Positions 1 through 64,000 of a stretch of DNA of 64,000 bases are shown here, one piece after another. The stretch comes from Candidatus Heimdallarchaeota archaeon (GTDB lineage: Archaea > Asgardarchaeota > Heimdallarchaeia > Heimdallarchaeales > Heimdallarchaeaceae): contig JABCTC010000009.1 in assembly GCA_018238545.1 (NCBI GenBank), positions 1 through 64,000 of the forward strand. Reading direction: 5' to 3'. The position numbers and the translations under genes are program-made. Below the pieces are notes generated by a model. It made no database searches, had not been told where the DNA came from, and was given only the letters and a program-made list of their open reading frames with translations. Position 1 is the first letter of the stretch; each line of letters opens with the position of its first letter.

Positions 1-165
1 ATGGACAACTAGAGGGAGTTTAGCTTTAAATAAAGAAATTGTTATAGCTTTATTTCAGTTTCACTATAGTTTCACAAAATTATTTTGGGGAATTCTTATT
101 AATATTGACACGAATAGCCGAATCTGTTGTATTTTCTTGTACAATAGTAAAAATGGTGAATAAGT

Positions 166-675
166 ATGAAAACTAAAAAGAAAGTAATATTACTAGGAAT
201 GCTAGTTCTACTTTGATCCTTATCCATCGGAATGACTACTACTCAAGCTAAACCTAATAGAACTGTGATTGACTTTGCCTTTGATTTGCATGTTTCTGGA
301 GATGCAGAACGTATATGGGAAACTGGTTCTGGAATATGGCAAATCAGAAACACACCCCATATTGGTAGTGTTTTATCAAGTGAATCAGGAATTGACGGTA
401 CATTTTTCTACCTTGGAAATCTCATTCTTTTCGATGATTTGTTTAACCCTACAACCTTTAATAGTATAGGTGGTGGAATTTTCGAATTCACAGGAACCTA
501 CTGGGGAGAAGAAGCAGGATTTACTGGCAAATTGCATTTTACAATATTTGAATGGTATGGAACTGGATATTTCAACGTTCAAGGCAGTGGCGCTTTTGAG
601 GGTATGCATCTCAAAGGCACTTATGAAGGCTACCTTGGAGGAGTATACGACGCTCAACTAGTGATCTGGAACTAA
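166..675 (+). pseudogene. Secreted beta-rich hypothetical protein whose signal peptide is interrupted by an in-frame TGA (214-216)
   Basis: ATG 166 (after GGTGA) reads MKTKKKVILLGMLVLL*SLSIG in frame with ORF 232..675; basic N-terminus, hydrophobic core and TQA-KP cleavage-like site. Confidence 0.65.
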
Positions 676-776
676 ACACGTTCCTTTCTCTTTTTTTTCT
701 AAGTTTTGTAAAAAACTTCTTTATGGTTTATTTGTATTGTAATAAAATATAAAACTACTAGTGAATATGCCAGTAT

Positions 777-1001
777 ATGAATGTAAAACTAGAGACTTCT
801 TTGAAGTGTCCTTTCTGTGGAGAAGAAGAAATGGTACTTATGCCAACTGACAAATGCATAAGAAGGTATGTTTGTAGAAATTGTAAAGTTGTTCTAGAAC
901 CAAAGGACAAAGATTGTTGTGTTTTTTGTAGTTATGCTAAAGATAAATGCCCTTCAATGCAAGAAGAAAGTGATAGTGGCGATTCAAAGCTTCATTTGTG
1001 A
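777..1001 (+). CDS. GDCCVxC-domain small Cys-rich metal-binding protein (all-Cys form)
   Basis: CPFCG...MPTDKC...CRNC...LEPKDKDCCVFCSY...CPSMQ matches the family pattern. Confidence 0.8.
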   Translation: MNVKLETSLKCPFCGEEEMVLMPTDKCIRRYVCRNCKVVLEPKDKDCCVFCSYAKDKCPSMQEESDSGDSKLHL

Positions 1002-1120
1002 ATTATTTTTCATAATTTCTTTTCTCTCATAATCATCATTTCATACGCGCTAAGAAATAATTTACTTTCAAAAATTTCTAACACAAACTTTTAGAGCATA
1101 TATCTTAACCCACCATATCC

Positions 1121-2443
1121 ATGCCAGATGCAAAGATTGAGGATTTTTCCAAAGAAATTTCTCTTAAAGAGGATTTAATTGAAGAGGAATTGATTGATGA
1201 GGATGAACAAGATATTAAAAAAGAGGAAGCTGTTGCTCTTTATTCAAGATCTATGGCTTTTAGTATCTCATATGGTTTAGTTAGTCCTTTTGTTTCTTTT
1301 ATCGCATTGACCATGGGCGCTACAGCTGGTATTCTCGCATGGATTCAGGCTATAGCTAATCTTTTACGTCAGTTTCTAGACCCAATTTTTGGTAGACTTT
1401 CTGATATTTCTAGACGAAGAATCCCCTTTATTGTTGTATCAACTGTAACTTGGATTTTACCTTACGCATTTCTTTTCTGGGTTAAATCTCCACTTTACAT
1501 TATCCTTATAGTAGCTGCAGTAAATATTCTGATGAGTTTAGGTAATCCTGCTTGGATAGCTCTGCAAAATGAGCTCTTTCCAGCTAGAGTAAGAGGAAAG
1601 CTAACAGGAAGAGTAACATGGTTTGGTTCTTTTGGGAGTATGATAGCTACTTTATTTACGGGAATAGTTTTGACCTATGCATTTGAAGATATAGATTATC
1701 AGCAAACCATACTTATCCCAGTTGCTTTAGGTCTGATTATATCGATATTAGCAGTTATACCATTCAGAAAAATCGAGGAGCCTTTATTAAGGGTAGGTGC
1801 AACAATAGAAAAGGAAACTCAACCATTAAGAGAGAATCTAAAGGAAGTATTTCGAAATAAACCTTTTAGAAAATTTGTCATTCTATACTCAGTTTTCGGG
1901 ATATTTTGGACTTTTTCTTGGCCTCTTTTCAGTATTAAACAAGTAAATATTCTACATGCTAACCCTGTTCAAATAGCTATCCTTGAAATTGTTTTTTCTG
2001 TTACATCACTTCTTTTCATTTTGCTTGGTGCTAAAGTTGCAGATAAAGTGGGAAGAACAAAACTAGTATTTCTCAATAGAGCGTGTTTGTTTCTCTTTCC
2101 TTTGCTGTACATCTTTGCAACAGAAGTTTGGCACCTTTACTTAGTTCATTTTCTTGTTTCTAGTCTTTTCAGTTTTGGCTTTGCAGGTGTAAATGCTTAC
2201 ATACTCGATCTTGTTCCTAAGAAAAATAGTGGTTTGTACATTGGCGTTTTAAGCATGGCTACTGGAATTTGCTATTTCATTGGTACATTGCTAGGAGGCT
2301 ATTTTGTTGAAATACTACTTAATTGGTATTCTCTTGAAGTATCCTTGACAATTGCCCTTGCTTTTGTTTCAGGAATAAGGTTCTTACTTAGCTTTATGTT
2401 TCTCAGTTTGAAAGAGGTCAAGCAGTTTTCTAACAAAAAATGA
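1121..2443 (+). CDS. MFS transporter
   Basis: About 12 hydrophobic segments; motif A-like GRLSDISRRR and AKVADKVGR; acidic N-tail. Confidence 0.9.
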   Translation: MPDAKIEDFSKEISLKEDLIEEELIDEDEQDIKKEEAVALYSRSMAFSISYGLVSPFVSFIALTMGATAGILAWIQAIANLLRQFLDPIFGRLSDISRRRIPFIVVSTVTWILPYAFLFWVKSPLYIILIVAAVNILMSLGNPAWIALQNELFPARVRGKLTGRVTWFGSFGSMIATLFTGIVLTYAFEDIDYQQTILIPVALGLIISILAVIPFRKIEEPLLRVGATIEKETQPLRENLKEVFRNKPFRKFVILYSVFGIFWTFSWPLFSIKQVNILHANPVQIAILEIVFSVTSLLFILLGAKVADKVGRTKLVFLNRACLFLFPLLYIFATEVWHLYLVHFLVSSLFSFGFAGVNAYILDLVPKKNSGLYIGVLSMATGICYFIGTLLGGYFVEILLNWYSLEVSLTIALAFVSGIRFLLSFMFLSLKEVKQFSNKK

Positions 2444-2524
2444 GATAGTACCCTCTATCATTTTAAAATTCTTACAAATTTGGAGAGAAGAATTTTTGAT
2501 TAACAGCAATTATCTATCAAAAAA

Positions 2525-2779
2525 TCAATAGTTGGACTTAATTTTTTCTGTTAAATCATTATTACTTGTTTTCATATATCCTGTTTCTTCAACATTTTCA
2601 AACAGTATATCCAAATCTTCTCTTTTTACTGGAGAGCACACTGGACAATAAGCATTACAATAACTCCCATGTTCTATTATGTCTTCCAAATACTGATGAT
2701 TTGAATAATAAGGGAATTTACACTCCCATTCTTCTCCACATTGGTCACATTCGTGTTTGCATTTTAACATTTTTTCCAC
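2525..2779 (-). CDS. Small Cys-rich hypothetical protein
   Basis: CKHECDQC...C and CNAYCPVC clusters; 84 aa. Confidence 0.5.
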   Translation of the reverse strand: MEKMLKCKHECDQCGEEWECKFPYYSNHQYLEDIIEHGSYCNAYCPVCSPVKREDLDILFENVEETGYMKTSNNDLTEKIKSNY

Positions 2780-3073
2780 CTATTCTATTTTCTTATTTTA
2801 TGACAGCATCATAATCAACTTTGAATGATTTTTCCTACTTCTCTTGATCTTCTTGACCAGAGCAAATGATTGCTTCGTAAAGCTCTAAAACCGTTATGAT
2901 GCATTCATAACTAGCGGGTTTTTAACGTTTATGTCGATATTTCGTATACATTACAATAGATTTGAATATTTAAATACTTTTTCATCAAAAGATTCATCTA
3001 AATTAGCCCTAATCTTTAATCTGATGGAACAACAAAGAGATTCAAGGAAAAAAGAGCGCGTTTCCATCTTTTC

Positions 3074-3259
3074 TTATAAAATTTCTATGAGAACTTCTTC
3101 AGATTCTCTTATTTTTTTGTACTTTGACCTTTTCAATCTGTCTGAAACAGATTGTTGAGATATTTTAAGTCTCTTAGATACTTCTCTTTTTGCTATATTT
3201 TTGGAGAAAATATATATAATCTCATAATAACCAAAGTAAACAAAAATAAAAAGTGACAA
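3074..3259 (-). pseudogene. C-terminal HTH remnant of a SatD-like protein
   Basis: KREVSKRLKISQQSVSDRLKRSKYKKIRESEE resembles the SatD C-terminal HTH; no room for an N-terminal domain before the divergent gene at 3263. Confidence 0.45.
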
Positions 3260-3262
3260 TAA

Positions 3263-3934
3263 ATGAACTGGAAAGAACTATCAACGAAAGTATTGTTAAT
3301 TTTGAGTTCAATTTAGGTATATATTCCTATAGTAGCAGGTATCGTCACAATAATGTGGTATTTAATTCCAACAGCTTACATTTCATGGTACATCTTTCTT
3401 TCTACTCCTACAAATATGTGGGCAGAAATGATATATGTCCTTCCACCAAAATTATATGTTTTTAAAATTATTTTTTGTATATTGATCATTATCACAGGTA
3501 TTTATCTTTTAATTCGGGGGTTGATAGAACTAGTTATTGATCGAAAAAATGATATTAACATCTCAAAAAATGGTCTCTATAAATATATTCGTCATCCACA
3601 GAATTTGGGAATAATACTAATATCTCTTTTTTTTGTTTTATGGACACAATTTCGTGTGGGTGATTTTCTTTCCTGGTTATTATTCACATTAATTATAATC
3701 ATATGGTCTGATCTTGAAGAAATGAAATTAGTGAAAACATACCCAGAAGAATACACTGAATACCGGAAGACTACTGGATTTTTCTTTCCAAGAATAATTG
3801 AAAAAAGAAAACATCGAAGTACTGATTGGAAATATTATCTTTTTAGATATCTTATCTTCATTTGTATTTATTCTATAATTGTGGTTGCCATGTATTTAAT
3901 TACACAATATTTCCCAGGAATTACAGTCAAATAA
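3263..3934 (+). pseudogene. Isoprenylcysteine carboxyl methyltransferase (ICMT/PEMT-family) membrane protein with an in-frame TAG at 3314-3316
   Basis: GLYKYIRHPQNLG and EEMKL...Y.EYRKTTGFFFP motifs; ATG 3263 reads MNWKELSTKVLLILSSI*VYIPIVAGIVTI in frame with ATG 3353. Confidence 0.75.
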
Positions 3935-4228
3935 GATAAGAACTCTCTTTCATTATTTAACTTAGAAATATGGGAGATTGACGAAAAAAATATAAGACTT
4001 ATGCTAAATATAGAATTAATTCATATTTCCATAACAATACTTTGATTAGTAATCCTAGAAGAATCGATAAAGTTAGATTAACTATTGTTCCTACTAGATA
4101 ATAATCTCGTTTGGGGGTATTTATTTAATTATCACTAGAAAAAAGTAAATATTAATTCACTAGTCTGATGGAAAAATATCTCTTGAAGAATTATTTTTTT
4201 AAACTAATGCTAAGGCAATTGACTTAGA

Positions 4229-5254
4229 ATGACTGATACTGTTTGTGCTTACTTACTAGGTAGTGAACCATCTATGCGTGAACAATTAGCTAGACAACTT
4301 GGTAAGAAAGGAACTTCTTCTGATGTTTGTTTATACAATTATGACAAAGATTTCACACTGGAGGTGGTAGACCCCTTACGGTATCCTGACAAACCACTTA
4401 CAATGTTCCAAACTATTTTCATGACAGATGTACCCATAGTCTTGATTCCGATAACAGGTCCTGATATACATACAGCAGAATTCGGATTACTTCTTGAATC
4501 ACTAGGTTTTGCAAATGGTATTATAGCAGTTGTTCATGAAGGAGAATATTTTGATAACCTTCAAATTGAGCAGAAAATCCAAAAAATGTTTTCCAATCTT
4601 CTCTTGAACAATTATCCGATTTTGAATGTTGATTTAACAAAAGGAGAAACTGTTAATGAGCTGAAAATAATGATTAAAGAAAAATCATCTTCTAGACCTT
4701 CATTCTTGTGGGCAGAAAAAGATCATTCAAGAGTAGATATTGATCATGTTTTTCCAGTTAAGGGTATAGGAACAGTTATTCTTGGCAGAGTTAGAGCAGG
4801 CAACTTGAAAAGAGGAGAAACATTACATGTTTTTCCCTCAAAAAGAAACTGTATACTGCGCTCAATTCAAATAAGTGATGTAGATTATAATGATGCTGAA
4901 ACAGGAAAAAGAGTAGGGCTTGCTCTTCGTGGATTATTACCAAAAGATGTTCAGAGAGGCTTTGTTCTTTCGAATAGTATCAGCTGGACTATCTCTTCAG
5001 AATTAGACGTAAAGTTGCGTGTTGCTCCTTACTCTAAACTACCTGAAGAAGGTAAAACAAGGCATTTGATTGTTGGTCTCCATGCAGTACCTGCAAAGGT
5101 TTTAACATGTGCTTCAATCAAGGATGAAGAACCAGATATGTTTTGTATTTCATTAAAATTAGATCAAGAAATAGCTTTCTTCCATGAAGAACCTGCATTA
5201 CTGATTGATTTGAATGGTAAACCTAAAACGATTGGGTATTGTCTATTGATATAA
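4229..5254 (+). CDS. Archaeal SelB/EF-Tu-like protein with degenerate G-domain
   Basis: LGKKGTSSD, RYPDK, IDHVFPVKGIGTVILG, RSIQ..D...AETGKRVGLAL (SelB domain II); no canonical GxxxxGK(S/T). Confidence 0.85.
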   Translation: MTDTVCAYLLGSEPSMREQLARQLGKKGTSSDVCLYNYDKDFTLEVVDPLRYPDKPLTMFQTIFMTDVPIVLIPITGPDIHTAEFGLLLESLGFANGIIAVVHEGEYFDNLQIEQKIQKMFSNLLLNNYPILNVDLTKGETVNELKIMIKEKSSSRPSFLWAEKDHSRVDIDHVFPVKGIGTVILGRVRAGNLKRGETLHVFPSKRNCILRSIQISDVDYNDAETGKRVGLALRGLLPKDVQRGFVLSNSISWTISSELDVKLRVAPYSKLPEEGKTRHLIVGLHAVPAKVLTCASIKDEEPDMFCISLKLDQEIAFFHEEPALLIDLNGKPKTIGYCLLI

Positions 5255-5392
5255 ACTATTATTTCTATTAATAATCACAAATACTTCACTTATACTGTAA
5301 ATAGAATTACACTAGAACGGCCATATATGGATTACCAGCCCTTTTTACACAATGTTTAAATAATTTCAGCAGTTTATTTTTGCATTTCAACA

Positions 5393-5833
5393 ATGAAAAC
5401 ATGTCCTAATTGCAACGCTGAACTCAAAACATCATCAATTTTTTGTACAGAATGCGGATTTAGTTTTGATTCTGTAGAAAAAAAACCTGAAACTATTTCA
5501 CAACCAAATTATGCTACAGCTACTCCAGTGCAACCCTCATTTCAACCTTCAAACATAAGTGGTCCTGTCTATCCAGGAGCTTGTAACAAATGTAAGTTAC
5601 TATTTCCAGCTGGAACATTTACTTGTTTTAGATGTAATGATCCTTTAACTTTTATTGTAGATGTTCCTCCTGCGATTAAGAATAAAATTCCGCCTACAGG
5701 GCTTGATCTAACTAGCTTTTCAAGATCATCATCTAGTAGCAGTGGAAAAGGATGAGCCTACTGGGCTATGAGAATAGTGATGTTTCTTATCTTATCTGCA
5801 GTAGTATCCGTATTAGTGATGATTTTTGGATAG
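5393..5833 (+). pseudogene. Double zinc-ribbon protein whose C-terminal TM anchor lies beyond an in-frame TGA (5753-5755)
   Basis: Four CxxC pairs; after TGA the frame continues AYWAMRIVMFLILSAVVSVLVMIFG to TAG 5831-5833, matching the TM tail of the paralogue at 5886. Confidence 0.7.
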
Positions 5834-5885
5834 TTTAGTGATATCTATATTTTGTCAATAACCAATATTTGTATCTTCATTTTAG

Positions 5886-6311
5886 ATGAAAGAACTAATG
5901 TCAGAAAAGAAAATCTGTTCTAATTGCAGTTCTGCTAATCAAGAAAATGCTGCTGTTTGTGCAGTTTGCAGAGTTTCATTTGATATTGAGGATTTAGCGG
6001 ATAGTGAATTTAATGATATTCTTGAAAAAGAAATACATGCTCACAGATCAGAATATAGCGGTTCTATTCATCCAGATGCTTGCTCAAAGTGTAATTTAGT
6101 TTTCAGATCAGGTGCTCGAAATTGTAGAAAATGTGATGCACTATTAACTCCAATCAAATTACCTAATAATGTAATTGAAGAGCTACCTATTGAAGGGAAA
6201 GCATTCAAAGAAATCTATCGTAAAAATAACATATTATTCTGGTTTTCACGAATATCTATACTAGTATTGTTTTTTGGAATCATTAGTTTAATTGTTTCGT
6301 TATTAGCTTGA
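5886..6311 (+). CDS. Double zinc-ribbon protein with C-terminal TM helix
   Basis: CSNC, CAVC, CSKC, CRKC; GSIHPDACSKC parallels GPVYPGACNKC of the upstream gene; hydrophobic C-tail. Confidence 0.8.
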   Translation: MKELMSEKKICSNCSSANQENAAVCAVCRVSFDIEDLADSEFNDILEKEIHAHRSEYSGSIHPDACSKCNLVFRSGARNCRKCDALLTPIKLPNNVIEELPIEGKAFKEIYRKNNILFWFSRISILVLFFGIISLIVSLLA

Positions 6312-6402
6312 TGAGATTGAACGACTTAGATAATTCCTCTTGTTAGAAAGAAAAAATTATAAGTGAATGAAACACCATTAAATAGCAAATAAAGTGAAGT
6401 CG

Positions 6403-6756
6403 ATGAGTTCTACTACTAGCCAATCCACTTTCAGAAAAAGAATTCTTCCGATTTTCAGTTTTGTTTTTGGACCAATTTTGATTTCTGTAGGCATTTTTGT
6501 TCCTAATATCTTATGGAAAATTATTTTCATTGTTGTAGGTTCAAGCCTTGTAATAAGTTTATATCTTTCCAGAAGAACTAACCCTGTTTCAGCCCAAGAG
6601 TTGTGTCCTGCTTGCCATGGTTCAGGGTCAGTTAAAAATCAATCAGATCAGCTTTCTGAGCATTTTGTCAAGAGTTGCTTAAGTTACAAAGCAACAACTA
6701 GAACTTGTGGAATGTGTGAGGGTACAGGTAAAAGGAAACAACAATTATCAGAATGA
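6403..6756 (+). CDS. Two-TM membrane protein with DnaJ-type CxxCxGxG zinc finger
   Basis: CPACHGSG and CGMCEGTG after two hydrophobic helices. Confidence 0.75.
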   Translation: MSSTTSQSTFRKRILPIFSFVFGPILISVGIFVPNILWKIIFIVVGSSLVISLYLSRRTNPVSAQELCPACHGSGSVKNQSDQLSEHFVKSCLSYKATTRTCGMCEGTGKRKQQLSE

Positions 6757-6794
6757 GTAATTGATTCTACGGAAGCTTTTTAGGAGTCTATAGA

Positions 6795-7130
6795 TTGAAA
6801 TTACATGTGACATTGAGATTCTGTGAAAACTGCCATACTCAAGTAGAGGATGATGCAACATTTTGTTTTGAATGTGGACATGAACTCAAACTTCAAAAAC
6901 TCAATTCTTCTGCTAAACAGTCTACAGAAATCGGTAACCATATCCCTCTAACTGTTCGCAATGTAAGCACACCTAGCGAGCGTATGTACGCACAACAAGA
7001 TATGTACGGCAAACAGCAAAGAAAGAATTATAGACGCAAAAGACTGTCGTCAAAAATGATTTCGCGAATAATTAGTTTTGCTATAATGATGGCTATAATT
7101 TACACATTAGGTTACGTCTTTTTCGATTAA
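6795..7130 (+). CDS. Zinc-ribbon protein with C-terminal TM helix
   Basis: FCENC...FCFECG; basic patch followed by hydrophobic tail. Confidence 0.75.
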   Translation: MKLHVTLRFCENCHTQVEDDATFCFECGHELKLQKLNSSAKQSTEIGNHIPLTVRNVSTPSERMYAQQDMYGKQQRKNYRRKRLSSKMISRIISFAIMMAIIYTLGYVFFD

Positions 7131-7171
7131 ATTTTTGAAAATTTTATAACTAACCATATTTACGTAGTGGT

Positions 7172-7729
7172 ATGGTTTTTATCGATTATGTTTGGCATTC
7201 CATTATTGCTATCTTCGCATTTGCACATCCCATGTTCCAAACAAGCTCTTTTGCAAATATCTGGGGTGGAGGTAAACCTGTTGATATGGGCAAAACTTGG
7301 AAAGGGAAGAGAATTCTAGGAGATAACAAGACTTGGAGAGGAGTGATAGCTGGATTAATAGGTGGTACATTCTTTGGAGCATTGTTTTCCTTTTTCTTTG
7401 CAGATCCATTCAATTTGTTTTACGGAAATGTTTTTCCTTGTGAATATCCGATGTATATAGGATTCTTCTTCTCAATCGGAACACATTTAGCTGATTTTAT
7501 AGGTTCTTTCATTAAAAGAAGAATCATCATTCCACCAAGTAGAGGTTTATTCCCTTGGGATCAAATGGGCTATATAATAACAGGTTTCGCTTGTAGTATA
7601 GGTTTCATGTTTCCTCTTAGAGAGTTCTTCTGGTACTATTTCCTGTTTTTGCTAATATCTACTTTCTTCATTCATGTACTTGTCAGCTTTATTGGCTATA
7701 AACTAGGGATAAAAAAAGTATGGTACTAA
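7172..7729 (+). CDS. carS: CDP-archaeol synthase
   Basis: GGGKPVDMGK...RILGDNKTWRG; DFIGSFIKRR; P.WDQ; GYKLGIKKVWY C-terminus. Confidence 0.9.
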   Translation: MVFIDYVWHSIIAIFAFAHPMFQTSSFANIWGGGKPVDMGKTWKGKRILGDNKTWRGVIAGLIGGTFFGALFSFFFADPFNLFYGNVFPCEYPMYIGFFFSIGTHLADFIGSFIKRRIIIPPSRGLFPWDQMGYIITGFACSIGFMFPLREFFWYYFLFLLISTFFIHVLVSFIGYKLGIKKVWY

Positions 7730-7825
7730 GAAATATTGTAGGTTGTAAGATAAAATATAACTCATTTAATCGAAATCTACTCTTGAAAGATTAACATTTA
7801 TATTATACTCTACTATTTTTCATTA

Positions 7826-8689
7826 ATGGCAAAGCAAGAAGAGAAGACTAAGTTTGATTTAATAACACAAGCTAATTATGAAAAAATAGCTAATATTGTT
7901 TTAGTTCCACTATCTGATGGGTCGCAAATTAGAACACTAACAACAGAAGCACCTGAAGAAACATCAAATAACTTTACACTTGTACTTGTTGCTGGCTGGG
8001 TTTCGATAGTTCTAGGTTGGGATGATTTACTTATGGAAGCTAAAGATTTCTTCAATATCCTCTATATTGAGACTAGAGAAAAAGCTACAAGTATAGTTCC
8101 CAAAAAGGGTAAGTTCGATCTTGACCGATATGCTTTGGATATAAAGGAAGCAATTGAATATCATCAACTTAAGGAAAAGAATACAATTATACTCTCTACA
8201 TCTTTCGGTGCGATTTTAGTCGCTTTGATGTTGAAAAACCTAGGAAATAATCCCTGCCTTTCTATACTTGTTGGTCCAATAGAAAGAATATCATTACCTA
8301 TTGCTATAAAACTAGCTATTCTCATTCTACCTGCTTGGATGTTTAATCTAATCAAACCAGTTGGTAACTGGTGGGTTAGGAAATTTAAGACAGAAGACAA
8401 ATATCAAGCAGCTCGTTATATTAGAGCAATTCGTGACTCTGATCCGAAAAAATGGAAAAAAACTATAGGACATGTAGCTTTTGCAAAATTTTGGGGTTTT
8501 TATGAAGGTTTAGATAATAATATCCTAGTTATTGATGAAAGTGAAGATCCTATGCATGATACTGAAGCAACTAAGAAGATAGCCTCTCTCATACCAACTT
8601 CTAGGATTATTGATATCAAAACAAATAGAGCAGCACATTCAACACCTATGATAGAAATAATGCGTAAAGAAATAAGAGAAAATCTCTAA
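7826..8689 (+). CDS. Alpha/beta hydrolase (paralogue 1)
   Basis: VAGW oxyanion region, STSFG nucleophile elbow, EDPMH, AAHS. Confidence 0.8.
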   Translation: MAKQEEKTKFDLITQANYEKIANIVLVPLSDGSQIRTLTTEAPEETSNNFTLVLVAGWVSIVLGWDDLLMEAKDFFNILYIETREKATSIVPKKGKFDLDRYALDIKEAIEYHQLKEKNTIILSTSFGAILVALMLKNLGNNPCLSILVGPIERISLPIAIKLAILILPAWMFNLIKPVGNWWVRKFKTEDKYQAARYIRAIRDSDPKKWKKTIGHVAFAKFWGFYEGLDNNILVIDESEDPMHDTEATKKIASLIPTSRIIDIKTNRAAHSTPMIEIMRKEIRENL

Positions 8690-8696
8690 AATGATT

Positions 8697-9509
8697 CTAT
8701 TTTTTATTGCTTTGTTTTGCATAGAAATTTCGTACTATATCAAGCTGAAAAACCTTATCGACATCCATTCCTAATTCTGGATCATCTGCAATGATACCTA
8801 GACATGCGTTAGGAGATTTGAAGAAATATTTGTTTACAACATCATTAAATCCTTGCATTGTAATTCTTCTGAAGAACAATTTTAACACAGTAATTGGGCT
8901 GAATATGAGAAGAGCTTTAAACACGTCCTTTCTACTACGTACAACTTGTTCTAATACTTCTCCGTGAGTATCAATTATCGAAGGTTTAGCTAGCAAAGTA
9001 TCTCCTGAACACCAACTAACATCTCTTAAATGTACATATGTTCGCTTAGAATCTGGGAATTTAGATTCCATATCTTTTTTATCAATTAGACACATATAAT
9101 ATAGTGCTTTTAGTTCTCCATCTGTAGCTAAACTACATTTTTCAATGAATCTTTCCATTTTTTCTGTCGTTATTAATGGTGTATCACCAGAAATAACTAG
9201 TACATAATCTGGTTCTTCTTTCTCTGTGTAGAATGTATTTCTAAAATGTCTAAGTTTGTCAATTATGTCTCCGTGAAAATCATCAAAAATTACCGGGTAA
9301 TCTGTCTTCCATTGCTCTGCAGACATTCCACTAACATAGATATTTCTTATTCCTTTGATTTCTTTAATAGCTGCAATCTGGTGTTCAATGAACATCTTAT
9401 CACCTAACTTGAGGAAAGCTTTTCTTGTTACTTTCTCTAGAAATAAAAGATCAGAGTCTTTCTCACTATGACCCGCTAATATTATAGCATCAAAAATCAT
9501 AGTTTTCAA
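8697..9509 (-). CDS. MobA-like NTP transferase family protein (paralogue 1)
   Basis: DAIILAG, KAFLKLG, SGDTPLI, MDVDK. Confidence 0.85.
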   Translation of the reverse strand: MKTMIFDAIILAGHSEKDSDLLFLEKVTRKAFLKLGDKMFIEHQIAAIKEIKGIRNIYVSGMSAEQWKTDYPVIFDDFHGDIIDKLRHFRNTFYTEKEEPDYVLVISGDTPLITTEKMERFIEKCSLATDGELKALYYMCLIDKKDMESKFPDSKRTYVHLRDVSWCSGDTLLAKPSIIDTHGEVLEQVVRSRKDVFKALLIFSPITVLKLFFRRITMQGFNDVVNKYFFKSPNACLGIIADDPELGMDVDKVFQLDIVRNFYAKQSNKK

Positions 9510-9680
9510 TTAAAACACTTTGTTTTAAGATTTTTCTTTTCAAACTTGATAAAAGAGCTGAAGTAAAATAGAAAGATAAGCAAGCTTGTAGAAGTTAGTT
9601 ATGTATATGCTTTATTTCTTAAGTAGATACACAAATCAGTAAATAATAATATTCTTAAACCATTCAAAAAACCATCATTC

Positions 9681-18688: not shown

Positions 18689-19906
18689 ATGATAAAGCAC
18701 CGTTCCCCATTTTCAATCTTTGCAGGGTTTACTCTTTCTGTGTTAGGGGGACTAATATTCAACGTTGGAGGACTTTTCGCTGGTCGTTCTGCTGTTTTAT
18801 TAAACGATTTAGAAGGTTTTCTTAAATGGGTATTTCTCATTTATCCTTTACTTCTGACAGTGAGAGGAGATATTAATGGGATATTATCAGGAAAATTAGG
18901 TACAGCATTGCATTTGGGTACTATAAAACCAAGTTGGAAAGTAAATACAAGTAGATTTTATGAACTGATGGGTTTAATTTTCTTCTTTTCAATTTTTGAT
19001 GCTATTGTAGTTTCTATAAGTGCAGTAATTCTTAGTGCAATCTTAGGTATTTCTGCTAACTTCCTTGACATATTGGTTATTTCTGTTACAACATTTGCAC
19101 TTGGGGCTATAATTTCTATGATTTTCACTTTTGCTCTAACGTTCTGGATATACAATCGAAAAGGTGATCCAGATGTTTATGTTTACCCAATCATGTCCTC
19201 AATAAATGACATTTTAATTACAGTGATTTTCTTTGGTGCATGTCAGCTTTATCGACCTTGGGAAACTAATTTACAGCTGTATCTAGGCTTGCCAATAATA
19301 TTACTTGTCATTGCTGGAATTGTTTTTTATTTTGTTAAGTTTGGAAATCGAGATTATGTGAAGAGCTCAATAAAACAATCTTTACCAACTTTAACAATTA
19401 CTAATCTGATCGCTTCAGGAACTGGATCAATGTTAGCTTCAGTCCAGCTTATGCTCTTGCAATTTCCTATTTTCCTAATTTTTTACCCTGCGATGATTAG
19501 TACAGTGGGAGGACAAGGAGCCATCTTAGCTAACACAACTTCAACCAAACTTCATTTGGGAACAATAAAACCATCCTTTACTTTCTTTAAATCTAAAAAC
19601 TTTTTATCTTCTTTTGGAAGCATATTTACTGCTGGTTTGTTTCTAAGCCTTCTTTATAGCATACTTGGACCTTTATTATCTCCTGGTGAAATTTCACTCT
19701 CTAAATATGGCATATTTCTACTTGTCTTAATCCTATCAAATGCAGTTGGATTCTTAATAATAGGTGTTCTAGCTACATCATCAGCATTCATAACTTATAG
19801 ATTTGGTTTAGACCCAGACAACTTAGTTAATCCTATATTAAGTTCAAGTGCAGATTTAGTAATGACTTGGTTACTCATCTTATCTTTTGGATTCTTCTTC
19901 CTTTAA
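18689..19906 (+). CDS. MgtE/SLC41-type divalent cation transporter with two MgtE membrane domains
   Basis: RGDINGILSGKLGTALHLG / STKLHLG duplication; GDPD and GLDPDN motifs. Confidence 0.88.
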   Translation: MIKHRSPFSIFAGFTLSVLGGLIFNVGGLFAGRSAVLLNDLEGFLKWVFLIYPLLLTVRGDINGILSGKLGTALHLGTIKPSWKVNTSRFYELMGLIFFFSIFDAIVVSISAVILSAILGISANFLDILVISVTTFALGAIISMIFTFALTFWIYNRKGDPDVYVYPIMSSINDILITVIFFGACQLYRPWETNLQLYLGLPIILLVIAGIVFYFVKFGNRDYVKSSIKQSLPTLTITNLIASGTGSMLASVQLMLLQFPIFLIFYPAMISTVGGQGAILANTTSTKLHLGTIKPSFTFFKSKNFLSSFGSIFTAGLFLSLLYSILGPLLSPGEISLSKYGIFLLVLILSNAVGFLIIGVLATSSAFITYRFGLDPDNLVNPILSSSADLVMTWLLILSFGFFFL

Positions 19907-20233
19907 GTTAGAATCTACTGATGTTTCAAATTCTACCCAGAAGCTGTACTCTTCTGTAACAAAATCTTTCTCTAAAACAACTATTTCAGGTAATTCATAA
20001 GAATGTATTTGCTGTAATGTTTTTACAATTAAATCTCTTCTAGAACTGCTAGTTTTTATGATTAAAACATATTCTTCTGATTTCTCTATATTATCCTTCC
20101 ATCGATAAATACTCTTTACAGGAAAATACTGCACACAAGCTGCTAATCTGTTTTCAACTAGTTTTTGAGCTATATCTTCAGCTTCTTCAATTGATGAAAC
20201 AGATGTTTTCATCTGAATAATCTTCTGACTCAT
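19880..20233 (-). CDS. cutA: Divalent-cation tolerance protein CutA
   Basis: LVENRLAACV, SIYRW, HSYELPEI. Confidence 0.92.
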   Translation of the reverse strand: MSQKIIQMKTSVSSIEEAEDIAQKLVENRLAACVQYFPVKSIYRWKDNIEKSEEYVLIIKTSSSRRDLIVKTLQQIHSYELPEIVVLEKDFVTEEYSFWVEFETSVDSNLKEEESKR

Positions 20234-20277
20234 GTTTGATTCGTACTTGGAACAGTTATTAAATGTTTCACGAAAAA

Positions 20278-21084
20278 CTAATTTTTTAACTTCATGAACA
20301 GCTTTTCTTTATCATTTTTACTGATCAAAATAGATTCTTCTAAGAATTCTATAATCAATTCTTTCTCAGATTTAGATAAAGTTGCTTTTTTCATATTTTG
20401 CAAAAGAAAACTGATCTCCATTGCTTGTTCGGGATAATGCTCAAAGAAATAAATGATAGTAGTATATGTTAGAAAATGCTTCAAAAGACCTATCAAATTC
20501 TTAATTTCATGTTCAGTTTTTTCTGAAACAGGTTTGAGAATTGAGAAGAATTCATGGAACACAAAACTTAGAAAACTATAAAACTCACTTCCATAAGGAA
20601 ATCTTTTTTCTGACATTGATTGTGCAAAATATAGAAAAGAATTCACGTAAAATTCAATTTTTAAGGTAATCAGCATTTGATTATCAAACCTTGGAGAATA
20701 TTGTGGTAGATTTTTTGTAAATTTGTCTATAAAACCTGTAATTTCTTCTAAATCTGCTTGAGAATAAAGATTTATGTTTTCTTTAGTGAAATTTGGGAAA
20801 AGAAAATAAGACACTCGCGATAAGGAAAAAAGAATATTTCTATCATCAGTTACTCGATTATCCGACATATTCTTAGCTGTTATTGCTAAAACGAGTAATC
20901 TTTCAATAGGTTCCTTTAGCTTTGAGATGATTGTTTTCTGATTGCTTGAGCTTGGTGATTCAAGAATATATTCTTCATATTCTCCCTCCTCAATCTGACT
21001 TTCTAACTCTTTACTTAATAAGCTAGTAAATTTATGAATCGGAATGTATGTTCGTATTCTTTCATCTGGATTATATCTTCTCAT
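20278..21084 (-). CDS. Hypothetical helical protein
   Basis: 268-aa ORF 9 bp downstream of the TPR gene. Confidence 0.65.
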   Translation of the reverse strand: MRRYNPDERIRTYIPIHKFTSLLSKELESQIEEGEYEEYILESPSSSNQKTIISKLKEPIERLLVLAITAKNMSDNRVTDDRNILFSLSRVSYFLFPNFTKENINLYSQADLEEITGFIDKFTKNLPQYSPRFDNQMLITLKIEFYVNSFLYFAQSMSEKRFPYGSEFYSFLSFVFHEFFSILKPVSEKTEHEIKNLIGLLKHFLTYTTIIYFFEHYPEQAMEISFLLQNMKKATLSKSEKELIIEFLEESILISKNDKEKLFMKLKN

Positions 21085-21093
21085 TTACTTAAT

Positions 21094-22407
21094 CTACCTC
21101 ATCTGTTTAATGAGTTCAAGAAACTGTCCTATCATCTCTGAATAATTAAGCTCTCCTTTATCTATCATCCAATGATAAATTGCATCAATTTCATTTACTG
21201 AAGTCTTAAAATCTTGTCCATAACCCATCATTGATATCTTGAATGATAACTCAAAAAATTGAGCCATTTTTGCTCTGACAGGATCATTGTATCTCTCGAA
21301 AATATCTTTTATACGAGCTATTTCCTCGGTTAAGTCAAGACTATCTAGAAGCTTACTGTCTTTCATACTAGTGCCTCCTACCATCCCTAAAATCCCCAAA
21401 GTTTTTGCTGAATGGAGTTGGAGTAATGCAGGTAAATATATGAAAAACGTTACTGCTTCATCATATTCCAGATCTTGTGAAATAAAGAATCTTCTTGCTT
21501 TTTCAAAAGAGCTAAAAGATTTCTTTGTATCTCCAGTTGATTGATAGAGACCAGCTAATAATCTCATGATTTTTGCTGACAATTCTTTATTTTCCAAACT
21601 GGTTGCTGTTGATAGTAATCTTTCCCCTTTTTCAATTGCTTCAGAAATAGTTATTTCTTCTGACCTCAACTGGAGTTCAATTCTGTGAGCATTAAACATC
21701 AAAGGATGCATGTCTTCAGGTCGATATCTATTTAGATATTCATCAATAAGTCTTATAGTCTCTTGCGGTTCTTCTACAAATTGTGATAATATTATTTTTT
21801 TCTCAAAAGCTGACCTTTCAAAAGGAGTTGATTCAAAGAATTTGTAAGCTTCCTCTATATTTGAATAAGCTTCCAAAACCTTCCCTTCTTCAGCATCTAT
21901 TTGAGCTTTTAATACTTGTAATTCATAATAATAAGGATCATTTCCGATTTTCTTTGCCTTTGCACGTAGAAACTGAACTGTTTCTCGTGCATCTTCTAAT
22001 TTATGGTATATAATTTGAAGTTGTGCTTTTGTTTGCCAATATCTAAAGAATATTTCTGGACTTGATTCCATCACTACATCTTGATCAAGTTTTTCTAGAT
22101 ATTTTTCGCCTTCTACATAATCACCATAAGCAAAGTAAGCTGTTGCAAGTTCAAGAGTTATTTTATAGTATTCTTCAATCAGGAATCTTTCTTTAGTCTG
22201 CTCTGATAATTCTAAAAGAAGATCAATTGCTTGATTTTTTAGCCCTAAAATGGTGAAACATCTAGCAATTTTCAGCTCTGTACTTCGTAACTCTTCTTCT
22301 TTCCCATCAAGATAAAAAATTTCTCTAGCTTTGAGATACCAATGAAAGGCTTTTTTGAAATTAAATTGAGTGAAAAATTCATCACCTTTATCTCTCTCAG
22401 AGCTCAT
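21094..22407 (-). CDS. TPR-like repeat protein
   Basis: GDEFF..FNFKKAFHWYLKA and LAGLYQSTGD..KS...FEKA repeats. Confidence 0.7.
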   Translation of the reverse strand: MSSERDKGDEFFTQFNFKKAFHWYLKAREIFYLDGKEEELRSTELKIARCFTILGLKNQAIDLLLELSEQTKERFLIEEYYKITLELATAYFAYGDYVEGEKYLEKLDQDVVMESSPEIFFRYWQTKAQLQIIYHKLEDARETVQFLRAKAKKIGNDPYYYELQVLKAQIDAEEGKVLEAYSNIEEAYKFFESTPFERSAFEKKIILSQFVEEPQETIRLIDEYLNRYRPEDMHPLMFNAHRIELQLRSEEITISEAIEKGERLLSTATSLENKELSAKIMRLLAGLYQSTGDTKKSFSSFEKARRFFISQDLEYDEAVTFFIYLPALLQLHSAKTLGILGMVGGTSMKDSKLLDSLDLTEEIARIKDIFERYNDPVRAKMAQFFELSFKISMMGYGQDFKTSVNEIDAIYHWMIDKGELNYSEMIGQFLELIKQMR

Positions 22408-22560
22408 AATTTAGCTTCCAATTATCTTATAGGTGTTTCTTCTATTTAAACCCTTAAAAAGCTGTTTTTTGTTCGAAATCAAAAATGTTCTGTTGTTAGT
22501 AAATGAAATATCACTAGCGGATATGAAATAAAATATAAACTTAAAAACCAAATTCAAACA

Positions 22561-23385
22561 ATGAACGACTTCTCTCAATATATGCTTCAAGCAAGAAAAG
22601 ATGTTGAAAGCTGTATAGAAATATGGACGGGTATCTTCGAAGAAAACTATAATGAAAAAATTGAATATATGTATTCTAAAGGGTCTGCAACTAAGGAATG
22701 GGAAAGTCTAATAGACTATGTTCCTATCATTAGTGATGTTGATATACATATTAAAATTCACGATGATGTAACTCTTTTTGATGATTTAACTGATGCTTTT
22801 ATCAGCTCAATAGGAGTCTCACAAACCTATGAAGATCTATTTGTAGAGAAGAACCCTAATCATCTTCATATCCCACGAACACAGATAGTAAATATCAGTG
22901 ACATAAAGAATTCAGAATCGTTCATTTTCCCAAAAATAGAAAACGTTAGAGTTTTGATGGGAAAATACCCTAAATTTGAGGAGAAGTCTACAGATTTTAT
23001 TAGAAGAATTGATCGTTTTAATTTGATTGAACAAGAAGATTTTCTCGCAACACTTCCTAAAACTATTATTGATCGTACTGGTCTTGACCTTTGGACTTTG
23101 ATTAGGAGGATGGTTTGGAGAGTATCGCCTACTCCAATAAGACTACTTAGTCAAACTCATGAAGAACCTTTGGATCTATGGAAAATGAATAGAACCACTT
23201 TAGTGGAAGTTTTAGAGGATAAAGGATATGAGCAAATTGCCGAGAATTATCAGGATTATTATTATGAAGGTTGGATGGTCTTTTTGGAAGGTTTCAGTAG
23301 TTCTGATAACATGCGCAGAATTATATCTTTAGGTTTTGAAATCATAAAAGACTGTATAGATGAAGTGAAAAAAATAGGTGTTTAA
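22561..23385 (+). CDS. Nucleotidyltransferase-fold protein
   Basis: KGSA...SDVDIH (GS...DxD signature). Confidence 0.55.
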   Translation: MNDFSQYMLQARKDVESCIEIWTGIFEENYNEKIEYMYSKGSATKEWESLIDYVPIISDVDIHIKIHDDVTLFDDLTDAFISSIGVSQTYEDLFVEKNPNHLHIPRTQIVNISDIKNSESFIFPKIENVRVLMGKYPKFEEKSTDFIRRIDRFNLIEQEDFLATLPKTIIDRTGLDLWTLIRRMVWRVSPTPIRLLSQTHEEPLDLWKMNRTTLVEVLEDKGYEQIAENYQDYYYEGWMVFLEGFSSSDNMRRIISLGFEIIKDCIDEVKKIGV

Positions 23386-23906
23386 ACAATGTCAAGTTGA
23401 ATGAATTCAATCAACTTTGCTAGATTAATGAATTCTTCTGTACCTATAATTCCTTGGTGTTTTTTGTGGTCATATCCAAAAATGTTCTTTGCATCACGAA
23501 AATTGTTGAACCAATACTCTAAATGTTGCAATTTTGCAGCTTCATCTTGAATAAGAGTTGCTTTCACATCAAATTTTCTAAAACCTTTTTGAATTGTAAA
23601 TATGTGATTTTCGGTTTCTAAAATATTTTTTAACCAATCAGCTTTCATTCCTCTTGGACTATAGAGTGTGAGTTTATCAGTATAGAATCGTCGACAAAGA
23701 ACAGGTTTTATTCTTCTCTTACCAGTTTTTCGCCCAATAGTTTGAATTAAAATCATTACTCTTCCTAAGCCAAAAAGAGGAAGAAGATATATTCTATACA
23801 AGAAAATGAAAAAGCGATTTAGTCTCCTTTCAAATTTAGTGAAAGTAGTTTTTCTTTCTTGATGCCTATAAACAATAGATCCTTCAGAAGGAAGTGTATT
23901 AACCAT
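23382..23906 (-). CDS. Deazaflavin (F420)-dependent nitroreductase/DDN-family protein
   Basis: LIQTIGRKTGKRR..PV; ADWLKNI. Confidence 0.75.
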   Translation of the reverse strand: MVNTLPSEGSIVYRHQERKTTFTKFERRLNRFFIFLYRIYLLPLFGLGRVMILIQTIGRKTGKRRIKPVLCRRFYTDKLTLYSPRGMKADWLKNILETENHIFTIQKGFRKFDVKATLIQDEAAKLQHLEYWFNNFRDAKNIFGYDHKKHQGIIGTEEFINLAKLIEFIQLDIV

Positions 23907-23958
23907 TAAGAACTATCTATAATGCTCTTACTTATATTTTGTGAATTTGGTATTGAAA

Positions 23959-24870
23959 TTAGAATCTATGCACTTGCGCTTTAAGTCCTAATTCATCTAC
24001 ACACTTTTTCATTTCCTTTTCAGTTAACTGTCTATTTAATCCAGAATATGCAGTTACAGCTGCTTCTAGAACATTGGTCCCAAATGATCTACCTTGGACT
24101 CTTGGTGTTGTTGTTATTACAGCTGCTACACCTCTATCTTTCAAACTGTCAATGTCCTCAGCAGTAGTTGTATTGGTTAAGATTATCTTGTTATCCAAAT
24201 TATCTGGTGCATACTTTTTTGTGTATAGATAATCTCCAGCGATCACTGTTGCTCTCTCATAGAATTTTTTATACTTGGGTTTTCTTACATCTTGACTAGA
24301 ACCAGTTGGATATATCCAGCTCATAGGCATTCTTCTAACAAATGGTAAAACAATACTTGCTAGCAAAGGAACTTTATCTAATCCTTTCACTGCAATAGGT
24401 AGACCTAATCCGAACATGAAATCACCACAGGTTATTTCTAGTCCAACATCAGCTAATGAACAAGCCATCTCCCACCTGTCGACTGCAGTAGACATAAAAG
24501 CGGTTTTGGGTTCATCTTCAAAAATATCTTTTATTTGATCATATGATTCTTGCATTGAGATTCTTTCAATAGTTTTTTTGATACCAGTTCCATCAACAAT
24601 AGGTGTTTTTTTGATACCAGAAATCAACCTATCAGCTTGTTTTACTCGGTATACTTTATCGCCCGTATGAAAAGCAAACATAAAACCTCCTGCACCAAAG
24701 CAATCAACTGTTCCATCTAATTCTTCAAATCGCTGCTTACACAGTTTTGCATCCCCATCAACACCCTCTCTACTCATCTCAATCTTTTCATTACCTAATT
24801 GCAAAATTCCCTTGTGATCTCTAGAACTACTTCCAAGAGATACTGAAATTACTTTCTTCATAATTACCAC
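23959..24870 (-). CDS. 'Quinate 5-dehydrogenase'-annotated family protein of unknown function (paralogue 1)
   Basis: VISVSLGSSSRDH, TPIVDG.G.K.T.ER, WIYPTG, IAGD, TNTT, SFGTNVLEA. Confidence 0.75.
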   Translation of the reverse strand: MVIMKKVISVSLGSSSRDHKGILQLGNEKIEMSREGVDGDAKLCKQRFEELDGTVDCFGAGGFMFAFHTGDKVYRVKQADRLISGIKKTPIVDGTGIKKTIERISMQESYDQIKDIFEDEPKTAFMSTAVDRWEMACSLADVGLEITCGDFMFGLGLPIAVKGLDKVPLLASIVLPFVRRMPMSWIYPTGSSQDVRKPKYKKFYERATVIAGDYLYTKKYAPDNLDNKIILTNTTTAEDIDSLKDRGVAAVITTTPRVQGRSFGTNVLEAAVTAYSGLNRQLTEKEMKKCVDELGLKAQVHRF

Positions 24871-24970
24871 AAATTATTGTCAATCTTCAGAATCAAATTT
24901 AAAAGCTTCAATACTTGCTTATATAGTATTAGCTGAAAAGTAACGATTTTAGATGAGATTAGGCTAATTA

Positions 24971-25621
24971 TCACTTGAATCTGCTTATCAATTCAGTTGG
25001 ATGAATTTCAAAAAGTTGTTCAAAGTATTTTTCTGGAATACCAGCTCCTCTTGCAGTTGCTTTAGCTTTTTTCACAGAGAGGAAATCTCGGGGGGTATGA
25101 AAATCTGAGTTTACTATCAACTTAGCTCCAGCCTCTAAAGCAAATCTAGCAACTCTCCCATTGCCTAAATCATGTCCTCCTCTTGTAGTTATCTCCAGAT
25201 AAACATCATTCTCTTTTGCAGCTTCTGCCTCCTCAAAGGATAAGTTTCCTGGATGAGCTAAAATATCTACATCTGGACATGAAACAGCTGTTAAATTGGT
25301 TCCTTCTGCTACTGGTTCAACAATAGTTTCTCCATGAATAACAACCAAACAATTCCTATCTTTAGCTTTCTTTGCAAGAATAGGAATACGGTAAGGAGGT
25401 ACATGAGTTATTTCCACTCCAGGAATAAAAATTATTTCATCTCGAAAATCTTCTTTTAAGCTAATTAAACTGTTGAGAATAAAATCGATATTAGAAGAAT
25501 CAACATGATCAGTTATTGCCATAGCATAGAACCCATTAACAATAAACCTACGTATTTGCTCTGCTGGGGGGAGAACTCCATCAGATAAGAACGTATGTGT
25601 ATGGAAATCAGTTAATTTCAT
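24971..25621 (-). CDS. PHP-domain phosphoesterase (histidinol-phosphatase-like)
   Basis: DFHTHTFLSDG, ITDH, GVEITH, HGETIVEPV, ILAHPG, NSDFH. Confidence 0.88.
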   Translation of the reverse strand: MKLTDFHTHTFLSDGVLPPAEQIRRFIVNGFYAMAITDHVDSSNIDFILNSLISLKEDFRDEIIFIPGVEITHVPPYRIPILAKKAKDRNCLVVIHGETIVEPVAEGTNLTAVSCPDVDILAHPGNLSFEEAEAAKENDVYLEITTRGGHDLGNGRVARFALEAGAKLIVNSDFHTPRDFLSVKKAKATARGAGIPEKYFEQLFEIHPTELISRFK

Positions 25622-25718
25622 GTGAAAACAAAATTTTATAGATTTAAGAAATTTATGCTAATAGAAACAATTCTTACCCAAAATATTAATTTGTTTTTTT
25701 GAAAAATAGGTGAAGAGC

Positions 25719-27503
25719 TTATCTAAGTAGCTCCTCCAATTTGTCTATTTGACTTGTAAGATAGTTTATACCTTTTTGCCAGAAAGTTGGATCATTCAAG
25801 TCAACACCAATTTCAGCTAGCATTTGCTCAGGGGTTAAGGAAGTACCTACAGAAAGCAGTTTGACAAATTTTGGTTTGAACTCATCTTTCTCTTCTAGAT
25901 ACATCTGATAAAGCGCAATCACAAGCAAGTTTGCCATATTATAGGCATAGACATAGAACGGAACATGTATGAAATGAGATACAACAAAGCAATAAATTTC
26001 ATAATCTTCCTTGATATTACTTACAGAATTACCGAACATTTTTTCCATTTCTTTAACATAGATCTCTTTGTAATCTTGTGTAGAAGGTAGTTTTGTTTTC
26101 ATTAATTCATGTACCCTTTTTTCAAATTGATAGAAAGCATTTTGTCTATGAGATGTAGAAAAGTTACCTTCTATGTGATTACACAATAAAGCTATCTTTT
26201 CATCTTTAGACAGGTCTTGTTCCATTAGGTAATCGAAGGCTAAAATCTCATTAAAGACTGAAGCTATTTCTGCTACAGCAAGAGATGATCCAATATTAGT
26301 GAAAGTTTGATTCTGTTGAATATGATAGTGGTGTAGAGCATGTCCAAGTTCATGAGCAAGAGTAAGTACAGATTCAATATCTCCTGTGAAATTTACGAAT
26401 ACAAAAGGATACTGTATTTGTTTTCCATAACTACAGAAAGCTCCTCCTGTCTTCCCTTTTCTTGGTGTAACGTCTATATGTTTGATTTCGTACATTTTCT
26501 GTATAATGTCTTTGAATTCTGGTAAAAATCTTTCATTGACTTCCTTTACTAATTCAATTGCTTCCTCGTAGGTATATTTCTTCTTTACATCGCCTACAGG
26601 TGCATAAATATCAGACATTCGAAATTCGTCTAGATCTATTACTTTCTTTTTCAAATTATAGTATCGTTCAACAATTGAATTGCTATCTGAGGTAACATCT
26701 CCTAATGTTTCAACTATTTTATCACTTATCTCATTATCAAAATTCCTTCTTGAAATGGGTTTTTTATAATTCTTCCTTTTTGTTTCGAGATCCCAATCTT
26801 TCAGAACATTGTTGTAAATATGAGTGAATATTAGTTCATTTTCTTTGTATTTAGAAACAAAAGTTTGAAGAGCTCGAAACCTTACATCTTTATCCTTATG
26901 ATACATGAAAGCAAAGAGTTCAGAACCAGTCATCTCTTTCTTTTTTCCATCTACCTCAAATTCGTACATGAATCCACTTTGTATTTCATCGTAAAGTTTT
27001 GTGAAGCCTCCACTACCAGTTAGGTCTTTCATCAGAATGATTTGTTCTTCTTTTTCTGAAAGCTGATGTTCTTTCTTTAATCTATTGAATTCTAAAGCAT
27101 GACGATAATTAGATAATTCTGCTGAGTTTACGAATTCTTGATATTTCTTTTCTGAAATTAAATTAAGTTCAAGTTCAAAAAAGATGACAGTCTCTCTTAT
27201 TTTAACTGCGAATTCTTCTATTTTTGATTTTAAATTTTTAACACTATCATCTAAAGAAGTAGTTGAATAAATCAATCCTGAGAATAAACTTAGGTAAAAC
27301 ATTCTCTCTGATATTTCTTCTAATGCAATATACCATTTGTTCAATTGTTCTGGTTTAAGGGATGCATCTATCAGATTACCCTTTACTTCAGAATTGAACT
27401 CTTTAGCAAGTATTTGTATATTTTTCATATCTTCTGCGATTTTTGGGTCATCAATTCCTTTGTATAAATTTGATAGGTCCCATGCTATAATTTGTTTAGA
27501 CAT
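25719..27503 (-). CDS. pepF: M3B oligoendopeptidase F
   Basis: WDLSNLY, GK.GGAFC, TLAHELGHALH, AEIASVFNE, HF.HVPFYVYAY. Confidence 0.92.
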   Translation of the reverse strand: MSKQIIAWDLSNLYKGIDDPKIAEDMKNIQILAKEFNSEVKGNLIDASLKPEQLNKWYIALEEISERMFYLSLFSGLIYSTTSLDDSVKNLKSKIEEFAVKIRETVIFFELELNLISEKKYQEFVNSAELSNYRHALEFNRLKKEHQLSEKEEQIILMKDLTGSGGFTKLYDEIQSGFMYEFEVDGKKKEMTGSELFAFMYHKDKDVRFRALQTFVSKYKENELIFTHIYNNVLKDWDLETKRKNYKKPISRRNFDNEISDKIVETLGDVTSDSNSIVERYYNLKKKVIDLDEFRMSDIYAPVGDVKKKYTYEEAIELVKEVNERFLPEFKDIIQKMYEIKHIDVTPRKGKTGGAFCSYGKQIQYPFVFVNFTGDIESVLTLAHELGHALHHYHIQQNQTFTNIGSSLAVAEIASVFNEILAFDYLMEQDLSKDEKIALLCNHIEGNFSTSHRQNAFYQFEKRVHELMKTKLPSTQDYKEIYVKEMEKMFGNSVSNIKEDYEIYCFVVSHFIHVPFYVYAYNMANLLVIALYQMYLEEKDEFKPKFVKLLSVGTSLTPEQMLAEIGVDLNDPTFWQKGINYLTSQIDKLEELLR

Positions 27504-27575
27504 AAACTACATAGAATGAATAATGTTTAAGAATTTTAAGATTAAACATAAAAAGAGAAGAAGAAAAGAAATTAA

Positions 27576-28937
27576 TTAAGAAGTAGCTGCAGTTATGTTA
27601 ATATCTTCTAGCAAAACAGCAGGTATAAATGTTGGAATACTTACTTCCCAACTTTTTATTTGCTTTAAATCCTTACCTAATGCTTTAATGTTACCAAAAA
27701 TATTGAACATTGTATCGCTTATTCTTAATTCTCTAACAGGTTTGGAAATCTCTCCATTCTCAATCAAAAACATTCCATCTCTAGGAATGGTTGAGAATAT
27801 TCCATCAGCATAACTAGTAAATCTTGTATACCAATTATTGGTAAGATAAATAGTTGGTTTATCTTTGGACATTTCCATTAATTCTTCAAATGAATAGTCT
27901 CCAGGTTCAAAGAATATATTGGTATTTTGTGGAAAAACAAGCCCTGCATTTCCAGTACTTACTGTCCCTGCTTTTTTGGCTGTTGATGTATTATGGATGA
28001 AACCCTTCAAAATACCGTTTTCTACCAATACGTTTCTCCCTGTTGGATGTCCTTCATCATCAAATGATTTTGATCCTAGACCATTTGGTAAGAGGGCATC
28101 GTCATAAACTGATACGAATTCAGGAGCAATTTGTTCTCCGATTTTATCTTTCAACCATGAAAATCCTATCTCTACAGAAAATGGATTGGCGGCTACAGGT
28201 GTTGCTGCAACTATGTCCCCAGCGACCTTTGGAGCTAGAATAATATTGTATTTTCCAGGTGATCCACTTACTCCTCCTACTGACATTTTAGCAATTTTAC
28301 CTGCTTTTCTTCCAGCTTTTTCTAAATCAATTCTTGAGGATAATCGACCAACATCTATTTCTGCACCTGAACTAGTAGCATCAACAAATGAACGAATAGT
28401 GTATTCATATTTGGTCGAATGTGCTTCTGCTCTGGCTCCTCTTGAAGAAATAAGTTGAACTTTTGTTGCATCCCAATATAGTACTCCTGCAGATCTTTTC
28501 GCTCCTTCTTCTTGAGCAGCATTAATTGAAGCTGCCACTTTGTCAAGAGCTTTTTCGTGAAAATCTATTAGATCAGGATCGCTCAATTCATCAATAGATG
28601 GGTAACTAAACGGACCATCTGATATACCCATATAATTCTGATTTGGAGGAAGTGAAGAGACAAGTTTATCCAGAGAATCAATAGATGATAAAATTGTTTC
28701 AGAGGTTAAGTCTTGAAGTTCAACAGCAACAGTTTTTTGATTTTTGACAGCAAAAACTCCTAAATCCATAGATGCCCAATTCTTGACAATCGTTATTTGA
28801 TTATCAGCAAATCTAATTTGGGATTTATTGCTTTTTTCTGTATGTAAAATATAATCTTCAAAACCTAATTCTTGGAGTTTCTTTATTGTTAAATCTATAA
28901 CATTTTCAGTATCTAGTTTATCTATCATAATTCTCAC
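27576..28937 (-). CDS. pmbA: TldE/PmbA family protein
   Basis: QIRFADNQI, FDDEG, STGNAG; no HExxxH; overlaps tldD. Confidence 0.88.
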   Translation of the reverse strand: MRIMIDKLDTENVIDLTIKKLQELGFEDYILHTEKSNKSQIRFADNQITIVKNWASMDLGVFAVKNQKTVAVELQDLTSETILSSIDSLDKLVSSLPPNQNYMGISDGPFSYPSIDELSDPDLIDFHEKALDKVAASINAAQEEGAKRSAGVLYWDATKVQLISSRGARAEAHSTKYEYTIRSFVDATSSGAEIDVGRLSSRIDLEKAGRKAGKIAKMSVGGVSGSPGKYNIILAPKVAGDIVAATPVAANPFSVEIGFSWLKDKIGEQIAPEFVSVYDDALLPNGLGSKSFDDEGHPTGRNVLVENGILKGFIHNTSTAKKAGTVSTGNAGLVFPQNTNIFFEPGDYSFEELMEMSKDKPTIYLTNNWYTRFTSYADGIFSTIPRDGMFLIENGEISKPVRELRISDTMFNIFGNIKALGKDLKQIKSWEVSIPTFIPAVLLEDINITAATS

Positions 28938-30382
28938 CTAACCTCCACATTACGAATACGCATAAATGAACCACCATGATAAACAGGTGCGCCTTGCATA
29001 GGATCACCTTTGCCACAAGTAGCAGCGTCAAATTCAAGCAAACTTCTCTTTGCAACTGCATCAACTGACCCCCAGAGTTTGGGTGTTGTCGTTTCAAATA
29101 CAGGTCTTCTTACCATATGCTTAACTTCACCATTTTCAATCAGATATGCTTCTAACCCTACATATTTAGATTGATATCGTCTGTCATCAATATTCCATTC
29201 ACTGAAGTTATGCATCAATACACCTAGCTTAACGTCCTCAATCATTTCATCTAATTCGAAATCACCTGGAGAGAGATAGGTATTAGCCATTCTTGGTATT
29301 GGTTCTCTGTTATACCCTATTGCTCGGGCAGCAGCTGTACTTTTTGTTTGCATGAAAGCAGCTGATTCTCTGTTATGTAACATATCTTGGAAGATACCAT
29401 CTTTTAAGAGATGTCTAGGGCCAGCTTTTATTCCTTCATCATCATAGAGATAGTAACCATATGAACCTACCAAAGTAGGATCATCTATTATTGTAACTTT
29501 TTCAGAACCAATTTTTTCACCAATCATATCTTGTTTAAGATAGCTTTCACCTGCTTGAGCACCTTCTCTTCCTAATATCCTATCGCCTTCTGAAGGGTGA
29601 CCTTGATTCTCATGACACATTATACCAATAACATTAGGACCTACAACATAATCTATTACTCCTTTTGGAGCTTCTTTCGCTTCAGTAACGATTTTTCCTA
29701 ATGTTGTAACTTCTTTTTCTATGAATTCTTCAATCTTCCAGAAATCTAATGATTCATAACCACCAGCTTTTCCTTTTTGTATCATAAGTTGTTCTTTAGA
29801 ACCTGTATTAGGATTTACTGCGACAATTAATCCAAAGAGTTGTAGAAGATCAGTTTCACTCTCTATCCTTGCTCCTTCATTAGTTAAAATCAATTTCTTT
29901 TCTGTTTGATCTAACATTTGAAAGAAACGAAATGGTACTATAGCATCAGTCTTTACTTCAGCAGCAATTTTATCTAGATTGATTAATCTGTTAATTTTCT
30001 CTTCAGGAGATATCTGTAAAGGTCTTTTTCCACTATGACCAATGGCTTGATAGGTTGCTTTGTGAACTTCCTCTTCGCTAAAAGCTATTTTATTTGTACG
30101 TCTACTACCACTAGCTTCAGCCATTTTAGTTGCGAAAGTAACTGCTATATTCATTTCTTCTTTCGTCATCTCATTGAAACTAGCGAAACCCACTCCACCA
30201 TCTTTCAATACTCTGATCCCGATTCCCTTGCTTCTCATTATGGCCCCTAATTCAGGAACACCACTTTTCAGAATACTAGTGTTGCTTTTCAAATCGACTA
30301 AGCGTGCTTCAATATACTGAGCACCAAGTTTGTCTCCCTTCTCTATTGCTTTTTCAACCAGATCAATTGGTTCTGCATTCAT
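28934..30382 (-). CDS. tldD: TldD metalloprotease
   Basis: HENQGHPSEGD, DDPT, YDDEG, PRMANT, CGKG.P.Q. Confidence 0.92.
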   Translation of the reverse strand: MNAEPIDLVEKAIEKGDKLGAQYIEARLVDLKSNTSILKSGVPELGAIMRSKGIGIRVLKDGGVGFASFNEMTKEEMNIAVTFATKMAEASGSRRTNKIAFSEEEVHKATYQAIGHSGKRPLQISPEEKINRLINLDKIAAEVKTDAIVPFRFFQMLDQTEKKLILTNEGARIESETDLLQLFGLIVAVNPNTGSKEQLMIQKGKAGGYESLDFWKIEEFIEKEVTTLGKIVTEAKEAPKGVIDYVVGPNVIGIMCHENQGHPSEGDRILGREGAQAGESYLKQDMIGEKIGSEKVTIIDDPTLVGSYGYYLYDDEGIKAGPRHLLKDGIFQDMLHNRESAAFMQTKSTAAARAIGYNREPIPRMANTYLSPGDFELDEMIEDVKLGVLMHNFSEWNIDDRRYQSKYVGLEAYLIENGEVKHMVRRPVFETTTPKLWGSVDAVAKRSLLEFDAATCGKGDPMQGAPVYHGGSFMRIRNVEVR

Positions 30383-30571
30383 ATTCAGGAGATATAATTA
30401 GAAATATTTAAAGATATTCTCTCAATGAAGAAAACATAATAAAATGGAGTAGACTTTTATTTTAGGGAATTTAAATCAATTTATCTGAAACTATCCTATA
30501 TGATATTAAAATCCTTTAAAATATCAGACGGATGATTTTGTATTAACTTTTTTTATTCTCTAAAAGTTTAT

Positions 30572-30808
30572 ATGTCTTACATAAATTATATGTTTATGCA
30601 TAAAATTCCTGGAAAAATTTATAGATTAACAAAGTTGGCAAATAGATTAAATAGATTAACACAAGAGGAAGAAGAAGAAGAAGAAGAAAAATTACCTCTC
30701 TCTCAAGAAACTGATTTTAATATGTTTGTAATTTGTAAAAAATGTAATAGAAGAATTAAAGTTAAAGAAAGTTGGAAGAAATGTATCTACTGTAATCATC
30801 CATTCTGA
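30572..30808 (+). CDS. Small zinc-ribbon protein with poly-Glu tract
   Basis: E8 tract encoded mostly by GAA repeats; CKKC...CIYC. Confidence 0.55.
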   Translation: MSYINYMFMHKIPGKIYRLTKLANRLNRLTQEEEEEEEEKLPLSQETDFNMFVICKKCNRRIKVKESWKKCIYCNHPF

Positions 30809-31070
30809 AGTATATTATCTATCATAAATAATTATCATAATCATATATCATTATTTCATCATATATTTCCTTCCCCTTTTCTGATTCAATCCAGCTCTAT
30901 TTAGTGATAACATGTTTCTCGAATAATAACTAGCAATCGAACACATTTAAAACTAATCAAATAACAAGTTAAAGGTTTAAAAGAGGGATGTGTAGCGATT
31001 TGCACAAATCTTGATTCAACGTTAATCTGTAGATTATTCCTTAAAAATGTAAAGTGAAAAAAGAGAGGTA

Positions 31071-32909
31071 TTAGAGAGATTTTTCAAAGAAATTTCCTAG
31101 CATCTTGAACAAAGTTTTTTGGTTCTTAACCTTCAAAATTCCATGCCCTTCATCTTCAAAAATGTACTCTTCATAATCAATTTTGTATTCTTCAAGTTTC
31201 TTTTTTACTTCTTCTACATTCTTTGGAGAAACATTAGGGTCTCGTCCTCCTTGAATGATAAGTAATTTACCTTCAATATCTTTAACAAAATTAATAGGTG
31301 ATCTCTCAAAGTATATATCTGGTACTTCTGTTGGAGTACCACCCATCATTTCAGCTGAAAGGGGTCTTAAATCAGGTCTTGTTGTATCGTAATCAATCAC
31401 AAGATCAGTCATACCACAAATAGGTGCAGAAGCTGCAATGACATCAAATGGCGTTTTTGTTATTCCATACCAAGCTGAATACCCTCCATAGCTTGTTCCA
31501 GTAATGCCAACTTTGCCACTTATAGCTATTCCTTGGGATATCAGTGTTTTAACCCCTGTAAGAATATCTTCTTGTTCATCAGCGCCCCATCCTTTGTCTC
31601 TTATTGAATCCTCAAATGTGAAACCATAACCGGTTGATCCTCTATAATTTGGATCAAGAACAGTAAAACCTAATTTGGCAAAGTACTGAATTTCTGAATT
31701 TATTGCGTCCTCAGAATGTGCAGTAGGTCCTCCATGCACATAAATTATTGTTCTTCCATTTGGTTTTGTGGGTTTATATAACCAGCCATGCACATTAACT
31801 CCATCGTGAGATTTCCAATCAAAGTCTTCAGCTGCTGTTAAATCATTCTTTTGCAATCTTGTTTGTTTCCAAACATCAGTCAGTGATTTGAAATTCATTG
31901 GATCTATATTGTCAATGTTGAATCTTATAACATCATCAGGTTGAGTTGAAGAATAATATTTGCCGATCCACTCTTTAGTATTTAAGGGGGCAATTGGATA
32001 ATAATTTCCAGTAATTTTAGGTAACTTTGTCTCCTGCAAAGTTTCCATGTTAATGATTGAAACTCTTTCTTTCGTTTTTTCATATTCTGAAACGAAGAAA
32101 TAATTACCAATTCTAGGTACAGAAAAATCTTCAATACTTCGCGATGGATCATCGATTACCCATATGATTTCTTCAGATTCTATATTGTAAATGCCGAGTG
32201 AGTAATGTTTCTGTTTTTTATTTTCTTTTGTATCTGTAAGAAATACTATTCTCTTGCTGTCAGGTAACCAAGAAGCGAATACTCTTGCTTTCTCACCGAA
32301 ATTTAACAATTCTCTATCATGATTGCCATTTATGTCCACAACCCATTTTTGTTCTCCTTTAGGATGGTACTCTTTTCTGCTATAGAGTATGTTCTGTCCA
32401 TCTTTTGATAGATCAGGGAATAACCATGTTGGTTTAACAGGTTTTGCTAAACATACCATCTCATTAGATTCTAAATTGTGCTTGTAAATATAAGTAGGTT
32501 CAATTTCTTTTTTTTCTGATAAGGAATAATTAGCTCCATATACTAACCATTTCTCGCTTGGGTCTATTCGCCCTCCTCTCAAGAAGAATGGAGGGTTATC
32601 CATAGTCAATGGAATCATCTCAAGCGGGTTATCTAGATTGATTCTAAACAATCTAACTCTTTCATTTCTACTCTTGTCTTCTCCAACCAGAACAGCTTTA
32701 CTCCTTGGATAGAAATATCTAACCATTGTCATCTCTGGAGTATTTGATAAAGCGACAGGTTCAGAACTACCATTAGTGGGAACATAGAACACATCAATGT
32801 TAGGATTAATATTTCTCCATGAATAGGCTAGATATTTTCCATTAGGGGAAATTTGAGGAGAATAAATAAAGGGTATTGTAAGCAAATCATCTAAATAATC
32901 TTCTTTCAT
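31071..32909 (-). CDS. S9 prolyl oligopeptidase / acylaminoacyl peptidase
   Basis: VHGGP, NYRGSTGYG, GTSYGG, D.NV, EGHG; likely start MKEDYL at 32909. Confidence 0.92.
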   Translation of the reverse strand: MKEDYLDDLLTIPFIYSPQISPNGKYLAYSWRNINPNIDVFYVPTNGSSEPVALSNTPEMTMVRYFYPRSKAVLVGEDKSRNERVRLFRINLDNPLEMIPLTMDNPPFFLRGGRIDPSEKWLVYGANYSLSEKKEIEPTYIYKHNLESNEMVCLAKPVKPTWLFPDLSKDGQNILYSRKEYHPKGEQKWVVDINGNHDRELLNFGEKARVFASWLPDSKRIVFLTDTKENKKQKHYSLGIYNIESEEIIWVIDDPSRSIEDFSVPRIGNYFFVSEYEKTKERVSIINMETLQETKLPKITGNYYPIAPLNTKEWIGKYYSSTQPDDVIRFNIDNIDPMNFKSLTDVWKQTRLQKNDLTAAEDFDWKSHDGVNVHGWLYKPTKPNGRTIIYVHGGPTAHSEDAINSEIQYFAKLGFTVLDPNYRGSTGYGFTFEDSIRDKGWGADEQEDILTGVKTLISQGIAISGKVGITGTSYGGYSAWYGITKTPFDVIAASAPICGMTDLVIDYDTTRPDLRPLSAEMMGGTPTEVPDIYFERSPINFVKDIEGKLLIIQGGRDPNVSPKNVEEVKKKLEEYKIDYEEYIFEDEGHGILKVKNQKTLFKMLGNFFEKSL

Positions 32910-32964
32910 AGCTGTAAAGTATTCTAAATAATTAAAATAGTTTACTAAATAGCGATAAAATAAA

Positions 32965-33531
32965 TTAAAATATATGTGGAAACCATTCAGCAAAAGGCAC
33001 AAATAATTCAAGTATTGGACCTGCGAAGATAAAGAAGATTACTCCAATGATTAAACCAACAACCGTTCCACCTATTACGTCTAATACATAATGTAACCTT
33101 AGTGATATCCTTGCTATGTTTACACCTATTGCCCAAATACAAAACAACCAACCAACTTCTGGAAAGAATAGTATCATAACTATTGCTGAAGTTGCCATCC
33201 GACTTGCATGACCACTAGGAAAACTGTAATAATCTCCTCTTGCAACGTATTTTTTGAGCATATCATCACTTGGTCTTTTTCTTTTTACGATAAACTTGAT
33301 TATGATTGTAGTTAAACCTGATACCCCTAAAACAAGCAGTTGAAAGATATTGATTGTTCTGTCCATGAAGATATCAAAAATGAAAAATACGACCGAGAGA
33401 ATAATCCAAGGCTGTGCATTACCGGAAAGAGCGAGTAAACTAAATAGAGTTTTGTGTTTAGCTGTTCTATCAACTATCTTTTGAGATACTCTTTTATCCC
33501 ACTCGTCTAGGCTTGATTCACCAGTAGCCAT
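32965..33531 (-). CDS. PAP2-family membrane (lipid) phosphate phosphatase
   Basis: K.IVKRKRP, SFPSGHA, ARISLRLHYVLDV. Confidence 0.9.
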   Translation of the reverse strand: MATGESSLDEWDKRVSQKIVDRTAKHKTLFSLLALSGNAQPWIILSVVFFIFDIFMDRTINIFQLLVLGVSGLTTIIIKFIVKRKRPSDDMLKKYVARGDYYSFPSGHASRMATSAIVMILFFPEVGWLFCIWAIGVNIARISLRLHYVLDVIGGTVVGLIIGVIFFIFAGPILELFVPFAEWFPHIF

Positions 33532-33579
33532 ACAAGAGAAGAAGTTGTGTGATTTAAAAAATTAACTGTTATTTCACAA

Positions 33580-34392
33580 CTATTCATACAAATTTTTGTT
33601 CTCTTCATAGTATCTTCGAGCTCCAATTAGATGCTCAGGTTTATCGACATCCATTGCTATTTCAGCATCAAACATTAATGGAGCATATATCCCCTTCTCA
33701 ATCTTGAAGATTTTTTTATTAAAAAATTTTAGTAGCCTTTCAAGTGATAGTCGCTTGAGAAGGTATTTTAATACAAGAATAGGGTTTAGAACAATTAACT
33801 GTCCAATTACTGATTTTCTTTGTGAACCTAAATCATCAATCAGTTTTTTATGTTCTAAAAGCTTTCCTGGTTTCACAAGAAGAATGTCCCCACCACAGAA
33901 TTCTAGATCCATAAATTTCATCCAACTTCGTTGGACATTAGGAAATTTTTCCAACATAGTCTCTTTTTTAACTATTGGATAATAGAATATTCCATCAATC
34001 TCTCCTCCTGATTCTTCTTCACATTTGTCAACAAACCTTTGTATCATATCGCTTTTAATTAGTGGAACATCTGCAGAGAGAGTGATCATATATGCAGAAT
34101 GCCCTTCTTCCTTACTAATATAATCTTTATAAACATTAACTCCTTTATCGAAAACTGTTCCTTCATCTTCAACAAAAATAACTGGGTAATCGGTGTCCCA
34201 CTCTTCTTTAGTCATACCTACAATGAAGATTTTTTCAATGAAGTCACATTTGAGAAATTCCTTTACTTGACGTTCAAGAAATGTTTTTGATCCTAGCTTA
34301 ATGAAACCTTTCTTTGGAACATTTTCAAGTTCACAAACAATATCATCCTTACTTGAATGTCCAGCTAATATAATAGCGTTCATCTTCATCAT
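33580..34392 (-). CDS. MobA-like NTP transferase family protein (paralogue 2)
   Basis: NAIILAG, KGFIKLG, SADVPLI, MDVDK. Confidence 0.85.
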   Translation of the reverse strand: MMKMNAIILAGHSSKDDIVCELENVPKKGFIKLGSKTFLERQVKEFLKCDFIEKIFIVGMTKEEWDTDYPVIFVEDEGTVFDKGVNVYKDYISKEEGHSAYMITLSADVPLIKSDMIQRFVDKCEEESGGEIDGIFYYPIVKKETMLEKFPNVQRSWMKFMDLEFCGGDILLVKPGKLLEHKKLIDDLGSQRKSVIGQLIVLNPILVLKYLLKRLSLERLLKFFNKKIFKIEKGIYAPLMFDAEIAMDVDKPEHLIGARRYYEENKNLYE

Positions 34393-34402
34393 TGTAATCT
34401 AC

Positions 34403-35329
34403 CTATTTTTGTAATTTATGTATGGTTGGTTCTATTTTTAGTTTTTTCAGATAGTCCTCATAAACTTCTCTTGTCAACTCTCCTTTTTCTCCACTAAGTG
34501 CAACTATACTTGCTTCAAGAACATTAGTCCCAAATGAAACACCATCTACTCTTGGGGTGGAAGTGATAACATATTTTATACCTATCTTCTTAAGTAGTTC
34601 AATATCACTTTCTCTTGTAGTATTTGTAACAATGATTTTTCCTTCCATATCTTCATGAGGCATATTTCTATTGATGAACAAGAAGTCTCCAGCTATCCAT
34701 TTTGCTCTTTTGAAATATTTTGTTTGAGTTGGTTTATGTATTTCTTGTTTTTCTCCTGTTGGGTATATCCAACTGAAGGGTAACTTGCAGACTATTGGGA
34801 GGAGTATTTTTGCTATAGATTTCACTGAACTCATCTTGTGCAGAGAGATACCTAATTGGAATCCCCAAAGTAAATCACCAAATGTGATGAGGTTTTTATC
34901 TTCGCCAACAAATTCCCATGCACTTTCAGCCATATGCCATCTATCAACTGCACACATATTAAGGAACGATCTATCCTCTTCTACTTCTTCAGGTAGCTTA
35001 TCCTCAATATACTGCATTATCCGCCCTTCAAGAGTACTTTTCATTCCTCCTCCATCAACAATAGGTGATTTATGAACACCTTTAATGAGCTTTTTGAAGA
35101 CATCGCGTATCTCATAACGCTTATTTTCTCTTCGAAGATACATATCTGTTCCCCCAACTCCAAAAGCATCTACTTTTCCATCATACTGTAGCATGAGTTC
35201 ATTATATTTTTTCATATCGCCATTTGTTCCTATTCTTTCAGCGATAATTGTTTCATTTCCTAATTTGTATTCTCGTTTGTAGTCTCTTACATCTGAACCC
35301 AAAGAGATTGATATAACATGTTTAGTCAT
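34403..35329 (-). CDS. 'Quinate 5-dehydrogenase'-annotated family protein of unknown function (paralogue 2)
   Basis: VISISLGS..RD, ERIGTNGD, PIVDG.G.K.TLE, WIYPTG, SFGTNVLEA. Confidence 0.75.
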   Translation of the reverse strand: MTKHVISISLGSDVRDYKREYKLGNETIIAERIGTNGDMKKYNELMLQYDGKVDAFGVGGTDMYLRRENKRYEIRDVFKKLIKGVHKSPIVDGGGMKSTLEGRIMQYIEDKLPEEVEEDRSFLNMCAVDRWHMAESAWEFVGEDKNLITFGDLLWGFQLGISLHKMSSVKSIAKILLPIVCKLPFSWIYPTGEKQEIHKPTQTKYFKRAKWIAGDFLFINRNMPHEDMEGKIIVTNTTRESDIELLKKIGIKYVITSTPRVDGVSFGTNVLEASIVALSGEKGELTREVYEDYLKKLKIEPTIHKLQK

Positions 35330-35466
35330 ATTGATTCACTAACATCTTAATAAAAAATGTACTTATTTATAAAATATCTTGTGGAACGCTCTAAAACAAG
35401 TCCATAAATCATTACACTCACCTACCAAACAGAAATCTTATATTTGCTTATTTTTGATGTGGTAAT

Positions 35467-35949
35467 ATGGATAAAGATGCCTTCATAATGCAATTACGTC
35501 AAATGATCGAAATCAAAGAAAAGATTAGTGAACTATTGATGAATGTAAATTGTTGTCCAGATAATTCTCTGCTTGAAGCACTATTTCATGGAATGGCTAT
35601 AGATGCAAAAAAACATTCTGAGATATTCAAAGGTTTATTAGATAGAGCTCAAGGAATAAACCAAGCAATTGACGAAGAGAGAAAACAAGCAATTCTATCC
35701 TCTGTCAATAAAGTATTAGAATTAGAGTGGAATGTTAAAAATCAAACAAGAAATGTTATAGATCGAGTATCTGATGATAAAACTAAAAGGGTTCTCACAT
35801 CAATCTTAGGCGATATTCAGAGACATGAAGTTACTCTCAAAGATTTACAATCTTTTAGTGAAGATATGGCTGAGGATCAAGAGAAAATAATTGATAAAAT
35901 ATGGAAATATTCCATTAAGTTTGACGATGATGAAAACGATGAAGACTAG
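35467..35949 (+). CDS. Ferritin-like four-helix protein
   Basis: Duplicated E...DxxxH pattern (MAIDAKKH; LGDIQRH). Confidence 0.6.
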   Translation: MDKDAFIMQLRQMIEIKEKISELLMNVNCCPDNSLLEALFHGMAIDAKKHSEIFKGLLDRAQGINQAIDEERKQAILSSVNKVLELEWNVKNQTRNVIDRVSDDKTKRVLTSILGDIQRHEVTLKDLQSFSEDMAEDQEKIIDKIWKYSIKFDDDENDED

Positions 35950-36055
35950 CAAGGTTAAAACAACTATTTTTTTCTCTAAATCAATCAAATTATTAGAAAA
36001 AGCGCTAATTTTTTACTGATACAGGTATCAGAAATAGTTAAAAAGAGAGTAGACG

Positions 36056-37090
36056 ATGTTCATTGAATTCGGTGATTATTTGAATAAATCCCCCATGACA
36101 GAAGAGATAGCAAAAAAACTAAAATGTTCTGTAGTTTCTATAAAATTCAAAAAAAACTTAACTGGCACTTCTACAGCTAACGTATCTGAAATAACTTGGG
36201 GGAAGGAGAAAAGGGTAGGGATTCTAAAACAAAACACAACTAAAGTAGAGTGGTTATTCTATTCCAAAATAGCATCAGAATTTGATGTTCCAGCACCAGC
36301 TCCAATAGCCTTTTCCAAATCTAGTGATTTACCCTGGATTTTGATCGAAAAGATTCCTCGTGGAGTTCATCCAAAAAAATGGACTAAGACTCACATAGAG
36401 AAAGCTATCAAAGAGCTTGCAGGTTTACATGCTCAATTTCATAACAAAGAAGACGAGAAAATATTTGATGATTTTCGGAAGAAAACAACAGAAGAATGGG
36501 AAAATACTAAAAAAAGATTGTTAGAAAACCTCAAACGAGCATCAAAAATAGCTGTAAATTATAAAGGAAAATATCCCATTACGAAATCTGAATTCGATTA
36601 TGTAAAAAAGAATTTGAAATCAAAAAGTTTCCAAGAGGACTTACTAGCAGGTGGAACATCATTATTACATGGTGACGTGTGGATTTACAATTTTATGAAT
36701 GTTCCTAATTGTTCTTGTCTTCTAGATTGGCAAGAATGTTTCTTTGGTCCTCCTGCTTGGGAATTCCTCTACTTCTACGATCTCATTCCTCTTCTAATAG
36801 ATGGTATCAAAGTAGGTATAAGAGAGAACCCATTTACATTTGATGAATTGCTAAAAATTTATCATTCTGAATTCAAGAAACAAGGAGGAAAAGTAACTCT
36901 TCCAAAATTCAAACAATCACTTAAAGCAGCAGTATCCTTTCAAATAGCTTATTTCTGGGCAAAGATTCTCAAACCAGATGTGATTCATCTTCACGGTGGA
37001 AGATACTTCATTGCAAGAACATTACGGCTCTTACCTTCACGAAAAGTTATGCGGGAGCATTTCAAGAAACTTCTGGCACTTAGCAAGTAA
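36056..37090 (+). CDS. APH/choline-kinase-like phosphotransferase
   Basis: LAGLHAQF, LLHGDVWIYN, LDWQ. Confidence 0.8.
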   Translation: MFIEFGDYLNKSPMTEEIAKKLKCSVVSIKFKKNLTGTSTANVSEITWGKEKRVGILKQNTTKVEWLFYSKIASEFDVPAPAPIAFSKSSDLPWILIEKIPRGVHPKKWTKTHIEKAIKELAGLHAQFHNKEDEKIFDDFRKKTTEEWENTKKRLLENLKRASKIAVNYKGKYPITKSEFDYVKKNLKSKSFQEDLLAGGTSLLHGDVWIYNFMNVPNCSCLLDWQECFFGPPAWEFLYFYDLIPLLIDGIKVGIRENPFTFDELLKIYHSEFKKQGGKVTLPKFKQSLKAAVSFQIAYFWAKILKPDVIHLHGGRYFIARTLRLLPSRKVMREHFKKLLALSK

Positions 37091-37152
37091 AATCTTACTT
37101 AAATGGACACGCAATAAAACTTTTAAGGCATTCTTTTCTCTTTCTCGCAATT

Positions 37153-38232
37153 ATGAGTGAATACATGGATATAGAAATACAGTTAGCTACTGAAGAACAA
37201 AAGAAACAAAAGCCTGCAGATTCAGAACTTGTTTTTGGTAAAATTTTCACCGATTACCTGTTTGAAGTCAAATATGAGAACGAAAGATGGGGGACTCCTA
37301 AAATAGTACCATATCATCCTTTTATATTAGATCCTGCAACAACTGTCTTGCACTATGCACAAGAAATTTTTGAGGGAATGAAAGCTTTCCGCCATCCAGA
37401 TGGCTCAATACACCTTTTTAGACCTTATAAAAATGCAGAGAGGTTCAATAGATCTGCAGAGCGAATGAGTATGCCAACAGTAAACAAAGACTTATTCGTA
37501 AAAGCTATAACTGAATTAGTTAAGCTGGAAAATGAATGGGTTCCAAATTCACCCGGAATGACATTATACATCAGACCAACAATGATTGCAACAGAAGTGG
37601 CATTAGGCGTTCATCCTAGTGATAAATATCTTTACTACATAATCTTATCACCAGTAGGTCCCTACTTCAAAACAGGATTTACACCTACAAAAGTTTATGT
37701 TGCAAGCACACATATCAGAGCTGCACCAGGCGGAACTGGGGAAGCAAAGACTGGAGGAAACTATTCTCCTACACTCTGGTCACAACAAAAAGCTAAAGCG
37801 CTAGGCTATCCTCAAGTATTGTGGTTAGACGCTGTAGAAAGAAAGTATGTCGAAGAAGCAGGAGCTATGAACATTATGTTCGTAATAGATGGAGAGATTT
37901 ATACTCCTCCTCTAGACGGAACTATTCTTCGGGGAATTACAAGAGCATCAGTAATCGAACTAGCGGAAGATTTGGGATATGTTATACATGAAGAACCTAT
38001 TAGCATAACTGATCTTATTGATAAAATACTTGATGGTTCTTGTAATGAAATATTCTGTGTAGGTACAGCCGCTTCTATAACTCCTTTAGGTGAAATATTC
38101 TACAAAGGTGAATCATACCTAGTTAATGATTGTGAGGTTGGAAAAATAACACAACATCTATACGATGAATTAGTAGGTATTCAATTTGGCAAAATACCTG
38201 ATAGATTCAATTGGATGTATAAAGTACAATGA
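37153..38232 (+). CDS. ilvE: Branched-chain amino acid aminotransferase
   Basis: LHYAQEIFEGMKA, LYIRP, AKTGGNY, EEAGAMN, IL.GITR, GTAA. Confidence 0.95.
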   Translation: MSEYMDIEIQLATEEQKKQKPADSELVFGKIFTDYLFEVKYENERWGTPKIVPYHPFILDPATTVLHYAQEIFEGMKAFRHPDGSIHLFRPYKNAERFNRSAERMSMPTVNKDLFVKAITELVKLENEWVPNSPGMTLYIRPTMIATEVALGVHPSDKYLYYIILSPVGPYFKTGFTPTKVYVASTHIRAAPGGTGEAKTGGNYSPTLWSQQKAKALGYPQVLWLDAVERKYVEEAGAMNIMFVIDGEIYTPPLDGTILRGITRASVIELAEDLGYVIHEEPISITDLIDKILDGSCNEIFCVGTAASITPLGEIFYKGESYLVNDCEVGKITQHLYDELVGIQFGKIPDRFNWMYKVQ

Positions 38233-38275
38233 ATTTAGGAAAAAGTTCTTAATTCTCCTCTTTTTTTACTTTCTA

Positions 38276-38611
38276 ATGAGTTCCATAAAATCCTTAACCA
38301 CAAAGATTATTGAATTTCGAGATGCAAGAAAATGGAAAGAGTTCCATACACCAAAAAACTTAGCGCTTTCCTTAGTTATTGAGACGGGAGAACTTTTCGA
38401 AATTATGCAATGGAAAAAAGATCAAGATATTCTTACTGATATCAATAAATTGAAACCTCAACTCGAAGATGAACTAGCAGATATAGCAATTTATCTTCTC
38501 TTATTAGCTCATGAGTTTGGTATTAATTTAGATACGGCTATTCAACGAAAGATAGCAAAAAACTGGAAGAAATATCCTCTAGATAAAAAAGCTGAATTTG
38601 AAAAAGAATGA
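38276..38611 (+). CDS. MazG-like dCTP pyrophosphatase family protein
   Basis: FRDARKW.EFHTPKNLA, E.GEL.E, DELAD, KYP. Confidence 0.9.
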   Translation: MSSIKSLTTKIIEFRDARKWKEFHTPKNLALSLVIETGELFEIMQWKKDQDILTDINKLKPQLEDELADIAIYLLLLAHEFGINLDTAIQRKIAKNWKKYPLDKKAEFEKE

Positions 38612-38615
38612 TGCT

Positions 38616-39323
38616 TTACCTAAGTAATGCTCCCCATCTTTTTGTGAGAACATATGTTCTTATTCGACCATTTGCATCGTACTTAACATCAAAGAATTTT
38701 AACTCAGTTTTACTTGCAAGTTTCTCAAAGTTTCTTAGAGGTCTTCTAGTTTTACGTTTGAAAACTTTTGTATTAATCAGATTAATAAATCCTTTAACCA
38801 AGGAAATTGGATATAAGAAAACTGATTTTGGAAAATATTCTCCAACTACTATAAGTTGCCCTTCTTTGGCCATCAGTCTTTTACATTCATTTAATAATTC
38901 TATTTTTTGACTTTTTGTAAGTTTTTCAAGAGCAAATATCAAAATTACATTGAGGTTAAACCTTGAAAGTTCACTCATTTTGCTTAATGAAAATGGTTTA
39001 AAGTCCATCTTTTCGAGTATTTTTTCATCACTAACTTCAGATTTTGGGCTGACATAAGATGAAGACATATCCCTTGCTGTTACAGAAATGTCTAGTTTTG
39101 CTATTTCCTCGCTTAATTTTCCTATTTTGTCTCCTATTACAAGTGTTGGACCTTTTTTGAGTTTTTCAAATATCCATTCATAAATCTCAGGTAGAAAAAG
39201 TTCTAAATTTACAGTTTTTTTCAATTTTGTAGTAACAGATTGAATTGTAGAAATGCTTTCTTCAGTTTTATCTTCTTCTTTACTCTCTAATTGTGGAATA
39301 TCTGGAACTTCAATATCTGACAT
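38616..39323 (-). CDS. SAM-methyltransferase-fold protein with degenerate motif I
   Basis: LVIGDKIGKL, VTARDMS, LLNECKRLMAKEGQLIV. Confidence 0.55.
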   Translation of the reverse strand: MSDIEVPDIPQLESKEEDKTEESISTIQSVTTKLKKTVNLELFLPEIYEWIFEKLKKGPTLVIGDKIGKLSEEIAKLDISVTARDMSSSYVSPKSEVSDEKILEKMDFKPFSLSKMSELSRFNLNVILIFALEKLTKSQKIELLNECKRLMAKEGQLIVVGEYFPKSVFLYPISLVKGFINLINTKVFKRKTRRPLRNFEKLASKTELKFFDVKYDANGRIRTYVLTKRWGALLR

Positions 39324-39327
39324 GTTA

Positions 39328-40008
39328 TCACTTTTGAATCTTTAATTGCCACTCGTAAATAGCTTCGACAATATCAGCTTTTGTTGGTAGATCTTCTTGA
39401 TTTGTTTTCTTAAGCAATTTACAGAATTTGTCGATTTCATAGAAAACAGAGCCCGATATACCTATGTTCATAAGATTATCCTTAGTTTTTTGCAGAACTT
39501 CTATTATGTCTGTTGCATTTTCTAAATTAATTCTTGAAATTGTACCAACCATTTCTTTTAGTTTAGTTAGCTCTTCTTCTGGATTCAAGCTTATAGTGAC
39601 ACTTGTTGTAAATCCTTGTTCAATAACCCCTAATACTTTCTTTTCTCCTTCTTCCAGACTTCCAACAACGTTGTTTTTATAATAATAGTTCACTAATCTA
39701 ACTGCTAATTGACGTAATCCTTGTTCAAGATCTTTTTCATCTAAATCAGGGATATTATGTAGTAAACCCATTCTGATTAGAATCAGGTCTCTATTCTTCT
39801 TTGCATATGTCATTTCTTGTTCTGTGATTTCTTTAATATCGAAAAGACGTTTAACTAAAGAGGAGAATGTATCGAGGTCCATGTGTATAATATCACCACG
39901 GGTTAGAAAAGGCTTAATCTTTTCTATAATTAATTTCCATAGAGGGTCTTTTTCTTCCTCTTTCTCATCCTCAAAAACTTCTACTTCTTCACTGTTACTA
40001 TTATCCAT
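39328..40008 (-). CDS. Hypothetical helical protein
   Basis: 226-aa ORF 4 bp upstream of the next gene. Confidence 0.7.
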   Translation of the reverse strand: MDNSNSEEVEVFEDEKEEEKDPLWKLIIEKIKPFLTRGDIIHMDLDTFSSLVKRLFDIKEITEQEMTYAKKNRDLILIRMGLLHNIPDLDEKDLEQGLRQLAVRLVNYYYKNNVVGSLEEGEKKVLGVIEQGFTTSVTISLNPEEELTKLKEMVGTISRINLENATDIIEVLQKTKDNLMNIGISGSVFYEIDKFCKLLKKTNQEDLPTKADIVEAIYEWQLKIQK

Positions 40009-40107
40009 AGGGAATTTATAATCAAAAACATATTAAAGTTTTGCGAGATTTCCAATAATCAAGAAGAATAACATAAATTTTTTAATCTAAATGCTCTATT
40101 TTAACCT

Positions 40108-40722
40108 ATGAATGTTTATCAAGTAATAAGAAAAAGATTGAAACAGGTTAAAGAACCTTACAAATTCCTCAATGGTGATGTTTACCTTGTTGTGACACCA
40201 ACACACATCTGGATATGGTTAGGCTCAAAATCGTATTGTGATGACAAAGCCGTTGGTGCTTGGACAGCAAAGGTAATTGAAGAAGACAACAAATCTTTAG
40301 AAATAGATACAGTAATGGATGGAGATGAACCACAAGAATTCAAAGATCTTATCACATTCGAAGTTTTAGAAGGAGATACTCCTGGTTTCCTCAAACATTT
40401 TGATAAGAAGGTAGATATAGATTACAAATTACTAAAAATCCAACAAGATTCTGATGGGTTGATTAAAACTTCAGAAGTTCCTATCAAGAAGAAATCCTTT
40501 AAATCTGGAGATAGTTTTGTTTTAGACGCCTGGGACGAACTTTATGTTTGGATAGGTAAAAAATCGCAAGTTAAAGAAAAGTATGAAGCAGGTAGAATTT
40601 CTAGAGCACTAGATGTTGAAAGAAAACGAACTCCTGTTATCTATACAATGGATGAAGGTCAAGAACCAAAAGGTTTCTGGGATATTGTTGAAAGGATTCA
40701 AAAAGAAGATCCCAAAAAATAA
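40108..40722 (+). CDS. Two-domain gelsolin-family protein (Asgard 2DGel-like actin regulator)
   Basis: Two repeats: FLNGDVYLV..IWIWLGSKS..K..G...DGDEPQEF and FKSGDSFVLD..LYVWIGKKS..EK..A...EGQEPKGFW. Confidence 0.92.
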   Translation: MNVYQVIRKRLKQVKEPYKFLNGDVYLVVTPTHIWIWLGSKSYCDDKAVGAWTAKVIEEDNKSLEIDTVMDGDEPQEFKDLITFEVLEGDTPGFLKHFDKKVDIDYKLLKIQQDSDGLIKTSEVPIKKKSFKSGDSFVLDAWDELYVWIGKKSQVKEKYEAGRISRALDVERKRTPVIYTMDEGQEPKGFWDIVERIQKEDPKK

Positions 40723-40806
40723 TTTCATCTTTTCTCTTTTTATTTTATTTTCATATATTTTTAAAACGCGAAAGATTAAAATACTATAAAATTGTTCTTT
40801 GTGAGT

Positions 40807-41442
40807 ATGTCATTTGAAGATGAATCTCCTGAATTATCAAGAGCAGAAACTGTTGAATCTTTAACGAGAGACCAACAAATCCTTCTGTACACCATAGACT
40901 ATTTAACAAAGTGGATGGTTAGCGATGAACATATCTTGAAAAATGAAGGAGACAAAGTTTGGATTAAAGAGCTACCATTGTGGGCAATTATGTACTATCA
41001 AATTACTCATGGATCTTATGAGACTTATGATTACGCCCCTACACCCATACAATTTTTTGGAAGAAGCAGTTTTACTATAAATCTTTCCTATGAAGGTGTT
41101 GATGATGTTGAAGATTTACGTGAATTGGATATCCTAGAAAAGATTCGTCTCAGTACTTCTCAACATGGCTTTGTTACAGCTTATAGAATTACAGAAATAG
41201 GAGATAAATATCTAAAAAAAATTCCTAAAGATGTCATTGATGAAGTTGAAACTCTCTTTTTCTGTGAATGTTGTCAAAAACGAATGCATTTCTACATGAA
41301 TATGGGTGATAATCCATCAGTTTTAATGGATTGCCCCGATTGTGATGAATCTGATGTTCATTTAAATTTTCTTGAAAGCGAAGATGTAAGTTATGTTTCA
41401 AAACCTTACTTTCTGAAAATAAGTGATTTGTTGAAGAGGTGA
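40807..41442 (+). CDS. Conserved hypothetical protein with wHTH-like core and C-terminal zinc finger
   Basis: YDYAP, S.EG.DDVEDLRE, TAYRITEIG (wing-like), CECC...CPDC. Confidence 0.7.
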   Translation: MSFEDESPELSRAETVESLTRDQQILLYTIDYLTKWMVSDEHILKNEGDKVWIKELPLWAIMYYQITHGSYETYDYAPTPIQFFGRSSFTINLSYEGVDDVEDLRELDILEKIRLSTSQHGFVTAYRITEIGDKYLKKIPKDVIDEVETLFFCECCQKRMHFYMNMGDNPSVLMDCPDCDESDVHLNFLESEDVSYVSKPYFLKISDLLKR

Positions 41443-41446
41443 TTAT

Positions 41447-43219
41447 GTGAGTGAAGAATTAGCAGGAAACATAAAAGATGAATTAGCAGAAATCATTCAT
41501 ATTAAAGACCCAAAAATTTTCGTTATAGAGTGGCTTCCCTTTGATTCTAACCAATTAAGAGAACTGAATAAAAAAATGGATATAGAAAAAGGAGCACATA
41601 AGACTCTTCTTACTGGTTTAATTGATAGGCAACCGAATGTACCTATTTTTCAATCAAAAGGTGCTCATACAAAAGTATTCGTTGAAGATTATGAACTTGA
41701 TAGTTTTGTTAACCTTCAAGCAATCATCGATTTGCCTGAAGAAGAAGACATTGTACAAGTTGAAGAGATGGCTATTTTTGTCTCGAGAGATGGTTTCATC
41801 ATTTATTCGTTGGAATTAGCTGAAATTGAAAACTTGAATACATACATGTCTATAGATAAAATAACTCGAGTTGTTGCAGATTTATGTCAAGATAGTTCTG
41901 TAGTGATTGATAGCCTTTTGACTGAATTCCAAAGGAATTTTATTGATATTATATTTGGAGATCCCATCCATCGTCCAAAAACTATCTGCTATGTTGGAGA
42001 TGATATTAAAATCCGACATGAGGACATACAAGATTACTATGACGGGGAAGAGTGTGAGATTGAACTAAGCCAATTATTAGGTGAAGGACATGAACCTTTC
42101 CAAGTAGGTAATAATCTTTTCTTTAAAGGTTCAAGGGGTACATGTGCAATTGTAGATACTTTTGATAAAGAGACAGAATACCAAATAATTTTCTGGGGCA
42201 TTCAACATGCTATGAACAACTTTGTAGATAATTTTATGTCTAGAATTTGGGAATTATATGATCAAACTAAACACGTGAAAAAGATTGTTGATGAAGCTGT
42301 TGCAGGCAACACTGACGCTTTAAATACTGTTACAGAAGAAATTACAGTAATCACTAGCACAATTAGTCTAGTTGGACAAATTAAAGAATTTCTTAAAGAT
42401 TCTAGTAAAGATTTGTTAGAAATTTATGGCAAAAATAAAAAATGTAATCTGGATGGCTTTTATGAGGTTGAAAATTCCTTGAAATCTTCACAAAGAAGAA
42501 TTCTGGAATCTGAAAAAATCATTTCTGGTTTATTAACTGAGCTTGATGGATTACGAAATTATGTTGCAACGCTTTCAGAGTTACAAATGAGAAAGATGTC
42601 TAAAGTTATGACAAAAAACACAAAAAGTATGAATGAAGTACTTCAAGCTAATACTAGAACAAGTGAAGCAATCGATATGATTGAATTGATTTTGGCAGGC
42701 AGTATTATCTTAGAAATTTTTGCTTTTGCGGTAGGTGAGATTACATCTGAACAGACATTTTTTGGTTCAATTTTAAGTGGACAAGGATTTGGGAAGGATC
42801 AGTGGATAACTCTAGCTCTTTTACTAATCAGTGTTTTTGCTTGGATAACGATAGTTGTTCTATTAAGAAGAAGTAAGAAGAAAATGGAGATAGAAGCTTT
42901 GCAAGATTTCTATGTAACACTGTCTGTGAATAAAAAAATAGATGTAACTAAAATGGAAGAATATATCTCAAATAGATCAGTTCAGATAAAAAATGTTGAA
43001 TATGATAAGGAAAATATCATCATCTCATGTGTTTGGGGTGGTGATGATGACCCAAATCTGCTAGGGAAAAACATCGAAAAAGTAAGCGTTAGTTATAATG
43101 AAACTAACAGCTTGTTGTTAACGTTAGAGATTGAAACTTCTGAATTAGATATTAAACAAGATAAACTTCTAGGTTATGTGTTCAATGATCTTGAAGCAAA
43201 AGGGGTATTTATTAAGTAA
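41447..43219 (+). CDS. Hypothetical membrane protein with CorA-like topology
   Basis: Large soluble domain, long coiled coil, two TM helices, soluble C-domain; 4 bp from the upstream gene. Confidence 0.7.
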   Translation: MSEELAGNIKDELAEIIHIKDPKIFVIEWLPFDSNQLRELNKKMDIEKGAHKTLLTGLIDRQPNVPIFQSKGAHTKVFVEDYELDSFVNLQAIIDLPEEEDIVQVEEMAIFVSRDGFIIYSLELAEIENLNTYMSIDKITRVVADLCQDSSVVIDSLLTEFQRNFIDIIFGDPIHRPKTICYVGDDIKIRHEDIQDYYDGEECEIELSQLLGEGHEPFQVGNNLFFKGSRGTCAIVDTFDKETEYQIIFWGIQHAMNNFVDNFMSRIWELYDQTKHVKKIVDEAVAGNTDALNTVTEEITVITSTISLVGQIKEFLKDSSKDLLEIYGKNKKCNLDGFYEVENSLKSSQRRILESEKIISGLLTELDGLRNYVATLSELQMRKMSKVMTKNTKSMNEVLQANTRTSEAIDMIELILAGSIILEIFAFAVGEITSEQTFFGSILSGQGFGKDQWITLALLLISVFAWITIVVLLRRSKKKMEIEALQDFYVTLSVNKKIDVTKMEEYISNRSVQIKNVEYDKENIIISCVWGGDDDPNLLGKNIEKVSVSYNETNSLLLTLEIETSELDIKQDKLLGYVFNDLEAKGVFIK

Positions 43220-43288
43220 TTACAACCTCTTTTCTTTTTCTATTTTAATTCAGATAGTTTTAATTACTACTTCTCGGATTATGGTGAT

Positions 43289-44035
43289 ATGCCTAAAACG
43301 AAGAAAGCTTTTTCAATTCAATCCAGCGAATTGATTAAGGATTTCAAATTGCAGGGAGAGGAAATTGTTCATGTTTTGACAGGAGTTAACATGAAAGTAA
43401 AACCAGGAGAATTTATTGCATGCATGGGGCCAAGTGGTAGTGGTAAGTCAACATTACTAAATATTTTAGCTACATTGGAAACAATTACAGAAGGTGAAGT
43501 GAGGCTAAGTGGTGTTAATCTTCATGACACTTCATATAAAGATATATTAGATATTCGAAGAAATAAAACAGCTCTAGTTTTCCAAAATTTTGCTTTAATT
43601 CCATATCTTACAGCTAAAGAAAATGTTAAACTACCAATGAAACTAAGGGGGGTTCTAGAGAATGAAGCAGAAGAGAAAGCAATTAGTTACTTAGAGCAAG
43701 TTGGTCTTTATGCTCGTCTTGATCACTTACCTGAAGAATTAAGTGGTGGTGAACAGCAAAGAGTCGCAATAGCAAGAGCTCTGGCACATGATCCTGATAT
43801 AATTTACGCAGATGAACCAACTGGGAATCTTGACACAAACATTGGAAAAGATATTATTCAATTGTTTAAGACATTGGCAAAAGAGAAAAATATCACCATC
43901 ATCATGGTTACGCATGATCCAGATTGTGCGGTTGAGACTGATCGCATATATATCCTTCAAGAAGGGAAAGTTCTCGAAGAAAGAGTTACATCAGTTAAGA
44001 AGCGTAGTAGTAAGGTGGAGGATGTAAAGAAATGA
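43289..44035 (+). CDS. LolD/MacB-type ABC ATPase
   Basis: GPSGSGKS, LSGGEQQRVAIARAL, ADEPTGNLD. Confidence 0.93.
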   Translation: MPKTKKAFSIQSSELIKDFKLQGEEIVHVLTGVNMKVKPGEFIACMGPSGSGKSTLLNILATLETITEGEVRLSGVNLHDTSYKDILDIRRNKTALVFQNFALIPYLTAKENVKLPMKLRGVLENEAEEKAISYLEQVGLYARLDHLPEELSGGEQQRVAIARALAHDPDIIYADEPTGNLDTNIGKDIIQLFKTLAKEKNITIIMVTHDPDCAVETDRIYILQEGKVLEERVTSVKKRSSKVEDVKK

Positions 44036-46806
44036 AGATTACTAATATTTTTTCAACATTAGGTTTAGCTTTTAGGAGTATTTTTTCTAACAAAAGAAGA
44101 AGCATTTCAATAGGCGCAGGAATGATTTTAGGTGCAGCAATATTCTCAAGTATCTTCTTCTATGGTTCCATGATAAACTCAATTACAGTTCAAGATATAA
44201 TTGATAATACAGAAGCGGAGATAGCGTTTTCTCCAATCAGTGATGTTTCAGAATATACTCCAGTGCAATTTGCGAATATGATTACAGAAGAAGTGGAAAT
44301 AGACAATAGTATTGTTTTGTATGGAGGGATGCAACAATCGGATGATGAACTTGAGATGTTCTATGATTCTCATATTACGCCAGAGGTGAATTTTACAGAA
44401 TATAGTGGTGTTCTAAATGCTAGACCTTTCTATATACCATTCATAATTGATGATGAATTTCTCAACAGTAGTATAGTTAACTCAGTAAATATGGTTGCTG
44501 GAGAAAATGATCTGAGTGGAAATAGTTGTCTTTTATCTATCGACCAATACAAGTCACTAGGAATCCAACTTAACGACACCTTGCCATTCAATTTTACTCT
44601 CTATAAAGTGGATTATAGTTTAGGTATTGAAAGTACAGTATTATTGGAATCTTATACTTTTAATTTAACAATCAAGGGTTTCTTTAGAAATAGTCTTCTT
44701 CTAGGAGATGAGTTTCTACTAATGGGAAGTCACAATCTTCCAAGTGGTAGTATTGCCAATTTAACTTCATATCAAATGTTTAGAATTGCTTCCAAGCTTA
44801 ATTTGGAAGAATTTCCTTTAAGTGATTTAATGGACCTTAATGATGCAATTGAACAAGTTATTAGAAGGATTGAACAAAAATATGCTCTAGAAGGTAATAA
44901 CCTCATTTCTGGACAATTGTTTGTTTTTATGGGAATGATAACTATTATGCAGTTACTTGACACAATATTATACATACCTGCAATCGTACTATCAATTATT
45001 CTAATTAACCTTGGAGCAGAACTTGCATTACAAGAAAGAAAATTTGAAGTTTCCGTACTTAAAGCTCAAGGAGCAAGTCCTAAACAGATACGGCGAATGA
45101 TTTTTACTGAAGTGTTTTTGATAGCTATTATAGGCGAACTTATTGGTTTATTTTTGGGAATGCTAGGTGCAGCTATGGTTCTTTCAACCTATCGTTTCAT
45201 GGTGATAGACTTTCAAACTTTTGCTTCTGCATTTTCATCACTAAATATTAGCGCATGGAGTGTAATCGTAACGGTGATAATAACGTTTGGAATACTATTT
45301 ATCACTACTCGAAAGAAGACTAACGCTTTCATCAGACAAGAAGTAGCTGTTGCTAAAACAATTGAGAAACAGAAAAAAGGCTGGTTCAAAGCCATTTACG
45401 GTGACATAATATTCTTTACATTAGGACTGATTGGTGTAATGTTAACAATTGTTGAAGATACAAATCCTGCTGTTTCTTATAGTTTTGTTGTCGAATTGTT
45501 ACAATTCTTCACACCAATATTATTGTGGTATGGTGGAGCAGCTGTAGTCAGCAGATTATCTACAAAGGTTCCAGAAAGGCTTGACAAAGTGCTAGTTAAA
45601 GTGTTCAAAGACATTGGAAGTTTACTTAAAGGTAGCCTTTCAAGAAGACATCAGAACTTTCCAAGAATGACAGTTCTAATCTGCCTTTCAGTTTCTTTGA
45701 GTGTTTTTGCTGCTATACAAGGTGAAACTGGTGCTGCGGAAATCCCAAGACACGCAGATTATTACATTGGAGGAGATATGAGAATAGATCTGATAGGTTA
45801 TTATCAAGATCTGTCTATATCAAACTTTACTGGGTTCGAAGATAAAATAGAATCAGTAATCCCGATATATTACACTCCACTCCAATCAGGAGCAGATATG
45901 GTGCATTGTTATGGTGCTGATCTCACGCAATATGGAGAAGAAGCTCTATGGCATCGTGATTCAATTGTCGATTATCCTAATTGGGAAAAAGGATTAGAAA
46001 CCATTCAAGCTGATCCATTGAGAAATGTAGGTATTGGTCGTGAATCAGCTAGATATCTAGAAATTGATAATAATCCAACATTTAAGTTAGATCTTTTCAA
46101 TGGTTCCGAGATTGAAGTTGAAGCTACAATTGTGATTGATCATGCCCCTGGTGGTGTTAAAGACGAATTTGCTGGTTTCGCAGGATATGCCATTCTAGTT
46201 GATAAGGCATTCATCTTGAACTATGCTCCATTTACACATACCATAGTAAGAGCTATTATTAATTTGAAACCTAGTGTTGATCCTATTGAAGAAAACCTTT
46301 CATTCCAGTTCAACACTAAATTTGATTGGATTGTTGATGCTCAATCTTATGAAGAAGAAATAGAGTTTATAGCTGGTAGAGAGGGTATGAGATTTGGTTT
46401 TCCAGGATTACTTACAATTAATTTCATAATCGCCATAGTTGCAATTGTTATTGGTATAACTATATTCATGTTCATGATTATAAATCAGAGAAAGAAAGAA
46501 TTCGCAATTTTGATTGCTGAAGGAGCGTCAAAGAAGCAATTAGTGAAACTGGTCATAACTGAAGTACTTTCTATGGCTATTTTTGCTACGGGATTTGGAA
46601 CGTTGATTGGATTCTTATTTGGTTATCAGATAAATTCCTTCTTTGACACGTTTAGTGTGACGACCTTTGATAGATACCTCATCTTCCCACCAATAATACT
46701 CACAGCGACGATTGTAGGTGCGTTTGTAGTTATCTTATTGGCTACTCTAGTACCGGCTCTCATAGCGGCAAGAACAAATGTAGTGGAGGAAATGAGGACA
46801 GTTTAG
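44032..46806 (+). CDS. FtsX/MacB-type ABC permease with two FtsX domains
   Basis: ERKFEVSVLKAQGAS and QRKKEFAILIAEGAS; two large extracellular loops; ATGA overlap. Confidence 0.88.
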   Translation: MKITNIFSTLGLAFRSIFSNKRRSISIGAGMILGAAIFSSIFFYGSMINSITVQDIIDNTEAEIAFSPISDVSEYTPVQFANMITEEVEIDNSIVLYGGMQQSDDELEMFYDSHITPEVNFTEYSGVLNARPFYIPFIIDDEFLNSSIVNSVNMVAGENDLSGNSCLLSIDQYKSLGIQLNDTLPFNFTLYKVDYSLGIESTVLLESYTFNLTIKGFFRNSLLLGDEFLLMGSHNLPSGSIANLTSYQMFRIASKLNLEEFPLSDLMDLNDAIEQVIRRIEQKYALEGNNLISGQLFVFMGMITIMQLLDTILYIPAIVLSIILINLGAELALQERKFEVSVLKAQGASPKQIRRMIFTEVFLIAIIGELIGLFLGMLGAAMVLSTYRFMVIDFQTFASAFSSLNISAWSVIVTVIITFGILFITTRKKTNAFIRQEVAVAKTIEKQKKGWFKAIYGDIIFFTLGLIGVMLTIVEDTNPAVSYSFVVELLQFFTPILLWYGGAAVVSRLSTKVPERLDKVLVKVFKDIGSLLKGSLSRRHQNFPRMTVLICLSVSLSVFAAIQGETGAAEIPRHADYYIGGDMRIDLIGYYQDLSISNFTGFEDKIESVIPIYYTPLQSGADMVHCYGADLTQYGEEALWHRDSIVDYPNWEKGLETIQADPLRNVGIGRESARYLEIDNNPTFKLDLFNGSEIEVEATIVIDHAPGGVKDEFAGFAGYAILVDKAFILNYAPFTHTIVRAIINLKPSVDPIEENLSFQFNTKFDWIVDAQSYEEEIEFIAGREGMRFGFPGLLTINFIIAIVAIVIGITIFMFMIINQRKKEFAILIAEGASKKQLVKLVITEVLSMAIFATGFGTLIGFLFGYQINSFFDTFSVTTFDRYLIFPPIILTATIVGAFVVILLATLVPALIAARTNVVEEMRTV

Positions 46807-47826
46807 GTGATGAATATGTATGGAGATCAAAGACAAAGAATAAAGATTCAACCTCTGCCTGAGAATATGGCATTACAAGCCTTAGATATTTATCATGTAT
46901 ATGGAATGGAACATCAGAATAAAGTTGTAGCTCTGAAAGGAGTTAGTTTTGATATTAAGAAAGGAGAAATTTTGGGGATAATAGGTCCGTCAGGAAGCGG
47001 TAAATCAACTCTTCTACTATCTATGGGTGGAATGTTGAAACCTTCTGCTGGACAAATAATTTTCAATGATGGCACTGACATAACCAAGTTACCTGAAGAG
47101 GAACAATTCTCATTTAGACGACACAATATTGGCTATATCTTCCAAGAACAAAATTTAATTCCTTTCTTAACTGCTGAGCAAAACATCGAAATGCCAATGA
47201 AGCTTGTTGAAATCCCAAGAACCCAACGTAAGGTTAAAGTAAAAGAACTCATGGAAAGATTAGGCATCTGGCACAGAAGATTACACACACCTAAGCGTAT
47301 CTCTGGTGGAGAAAGGCAAAGGGTTGCTATAGCTAGAGCACTAGCAAATAACCCTAAACTAATACTAGCTGATGAACCAACAGGGTCGGTTGATTCAGAT
47401 ACTTCTACACAAATACTACAACTTTTTCAAGAGTTGAAAGATGAGATGGGTGCATCCTTTCTAATTTGTAGCCATGATCCAATTGTTGGTGAGTTTTCTG
47501 ACAGAACTCTAGAAATCCGTGATGGCATAATTATTGGAGAACACGGTTTAGGTGTTGATCTATCGAATTTGGATAGTTCTAGATTATTAGTAATCGACAA
47601 CCAAAACAGAATAACTTTACCAGAAAAAGCTTTAATTGGATTAAGAGGTTCTTTGCTGTATACTTGGGAATTGAAAGATGATGGAATTATGCTTAAACCA
47701 TTATCTCAGAAAGATGAAAAAATAGAACGCAAAATAAAGTTTTGTACATCATGTGGGGCTGATATCAAACCTGGCACGTACACCTGCACTCGTTGTGGCG
47801 CTAAATTAACAAGAATAGTGAGATGA
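46807..47826 (+). CDS. ABC ATPase with C-terminal AbrB-like segment and zinc ribbon
   Basis: GPSGSGKS, ISGGERQR, ADEPTG; VIDNQNRITLP; CTSC...CTRC. Confidence 0.9.
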   Translation: MMNMYGDQRQRIKIQPLPENMALQALDIYHVYGMEHQNKVVALKGVSFDIKKGEILGIIGPSGSGKSTLLLSMGGMLKPSAGQIIFNDGTDITKLPEEEQFSFRRHNIGYIFQEQNLIPFLTAEQNIEMPMKLVEIPRTQRKVKVKELMERLGIWHRRLHTPKRISGGERQRVAIARALANNPKLILADEPTGSVDSDTSTQILQLFQELKDEMGASFLICSHDPIVGEFSDRTLEIRDGIIIGEHGLGVDLSNLDSSRLLVIDNQNRITLPEKALIGLRGSLLYTWELKDDGIMLKPLSQKDEKIERKIKFCTSCGADIKPGTYTCTRCGAKLTRIVR

Positions 47827-47865
47827 ACTCTCTATTCCCTAATCTTTTTTAATCAAAACGTTTCT

Positions 47866-48477
47866 ATGGTTCTGATGAATATTTACCTAGTGAGACATGG
47901 AGAGACAGATTATAATAAAGAACGCTTGTTGATGGGGCAGTTAGATATCCCTCTGAATGAGCTAGGACTATCTCAAGCGGAGAAAATTGGAAAAATACTA
48001 GAAAATAAAGAGATATCGAAAATTTACTCTTCTGATCTCATTCGAGCTTCTAAAACAGCTGAAATTGTTAAGAATACACAAAATATCCCACTAGAGTTAA
48101 TTCCAAATTTCAGAGAGCACACTTTTGGAAAAATGGACGGTATGAAATGGTCATCAAAATGGGATGAAATGGAAAAGAATGAATTTGATAATATACTCTT
48201 AAAGGAAGGTGGGGAATCATTTACTCATTTTGAAAAGAGAATATGGGATACATACATCAAAATTACATCGAAACACTCAATTGATGAAAACTTACTGATT
48301 ATCTCACATGGTGGGTGTATTAGGGTGATAATTATGAAAATCCTTAATGCAACTGAAGAAATATTCAGTAATCTGAGCATTGATAATTGTAGTTTAACAA
48401 CAATAGTTCATCTTCCGCATCGCAAAATTCACAAATACCGTATCATTAACATCAACTCTAATTGGTATCTTGAATAA
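47866..48477 (+). CDS. Histidine phosphatase (PGM/CobC family)
   Basis: LVRHGET, SSDL.RA, GGES, SHGG. Confidence 0.9.
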   Translation: MVLMNIYLVRHGETDYNKERLLMGQLDIPLNELGLSQAEKIGKILENKEISKIYSSDLIRASKTAEIVKNTQNIPLELIPNFREHTFGKMDGMKWSSKWDEMEKNEFDNILLKEGGESFTHFEKRIWDTYIKITSKHSIDENLLIISHGGCIRVIIMKILNATEEIFSNLSIDNCSLTTIVHLPHRKIHKYRIININSNWYLE

Positions 48478-48529
48478 ATATATAATCACAAGCCCAAAAT
48501 TAATAAATAAATAGTCTATTTTTATCTCA

Positions 48530-50323
48530 ATGAGTGATATAATTATTCCTCCAATTGGAAAAGGTCCTACTCGAAAAGAAAAAACTAAGCTTCAAGAAAT
48601 CAGAAAGAAAGATGATTCTGAAGAAGAGAATTTCTACGCTCTTGAAGTTAAAGATTTCGAGAAAGTTGAATATAGACCTTATGATACAAAAGAAGAAAAG
48701 AAAGAAGATTTACCCAAAATGGATTTCTTTGTAGATAAGATCTATATGCAGAGGATAGTAGATGATCCTTCAAAGGTTCTAGTAACAGTTTATGTTGATT
48801 ATGGTTTTCTTAAGCCAAACAAGGTCAATTTATTAGTTGATGTAAATAAGAAACTCCCTTTCAAAAGTAGATTAAAAGGAAGTTGTATGATTCATCTCTT
48901 TAACGATGATTTATGTGAAATTGCTGAAATTCCAATGAAACATTCATCTGAATTTCAATATCATCCTGTAGCTTCAGCACCTGAATTATTCTTAGGATTG
49001 ATTGAAAACTTAGAGGAAAAAAAGAGTTACTATTATAGGATAGAGTGTTTTGATGAAAATAATAAACTCATAGGAGTTTCAAGAATTAAGCAATTCGTTG
49101 GCAGCGTTAAGAACGTAAAATCTCCTACTTTCTACGTTTCTGTTTCAGACATACATGCTGGTAACAAAGCCAAATTCAAGAGAGGAAGAGTTAGAGGATG
49201 TAAACCCAAACCTACTGAAAAACTTGACCTGCTTATGAGTCACATACATCTAAATGAACTAGATTATACATTTGATAAAGGGTATCAAGCTTTTACAACC
49301 AGTGGAGATAATGTTGAAAATGGTTCGTATCACGAATATTGGGCGGATCTTTTTGCATGTGGGAGTGTTAATTTTGCAAGAATACCCTTTTTCCCAACTT
49401 TAGGAAATCATGGGTATTTTAATGGAGGAATGGGTAGAGGATCGTGGTTTGGCACTAAAACACCAACTCAAAAACATTTTCACATGTTTGTTCAAACACC
49501 TAAAAAACAAGGTGGAGCTTACTATTCTCATGTTGAAGGCAATGTATTGATGATTCATTTAGATTCTGTTGGTCTTAGGTGGGGGAATGAACGAATAGAT
49601 TGTGAAAGCAGGCAATGGAAGTGGTTGTACTCTGTTCTTAAAGAATGGAGGGATAAACGAGCAGTAGGTAAAGGACCACAATTCTGTATTGTCCATCTTC
49701 ATTCAGCAATTTTCTCACTTGGTATGTATGGAATAACAAAAAATAACTCTGATGATTTTGCTCAAAAAACTTTAACGCCACTATTTGATGCGTTTGGAGT
49801 AAACGCGGTTATTTTTGGCCATGATCATGTATACCAACGTTCGCAATTCAAAAAAATTACTTACATATGTATAGGAGTTTCAAGTAAAGGTACTAGAAAT
49901 CTATTCGAGAGTGAAATTGATGATGCAAAATATGATATAGAATGTTGGAACGAAGGGGATAAAGCTAGAGGATACGCAGTTACCTATGTTCCTCCAAACA
50001 TGAATTTAATGTCAAGTAGTGAAAAACAAGAATTCGAATCATGGTTAGGAGGAATTAAACAAACCATTCTTGATGGAGATTTACTAAAATATTGTACTTT
50101 TGAACAAGGTATTGATTCTCCTATATACAAGGAACTTATGTCTAATAAAATAAAGAAACTTGAATTTATTCAGAAAGAAATCATTGATAAAATGAAAACT
50201 CAAATATGGTTTAGATTCTATAACGTAAAAGGTGTTTTGAATGATCAAACTTTCTTAAATCCTATTTCTTTAGCCAAAGAAGTTACAGAACCTCCTAAAT
50301 GTCCCAATGAAATTGTTAGATAA
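48530..50323 (+). CDS. Calcineurin-like metallophosphoesterase with FN3-like N-domain
   Basis: SDIH, SGDNV, GNH, GHDH; LENL...YYYRI-like segment. Confidence 0.8.
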   Translation: MSDIIIPPIGKGPTRKEKTKLQEIRKKDDSEEENFYALEVKDFEKVEYRPYDTKEEKKEDLPKMDFFVDKIYMQRIVDDPSKVLVTVYVDYGFLKPNKVNLLVDVNKKLPFKSRLKGSCMIHLFNDDLCEIAEIPMKHSSEFQYHPVASAPELFLGLIENLEEKKSYYYRIECFDENNKLIGVSRIKQFVGSVKNVKSPTFYVSVSDIHAGNKAKFKRGRVRGCKPKPTEKLDLLMSHIHLNELDYTFDKGYQAFTTSGDNVENGSYHEYWADLFACGSVNFARIPFFPTLGNHGYFNGGMGRGSWFGTKTPTQKHFHMFVQTPKKQGGAYYSHVEGNVLMIHLDSVGLRWGNERIDCESRQWKWLYSVLKEWRDKRAVGKGPQFCIVHLHSAIFSLGMYGITKNNSDDFAQKTLTPLFDAFGVNAVIFGHDHVYQRSQFKKITYICIGVSSKGTRNLFESEIDDAKYDIECWNEGDKARGYAVTYVPPNMNLMSSSEKQEFESWLGGIKQTILDGDLLKYCTFEQGIDSPIYKELMSNKIKKLEFIQKEIIDKMKTQIWFRFYNVKGVLNDQTFLNPISLAKEVTEPPKCPNEIVR

Positions 50324-50406
50324 CTAACTTTTTCTTCTTCATTTTATTTTTGATAAAAATAGTAAAAAAATGGAATAAAAAAAAAAGAAAAAAAAGAGAG
50401 GGGGGA

Positions 50407-51786
50407 TTATTTTGCTGGTTTTAAAGATGCACCACATTTGATACAGAAGAGGGAATCAGGAGGGTTGTCAGCATCACAGAAGGGGCATTTGATTTCTTTA
50501 GAAGAAACAACAATGTCCTCCTTTTTCTCCTCTTTTTTGTCTACTTCAGCTACTAACTGCTGGTGTATAGTTTCAGCAGCTGGGGATAGTTTTTCTTTTT
50601 TAGAGGGGTCAACTTTTGTGACATCGAATACTATACCGTTTTCAGTATCAAAACCTATTGGAGCTAATCCTAAACGAATAATTTTCCATGTGTTCATCCT
50701 TAGTAAGTCACTTGAGGTATTCAATATTCTAGCAGCATCACGGAGGTATATAGCCTGATAACTTTCAACTGTTCGAATCAGCTTTTCAGTTGTATTTTTG
50801 TTAGCAAAGAATACAATTGATGCTATACCTAGTAGGGTAACTGGCATAACTACAATAAGGAACCAGGAAGTTGTTACAATACCTAGAACGAAGAAGAATA
50901 TAGCTATTAGTCCTAATACTCTTTCAGGTATGCTAGTGTAATCCCAAAATCTGTTGATCTTATTGAGGATGTCACTTTTGTTATCGTATCGTTTAGTCTG
51001 ACCTGCAACAATATAATTACCAATCGCATGTTCAGCAGGAATTTTAGCCCTTGGAGCAGTACGCGGTGTAGGAGTAGCAGATTTTGCTACAGCAGCAGGT
51101 GTGGCTCTGGAGGTAGTTTTTGCAATGGAGGAAGTTGGTTGAACAGCTGTTACATATTGATAATCATATCTGTCTTTCTTACTCTCATAGCTATCGCGTT
51201 TCTTTGAACTAGAACCGTTTGAATAGTATTTACCTGCACCAGTGATGGGCCAAATTATTAAATACTTGATGAAATAACCAACTGTATTTAAAACCAGTAT
51301 TACCATAAAGAATGCGAATATGACTGCTAGGATACTACCAGCAATAATTAATCCTATTGGTGCTGAAGCAAAGTGAGATGTATAGTATAAAGCAGAAGTA
51401 CCGTCATTTATAATATATACATAGTGATCCCCTGAGCGAGGTAGTAATCTATACATATCCTCACTAGTAGAACTAATTTCTATACCAGTTGGAATACTAT
51501 CATTGGTATTTTGCCATATTAAATAATCATCATCGGTCATCACGTATACCCTAAAATCAGAAGTATCGCCTGAAATCCAATAAACAAGAAATATCCTGTT
51601 GTATCCATATGCATCTAACATCATTGTTTGATTAGAACCTGCATCGACTGTAGTGTCTTGACTGGAATATGATCCGCCAGTTGAGACTGCTATACCAGTT
51701 AAAATCCCTAATGGAATTCCTGATAATAGAATGAAGACTATTGAAACTATCGCCAGACCATTCAGATATTTTACGCCTTTTGACAT
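50407..51786 (-). CDS. Multidomain membrane protein (TM, extracellular beta domain, TM, low-complexity linker, 2 TM, wHTH/PCI-like, zinc ribbon)
   Basis: Hydrophobic segments; VYVMTDDDY...HYVYIIN; A/T/P-rich linker; CPFC...CIKC; GGTGA upstream. Confidence 0.75.
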   Translation of the reverse strand: MSKGVKYLNGLAIVSIVFILLSGIPLGILTGIAVSTGGSYSSQDTTVDAGSNQTMMLDAYGYNRIFLVYWISGDTSDFRVYVMTDDDYLIWQNTNDSIPTGIEISSTSEDMYRLLPRSGDHYVYIINDGTSALYYTSHFASAPIGLIIAGSILAVIFAFFMVILVLNTVGYFIKYLIIWPITGAGKYYSNGSSSKKRDSYESKKDRYDYQYVTAVQPTSSIAKTTSRATPAAVAKSATPTPRTAPRAKIPAEHAIGNYIVAGQTKRYDNKSDILNKINRFWDYTSIPERVLGLIAIFFFVLGIVTTSWFLIVVMPVTLLGIASIVFFANKNTTEKLIRTVESYQAIYLRDAARILNTSSDLLRMNTWKIIRLGLAPIGFDTENGIVFDVTKVDPSKKEKLSPAAETIHQQLVAEVDKKEEKKEDIVVSSKEIKCPFCDADNPPDSLFCIKCGASLKPAK

Positions 51787-51816
51787 TTTTTTTCACCGTT
51801 TGTTTAACTTTTTTAA

Positions 51817-51859
51817 TACCACCACAGTGGTAACTTGACTATTTACTACTGGAGTGGTA
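51817..51859. promoter_or_regulatory. Two palindromic operator-like sites TAC(C/T)AC-N4-GTGGTA
   Basis: TACCAC-CACA-GTGGTA 51817-51832 (perfect arms) and TACTAC-TGGA-GTGGTA 51844-51859, between divergent genes, next to TTTATAAA 51863-51870. Confidence 0.75.
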
Positions 51860-51896
51860 ACCTTTATAAATGTTGTCTTTCCAAGTATTATTAACG

Positions 51897-52883
51897 ATGA
51901 GTAAGACTCCACATATACTTGATAAGTTAAAATTAATAGGATTTACAGAATATACATCAAGAGCATATTTAGCATTAGTAAAACTTGGTGAAGCAACTGC
52001 GCCAGATATTGCTAGGGAATCTAATATACCTCAATCTAAAATTTATGGAGTTCTAGATGACTTATACGATAAAGGTTTTGTAGGTAAAGCAGGAAGCAAA
52101 GATAAGAAAAAAGATCAAAGCAAGAAAAAGACTACTTCCCCCACAATTTACTTTGCCCATCAACCTCTGGAAAAGCTTTCTTCTTGGTTAGATCAATTCA
52201 AAGACTTAGCTAAATCTTTAGAAAAGATGTATGACTCAGCTGGTCCTAGCTCAGAGTATGGCTATTCTTCAATTGGGAATTATTCTATCAAAAGTGATTC
52301 AGATAAGTTTGAAGCTGGTGACTTCATCTATATTTTTGAACAACCTGGTGACGAAGATACGAATCTGTATACTAGATTTTTCAAAGGACGAATAAATAAT
52401 CATATCATTGTAGGTGGGGAAGATAATATTGTGCTAGGTATAACCAATAGAAATACTATTCTTCTAATTGAAAAAGAATCCAGGGTGCAATATTTGGCAA
52501 TTGAAGAACCGATATTCTCACGAATAATTGATGTTCTTTTCGCAATTACACCAATTAATAGATCTATTACAACTGATATGTCAGAATTATCCAGAGAAGA
52601 GAAGATATTATACATAGATAATGTTCCTTCTGCTTCTGGAGTTGCATATGGTAACGATGGTATTTTGTGGATAACAGAGGAAAGAATCTTTGTTCAAATG
52701 CCTGGTAAGCAGATTTATGCTAGACCAATTTTCACGATAGATTCCTATTATGTAAATGCAAATAACCTCTTAACAATTATTATTAAAAGCAAAGATGGAA
52801 TTGCAGAAGAAAACGAGTTTAGCACTTCATCAGATCCAGCTATTATTGTTAATATATTAGACTTCATTAAACGATGTAAATAA
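51897..52883 (+). CDS. TrmB-family transcriptional regulator with atypical C-terminal domain
   Basis: LK.IGFTEY..RAYLAL..LGEATA.DIA.ES.IP.SKIY.VL..L..KGFV; likely start ATG 51897. Confidence 0.88.
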   Translation: MSKTPHILDKLKLIGFTEYTSRAYLALVKLGEATAPDIARESNIPQSKIYGVLDDLYDKGFVGKAGSKDKKKDQSKKKTTSPTIYFAHQPLEKLSSWLDQFKDLAKSLEKMYDSAGPSSEYGYSSIGNYSIKSDSDKFEAGDFIYIFEQPGDEDTNLYTRFFKGRINNHIIVGGEDNIVLGITNRNTILLIEKESRVQYLAIEEPIFSRIIDVLFAITPINRSITTDMSELSREEKILYIDNVPSASGVAYGNDGILWITEERIFVQMPGKQIYARPIFTIDSYYVNANNLLTIIIKSKDGIAEENEFSTSSDPAIIVNILDFIKRCK

Positions 52884-52909
52884 AGAAAAAATAAAGAAAA
52901 AAGTGAAAA

Positions 52910-53800
52910 TTATTTTTCTCCCCAAATTTTTACTTTTGGTTCCGGTCTAGGTACATATCTCTTGAATTTATTCTTTGGATAACCTATAGCTAAACAAGCG
53001 TATAAACCATGTTCGCTGGGAAGATTTAGCATTTCTTTAATCTTATTGGAACGTTTCCAACTATGAACTAGATAGCCTATGAACGTGCCCCCTAAGCCTA
53101 AACTTGGTGCTCCAAGCAATATATTCTGAGCAGCAATATTACAATCTTCTACAGGTGCAGCAGTTCTATTTGTAACATGAATTAGAATCAAAGTTGACGC
53201 ATTATGAAAAACTTTGTCAATCCCTTTATCCCAATGATTAACATGACTATTAATTCTATACATATTCTTTTTAGCTTGATTGAAGGATTTTCTTTTACCA
53301 GTAAGTGCTGCTAAAATATTCCATAAAGGACTACTAACTTTCTTTTGTAATTCCTTAAAGAACAAAATCATTTCATTTAATATGTCTTCAATTTGTTCTC
53401 GTTCTTTAACAATAGTATAAGCTACTTTTCGAGCATTATGCCCTGTAGGCGCAAACCTACCAAGTTCTATTAACTTACCAATCTGTTCGTCAGAAACCTT
53501 TTTTTTGGTAAAATATCTGATTGAACGCCTCTGTCTGATAAAGACTAATGCATCATCATAATTAATTCCTTCTTCCACTTTCGGAAAATCTTTCTCTAGT
53601 GATTCTATAATGAGTCTTTTATGATTTATAGCATCAACGGGACATACGGCTACACAATGTCCACAGTCATGACAAGGTTCAAAATTCGTTATTACAGCTT
53701 TCTTATCTTTGAGTGAGAAAAGGTAACGTGGACAAACTTCAACACAACTATTGCACCCAATACAATTATCTAATACTTCTATGAAAGCTTCAGTTGACAT
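52910..53800 (-). CDS. Nitroreductase with N-terminal 2x[4Fe-4S] ferredoxin domain
   Basis: CIGCNSCVEVCP, CHDCGHCVAVCP, RRSIR, APTGHN, IGYP. Confidence 0.9.
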   Translation of the reverse strand: MSTEAFIEVLDNCIGCNSCVEVCPRYLFSLKDKKAVITNFEPCHDCGHCVAVCPVDAINHKRLIIESLEKDFPKVEEGINYDDALVFIRQRRSIRYFTKKKVSDEQIGKLIELGRFAPTGHNARKVAYTIVKEREQIEDILNEMILFFKELQKKVSSPLWNILAALTGKRKSFNQAKKNMYRINSHVNHWDKGIDKVFHNASTLILIHVTNRTAAPVEDCNIAAQNILLGAPSLGLGGTFIGYLVHSWKRSNKIKEMLNLPSEHGLYACLAIGYPKNKFKRYVPRPEPKVKIWGEK

Positions 53801-53848
53801 TAGAGAAATAATTTACTAGTACTAAAAAAAGATTGTCTGTTATTTAGT

Positions 53849-54859
53849 TTAGTTTGGTATGGTTTCTAATTTTGATAATGGTACTGGAACTGGATCAGGA
53901 TAAATCATGTCTTGAAATATCTTCTCTTGATTCATAAGAGGGGTATACCCCAAACCTTTCAATTTATCCATGTTCATTGTGCATTCTTTCCCTATAAGTT
54001 GTGCATACTCTCTATTGAATACTGGGTCCTTTCGCGGAGTAACTATGTGTGTGAGCATCTCAAGCAACCATGCTCCGAAGTATACTATTGGATAAGGCAC
54101 GTAATATTTGAATCTGTTTTTCCCTTTCAAATGCATCTCAATATCTATTATCAATTCCTTCAAAGAAATATCACAAGATATCGCATTAAATGACTCAATT
54201 TTTGACATGTTTGTATTGAGTATTGATTCAAGTGCTCGTCCAATATCGTATGGGTGAATAATCGAAAAATTGTGATTAGGGTTTCCCATAATCGGAAAAA
54301 TATTGGCATTTACAAGTTTTCCAACTATCGGATAGAAATGTCTATCATCTTTACCAAGAACAACAGGTAAACGAACAATTCCTCCTTTTATCCCTACATC
54401 TTCTGATAATGTCTTAACTATGTTTTCAGCTTCAACTTTTGATTGAGCATAGTTCCCTAGTGGTTTAATTCTATGTTCTTCACTAATTGGGGTTTCTTCG
54501 ATTTTTCCGTATACTGCTATTGAACTAGTGAAAAGAAATGATTTTACACCTGATTCTATTGCAGCTTCTAGAACGTTTTGAGTCCCTTCGACATTGATTT
54601 TGTGAAATAACTCTTTTTTTGTGTGAGGATGAACGGCTCCAGCTAAGTGCCAGACTGATTCAAATTGACTTTCTTTGAACAATTTTGTAAGAGCATCTTT
54701 GTTTGTTATGTCTCCTACGATATACTCAACATCAGTAAAAGGATCCTCCGGTATTTTCCTTACCAATCCGGATAAATCTGTATAACCATGACTAAGAAGA
54801 TAGTGTAAAATGCCTTTAGCAGAACATCCCGTTGCTCCTGTAACTAATATCTTAGTCAT
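53849..54859 (-). CDS. NAD-dependent epimerase/3-beta-HSD-like extended SDR
   Basis: ILVTGATG, HLAG, TSSIAVYG, YAQSK. Confidence 0.88.
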   Translation of the reverse strand: MTKILVTGATGCSAKGILHYLLSHGYTDLSGLVRKIPEDPFTDVEYIVGDITNKDALTKLFKESQFESVWHLAGAVHPHTKKELFHKINVEGTQNVLEAAIESGVKSFLFTSSIAVYGKIEETPISEEHRIKPLGNYAQSKVEAENIVKTLSEDVGIKGGIVRLPVVLGKDDRHFYPIVGKLVNANIFPIMGNPNHNFSIIHPYDIGRALESILNTNMSKIESFNAISCDISLKELIIDIEMHLKGKNRFKYYVPYPIVYFGAWLLEMLTHIVTPRKDPVFNREYAQLIGKECTMNMDKLKGLGYTPLMNQEKIFQDMIYPDPVPVPLSKLETIPN

Positions 54860-55091
54860 ACGGAATATATCAAAACTAACTCATTCAAAAATATTATCCT
54901 TTATTATTAAGAATCATGATAAAAACTCGTTTTCTGAAATATTTTTAATAATGAATAGGTTAAAATTATAAGTTGATTGATATTCAAATAAGCACTTTGT
55001 CGTTTATATAGATATGGTCAGACAGTTAGATTTTAAACAGTCGTCCAAACATTCTCCAAGAAATTAGAGTATATTCAAGGTGTAAGATTTA

Positions 55092-56804
55092 ATGGTAAAA
55101 AAAGTATTAATTATTGGTGGTGTAGCAGGTGGTGCGTCTACAGCTACTAGACTGAGAAGATTAGATGAATTTGCGGAGATAATCATCTTAGAACGAGGAC
55201 CTTATGTCAGTTTTGCTAATTGTGGTCTTCCTTATTACATTGGAAGAATTATTGAGACACAAGATGCCTTAGTTCTTCAAACCCCTGTAGATTTTCTTAA
55301 CAAATTTAATGTTGATGTCAGGGTTAGTTGTGAGGCGATATCTATAGATCGCAAAAACAAAGAAGTTCTAGTAAGGAATCTTATAGAGGGAGAAGAATAC
55401 AAACTTCCCTATGACAAACTAGTTCTTTCTCCAGGGGCAGAACCAATCCGTCCAGGATTTGAAGGGATAGATTCAATACCTGTTTTTACTTTAAGGAATA
55501 TTCCTGATACAAAGAAAATCGAGGAATTTATCAGCACCAATAATCCAACATCAGCCGTAGTAATAGGCGGAGGGTATATTGGTTTAGAAATGGCTGAAAA
55601 TCTATCTCATAGAGGAATAAGGGTAACAATTGTAGAGCTATTAGATCAGGTTCTACCCACTTTTGATAAAGAAATGGCTCAGTTTATAAACAATGAAATT
55701 ATACTCAACAGGATTAAGCTTGTATTAGCTGATGGCGTTAAATCTTTCTGCAAGAATCCTAAAGGAGAGAAAGGTGTTTATCATGTTTGTACACAAAGTG
55801 GTAAAAATCTTGAAGCAGATATAATTATAATGTCTATAGGTGTCAGACCAGAGTCTATTCTAGCAAAAGAAGCAGGTTTAGAGTTAACAGATAGAGGTTT
55901 CATAGTTGTAGATAAACACATGCAAACTTCTGATAAAGACATTTATGCAGTTGGAGACGTAATTCAAATAACCAATTTTATTACAAATGAATTAACTACT
56001 GCGCCTCTTGCGGGTCCCGCTAATAGGCAAGGAAGAATAGCTGCTGACAATCTAGCTGGTAGAGATTCAGAATACAAAGGAGTTTTAGGTACAGCAGTTT
56101 TACAAATATTTAGCCAAACAGCTGCTCAAACAGGTCTTACCGAAAAACAACTATCTAAAACAGACATCAAATTTGAAAAGATGTATGTTCATCCAAAAAA
56201 CCATGCAGGATACTACCCAGAAGCTTTTCCAATTCATTTGAAATTACTTTATGAATTGGAGAGTGGAAAAATCCTTGGAGCTCAAGCGATAGGTGGAGAA
56301 GGCACAGAGAAGAGAATAGATGTCATTGCAACAGTTATCTACTACGGTGGAACGATTTATGATCTTCAAGATTTAGAACTTAGTTATGCACCTCCATTTG
56401 GAAGTGCTAGAGATGCAGTAAATATGGTAGGATTCGCTGCTTCAAATGTTCACATGGGTGACGTAAAATTATGGCATTGGCATGATGCAGAGAAGATATC
56501 TAAAGAAGATTGTACTATAATAGATGTTCGTCTACCTGAAGATTATGAAGCTGGTACTCTACCTGGTGCGATCAATATTCCACTAGGACAAATACGTTCA
56601 AGGTTAAATGAGATACCAAAAGACAAACCAGTCTATGTCAATTGTATGGTCGGTTTCTCCTCATATATTGCATACAGAATTCTTCAAGCTAATGGATATG
56701 ATGTTAGAAATCTAGCTGGCGGATATCAAACATATCAAATGGCGAATTTACCACCTGGTGGCCATGTAGGTGAACTAAAACCATACGACCCACAGAGACA
56801 CTAA
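55092..56804 (+). CDS. CoA-disulfide/persulfide reductase with C-terminal rhodanese domain (CoADR-RHD/Npsr-like)
   Basis: GGVAGG, SFANCGLPYY, IGGGYIGLE, HAGYYP, YAPPF, IDVR...GAINIP...C.VG. Confidence 0.92.
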   Translation: MVKKVLIIGGVAGGASTATRLRRLDEFAEIIILERGPYVSFANCGLPYYIGRIIETQDALVLQTPVDFLNKFNVDVRVSCEAISIDRKNKEVLVRNLIEGEEYKLPYDKLVLSPGAEPIRPGFEGIDSIPVFTLRNIPDTKKIEEFISTNNPTSAVVIGGGYIGLEMAENLSHRGIRVTIVELLDQVLPTFDKEMAQFINNEIILNRIKLVLADGVKSFCKNPKGEKGVYHVCTQSGKNLEADIIIMSIGVRPESILAKEAGLELTDRGFIVVDKHMQTSDKDIYAVGDVIQITNFITNELTTAPLAGPANRQGRIAADNLAGRDSEYKGVLGTAVLQIFSQTAAQTGLTEKQLSKTDIKFEKMYVHPKNHAGYYPEAFPIHLKLLYELESGKILGAQAIGGEGTEKRIDVIATVIYYGGTIYDLQDLELSYAPPFGSARDAVNMVGFAASNVHMGDVKLWHWHDAEKISKEDCTIIDVRLPEDYEAGTLPGAINIPLGQIRSRLNEIPKDKPVYVNCMVGFSSYIAYRILQANGYDVRNLAGGYQTYQMANLPPGGHVGELKPYDPQRH

Positions 56805-56836
56805 TTTTTTCCCTTTTCTTCCTTTTCCTCTTTCTA
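56805..56836 (+). terminator. T-rich archaeal-type terminator
   Basis: Pyrimidine/T tract immediately after the stop codon. Confidence 0.5.
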
Positions 56837-56867
56837 TTGATAACCACTAAGAATAATCATACTATGC

Positions 56868-56938
56868 TAATTATTTTAGTTATTCATTATATTTAATAGG
56901 AGTAGCATAATTGTTATAGTTATTCATTATTTTAAATA
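56868..56938. repeat. Imperfect 31-bp direct repeat with 40-bp period upstream of the hydrogenase operon
   Basis: 56868-56898 vs 56908-56938 match at 27/31 positions; core TAGTTATTCATTAT identical. Confidence 0.7.
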
Positions 56939-57018
56939 ATATAGCGTTATATTAATAGTTTTTATTTCCATGTTATCTGCAAATACTTTATATATTCTTC
57001 AATATTTGCAAAATTATA

Positions 57019-58062
57019 ATGAAGACTTACAAAATGGTAAAAAGTGCGTTTCCCGACTTCATTGAGTTAATCAAAACAAAAGGGAAACTGTTTGGACCAG
57101 TTAAACAAAAGAGTAAATACTCTTTTGAAGAAATCAGTGATGTAAAAGATCTTGATTTTGACTACCAACGTACAGTTTTGGGAGTGAAGAAATTCTTAAC
57201 ACCTCCAAAGTACAAAACCTTGACTTTCAATAAAGAAGGTACAAAGGACATTATTGACGAACCTGAAACAAATATTGTAATTGGAGTACATCCTTGTGAC
57301 ATTCATGCAGTTAAAATCTTGGATAGACTTTTCCTGGGTAATATAAAAGATCCTTATTATGCAAGTAGAAGAGAGAATTTGACAATTATCGGTCATTCTT
57401 GTCTTCCAGATGATAAATGTTTGTGCCAATCAACGGGAACAGATATGGTTGAGGATGGATTTGATCTCTTCTTAACAGAGTTAGACGATTACTATCTAGT
57501 TTGGGTAGGTTCTGACAAAGGTCTTGCTCTAACAATAGCAGCAAGTGATCTACTATCTGAAGATATTTCAGATGAAACTATAAGAGAATATGTCAGATGG
57601 CAACAAAAGCGTTCATCAATGTTCAAAACCGTTATGCCTTCATTCAAGTATATGGCGGATATTATAACTTTGAACTATGACAGTGAAATATGGGAACAAT
57701 TTGGTGAAAAATGTTTGTCATGTGGGACTTGTAGTTTAGTTTGTCCGACCTGCAATTGTTTCAATGTTGACGATAAAATTCTAATGAATGCAGAAGAAGG
57801 GTTCCGTGAAAGAATGTTAGATAGCTGCACTTTACCATATTATTCGATGGTAGCTGGAGATCATGACTTCAGACCAGATAGAACAACAAGGTTGAAACTA
57901 TATTATACTCATAAACTCAAGGAATACATTGGACGATGGGGGCAGCCAGGTTGTGTCGGGTGCGGACGATGTGTAACATATTGTCCCGTTGATATCAATG
58001 TACTCACTGTCTCTGAAGCACTTTTTGGAGAAGTATGTGAAACAAAAGAGGTGTGTGAATAA
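57019..58062 (+). CDS. hydB: Group 3b hydrogenase beta subunit (Fe-S)
   Basis: HPCD, CLSCGTCSLVCPTCNC, CVGCGRCVTYCP. Confidence 0.92.
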   Translation: MKTYKMVKSAFPDFIELIKTKGKLFGPVKQKSKYSFEEISDVKDLDFDYQRTVLGVKKFLTPPKYKTLTFNKEGTKDIIDEPETNIVIGVHPCDIHAVKILDRLFLGNIKDPYYASRRENLTIIGHSCLPDDKCLCQSTGTDMVEDGFDLFLTELDDYYLVWVGSDKGLALTIAASDLLSEDISDETIREYVRWQQKRSSMFKTVMPSFKYMADIITLNYDSEIWEQFGEKCLSCGTCSLVCPTCNCFNVDDKILMNAEEGFRERMLDSCTLPYYSMVAGDHDFRPDRTTRLKLYYTHKLKEYIGRWGQPGCVGCGRCVTYCPVDINVLTVSEALFGEVCETKEVCE

Positions 58063-58922
58063 TGATTGATGGAAAGGAATCAAAAATCGAAAATACATAT
58101 AAATCACATCCTGTAGAAATAATAGGAATTAAGAATTTAACAAGTGATACTAGATACTTCAAAGTTAGATGTATGACTGACGAGGTGAAAGACCAGTTCA
58201 TTTACAAACCAGGTCAATTTGTTTTATTCTCAATTCCTGGACTTGGAGAAGCACCATTTTCTATATCCTCTCCTCCTACAAGAAGAGATTTTATTGAGTT
58301 TGGAATTAGAAAAGTAGGAACATTTACTGAAGCGTTATTCAAGCTCAAAGAAGGAGACACATTTGAGATGAGAGGACCTTACGGTAACGGTTTTGATATG
58401 AAGAGTTTACAAGGAAGAGACCTAATCATAATTGCAGGTGGGCTTGGAGCAGTTCCACTTAGATCTGCTTTGTTGTATGCTGAAGATAGAAGAGAAGAGT
58501 TCAATCAAGTATTCTTCTTAAATGGAGCACGTTCTCCAGACGATATGCTCTTTAGAGATGATTTCACGGCTATGGCAGCTAGAGGCATTCTTGACACAAG
58601 CCTTTCAGTTGACGAAGATCCTACAGGAGAATGGCCTTATGAAGTCGGTTTTGTAACAGCCTTAATTCCTAAACTAGTAGAAAAGATCAATTCTGAAAAA
58701 ACTACTGCGTTAATTTGTGGTCCTCCTGTGATGTATAAGTTTGTTATTCAAGAATTGTTAAAATTAAACGTTCCAAAAGACCAAATCCTAATGACTTTAG
58801 AACGTAGAATGAAATGTGGTCAAGGACACTGTGGTCATTGTGCAATTGGGGCCAGATATACCTGTCTAGATGGTCCTATCTTCACGTATTACGATGTACA
58901 ACATATAAAGGAGTTAATCTAA
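58062..58922 (+). CDS. hydG: Group 3b hydrogenase gamma subunit (FAD/NAD(P), 2Fe-2S)
   Basis: PGQF, RGPYGNG, AGGLG, CGPPVM, ERRMKCGQGHCGHC...C.DGP. Confidence 0.92.
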   Translation: MIDGKESKIENTYKSHPVEIIGIKNLTSDTRYFKVRCMTDEVKDQFIYKPGQFVLFSIPGLGEAPFSISSPPTRRDFIEFGIRKVGTFTEALFKLKEGDTFEMRGPYGNGFDMKSLQGRDLIIIAGGLGAVPLRSALLYAEDRREEFNQVFFLNGARSPDDMLFRDDFTAMAARGILDTSLSVDEDPTGEWPYEVGFVTALIPKLVEKINSEKTTALICGPPVMYKFVIQELLKLNVPKDQILMTLERRMKCGQGHCGHCAIGARYTCLDGPIFTYYDVQHIKELI

Positions 58923-58923
58923 A

Positions 58924-59715
58924 ATGTGGAAAAGAGATAAAAAACCTGTTGTTGGTGTTTTTGGTTTTTCAGGATGTGCTGGTGATCAATTAGCTATACT
59001 TCACATGGAAGATAGTACGATTGATTTCTTCACAAGCGCTGATATCAAATTCTTCCATATGGCTCAATCTCATCAAGAAGTTCCAAAAGTTGATATTGCT
59101 CTTGTTGAAGGAAGTATTAATACTGAAAGACAATTAAAAGAACTTAAAGAAATTCGTGAGATGGCTGATGTTGTTGTAGCTCTCGGAACATGTGCTTGCT
59201 ATGGTGGAATTCAATATCTTGGTGAAGATGTAAAGACATTCAAAGAGCGAATGAAATATGTTTATGGAGAAAGTGGTGAAGTTCCAGAATTTTTAGATCT
59301 TGTAGGAAAACCCAGACCTGCTCAACCAATCAGTGAGTACATAGATGTAGATATTATGATTCCTGGCTGCCCAATTTCCGCTGAAAACTTTGTTCCAATT
59401 TATACAAAATTGATAAGTGGATTATTACCTCAAAAGTATCCTATGCCAGTTTGTGTTGAATGTAAATATGAAGGAAACGATTGTTTCTTACTCCATGGAA
59501 AATACTGCTTAGGACCAGTAACCTCTGCAGGGTGTAATGCTATATGTCCCAGCATGGACATTTCCTGTGTTGGATGTTTTGGTACATACGAAGGTGCAAA
59601 CTATCCTTCCATGATAAATAAATTAAAGGAAATTGGTTTGACTGAAGAAGAAGCAATTAGAAAATTGAAGCTGTTTGGTGGTAATAAAATTGAACAAGCG
59701 TTAAAAGGTGATTAA
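58924..59715 (+). CDS. hydD: Group 3b hydrogenase small (delta) subunit
   Basis: GCAGDQ, VEGS, GTCACYGG, PGCP, CLGPVT.AGC.A.CP. Confidence 0.92.
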   Translation: MWKRDKKPVVGVFGFSGCAGDQLAILHMEDSTIDFFTSADIKFFHMAQSHQEVPKVDIALVEGSINTERQLKELKEIREMADVVVALGTCACYGGIQYLGEDVKTFKERMKYVYGESGEVPEFLDLVGKPRPAQPISEYIDVDIMIPGCPISAENFVPIYTKLISGLLPQKYPMPVCVECKYEGNDCFLLHGKYCLGPVTSAGCNAICPSMDISCVGCFGTYEGANYPSMINKLKEIGLTEEEAIRKLKLFGGNKIEQALKGD

Positions 59716-59716
59716 A

Positions 59717-61003
59717 ATGGCAGAAAAAACAATTAGTGTTGACGTTATTTCCCGAGTAGAAGGTGACGGAGGAATTCAAGTTTTTACTAAAGATGGCAAA
59801 GTGGATAAAGTCCTTGTTGATATCTTTGAAGGACCACGTATGATTGAAGCTCTTGTTAGAGGTAAAACATACACAGAAAATCTTTCCTTAGTCTCTCGTA
59901 TCTGTGCAATTTGTACAGTTTCTCATAGAAATGTTTCAATCAAAGCAATTGAAAAAGCTCTAAAAGTAAAGGTTCCTGAGAAAGTTAAACTACTTAGAGA
60001 ACTTATGCATCTTGCTGAATATGTAGAATCACACATTCTGCATGTTTACTATCTTGCAATACCTGATTTCTTCAAGCAACCATCTGCTATAGCATTATTG
60101 CCAACTCATGGTGAAACTGTTATTCAAGCAGTTACAATGAAGAAGTATGGTACAGAGTTAATGCAACTTCTTATGGGTAGAAAGATACATGGAGAGAATC
60201 CTCAAATTGGTGGATTTGGACGAATACCTACAAACGAAGAATTAGATAAATTCCTTGAAAACGCTGCTGAATACCAATCCTGGGTATCAGGTATTATTGA
60301 TCTAATGGCTACATTACCAATACCAGAATATGGAGTTAGAGATACTACTTTCATGTGTTGTAATCCTGCGGATGGTAAATTTGGTTTTGAGGGTGATACA
60401 ATTCTTATTTCTACAGGAGAGGAATATCCAGTAGAAGATTATAAGAAAATGACAAATGAAAGAGTTGTTCCTCACAGCTATGCTAAACGATCAAAATATC
60501 AAGATAAACCATTTTCAGTTAGTGCTCTTGCAAGACTTGCTCTAATTGGTGATAGATTAACAGGTGAAGCAAAAGAGAAGTATGACAAATATTTCAACGA
60601 AAGCTGGAAGTTAAATCCGATATATAATAACTTATGTCAGGCAATTGAAGCGCTTTGGGCTTTTGAGCAAATACCAATTCTCATTGAAAAAATCAAAGCT
60701 TTACCCGATCCAGAAATGGTTGTACCTGAGGTTTTAGATGGTACAGCGACTGCCGCAGTAGAAGCTCCAAGAGGTACTTTATATCATACATATGAAATCA
60801 AAGATGGGAAAATAGTCAATGCAGATATTATTACCCCTACTGCTCAATTCCTAGATGATATTGAAAAATATATTTGGGTAGCTGCGGAGAAGTTATTAGC
60901 GGAAGATAATCCTGATACAGAACTACATTTAGAGATGATTGCTAGAGCTTATGATCCTTGTATATCATGCAGCTGTCATATGGTAAAATTGGTGAAAGAG
61001 TAA
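59717..61003 (+). CDS. hydA: Group 3b [NiFe] hydrogenase large (alpha) subunit
   Basis: RVEGDG, RICAICTVSH (L1), EAPRG, DPCISCSCH (L2) plus short cleavable tail; ATG 59717 after GGTGA. Confidence 0.94.
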   Translation: MAEKTISVDVISRVEGDGGIQVFTKDGKVDKVLVDIFEGPRMIEALVRGKTYTENLSLVSRICAICTVSHRNVSIKAIEKALKVKVPEKVKLLRELMHLAEYVESHILHVYYLAIPDFFKQPSAIALLPTHGETVIQAVTMKKYGTELMQLLMGRKIHGENPQIGGFGRIPTNEELDKFLENAAEYQSWVSGIIDLMATLPIPEYGVRDTTFMCCNPADGKFGFEGDTILISTGEEYPVEDYKKMTNERVVPHSYAKRSKYQDKPFSVSALARLALIGDRLTGEAKEKYDKYFNESWKLNPIYNNLCQAIEALWAFEQIPILIEKIKALPDPEMVVPEVLDGTATAAVEAPRGTLYHTYEIKDGKIVNADIITPTAQFLDDIEKYIWVAAEKLLAEDNPDTELHLEMIARAYDPCISCSCHMVKLVKE

Positions 61004-61468
61004 TTGCCTATACCCCTCCCTTTTTTTTCTTCTTCAGAAATTGAAAAATACGCCTTTATTTGTCTTGGAAATATCGATAGAGCTGACGATGCTTTTGGAA
61101 TATTAGTAGGTGAAAAACTTAAAGAAGAATACCCAGAAAATGTTTTTTCTGAGTTAGACAACGACCTATCTGTTTTTCTATTCGATTTGATTGAAAATAA
61201 GCAAGTACAGCACGTTTTTCTCATTGATGCCGTAGATTTTCATGGTAAACCTGGTGAAATCATCGTAAAAGACGATTTTGATACAAAAATAACACAAATA
61301 TCAACTCATACTATCCCTTATGAACAAATAAAGAACATCATTGAAGTGAAAGGTAAGAAATTTCATCTTATCGGAGCTCAAGTAAAGGATTTATCTTTTT
61401 TGGGTGAGGTTTCAACAGAGATTCTGGACGCAGTTGAAAAAGTAGTCGAGTTTTTCTTTAATGATTAA
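61004..61468 (+). CDS. Hydrogenase maturation protease (HycI-like)
   Basis: GN..RADDAFG, IDAVD...PG, STH. Confidence 0.88.
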   Translation: MPIPLPFFSSSEIEKYAFICLGNIDRADDAFGILVGEKLKEEYPENVFSELDNDLSVFLFDLIENKQVQHVFLIDAVDFHGKPGEIIVKDDFDTKITQISTHTIPYEQIKNIIEVKGKKFHLIGAQVKDLSFLGEVSTEILDAVEKVVEFFFND

Positions 61469-61503
61469 ACATTTTTATATTACTGAAGATTTTTTGTATT
61501 GGT

Positions 61504-62889
61504 TTGCAATCAGATAAAAAAAAACGAACTCTCAATATTTTATCATATGCTTCATTAGCAATTTCAGGTGCTATACTCATTAATTTCTTTAATACGAGAA
61601 TTTACAATTTTTATACTGATGAAGTGAAACTAAATATTATTTATATTCCGATTGTTATGACCATCTATGCTATATGGAATGCAGTTAATGATCCATTATT
61701 TGGCTGGTTATCAGATAAAACACGGACTAGATTTGGAAGGAGATTCCCATATATATTATTTGGATTCATACCTCTAACGATAGCTTTTGTAGCTATTTGG
61801 TTTATACCAATATCCTTAGTTGAAAGTCTAAATCAAGTAAAGATTTTTCTATATTTTATTACAACTCTACTTATCTTTGATACTTTATACACAATTGTTA
61901 TTCTTAACTGGCAGACATTGTATGCTGAGAAATTTAAAACAACAAAAGAGAGAAACCTTGTTGCTGCATTGAGACAACTGATAGCTATCGTAGGTGTAAT
62001 AGTATCAGTTGTAGTTGGCCCGTTGATTTTTGAATACAACAACCTTGAATCTTATCGTAGAGCCATTTTAATAATCGCAAGTTTTGTTCTTTTAGGTTTT
62101 GTTTTATCTATTTATGGATGCAGAGATAAAGAAATAATGAAAAACATTAAACCTCAAAGTAGGTCATACTTAGCTGAATTGAAAGAAGTTTTGAAAAATA
62201 AGAATTATATTGCTTTCCTATTTGCTTTTTGCTTTGCAAATATCGCTTATTTAACTCTTCTAGCCATGGTTCCTTATTTCAATAAATGGATACTAAATCA
62301 ACCTGCAAAATTCGAAAGCTACATCTATGGGGCTGGAGTAGTAACTACAGCAATTTTCTTCATTGTTTGGGCAAGAGTGTCATTTAAAAAGGGTCCAAAA
62401 GTTGTTTTTATTACTAGTGCTACACTATTTTCATTAATATTAATACCATTATTCTTCTTTACTAGTGATTTAAGCACAATTGTACTTATGGGAATAATTG
62501 GTGCTCCTTTAGCTGGATTGATGCTTATTCCAGAGATTCTGATTGGAGAAATCATCGATGATGATTTTCACAAATACGGTAAAAACAGAGAAGGTATTTT
62601 CTTTGGTTTTTATGGTTTTGCTGTAAGAATTGCAATGATCTTGGAAGCAGTAGTGATTTCTTTAATACTTGGTTTGACAGGTTACAATGCAAATGCATAC
62701 AAACAAACTGATACAGCAATAATTGGAATTAAACTACTTATTGTAGTAGTACCAATAATTTGTTTTGTTGTTGGTATCATTTTAATGGCAAGTTTCTATG
62801 ATCTTTCAAAAAAGAGAATCTTGAGGGAAAAAGCGAAACAATCAGATAAAGAAATTAAGAGTACCATAGTAATTGAAAATTATAAATAA
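61504..62889 (+). CDS. GPH-family (MelB-like) MFS sugar:cation symporter
   Basis: WNAVNDPLFGWLSDKTRTRFGRRFP, IDDD...G..REG.F.G. Confidence 0.9.
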   Translation: MQSDKKKRTLNILSYASLAISGAILINFFNTRIYNFYTDEVKLNIIYIPIVMTIYAIWNAVNDPLFGWLSDKTRTRFGRRFPYILFGFIPLTIAFVAIWFIPISLVESLNQVKIFLYFITTLLIFDTLYTIVILNWQTLYAEKFKTTKERNLVAALRQLIAIVGVIVSVVVGPLIFEYNNLESYRRAILIIASFVLLGFVLSIYGCRDKEIMKNIKPQSRSYLAELKEVLKNKNYIAFLFAFCFANIAYLTLLAMVPYFNKWILNQPAKFESYIYGAGVVTTAIFFIVWARVSFKKGPKVVFITSATLFSLILIPLFFFTSDLSTIVLMGIIGAPLAGLMLIPEILIGEIIDDDFHKYGKNREGIFFGFYGFAVRIAMILEAVVISLILGLTGYNANAYKQTDTAIIGIKLLIVVVPIICFVVGIILMASFYDLSKKRILREKAKQSDKEIKSTIVIENYK

Positions 62890-63567
62890 TGTAAGAAATG
62901 CTACCCAAATGAACAATCTACTTACATCCATCCATGTCATTTTTATTTTTCTGTAATGAGTTCTTTTTTGAATGCCAAACCCTCTGAAATATAGTGATTG
63001 AGCTAAGAATTCAGATCTATAAATTACCGAAGCAATGAGAATTGCTAATGTTTTTGGTAACCAACGGTAAAAACCTCCTTGAATTTCACCTCTTAATCGT
63101 AAAGTGTTAAATGTGTCTTCAGAATCTTTGGCAATTCGAGGTATTATTACAAGAGCTAAGGAAGGTATCAGAACTACTTTTGAACCTACGTACAGTTTTT
63201 CTAAAGATCTAGTAAGATCTGATGGGTTGGTGGAGGTAAAGAAAAAGGAAAAACCTATTGCTCCAATAAGGAATCTAGATAGTACTCGAAAACAGAGTAT
63301 CCATCCTCCAAAAAGAAAAGTTAAACCACCAAGAATTATAATGACAGGTAGGAGTGACCATAGAATGCTAAGTGCTCCTCTAATATTTCTAAAGATTATA
63401 TTTTCAAGAATAACAAATGAAAGGAGAAGTGCAAGAGACCAGTTGATATTAGGTATTAGAAAACCAAATTGTAGTAGAATAATTGTTAACCCAAGCAAAG
63501 GATGGATATGAAACCTATCTGGTTTGAACAGAAATCCATCATATATTCTTCTCAACATAAAGGACAT
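62842..63567 (-). CDS. ecfT: ECF transporter transmembrane T component
   Basis: TNPSDL..SL, IPRI, LRLRG, LYFRGF. Confidence 0.85.
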   Translation of the reverse strand: MSFMLRRIYDGFLFKPDRFHIHPLLGLTIILLQFGFLIPNINWSLALLLSFVILENIIFRNIRGALSILWSLLPVIIILGGLTFLFGGWILCFRVLSRFLIGAIGFSFFFTSTNPSDLTRSLEKLYVGSKVVLIPSLALVIIPRIAKDSEDTFNTLRLRGEIQGGFYRWLPKTLAILIASVIYRSEFLAQSLYFRGFGIQKRTHYRKIKMTWMDVSRLFIWVAFLTLFIIFNYYGTLNFFI

Positions 63568-64000
63568 CTATCTAACACTCCTTAGAAATTCATTTACTTC
63601 ATCTGTATTTACGAAATGAGGTAATTCTAATTGGAATTGTTCTTCCATCATCTGGACGAAACAAACAATTTGATTTGGAATTAAGTCAGTTTTGTTTTCT
63701 AGTTCATATAGAACTTTTCTTGGATCGCCGTCTAGACATATTTTACCATCTTGAATAACAATTAATCTATCTAGATCAACAAAAATCCTAGGATCATTAG
63801 AAGCCATAATAACTGTCTTATTTCTAGCTGTAGCACTTTTAATTAGATTAGAAAGAATCTTTCTTCCCCGTCTATCTAAACCGATGGTTGGTTCATCAAT
63901 TATGATAATATCCTCTGCGAATTGGAATGCGTTCACAATAGCGAACAACCTTCTTTCTCCTTCACTTAAATGATACAGTTTCTTATTCATAAGGTGAGTT
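63568..64000 (-). CDS. ECF-type ABC ATPase, C-terminal part (5' end outside window)
   Basis: LSEGERR, IIDEPTIGLD; frame open to the window edge. Confidence 0.85.
   Translation of the reverse strand, partial: THLMNKKLYHLSEGERRLFAIVNAFQFAEDIIIIDEPTIGLDRRGRKILSNLIKSATARNKTVIMASNDPRIFVDLDRLIVIQDGKICLDGDPRKVLYELENKTDLIPNQIVCFVQMMEEQFQLELPHFVNTDEVNEFLRSVR

Follow-up and report, generated by a model that had tools for sequence, protein, structure and literature searches.

A divergent CorA-fold membrane protein and its winged-helix neighbour in a Heimdallarchaeaceae genome, a possible gated cation channel

The CorA/Mrs2/ZntB/CmaX proteins (MIT or 2-TM-GxN superfamily; PF01544) are represented by structures from T. 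maritima (4i0u), M. jannaschii (4ev6) and E. coli (5n77) and by human MRS2 (8tup). Roles have been described for D253, M291, M302, T305 and G309 of T. maritima CorA (PMC12933068), and a ligand-activated effector with the CorA fold provides a precedent for gating by a ligand (PMC10600005). Among winged-helix proteins, Panacea antitoxins neutralise membrane-depolarising toxins (PMC8832971), and the C-terminal domain of DarG has been linked to DUF4065/Panacea (PMC13621843). Two further families, PF27230 (MJ1566_N) and PF27231 (MJ1567), named from uncharacterised M. jannaschii proteins, are already in Pfam 38 with no assigned function, and our literature search found no paper naming MJ1566 or MJ1567, describing the pair or giving a function for either family. 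We infer from the locus tags that MJ1567 and MJ1566 are adjacent in M. jannaschii. The locus analyzed here is a member of the PF27231/PF27230 pair.

The window, a 64,000-nt stretch of a Heimdallarchaeaceae genome, carries genes A and B as neighbours on the same strand (Table 1). The outer ends of the pair agree with the preliminary description of this DNA, as does the gap, which is exactly 4 nt; the spacing in relatives is mostly −4 to +4 nt. The Shine-Dalgarno-like GAGGTGAT over the stop codon of A, together with the 4-nt spacer, suggests that translation of A and B is coupled. Promoter and terminator scans at the locus stayed at chance level. The motifs quoted earlier were all found and are conserved across the family: WIKELPL (residue 52), YDYAP (74), SYEG (94), DDVEDLRE (99) and EDVSYVSKPY (192) in A, EWLPFDSNQ (28) and VGE (429) in B. 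Sequence searches of Pfam (2025 copy), NCBIfam and the PDB with A and B returned only coiled-coil and zinc-ribbon noise. B carries PF27230 as a precomputed domain on B itself, and an ESM match to it scored 0.95. Because the local Pfam copy held no PF27231 model, membership of A was scored transitively: a profile built from A together with its relatives in Asgard genomes scored 150-180 bits against the best N-termini of PF27231-annotated fusions.

Table 1. Features of the A/B locus and its upstream context (window coordinates).
Feature	Position	Strand	Details
Two-repeat gelsolin (2DGel type)	40108..40722	+	context, outside the module; PF00626, E 3e-24
Gene A	40807..41442	+	ATG 40807 to TGA 41442, 211 aa; MJ1567 family (PF27231)
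Winged-helix core of A (about residues 19-150)	40861..41256	+	near-invariant W52, D75-Y76-x-P78, N92, E96
C4 zinc ribbon of A	41263..41343	+	C153/C156...C176/C179
EDVSY motif of A	41380..41394	+	E192 96%, V194 93%, Y196 99%
SD-like GAGGTGAT plus 4-nt spacer	41436..41446	+	GAGGTGAT at 41436-41443, overlapping the stop of A
Gene B	41447..43219	+	GTG 41447 to TAA 43219, 590 aa; MJ1566_N family (PF27230), divergent CorA-fold two-TM membrane protein
Enlarged cytosolic alpha/beta domain of B (about residues 14-240)	41486..42166	+	near-invariant polar residues
Two willow-type helices, then long stalk of B	42167..42667	+	CorA-equivalent; stalk exceeds that of CorA by about 20 residues
TM1 and GMN slot of B	42668..42751	+	from profile alignment to CorA; without GMN
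TM2, then basic cluster RRSKKK of B	42800..42883	+	in the place of CorA KKKKW
Extra C-terminal cytosolic alpha/beta domain of B	42902..43216	+	lacking in CorA and in the short archaeal members (about 460-510 aa)

B is a true CorA homologue that has diverged within the CorA/Mrs2/ZntB structural superfamily. Its hydrophobic segments at about 408-431 and 452-475, together with the long stalk helices and the C-terminal alpha/beta domain (488-584) of its AF2 model, account for the stalk, paired TM segments and extra soluble domain first noticed in the sequence; this last domain matched no Pfam family. The CorA-like shape proposed at the outset was borne out. In Foldseek, the top 50 PDB matches of B were all CorA, ZntB, CmaX or Mrs2 (best E, 2e-4). 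In VIA-align, B matched E. coli CorA 5n77 (Z 12.0, rmsd 4.4, 146 aligned), C. jejuni CorA (Z 9.5, rmsd 2.1, 126 aligned) and human MRS2 (Z 9.6, rmsd 12.0, covering 162-482), scores nearly reached by SPX domains and generic helical bundles (Z 8-11; SPX, 10-11). Whole-chain TM-scores to CorA were low (0.2 by query, rmsd 11-25 Å), an effect of the much greater size of B and of a different stalk angle. When a 100-sequence profile of B was aligned with Asgard CorA, HHalign gave 92.7% over 274 colinear columns, where nine of ten reversed and shuffled decoys stayed under 1% and one reached 46%. PF01544 matched neither B nor 27 relatives; its only match in the host genome is a separate gene on another contig, a canonical GMN CorA.

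To place the pore residues, the register of B was set through T. maritima CorA, in a single profile alignment that contains a stalk insertion of 20 residues. In this register E354 of B (codon 42506-42508) aligns with D253 of the M1 Mg2+ site and is D/E in 270 of 279 homologues; the place of D89, the M1 partner of D253, is ambiguous, with D155 (47%) and D167 (52%) as candidates. I412 and I415 align with the gate residues M291 and L294, and E423 and A426 with the pore-facing M302 and T305. Across the family, position 423 is D/E in 70% and position 426 is Asp in 75%, the Ala of the studied genome departing from the usual residue; an acid stands at one or the other position in 265 of the 279. Conserved glycines lie in TM1 (G418 and G430). 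The preliminary description had seen VGE where CorA has GMN. Loss of GMN holds, GMN and GxN being absent from B and GxN occurring in the loop of only one of 279 homologues, but VGE is not the GMN slot: its glycine, G430, corresponds to G309, and the slot itself lies 3-4 residues downstream, at the non-conserved TSE (433-435). Conservation peaks not in the pore loop but in A and in the cytosolic domain of B, where at least 16 polar positions are conserved at 90% or above; near-invariant residues include E28, P31, N35, Q104, E106, G116, D137, R141, D145, D149, Q162, R176, K178, E206 and Q209. The polar ones make up a candidate ligand- or partner-binding site.

Gene A encodes a winged-helix domain with an inserted beta-hairpin, a zinc ribbon and a conserved EDVSY tail, in agreement with its first reading as a winged-helix/zinc-finger protein. 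The zinc-ribbon cysteines are retained in archaea and some bacterial fusions; the ribbon is probably structural, since they are gone from most other fusions. Among 300 Asgard genomes, B was found in 40 and A in 39, with both in 37 of the 42 carriers, and the two genes are adjacent in 50 of 55 loci, the other five being contig edges or a deletion; co-occurrence is thus strict. Nine relatives lack both genes at the same locus. A single-sequence search found no longer homologues of A, a sensitivity miss exposed by a profile search, and 70 of 71 long homologues proved to be A-B fusions. Their hosts include some bacteria together with many algae and other protists, among them oomycetes, ochrophytes, cryptophytes, prasinophytes and an ichthyosporean, which confirms the single-polypeptide forms in protists mentioned in the preliminary description; in fused and split homologues alike, PF27231 sits directly upstream of PF27230. 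These results show that A and B share one history of inheritance, gain, loss and fusion. The predicted A-B complex scored 0.55, against 0.00 for the best control, and runs agreed on at least 88% of contacts with partner pLDDT of at least 72. In a benchmark the mark was met by 58 of 80 solved complexes and 2 of 110 mismatches, and the range from the mark to 0.60 held only 7 of the 80 solved complexes and both mismatches. The prediction therefore lends weak support to the physical partnership proposed earlier. No paralogue was found in the host genome.

The sharing between archaea and eukaryotes extends also to bacteria, and the preliminary description overstated its case in calling the family unrecognised, both halves being in Pfam 38. 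In a quick LG+G4 tree, the eukaryotic copies nest among fused bacterial sequences and not with Heimdallarchaeia. A grouping of eukaryotes with Heimdallarchaeia, named after inspection of the tree, was rejected (AU p = 0.0006), and a second tree excluded one long-branch sequence (P0171). Inheritance of A/B from Asgard archaea by eukaryotes is not supported, given this grouping with fused bacterial proteins. Eukaryotic homologues are often mislabelled "WD repeat protein 35". We discarded this label as a functional clue, an 844-aa protein so labelled having no WD domain; its likely origin lies in oomycete gene models, P0135 among them, where genuine WDR35 domains stand ahead of a B-type protein.

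How might the pair work? It probably forms a regulated ion channel. The fuller explanation that we prefer, and to which we give an even chance, is that B and A make up an accessory cation channel gated through the cytosolic domain of B and through A. B would oligomerise as CorA does, probably as five copies, with TM1 lining the pore and the hydrophobic gate I412/I415 closing it. Carboxylate rings at 423/426 would stand in for GMN, and the pore would therefore pass cations without the Mg2+ selectivity of CorA (Ca2+ and other divalent or monovalent ions). Opening would be controlled from the cytosol, by the D253-type acid on the stalk and the conserved polar pocket, and A would dock on or near that pocket and work through protein binding, as gate or sensor, rather than regulate transcription. 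That A is the dedicated, obligatory cytosolic partner of B is part of this explanation and evenly balanced with it. The module would be accessory, since the host genome encodes a separate GMN CorA and the pair has dropped out cleanly from close relatives. The notion that B as a rule replaces a missing CorA found no support, the host genome having both and carriers being mixed; a CorA search in carriers gave no match in some, including two complete genomes. One point against the channel is that the invariant polar residues of B could equally be an enzyme site. A broader version, about which we are rather doubtful, posits an old three-domain family in which carboxylate rings replace the Mg2+ filter and an antitoxin-like winged-helix subunit gates the pore, serving either as an unrecognised Ca2+/cation channel in oomycetes, algae and other protists or as a slowly evolving stress or immune pore of archaea, bacteria and eukaryotes.

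The structural neighbours of A raise a different possibility. Its best Foldseek match was 7yk3 chains B/D, the toxin-binding C-terminal domain of DarG (E 5e-3), which also led in VIA-align (Z 9.9, 142 aligned, rmsd 6.0), although ORC/Cdc6 winged helices tied with it to within 1 Z. The top ESM feature match was a cluster of which 16% of the members carry SocA_Panacea (0.89, a lead only), and HHalign against Panacea-like proteins gave 78-81%, with YAP standing at the GP motif (shallow PadR control, 53%). The Panacea-like DarG domain as the closest fold to A is thus a weak lead, and it suggests a toxin-antitoxin or abortive-infection system in which B would be a depolarising pore restrained by A as a Panacea/DarG-C-type antitoxin until some trigger freed it, be it proteolysis, a second messenger or a viral protein, the fusions being self-contained sensor-effectors. 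The position of A upstream of B would fit, as would the patchy distribution, with at least four presence changes of the pair inside one genus, and a nonsense codon at the invariant Q104 of B in one complete genome. We nevertheless consider this account, the main rival of the channel, unlikely. Besides the tie with ORC/Cdc6, the PF13274 HMM matched none of 69 A-family members, and the GPV signature is absent, with YAP in the aligned place; PADLOC gave isolated weak matches only, and the neighbourhoods of the pair are housekeeping genes, not defence islands. Moreover, the module is single-copy and slowly evolving (40-70% identity between eukaryotic lineages), and searched viral contigs held no relatives. 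If instead A were a transcription regulator, sequestered by a membrane sensor and released onto DNA, its zinc ribbon and its PadR/MarR/TubR-like winged-helix neighbours (Z 7-8) would be explained. However, the helix at the DNA-recognition position is strongly acidic (DDVEDLRE), bacterial and eukaryotic forms have A covalently joined to the membrane protein, and no conserved target genes flank the pair; this is the least probable of the readings.

The concentration of conserved residues in the cytosolic domain of B, together with the lost filter motif, would also suit a non-conducting CorA scaffold, that is, a membrane-anchored ligand-binding or catalytic complex with a site built from the invariant polar residues of B and A. 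SPX domains, whose match to B covers its helical part, are inositol pyrophosphate binders. The TM1 acids, G418/G430 and the retained hydrophobic gate are hard to reconcile with a mere anchor, though, and no enzyme fold was found, making such a scaffold improbable. Still less probable is a Ca2+ channel functionally coupled to a Ca2+-regulated gelsolin and the Asgard actin cytoskeleton, the tie that the preliminary description had suggested. An acidic pore is compatible with Ca2+, a gelsolin gene lies 84 nt upstream of A on the same strand and directly upstream in most genus-level relatives, and, independently, two of about 18 Asgard contexts, both in Thorarchaeota-type genomes, have a 1DGelX-like gelsolin (7c2f, E 2e-13) oriented divergently from A. 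In nine same-genus genomes, however, the gelsolin locus is present and the pair is missing; the pair of Ca. Heimdallarchaeum and of other families has no gelsolin next to it, and most carriers have none nearby. One locus (L003) has two genes inserted between gelsolin and the pair. In non-Asgard archaea and in bacteria the module has no gelsolin in its vicinity, and no fusion has an annotated gelsolin family. We conclude that gelsolin adjacency is mostly incidental and that the tie is weakly supported at best.

Oomycetes, ochrophytes, cryptophytes, prasinophytes and an ichthyosporean thus carry a highly conserved membrane protein without known function. Should it prove to be a channel, its CorA-fold pore, with an altered filter and an obligatory subunit, would show how the scaffold comes to change its ion selectivity, and lineages whose ion signalling is poorly understood would gain a candidate cation channel. 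In archaea the split form is small and its parts can be produced separately, which makes the channel and toxin-antitoxin models directly testable.

Compared with the CorA/MIT proteins, B has the same succession of cytosolic alpha/beta domain, two willow-type helices, stalk running into TM1, short loop, TM2 and basic cluster, and shares the D253-position acid, the G-x-[YW] ahead of the filter slot and the hydrophobic gate positions. Unlike CorA, it has no GMN/GxN and no PF01544 match; its TM1 is acidic where it faces the pore, its N-terminal domain is larger with many invariant polar residues, its stalk is about 20 residues longer, and it has an extra C-terminal domain and an obligatory winged-helix partner. 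Within PF27230, it represents a long form that adds the C-terminal domain to the 460-510 aa archaeal architecture. Like the SAM-AMP-binding type III CRISPR CorA effector of B. fragilis (PMC10600005), the pair combines a CorA fold, a conserved cytosolic cluster and an accessory gene; the partner protein is different, however, and no type III cas genes and no NrN or SAM-lyase partner were seen in the neighbourhoods examined. A may share with Panacea (SocA/DUF4065, PF13274) and DarG 7yk3 a winged-helix variant with a comparable order of elements, and its gene likewise lies upstream of one for a membrane protein. It differs from Panacea in the missing HMM match, in having YAP and an inserted hairpin for GPV, in its zinc ribbon and EDVSY tail, and in serving one fixed partner where Panacea is paired with many toxins.

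The window's contig is part of a 3.63-Mb genome in which genes A and B each occur in a single copy, separated by a 4-nt spacer, with an SD-like element overlapping the stop of A. The named nearest homologues of gene B came from Ca. Heimdallarchaeaceae. All of the motifs quoted in the preliminary description were found in A or B and are kept across the family. The 226-aa protein encoded beside the gelsolin gene has a paralogue on another contig (C43), remains beside gelsolin where the pair has been lost and, when compared with truncated 1DGelX-like proteins, gave no match.

Positions of the gene pair, its neighbours and loci in other contigs
Feature	Position	Remark
Gene A	window 40807-41442	211 aa
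Gene B	window 41447-43219	590 aa; GTG start
Gelsolin, two-repeat		upstream of A
ABC ATPase/permease operon		downstream of B
Conserved 226-aa protein	window 39328-40008 (-)	divergent from gelsolin
Panacea antitoxin gene	L052:774-1867	contig C27, same genome as window
Tandem gene A copies	L107:75-1441	
Partial B	L012:351-2065	
B with in-frame TAG	L010:5998-6420	Ca. Heimdallarchaeum endolithica
Fusion, bacterial-looking contig	L098:8001-10373	
1DGelX-like gelsolin	L036:3942-4658	Thorarchaeota-type genome
1DGelX-like gelsolin	L038:3938-4594	Thorarchaeota-type genome

Sequence searches of a 2025 Pfam copy, NCBIfam and the PDB gave no match for either protein, and no papers on the pair were found in the literature searched; newer precomputed annotation assigns B to PF27230 (MJ1566_N) and homologues of A to PF27231 (MJ1567). 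A profile search with B collected 977 clusters at 50% identity, 267 of them with E-values of 1e-30 or better. Among the best 148 new matches, 71 had at least 150 residues N-terminal to the B region, and in 70 of these the A domain was found there. Both Pfam families were present on 120 of 120 proteins among the matches listed in a fusion-profile search. Named fusions include ones from bacteria (Ca. Wallbacteria, Riflebacteria) and from eukaryotes (Chromosphaera, Mantoniella, Cymbomonas, Nonionella, Phytophthora, Pythium, Aphanomyces, Achlya, Plasmopara, Tribonema, Mallomonas, Guillardia and Baffinella), and the preliminary statement of a protist fusion was therefore correct. Split pairs occur throughout Asgard and on other archaeal-looking contigs; at L107, gene A stands in two tandem copies upstream of a single short B. 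Some fusions (P0050, P0228, P0248, P0280, P0303) carry an additional ubiquitin-like domain (PF27687 or PF00240/PF11976). One gene model (P0135; Globisporangium splendens KAF1331198.1) combines WDR35/IFT121 domains with this family; in it neighbouring genes were probably merged, giving rise to the label 'WD repeat protein 35', and a real fusion is the less probable explanation.

Among 300 Asgard genomes, B was present in 40, A in 39 and both in 37, in line with the proposed two-gene module, and in 50 of 55 loci (with certain genomes entered twice) B was immediately preceded by A, the remainder being contig edges or a deletion. In nine genomes of the window's genus the same gelsolin-ABC locus lacks both A and B, and the gelsolin of one of them is 93% identical to that of the window; the flanking-gene tree requires at least four changes of pair presence, and at locus L012 A and half of B are lost. 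Joint presence and absence, absences at the same locus and these losses thus show that the module is a unit, accessory and repeatedly lost. At L012 the 3′ part of B directly follows gelsolin, A being absent together with B's first 237 codons, which reflects ongoing deletion or misassembly; in the complete genome of Ca. Heimdallarchaeum endolithica, an in-frame TAG at the invariant Q104 of B marks a pseudogene or a sequence error. Prediction of an A-B complex, a guess likely beforehand given the fusion, gave weak support, with a score of 0.55 versus 0.00 for the best control; scores of 0.60 or below were obtained for 7 of 80 solved complexes and for each of the two passing mismatches. Contact agreement between runs was at least 88% and partner pLDDT at least 72; a search for a solved structure of a comparable complex found none.

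The AF2 model of B (pLDDT 77.8) begins with an alpha/beta domain followed by helices 241-285 and 289-329, a stalk and TM1 forming one unbroken helix (341-429), then TM2 and, at the C-terminus, a further alpha/beta domain. The best 50 Foldseek matches listed were all CorA, ZntB, CmaX or Mrs2, as expected from the CorA-like shape first described. The top natural match in VIA-align was 5n77 (Z 12.0, 146 aligned, 4.4 A), with SPX domains and helical bundles scoring nearly as well. Aligned with 32 Asgard CorAs in HHalign, the B profile scored 92.7% over 274 colinear columns, nine of ten decoys giving <1%, so that sequence and structural evidence agree: B is homologous to CorA but lacks the GMN filter. 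An ordinary GMN CorA is also encoded in the genome. Residue register was mapped via T. maritima CorA, whose residue roles have been described (PMC12933068). E354 of B, acidic in 270 of 279 homologues, aligns with D253 of the M1 Mg2+ site, I412/I415 with the gate residues M291/L294, positions 423 and 426 with the pore-facing M302 and T305, and G430-x-[WY] with G309-I-Y311. The GMN slot (433-435) is unconserved, an acid stands at 423 or 426 in 265 of 279 homologues, and conservation is highest in the cytosolic domain. In the ESM Atlas, unnamed Patescibacteria and Bacillota proteins of 375-395 aa resemble the B model at TM 0.71-0.78 by target, as does the MJ0711_N family at 0.59, and unstudied CorA-like families thus extend beyond the pair.

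In trees of the B region (quick LG+G4 rather than a mixture model, with taxonomy lacking for many rows), the fusions fall inside one clade (support 90-93), where a eukaryote-dominated group (support 98) is placed among fused bacterial sequences, with Heimdallarchaeia elsewhere. At L113, an A-domain gene adjoins a B that branches near the fusions. Forcing eukaryotes with Heimdallarchaeia, a grouping named after the tree had been seen, was rejected (AU p 0.0006). The proposed archaea-eukaryote family spans three domains of life, but eukaryotic inheritance from the Heimdallarchaeial lineage is without support. Nested within the eukaryote-dominated group is a small group from bacterial-looking contigs (fusions L098, P0210 and P0236), a placement that may reflect eukaryote-to-bacterium transfer.

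The likeliest reading, held with no more than even confidence, is that B is an accessory CorA-fold cation channel, which would have a carboxylate filter in its pore, be gated from the cytosol and require A as an obligatory subunit. The model of A (pLDDT 88.4) shows a winged helix into which a hairpin is inserted, together with a zinc ribbon and a tail that is conserved. Most fusions have lost the cysteines of A, whereas W52, DY-P, N92, E96 and EDVSY are retained, and the recognition-helix position is acidic, which argues for binding to protein rather than DNA; that A is a sequestered transcription factor is accordingly the most improbable alternative. The top structural match of A was the toxin-binding C-terminal domain of DarG, a domain linked to DUF4065/Panacea (PMC13621843), tied with ORC winged helices, and its profile scored 78-81% against Panacea-like profiles versus 53% for a shallow PadR control. 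We treat this relation as a lead, not as membership, and B as a depolarising pore restrained by an antitoxin is unlikely, if still the foremost rival. The same genome encodes a genuine Panacea antitoxin gene (L052) overlapping a 150-aa toxin-like gene, and a conserved ~315-aa Heimdallarchaeaceae family (L056, L058, L059, L065-L067) joins a Panacea/YwgA-like N-terminal domain to an uncharacterised C-terminal half. Somewhat less probable than the antitoxin-restrained pore is a non-conducting, ligand-binding or catalytic A-B complex.

A Ca2+ channel coupled to gelsolin, as first suggested, is scarcely more probable than the sequestered transcription factor. The link is lineage-specific: gelsolin adjacency was not found in Ca. 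Heimdallarchaeum or most other families examined, and gelsolin stays at the locus where the pair is lost. There is one independent recurrence, in which a 1DGelX-like gene is divergent from A in 2 of 11 Thorarchaeota-type carriers (L036 and L038), ~220 bp upstream of it; by a rough, post-hoc estimate such a second adjacency would arise by chance with a probability of a few percent, and the coupling is therefore retained at low weight.

Compared with known systems, Panacea proteins carry a GPV signature (PMC8832971), whereas A has none. The channel that we favor would work like CorA-type proteins, yet B lacks the GxN by which membership of that group is recognized.
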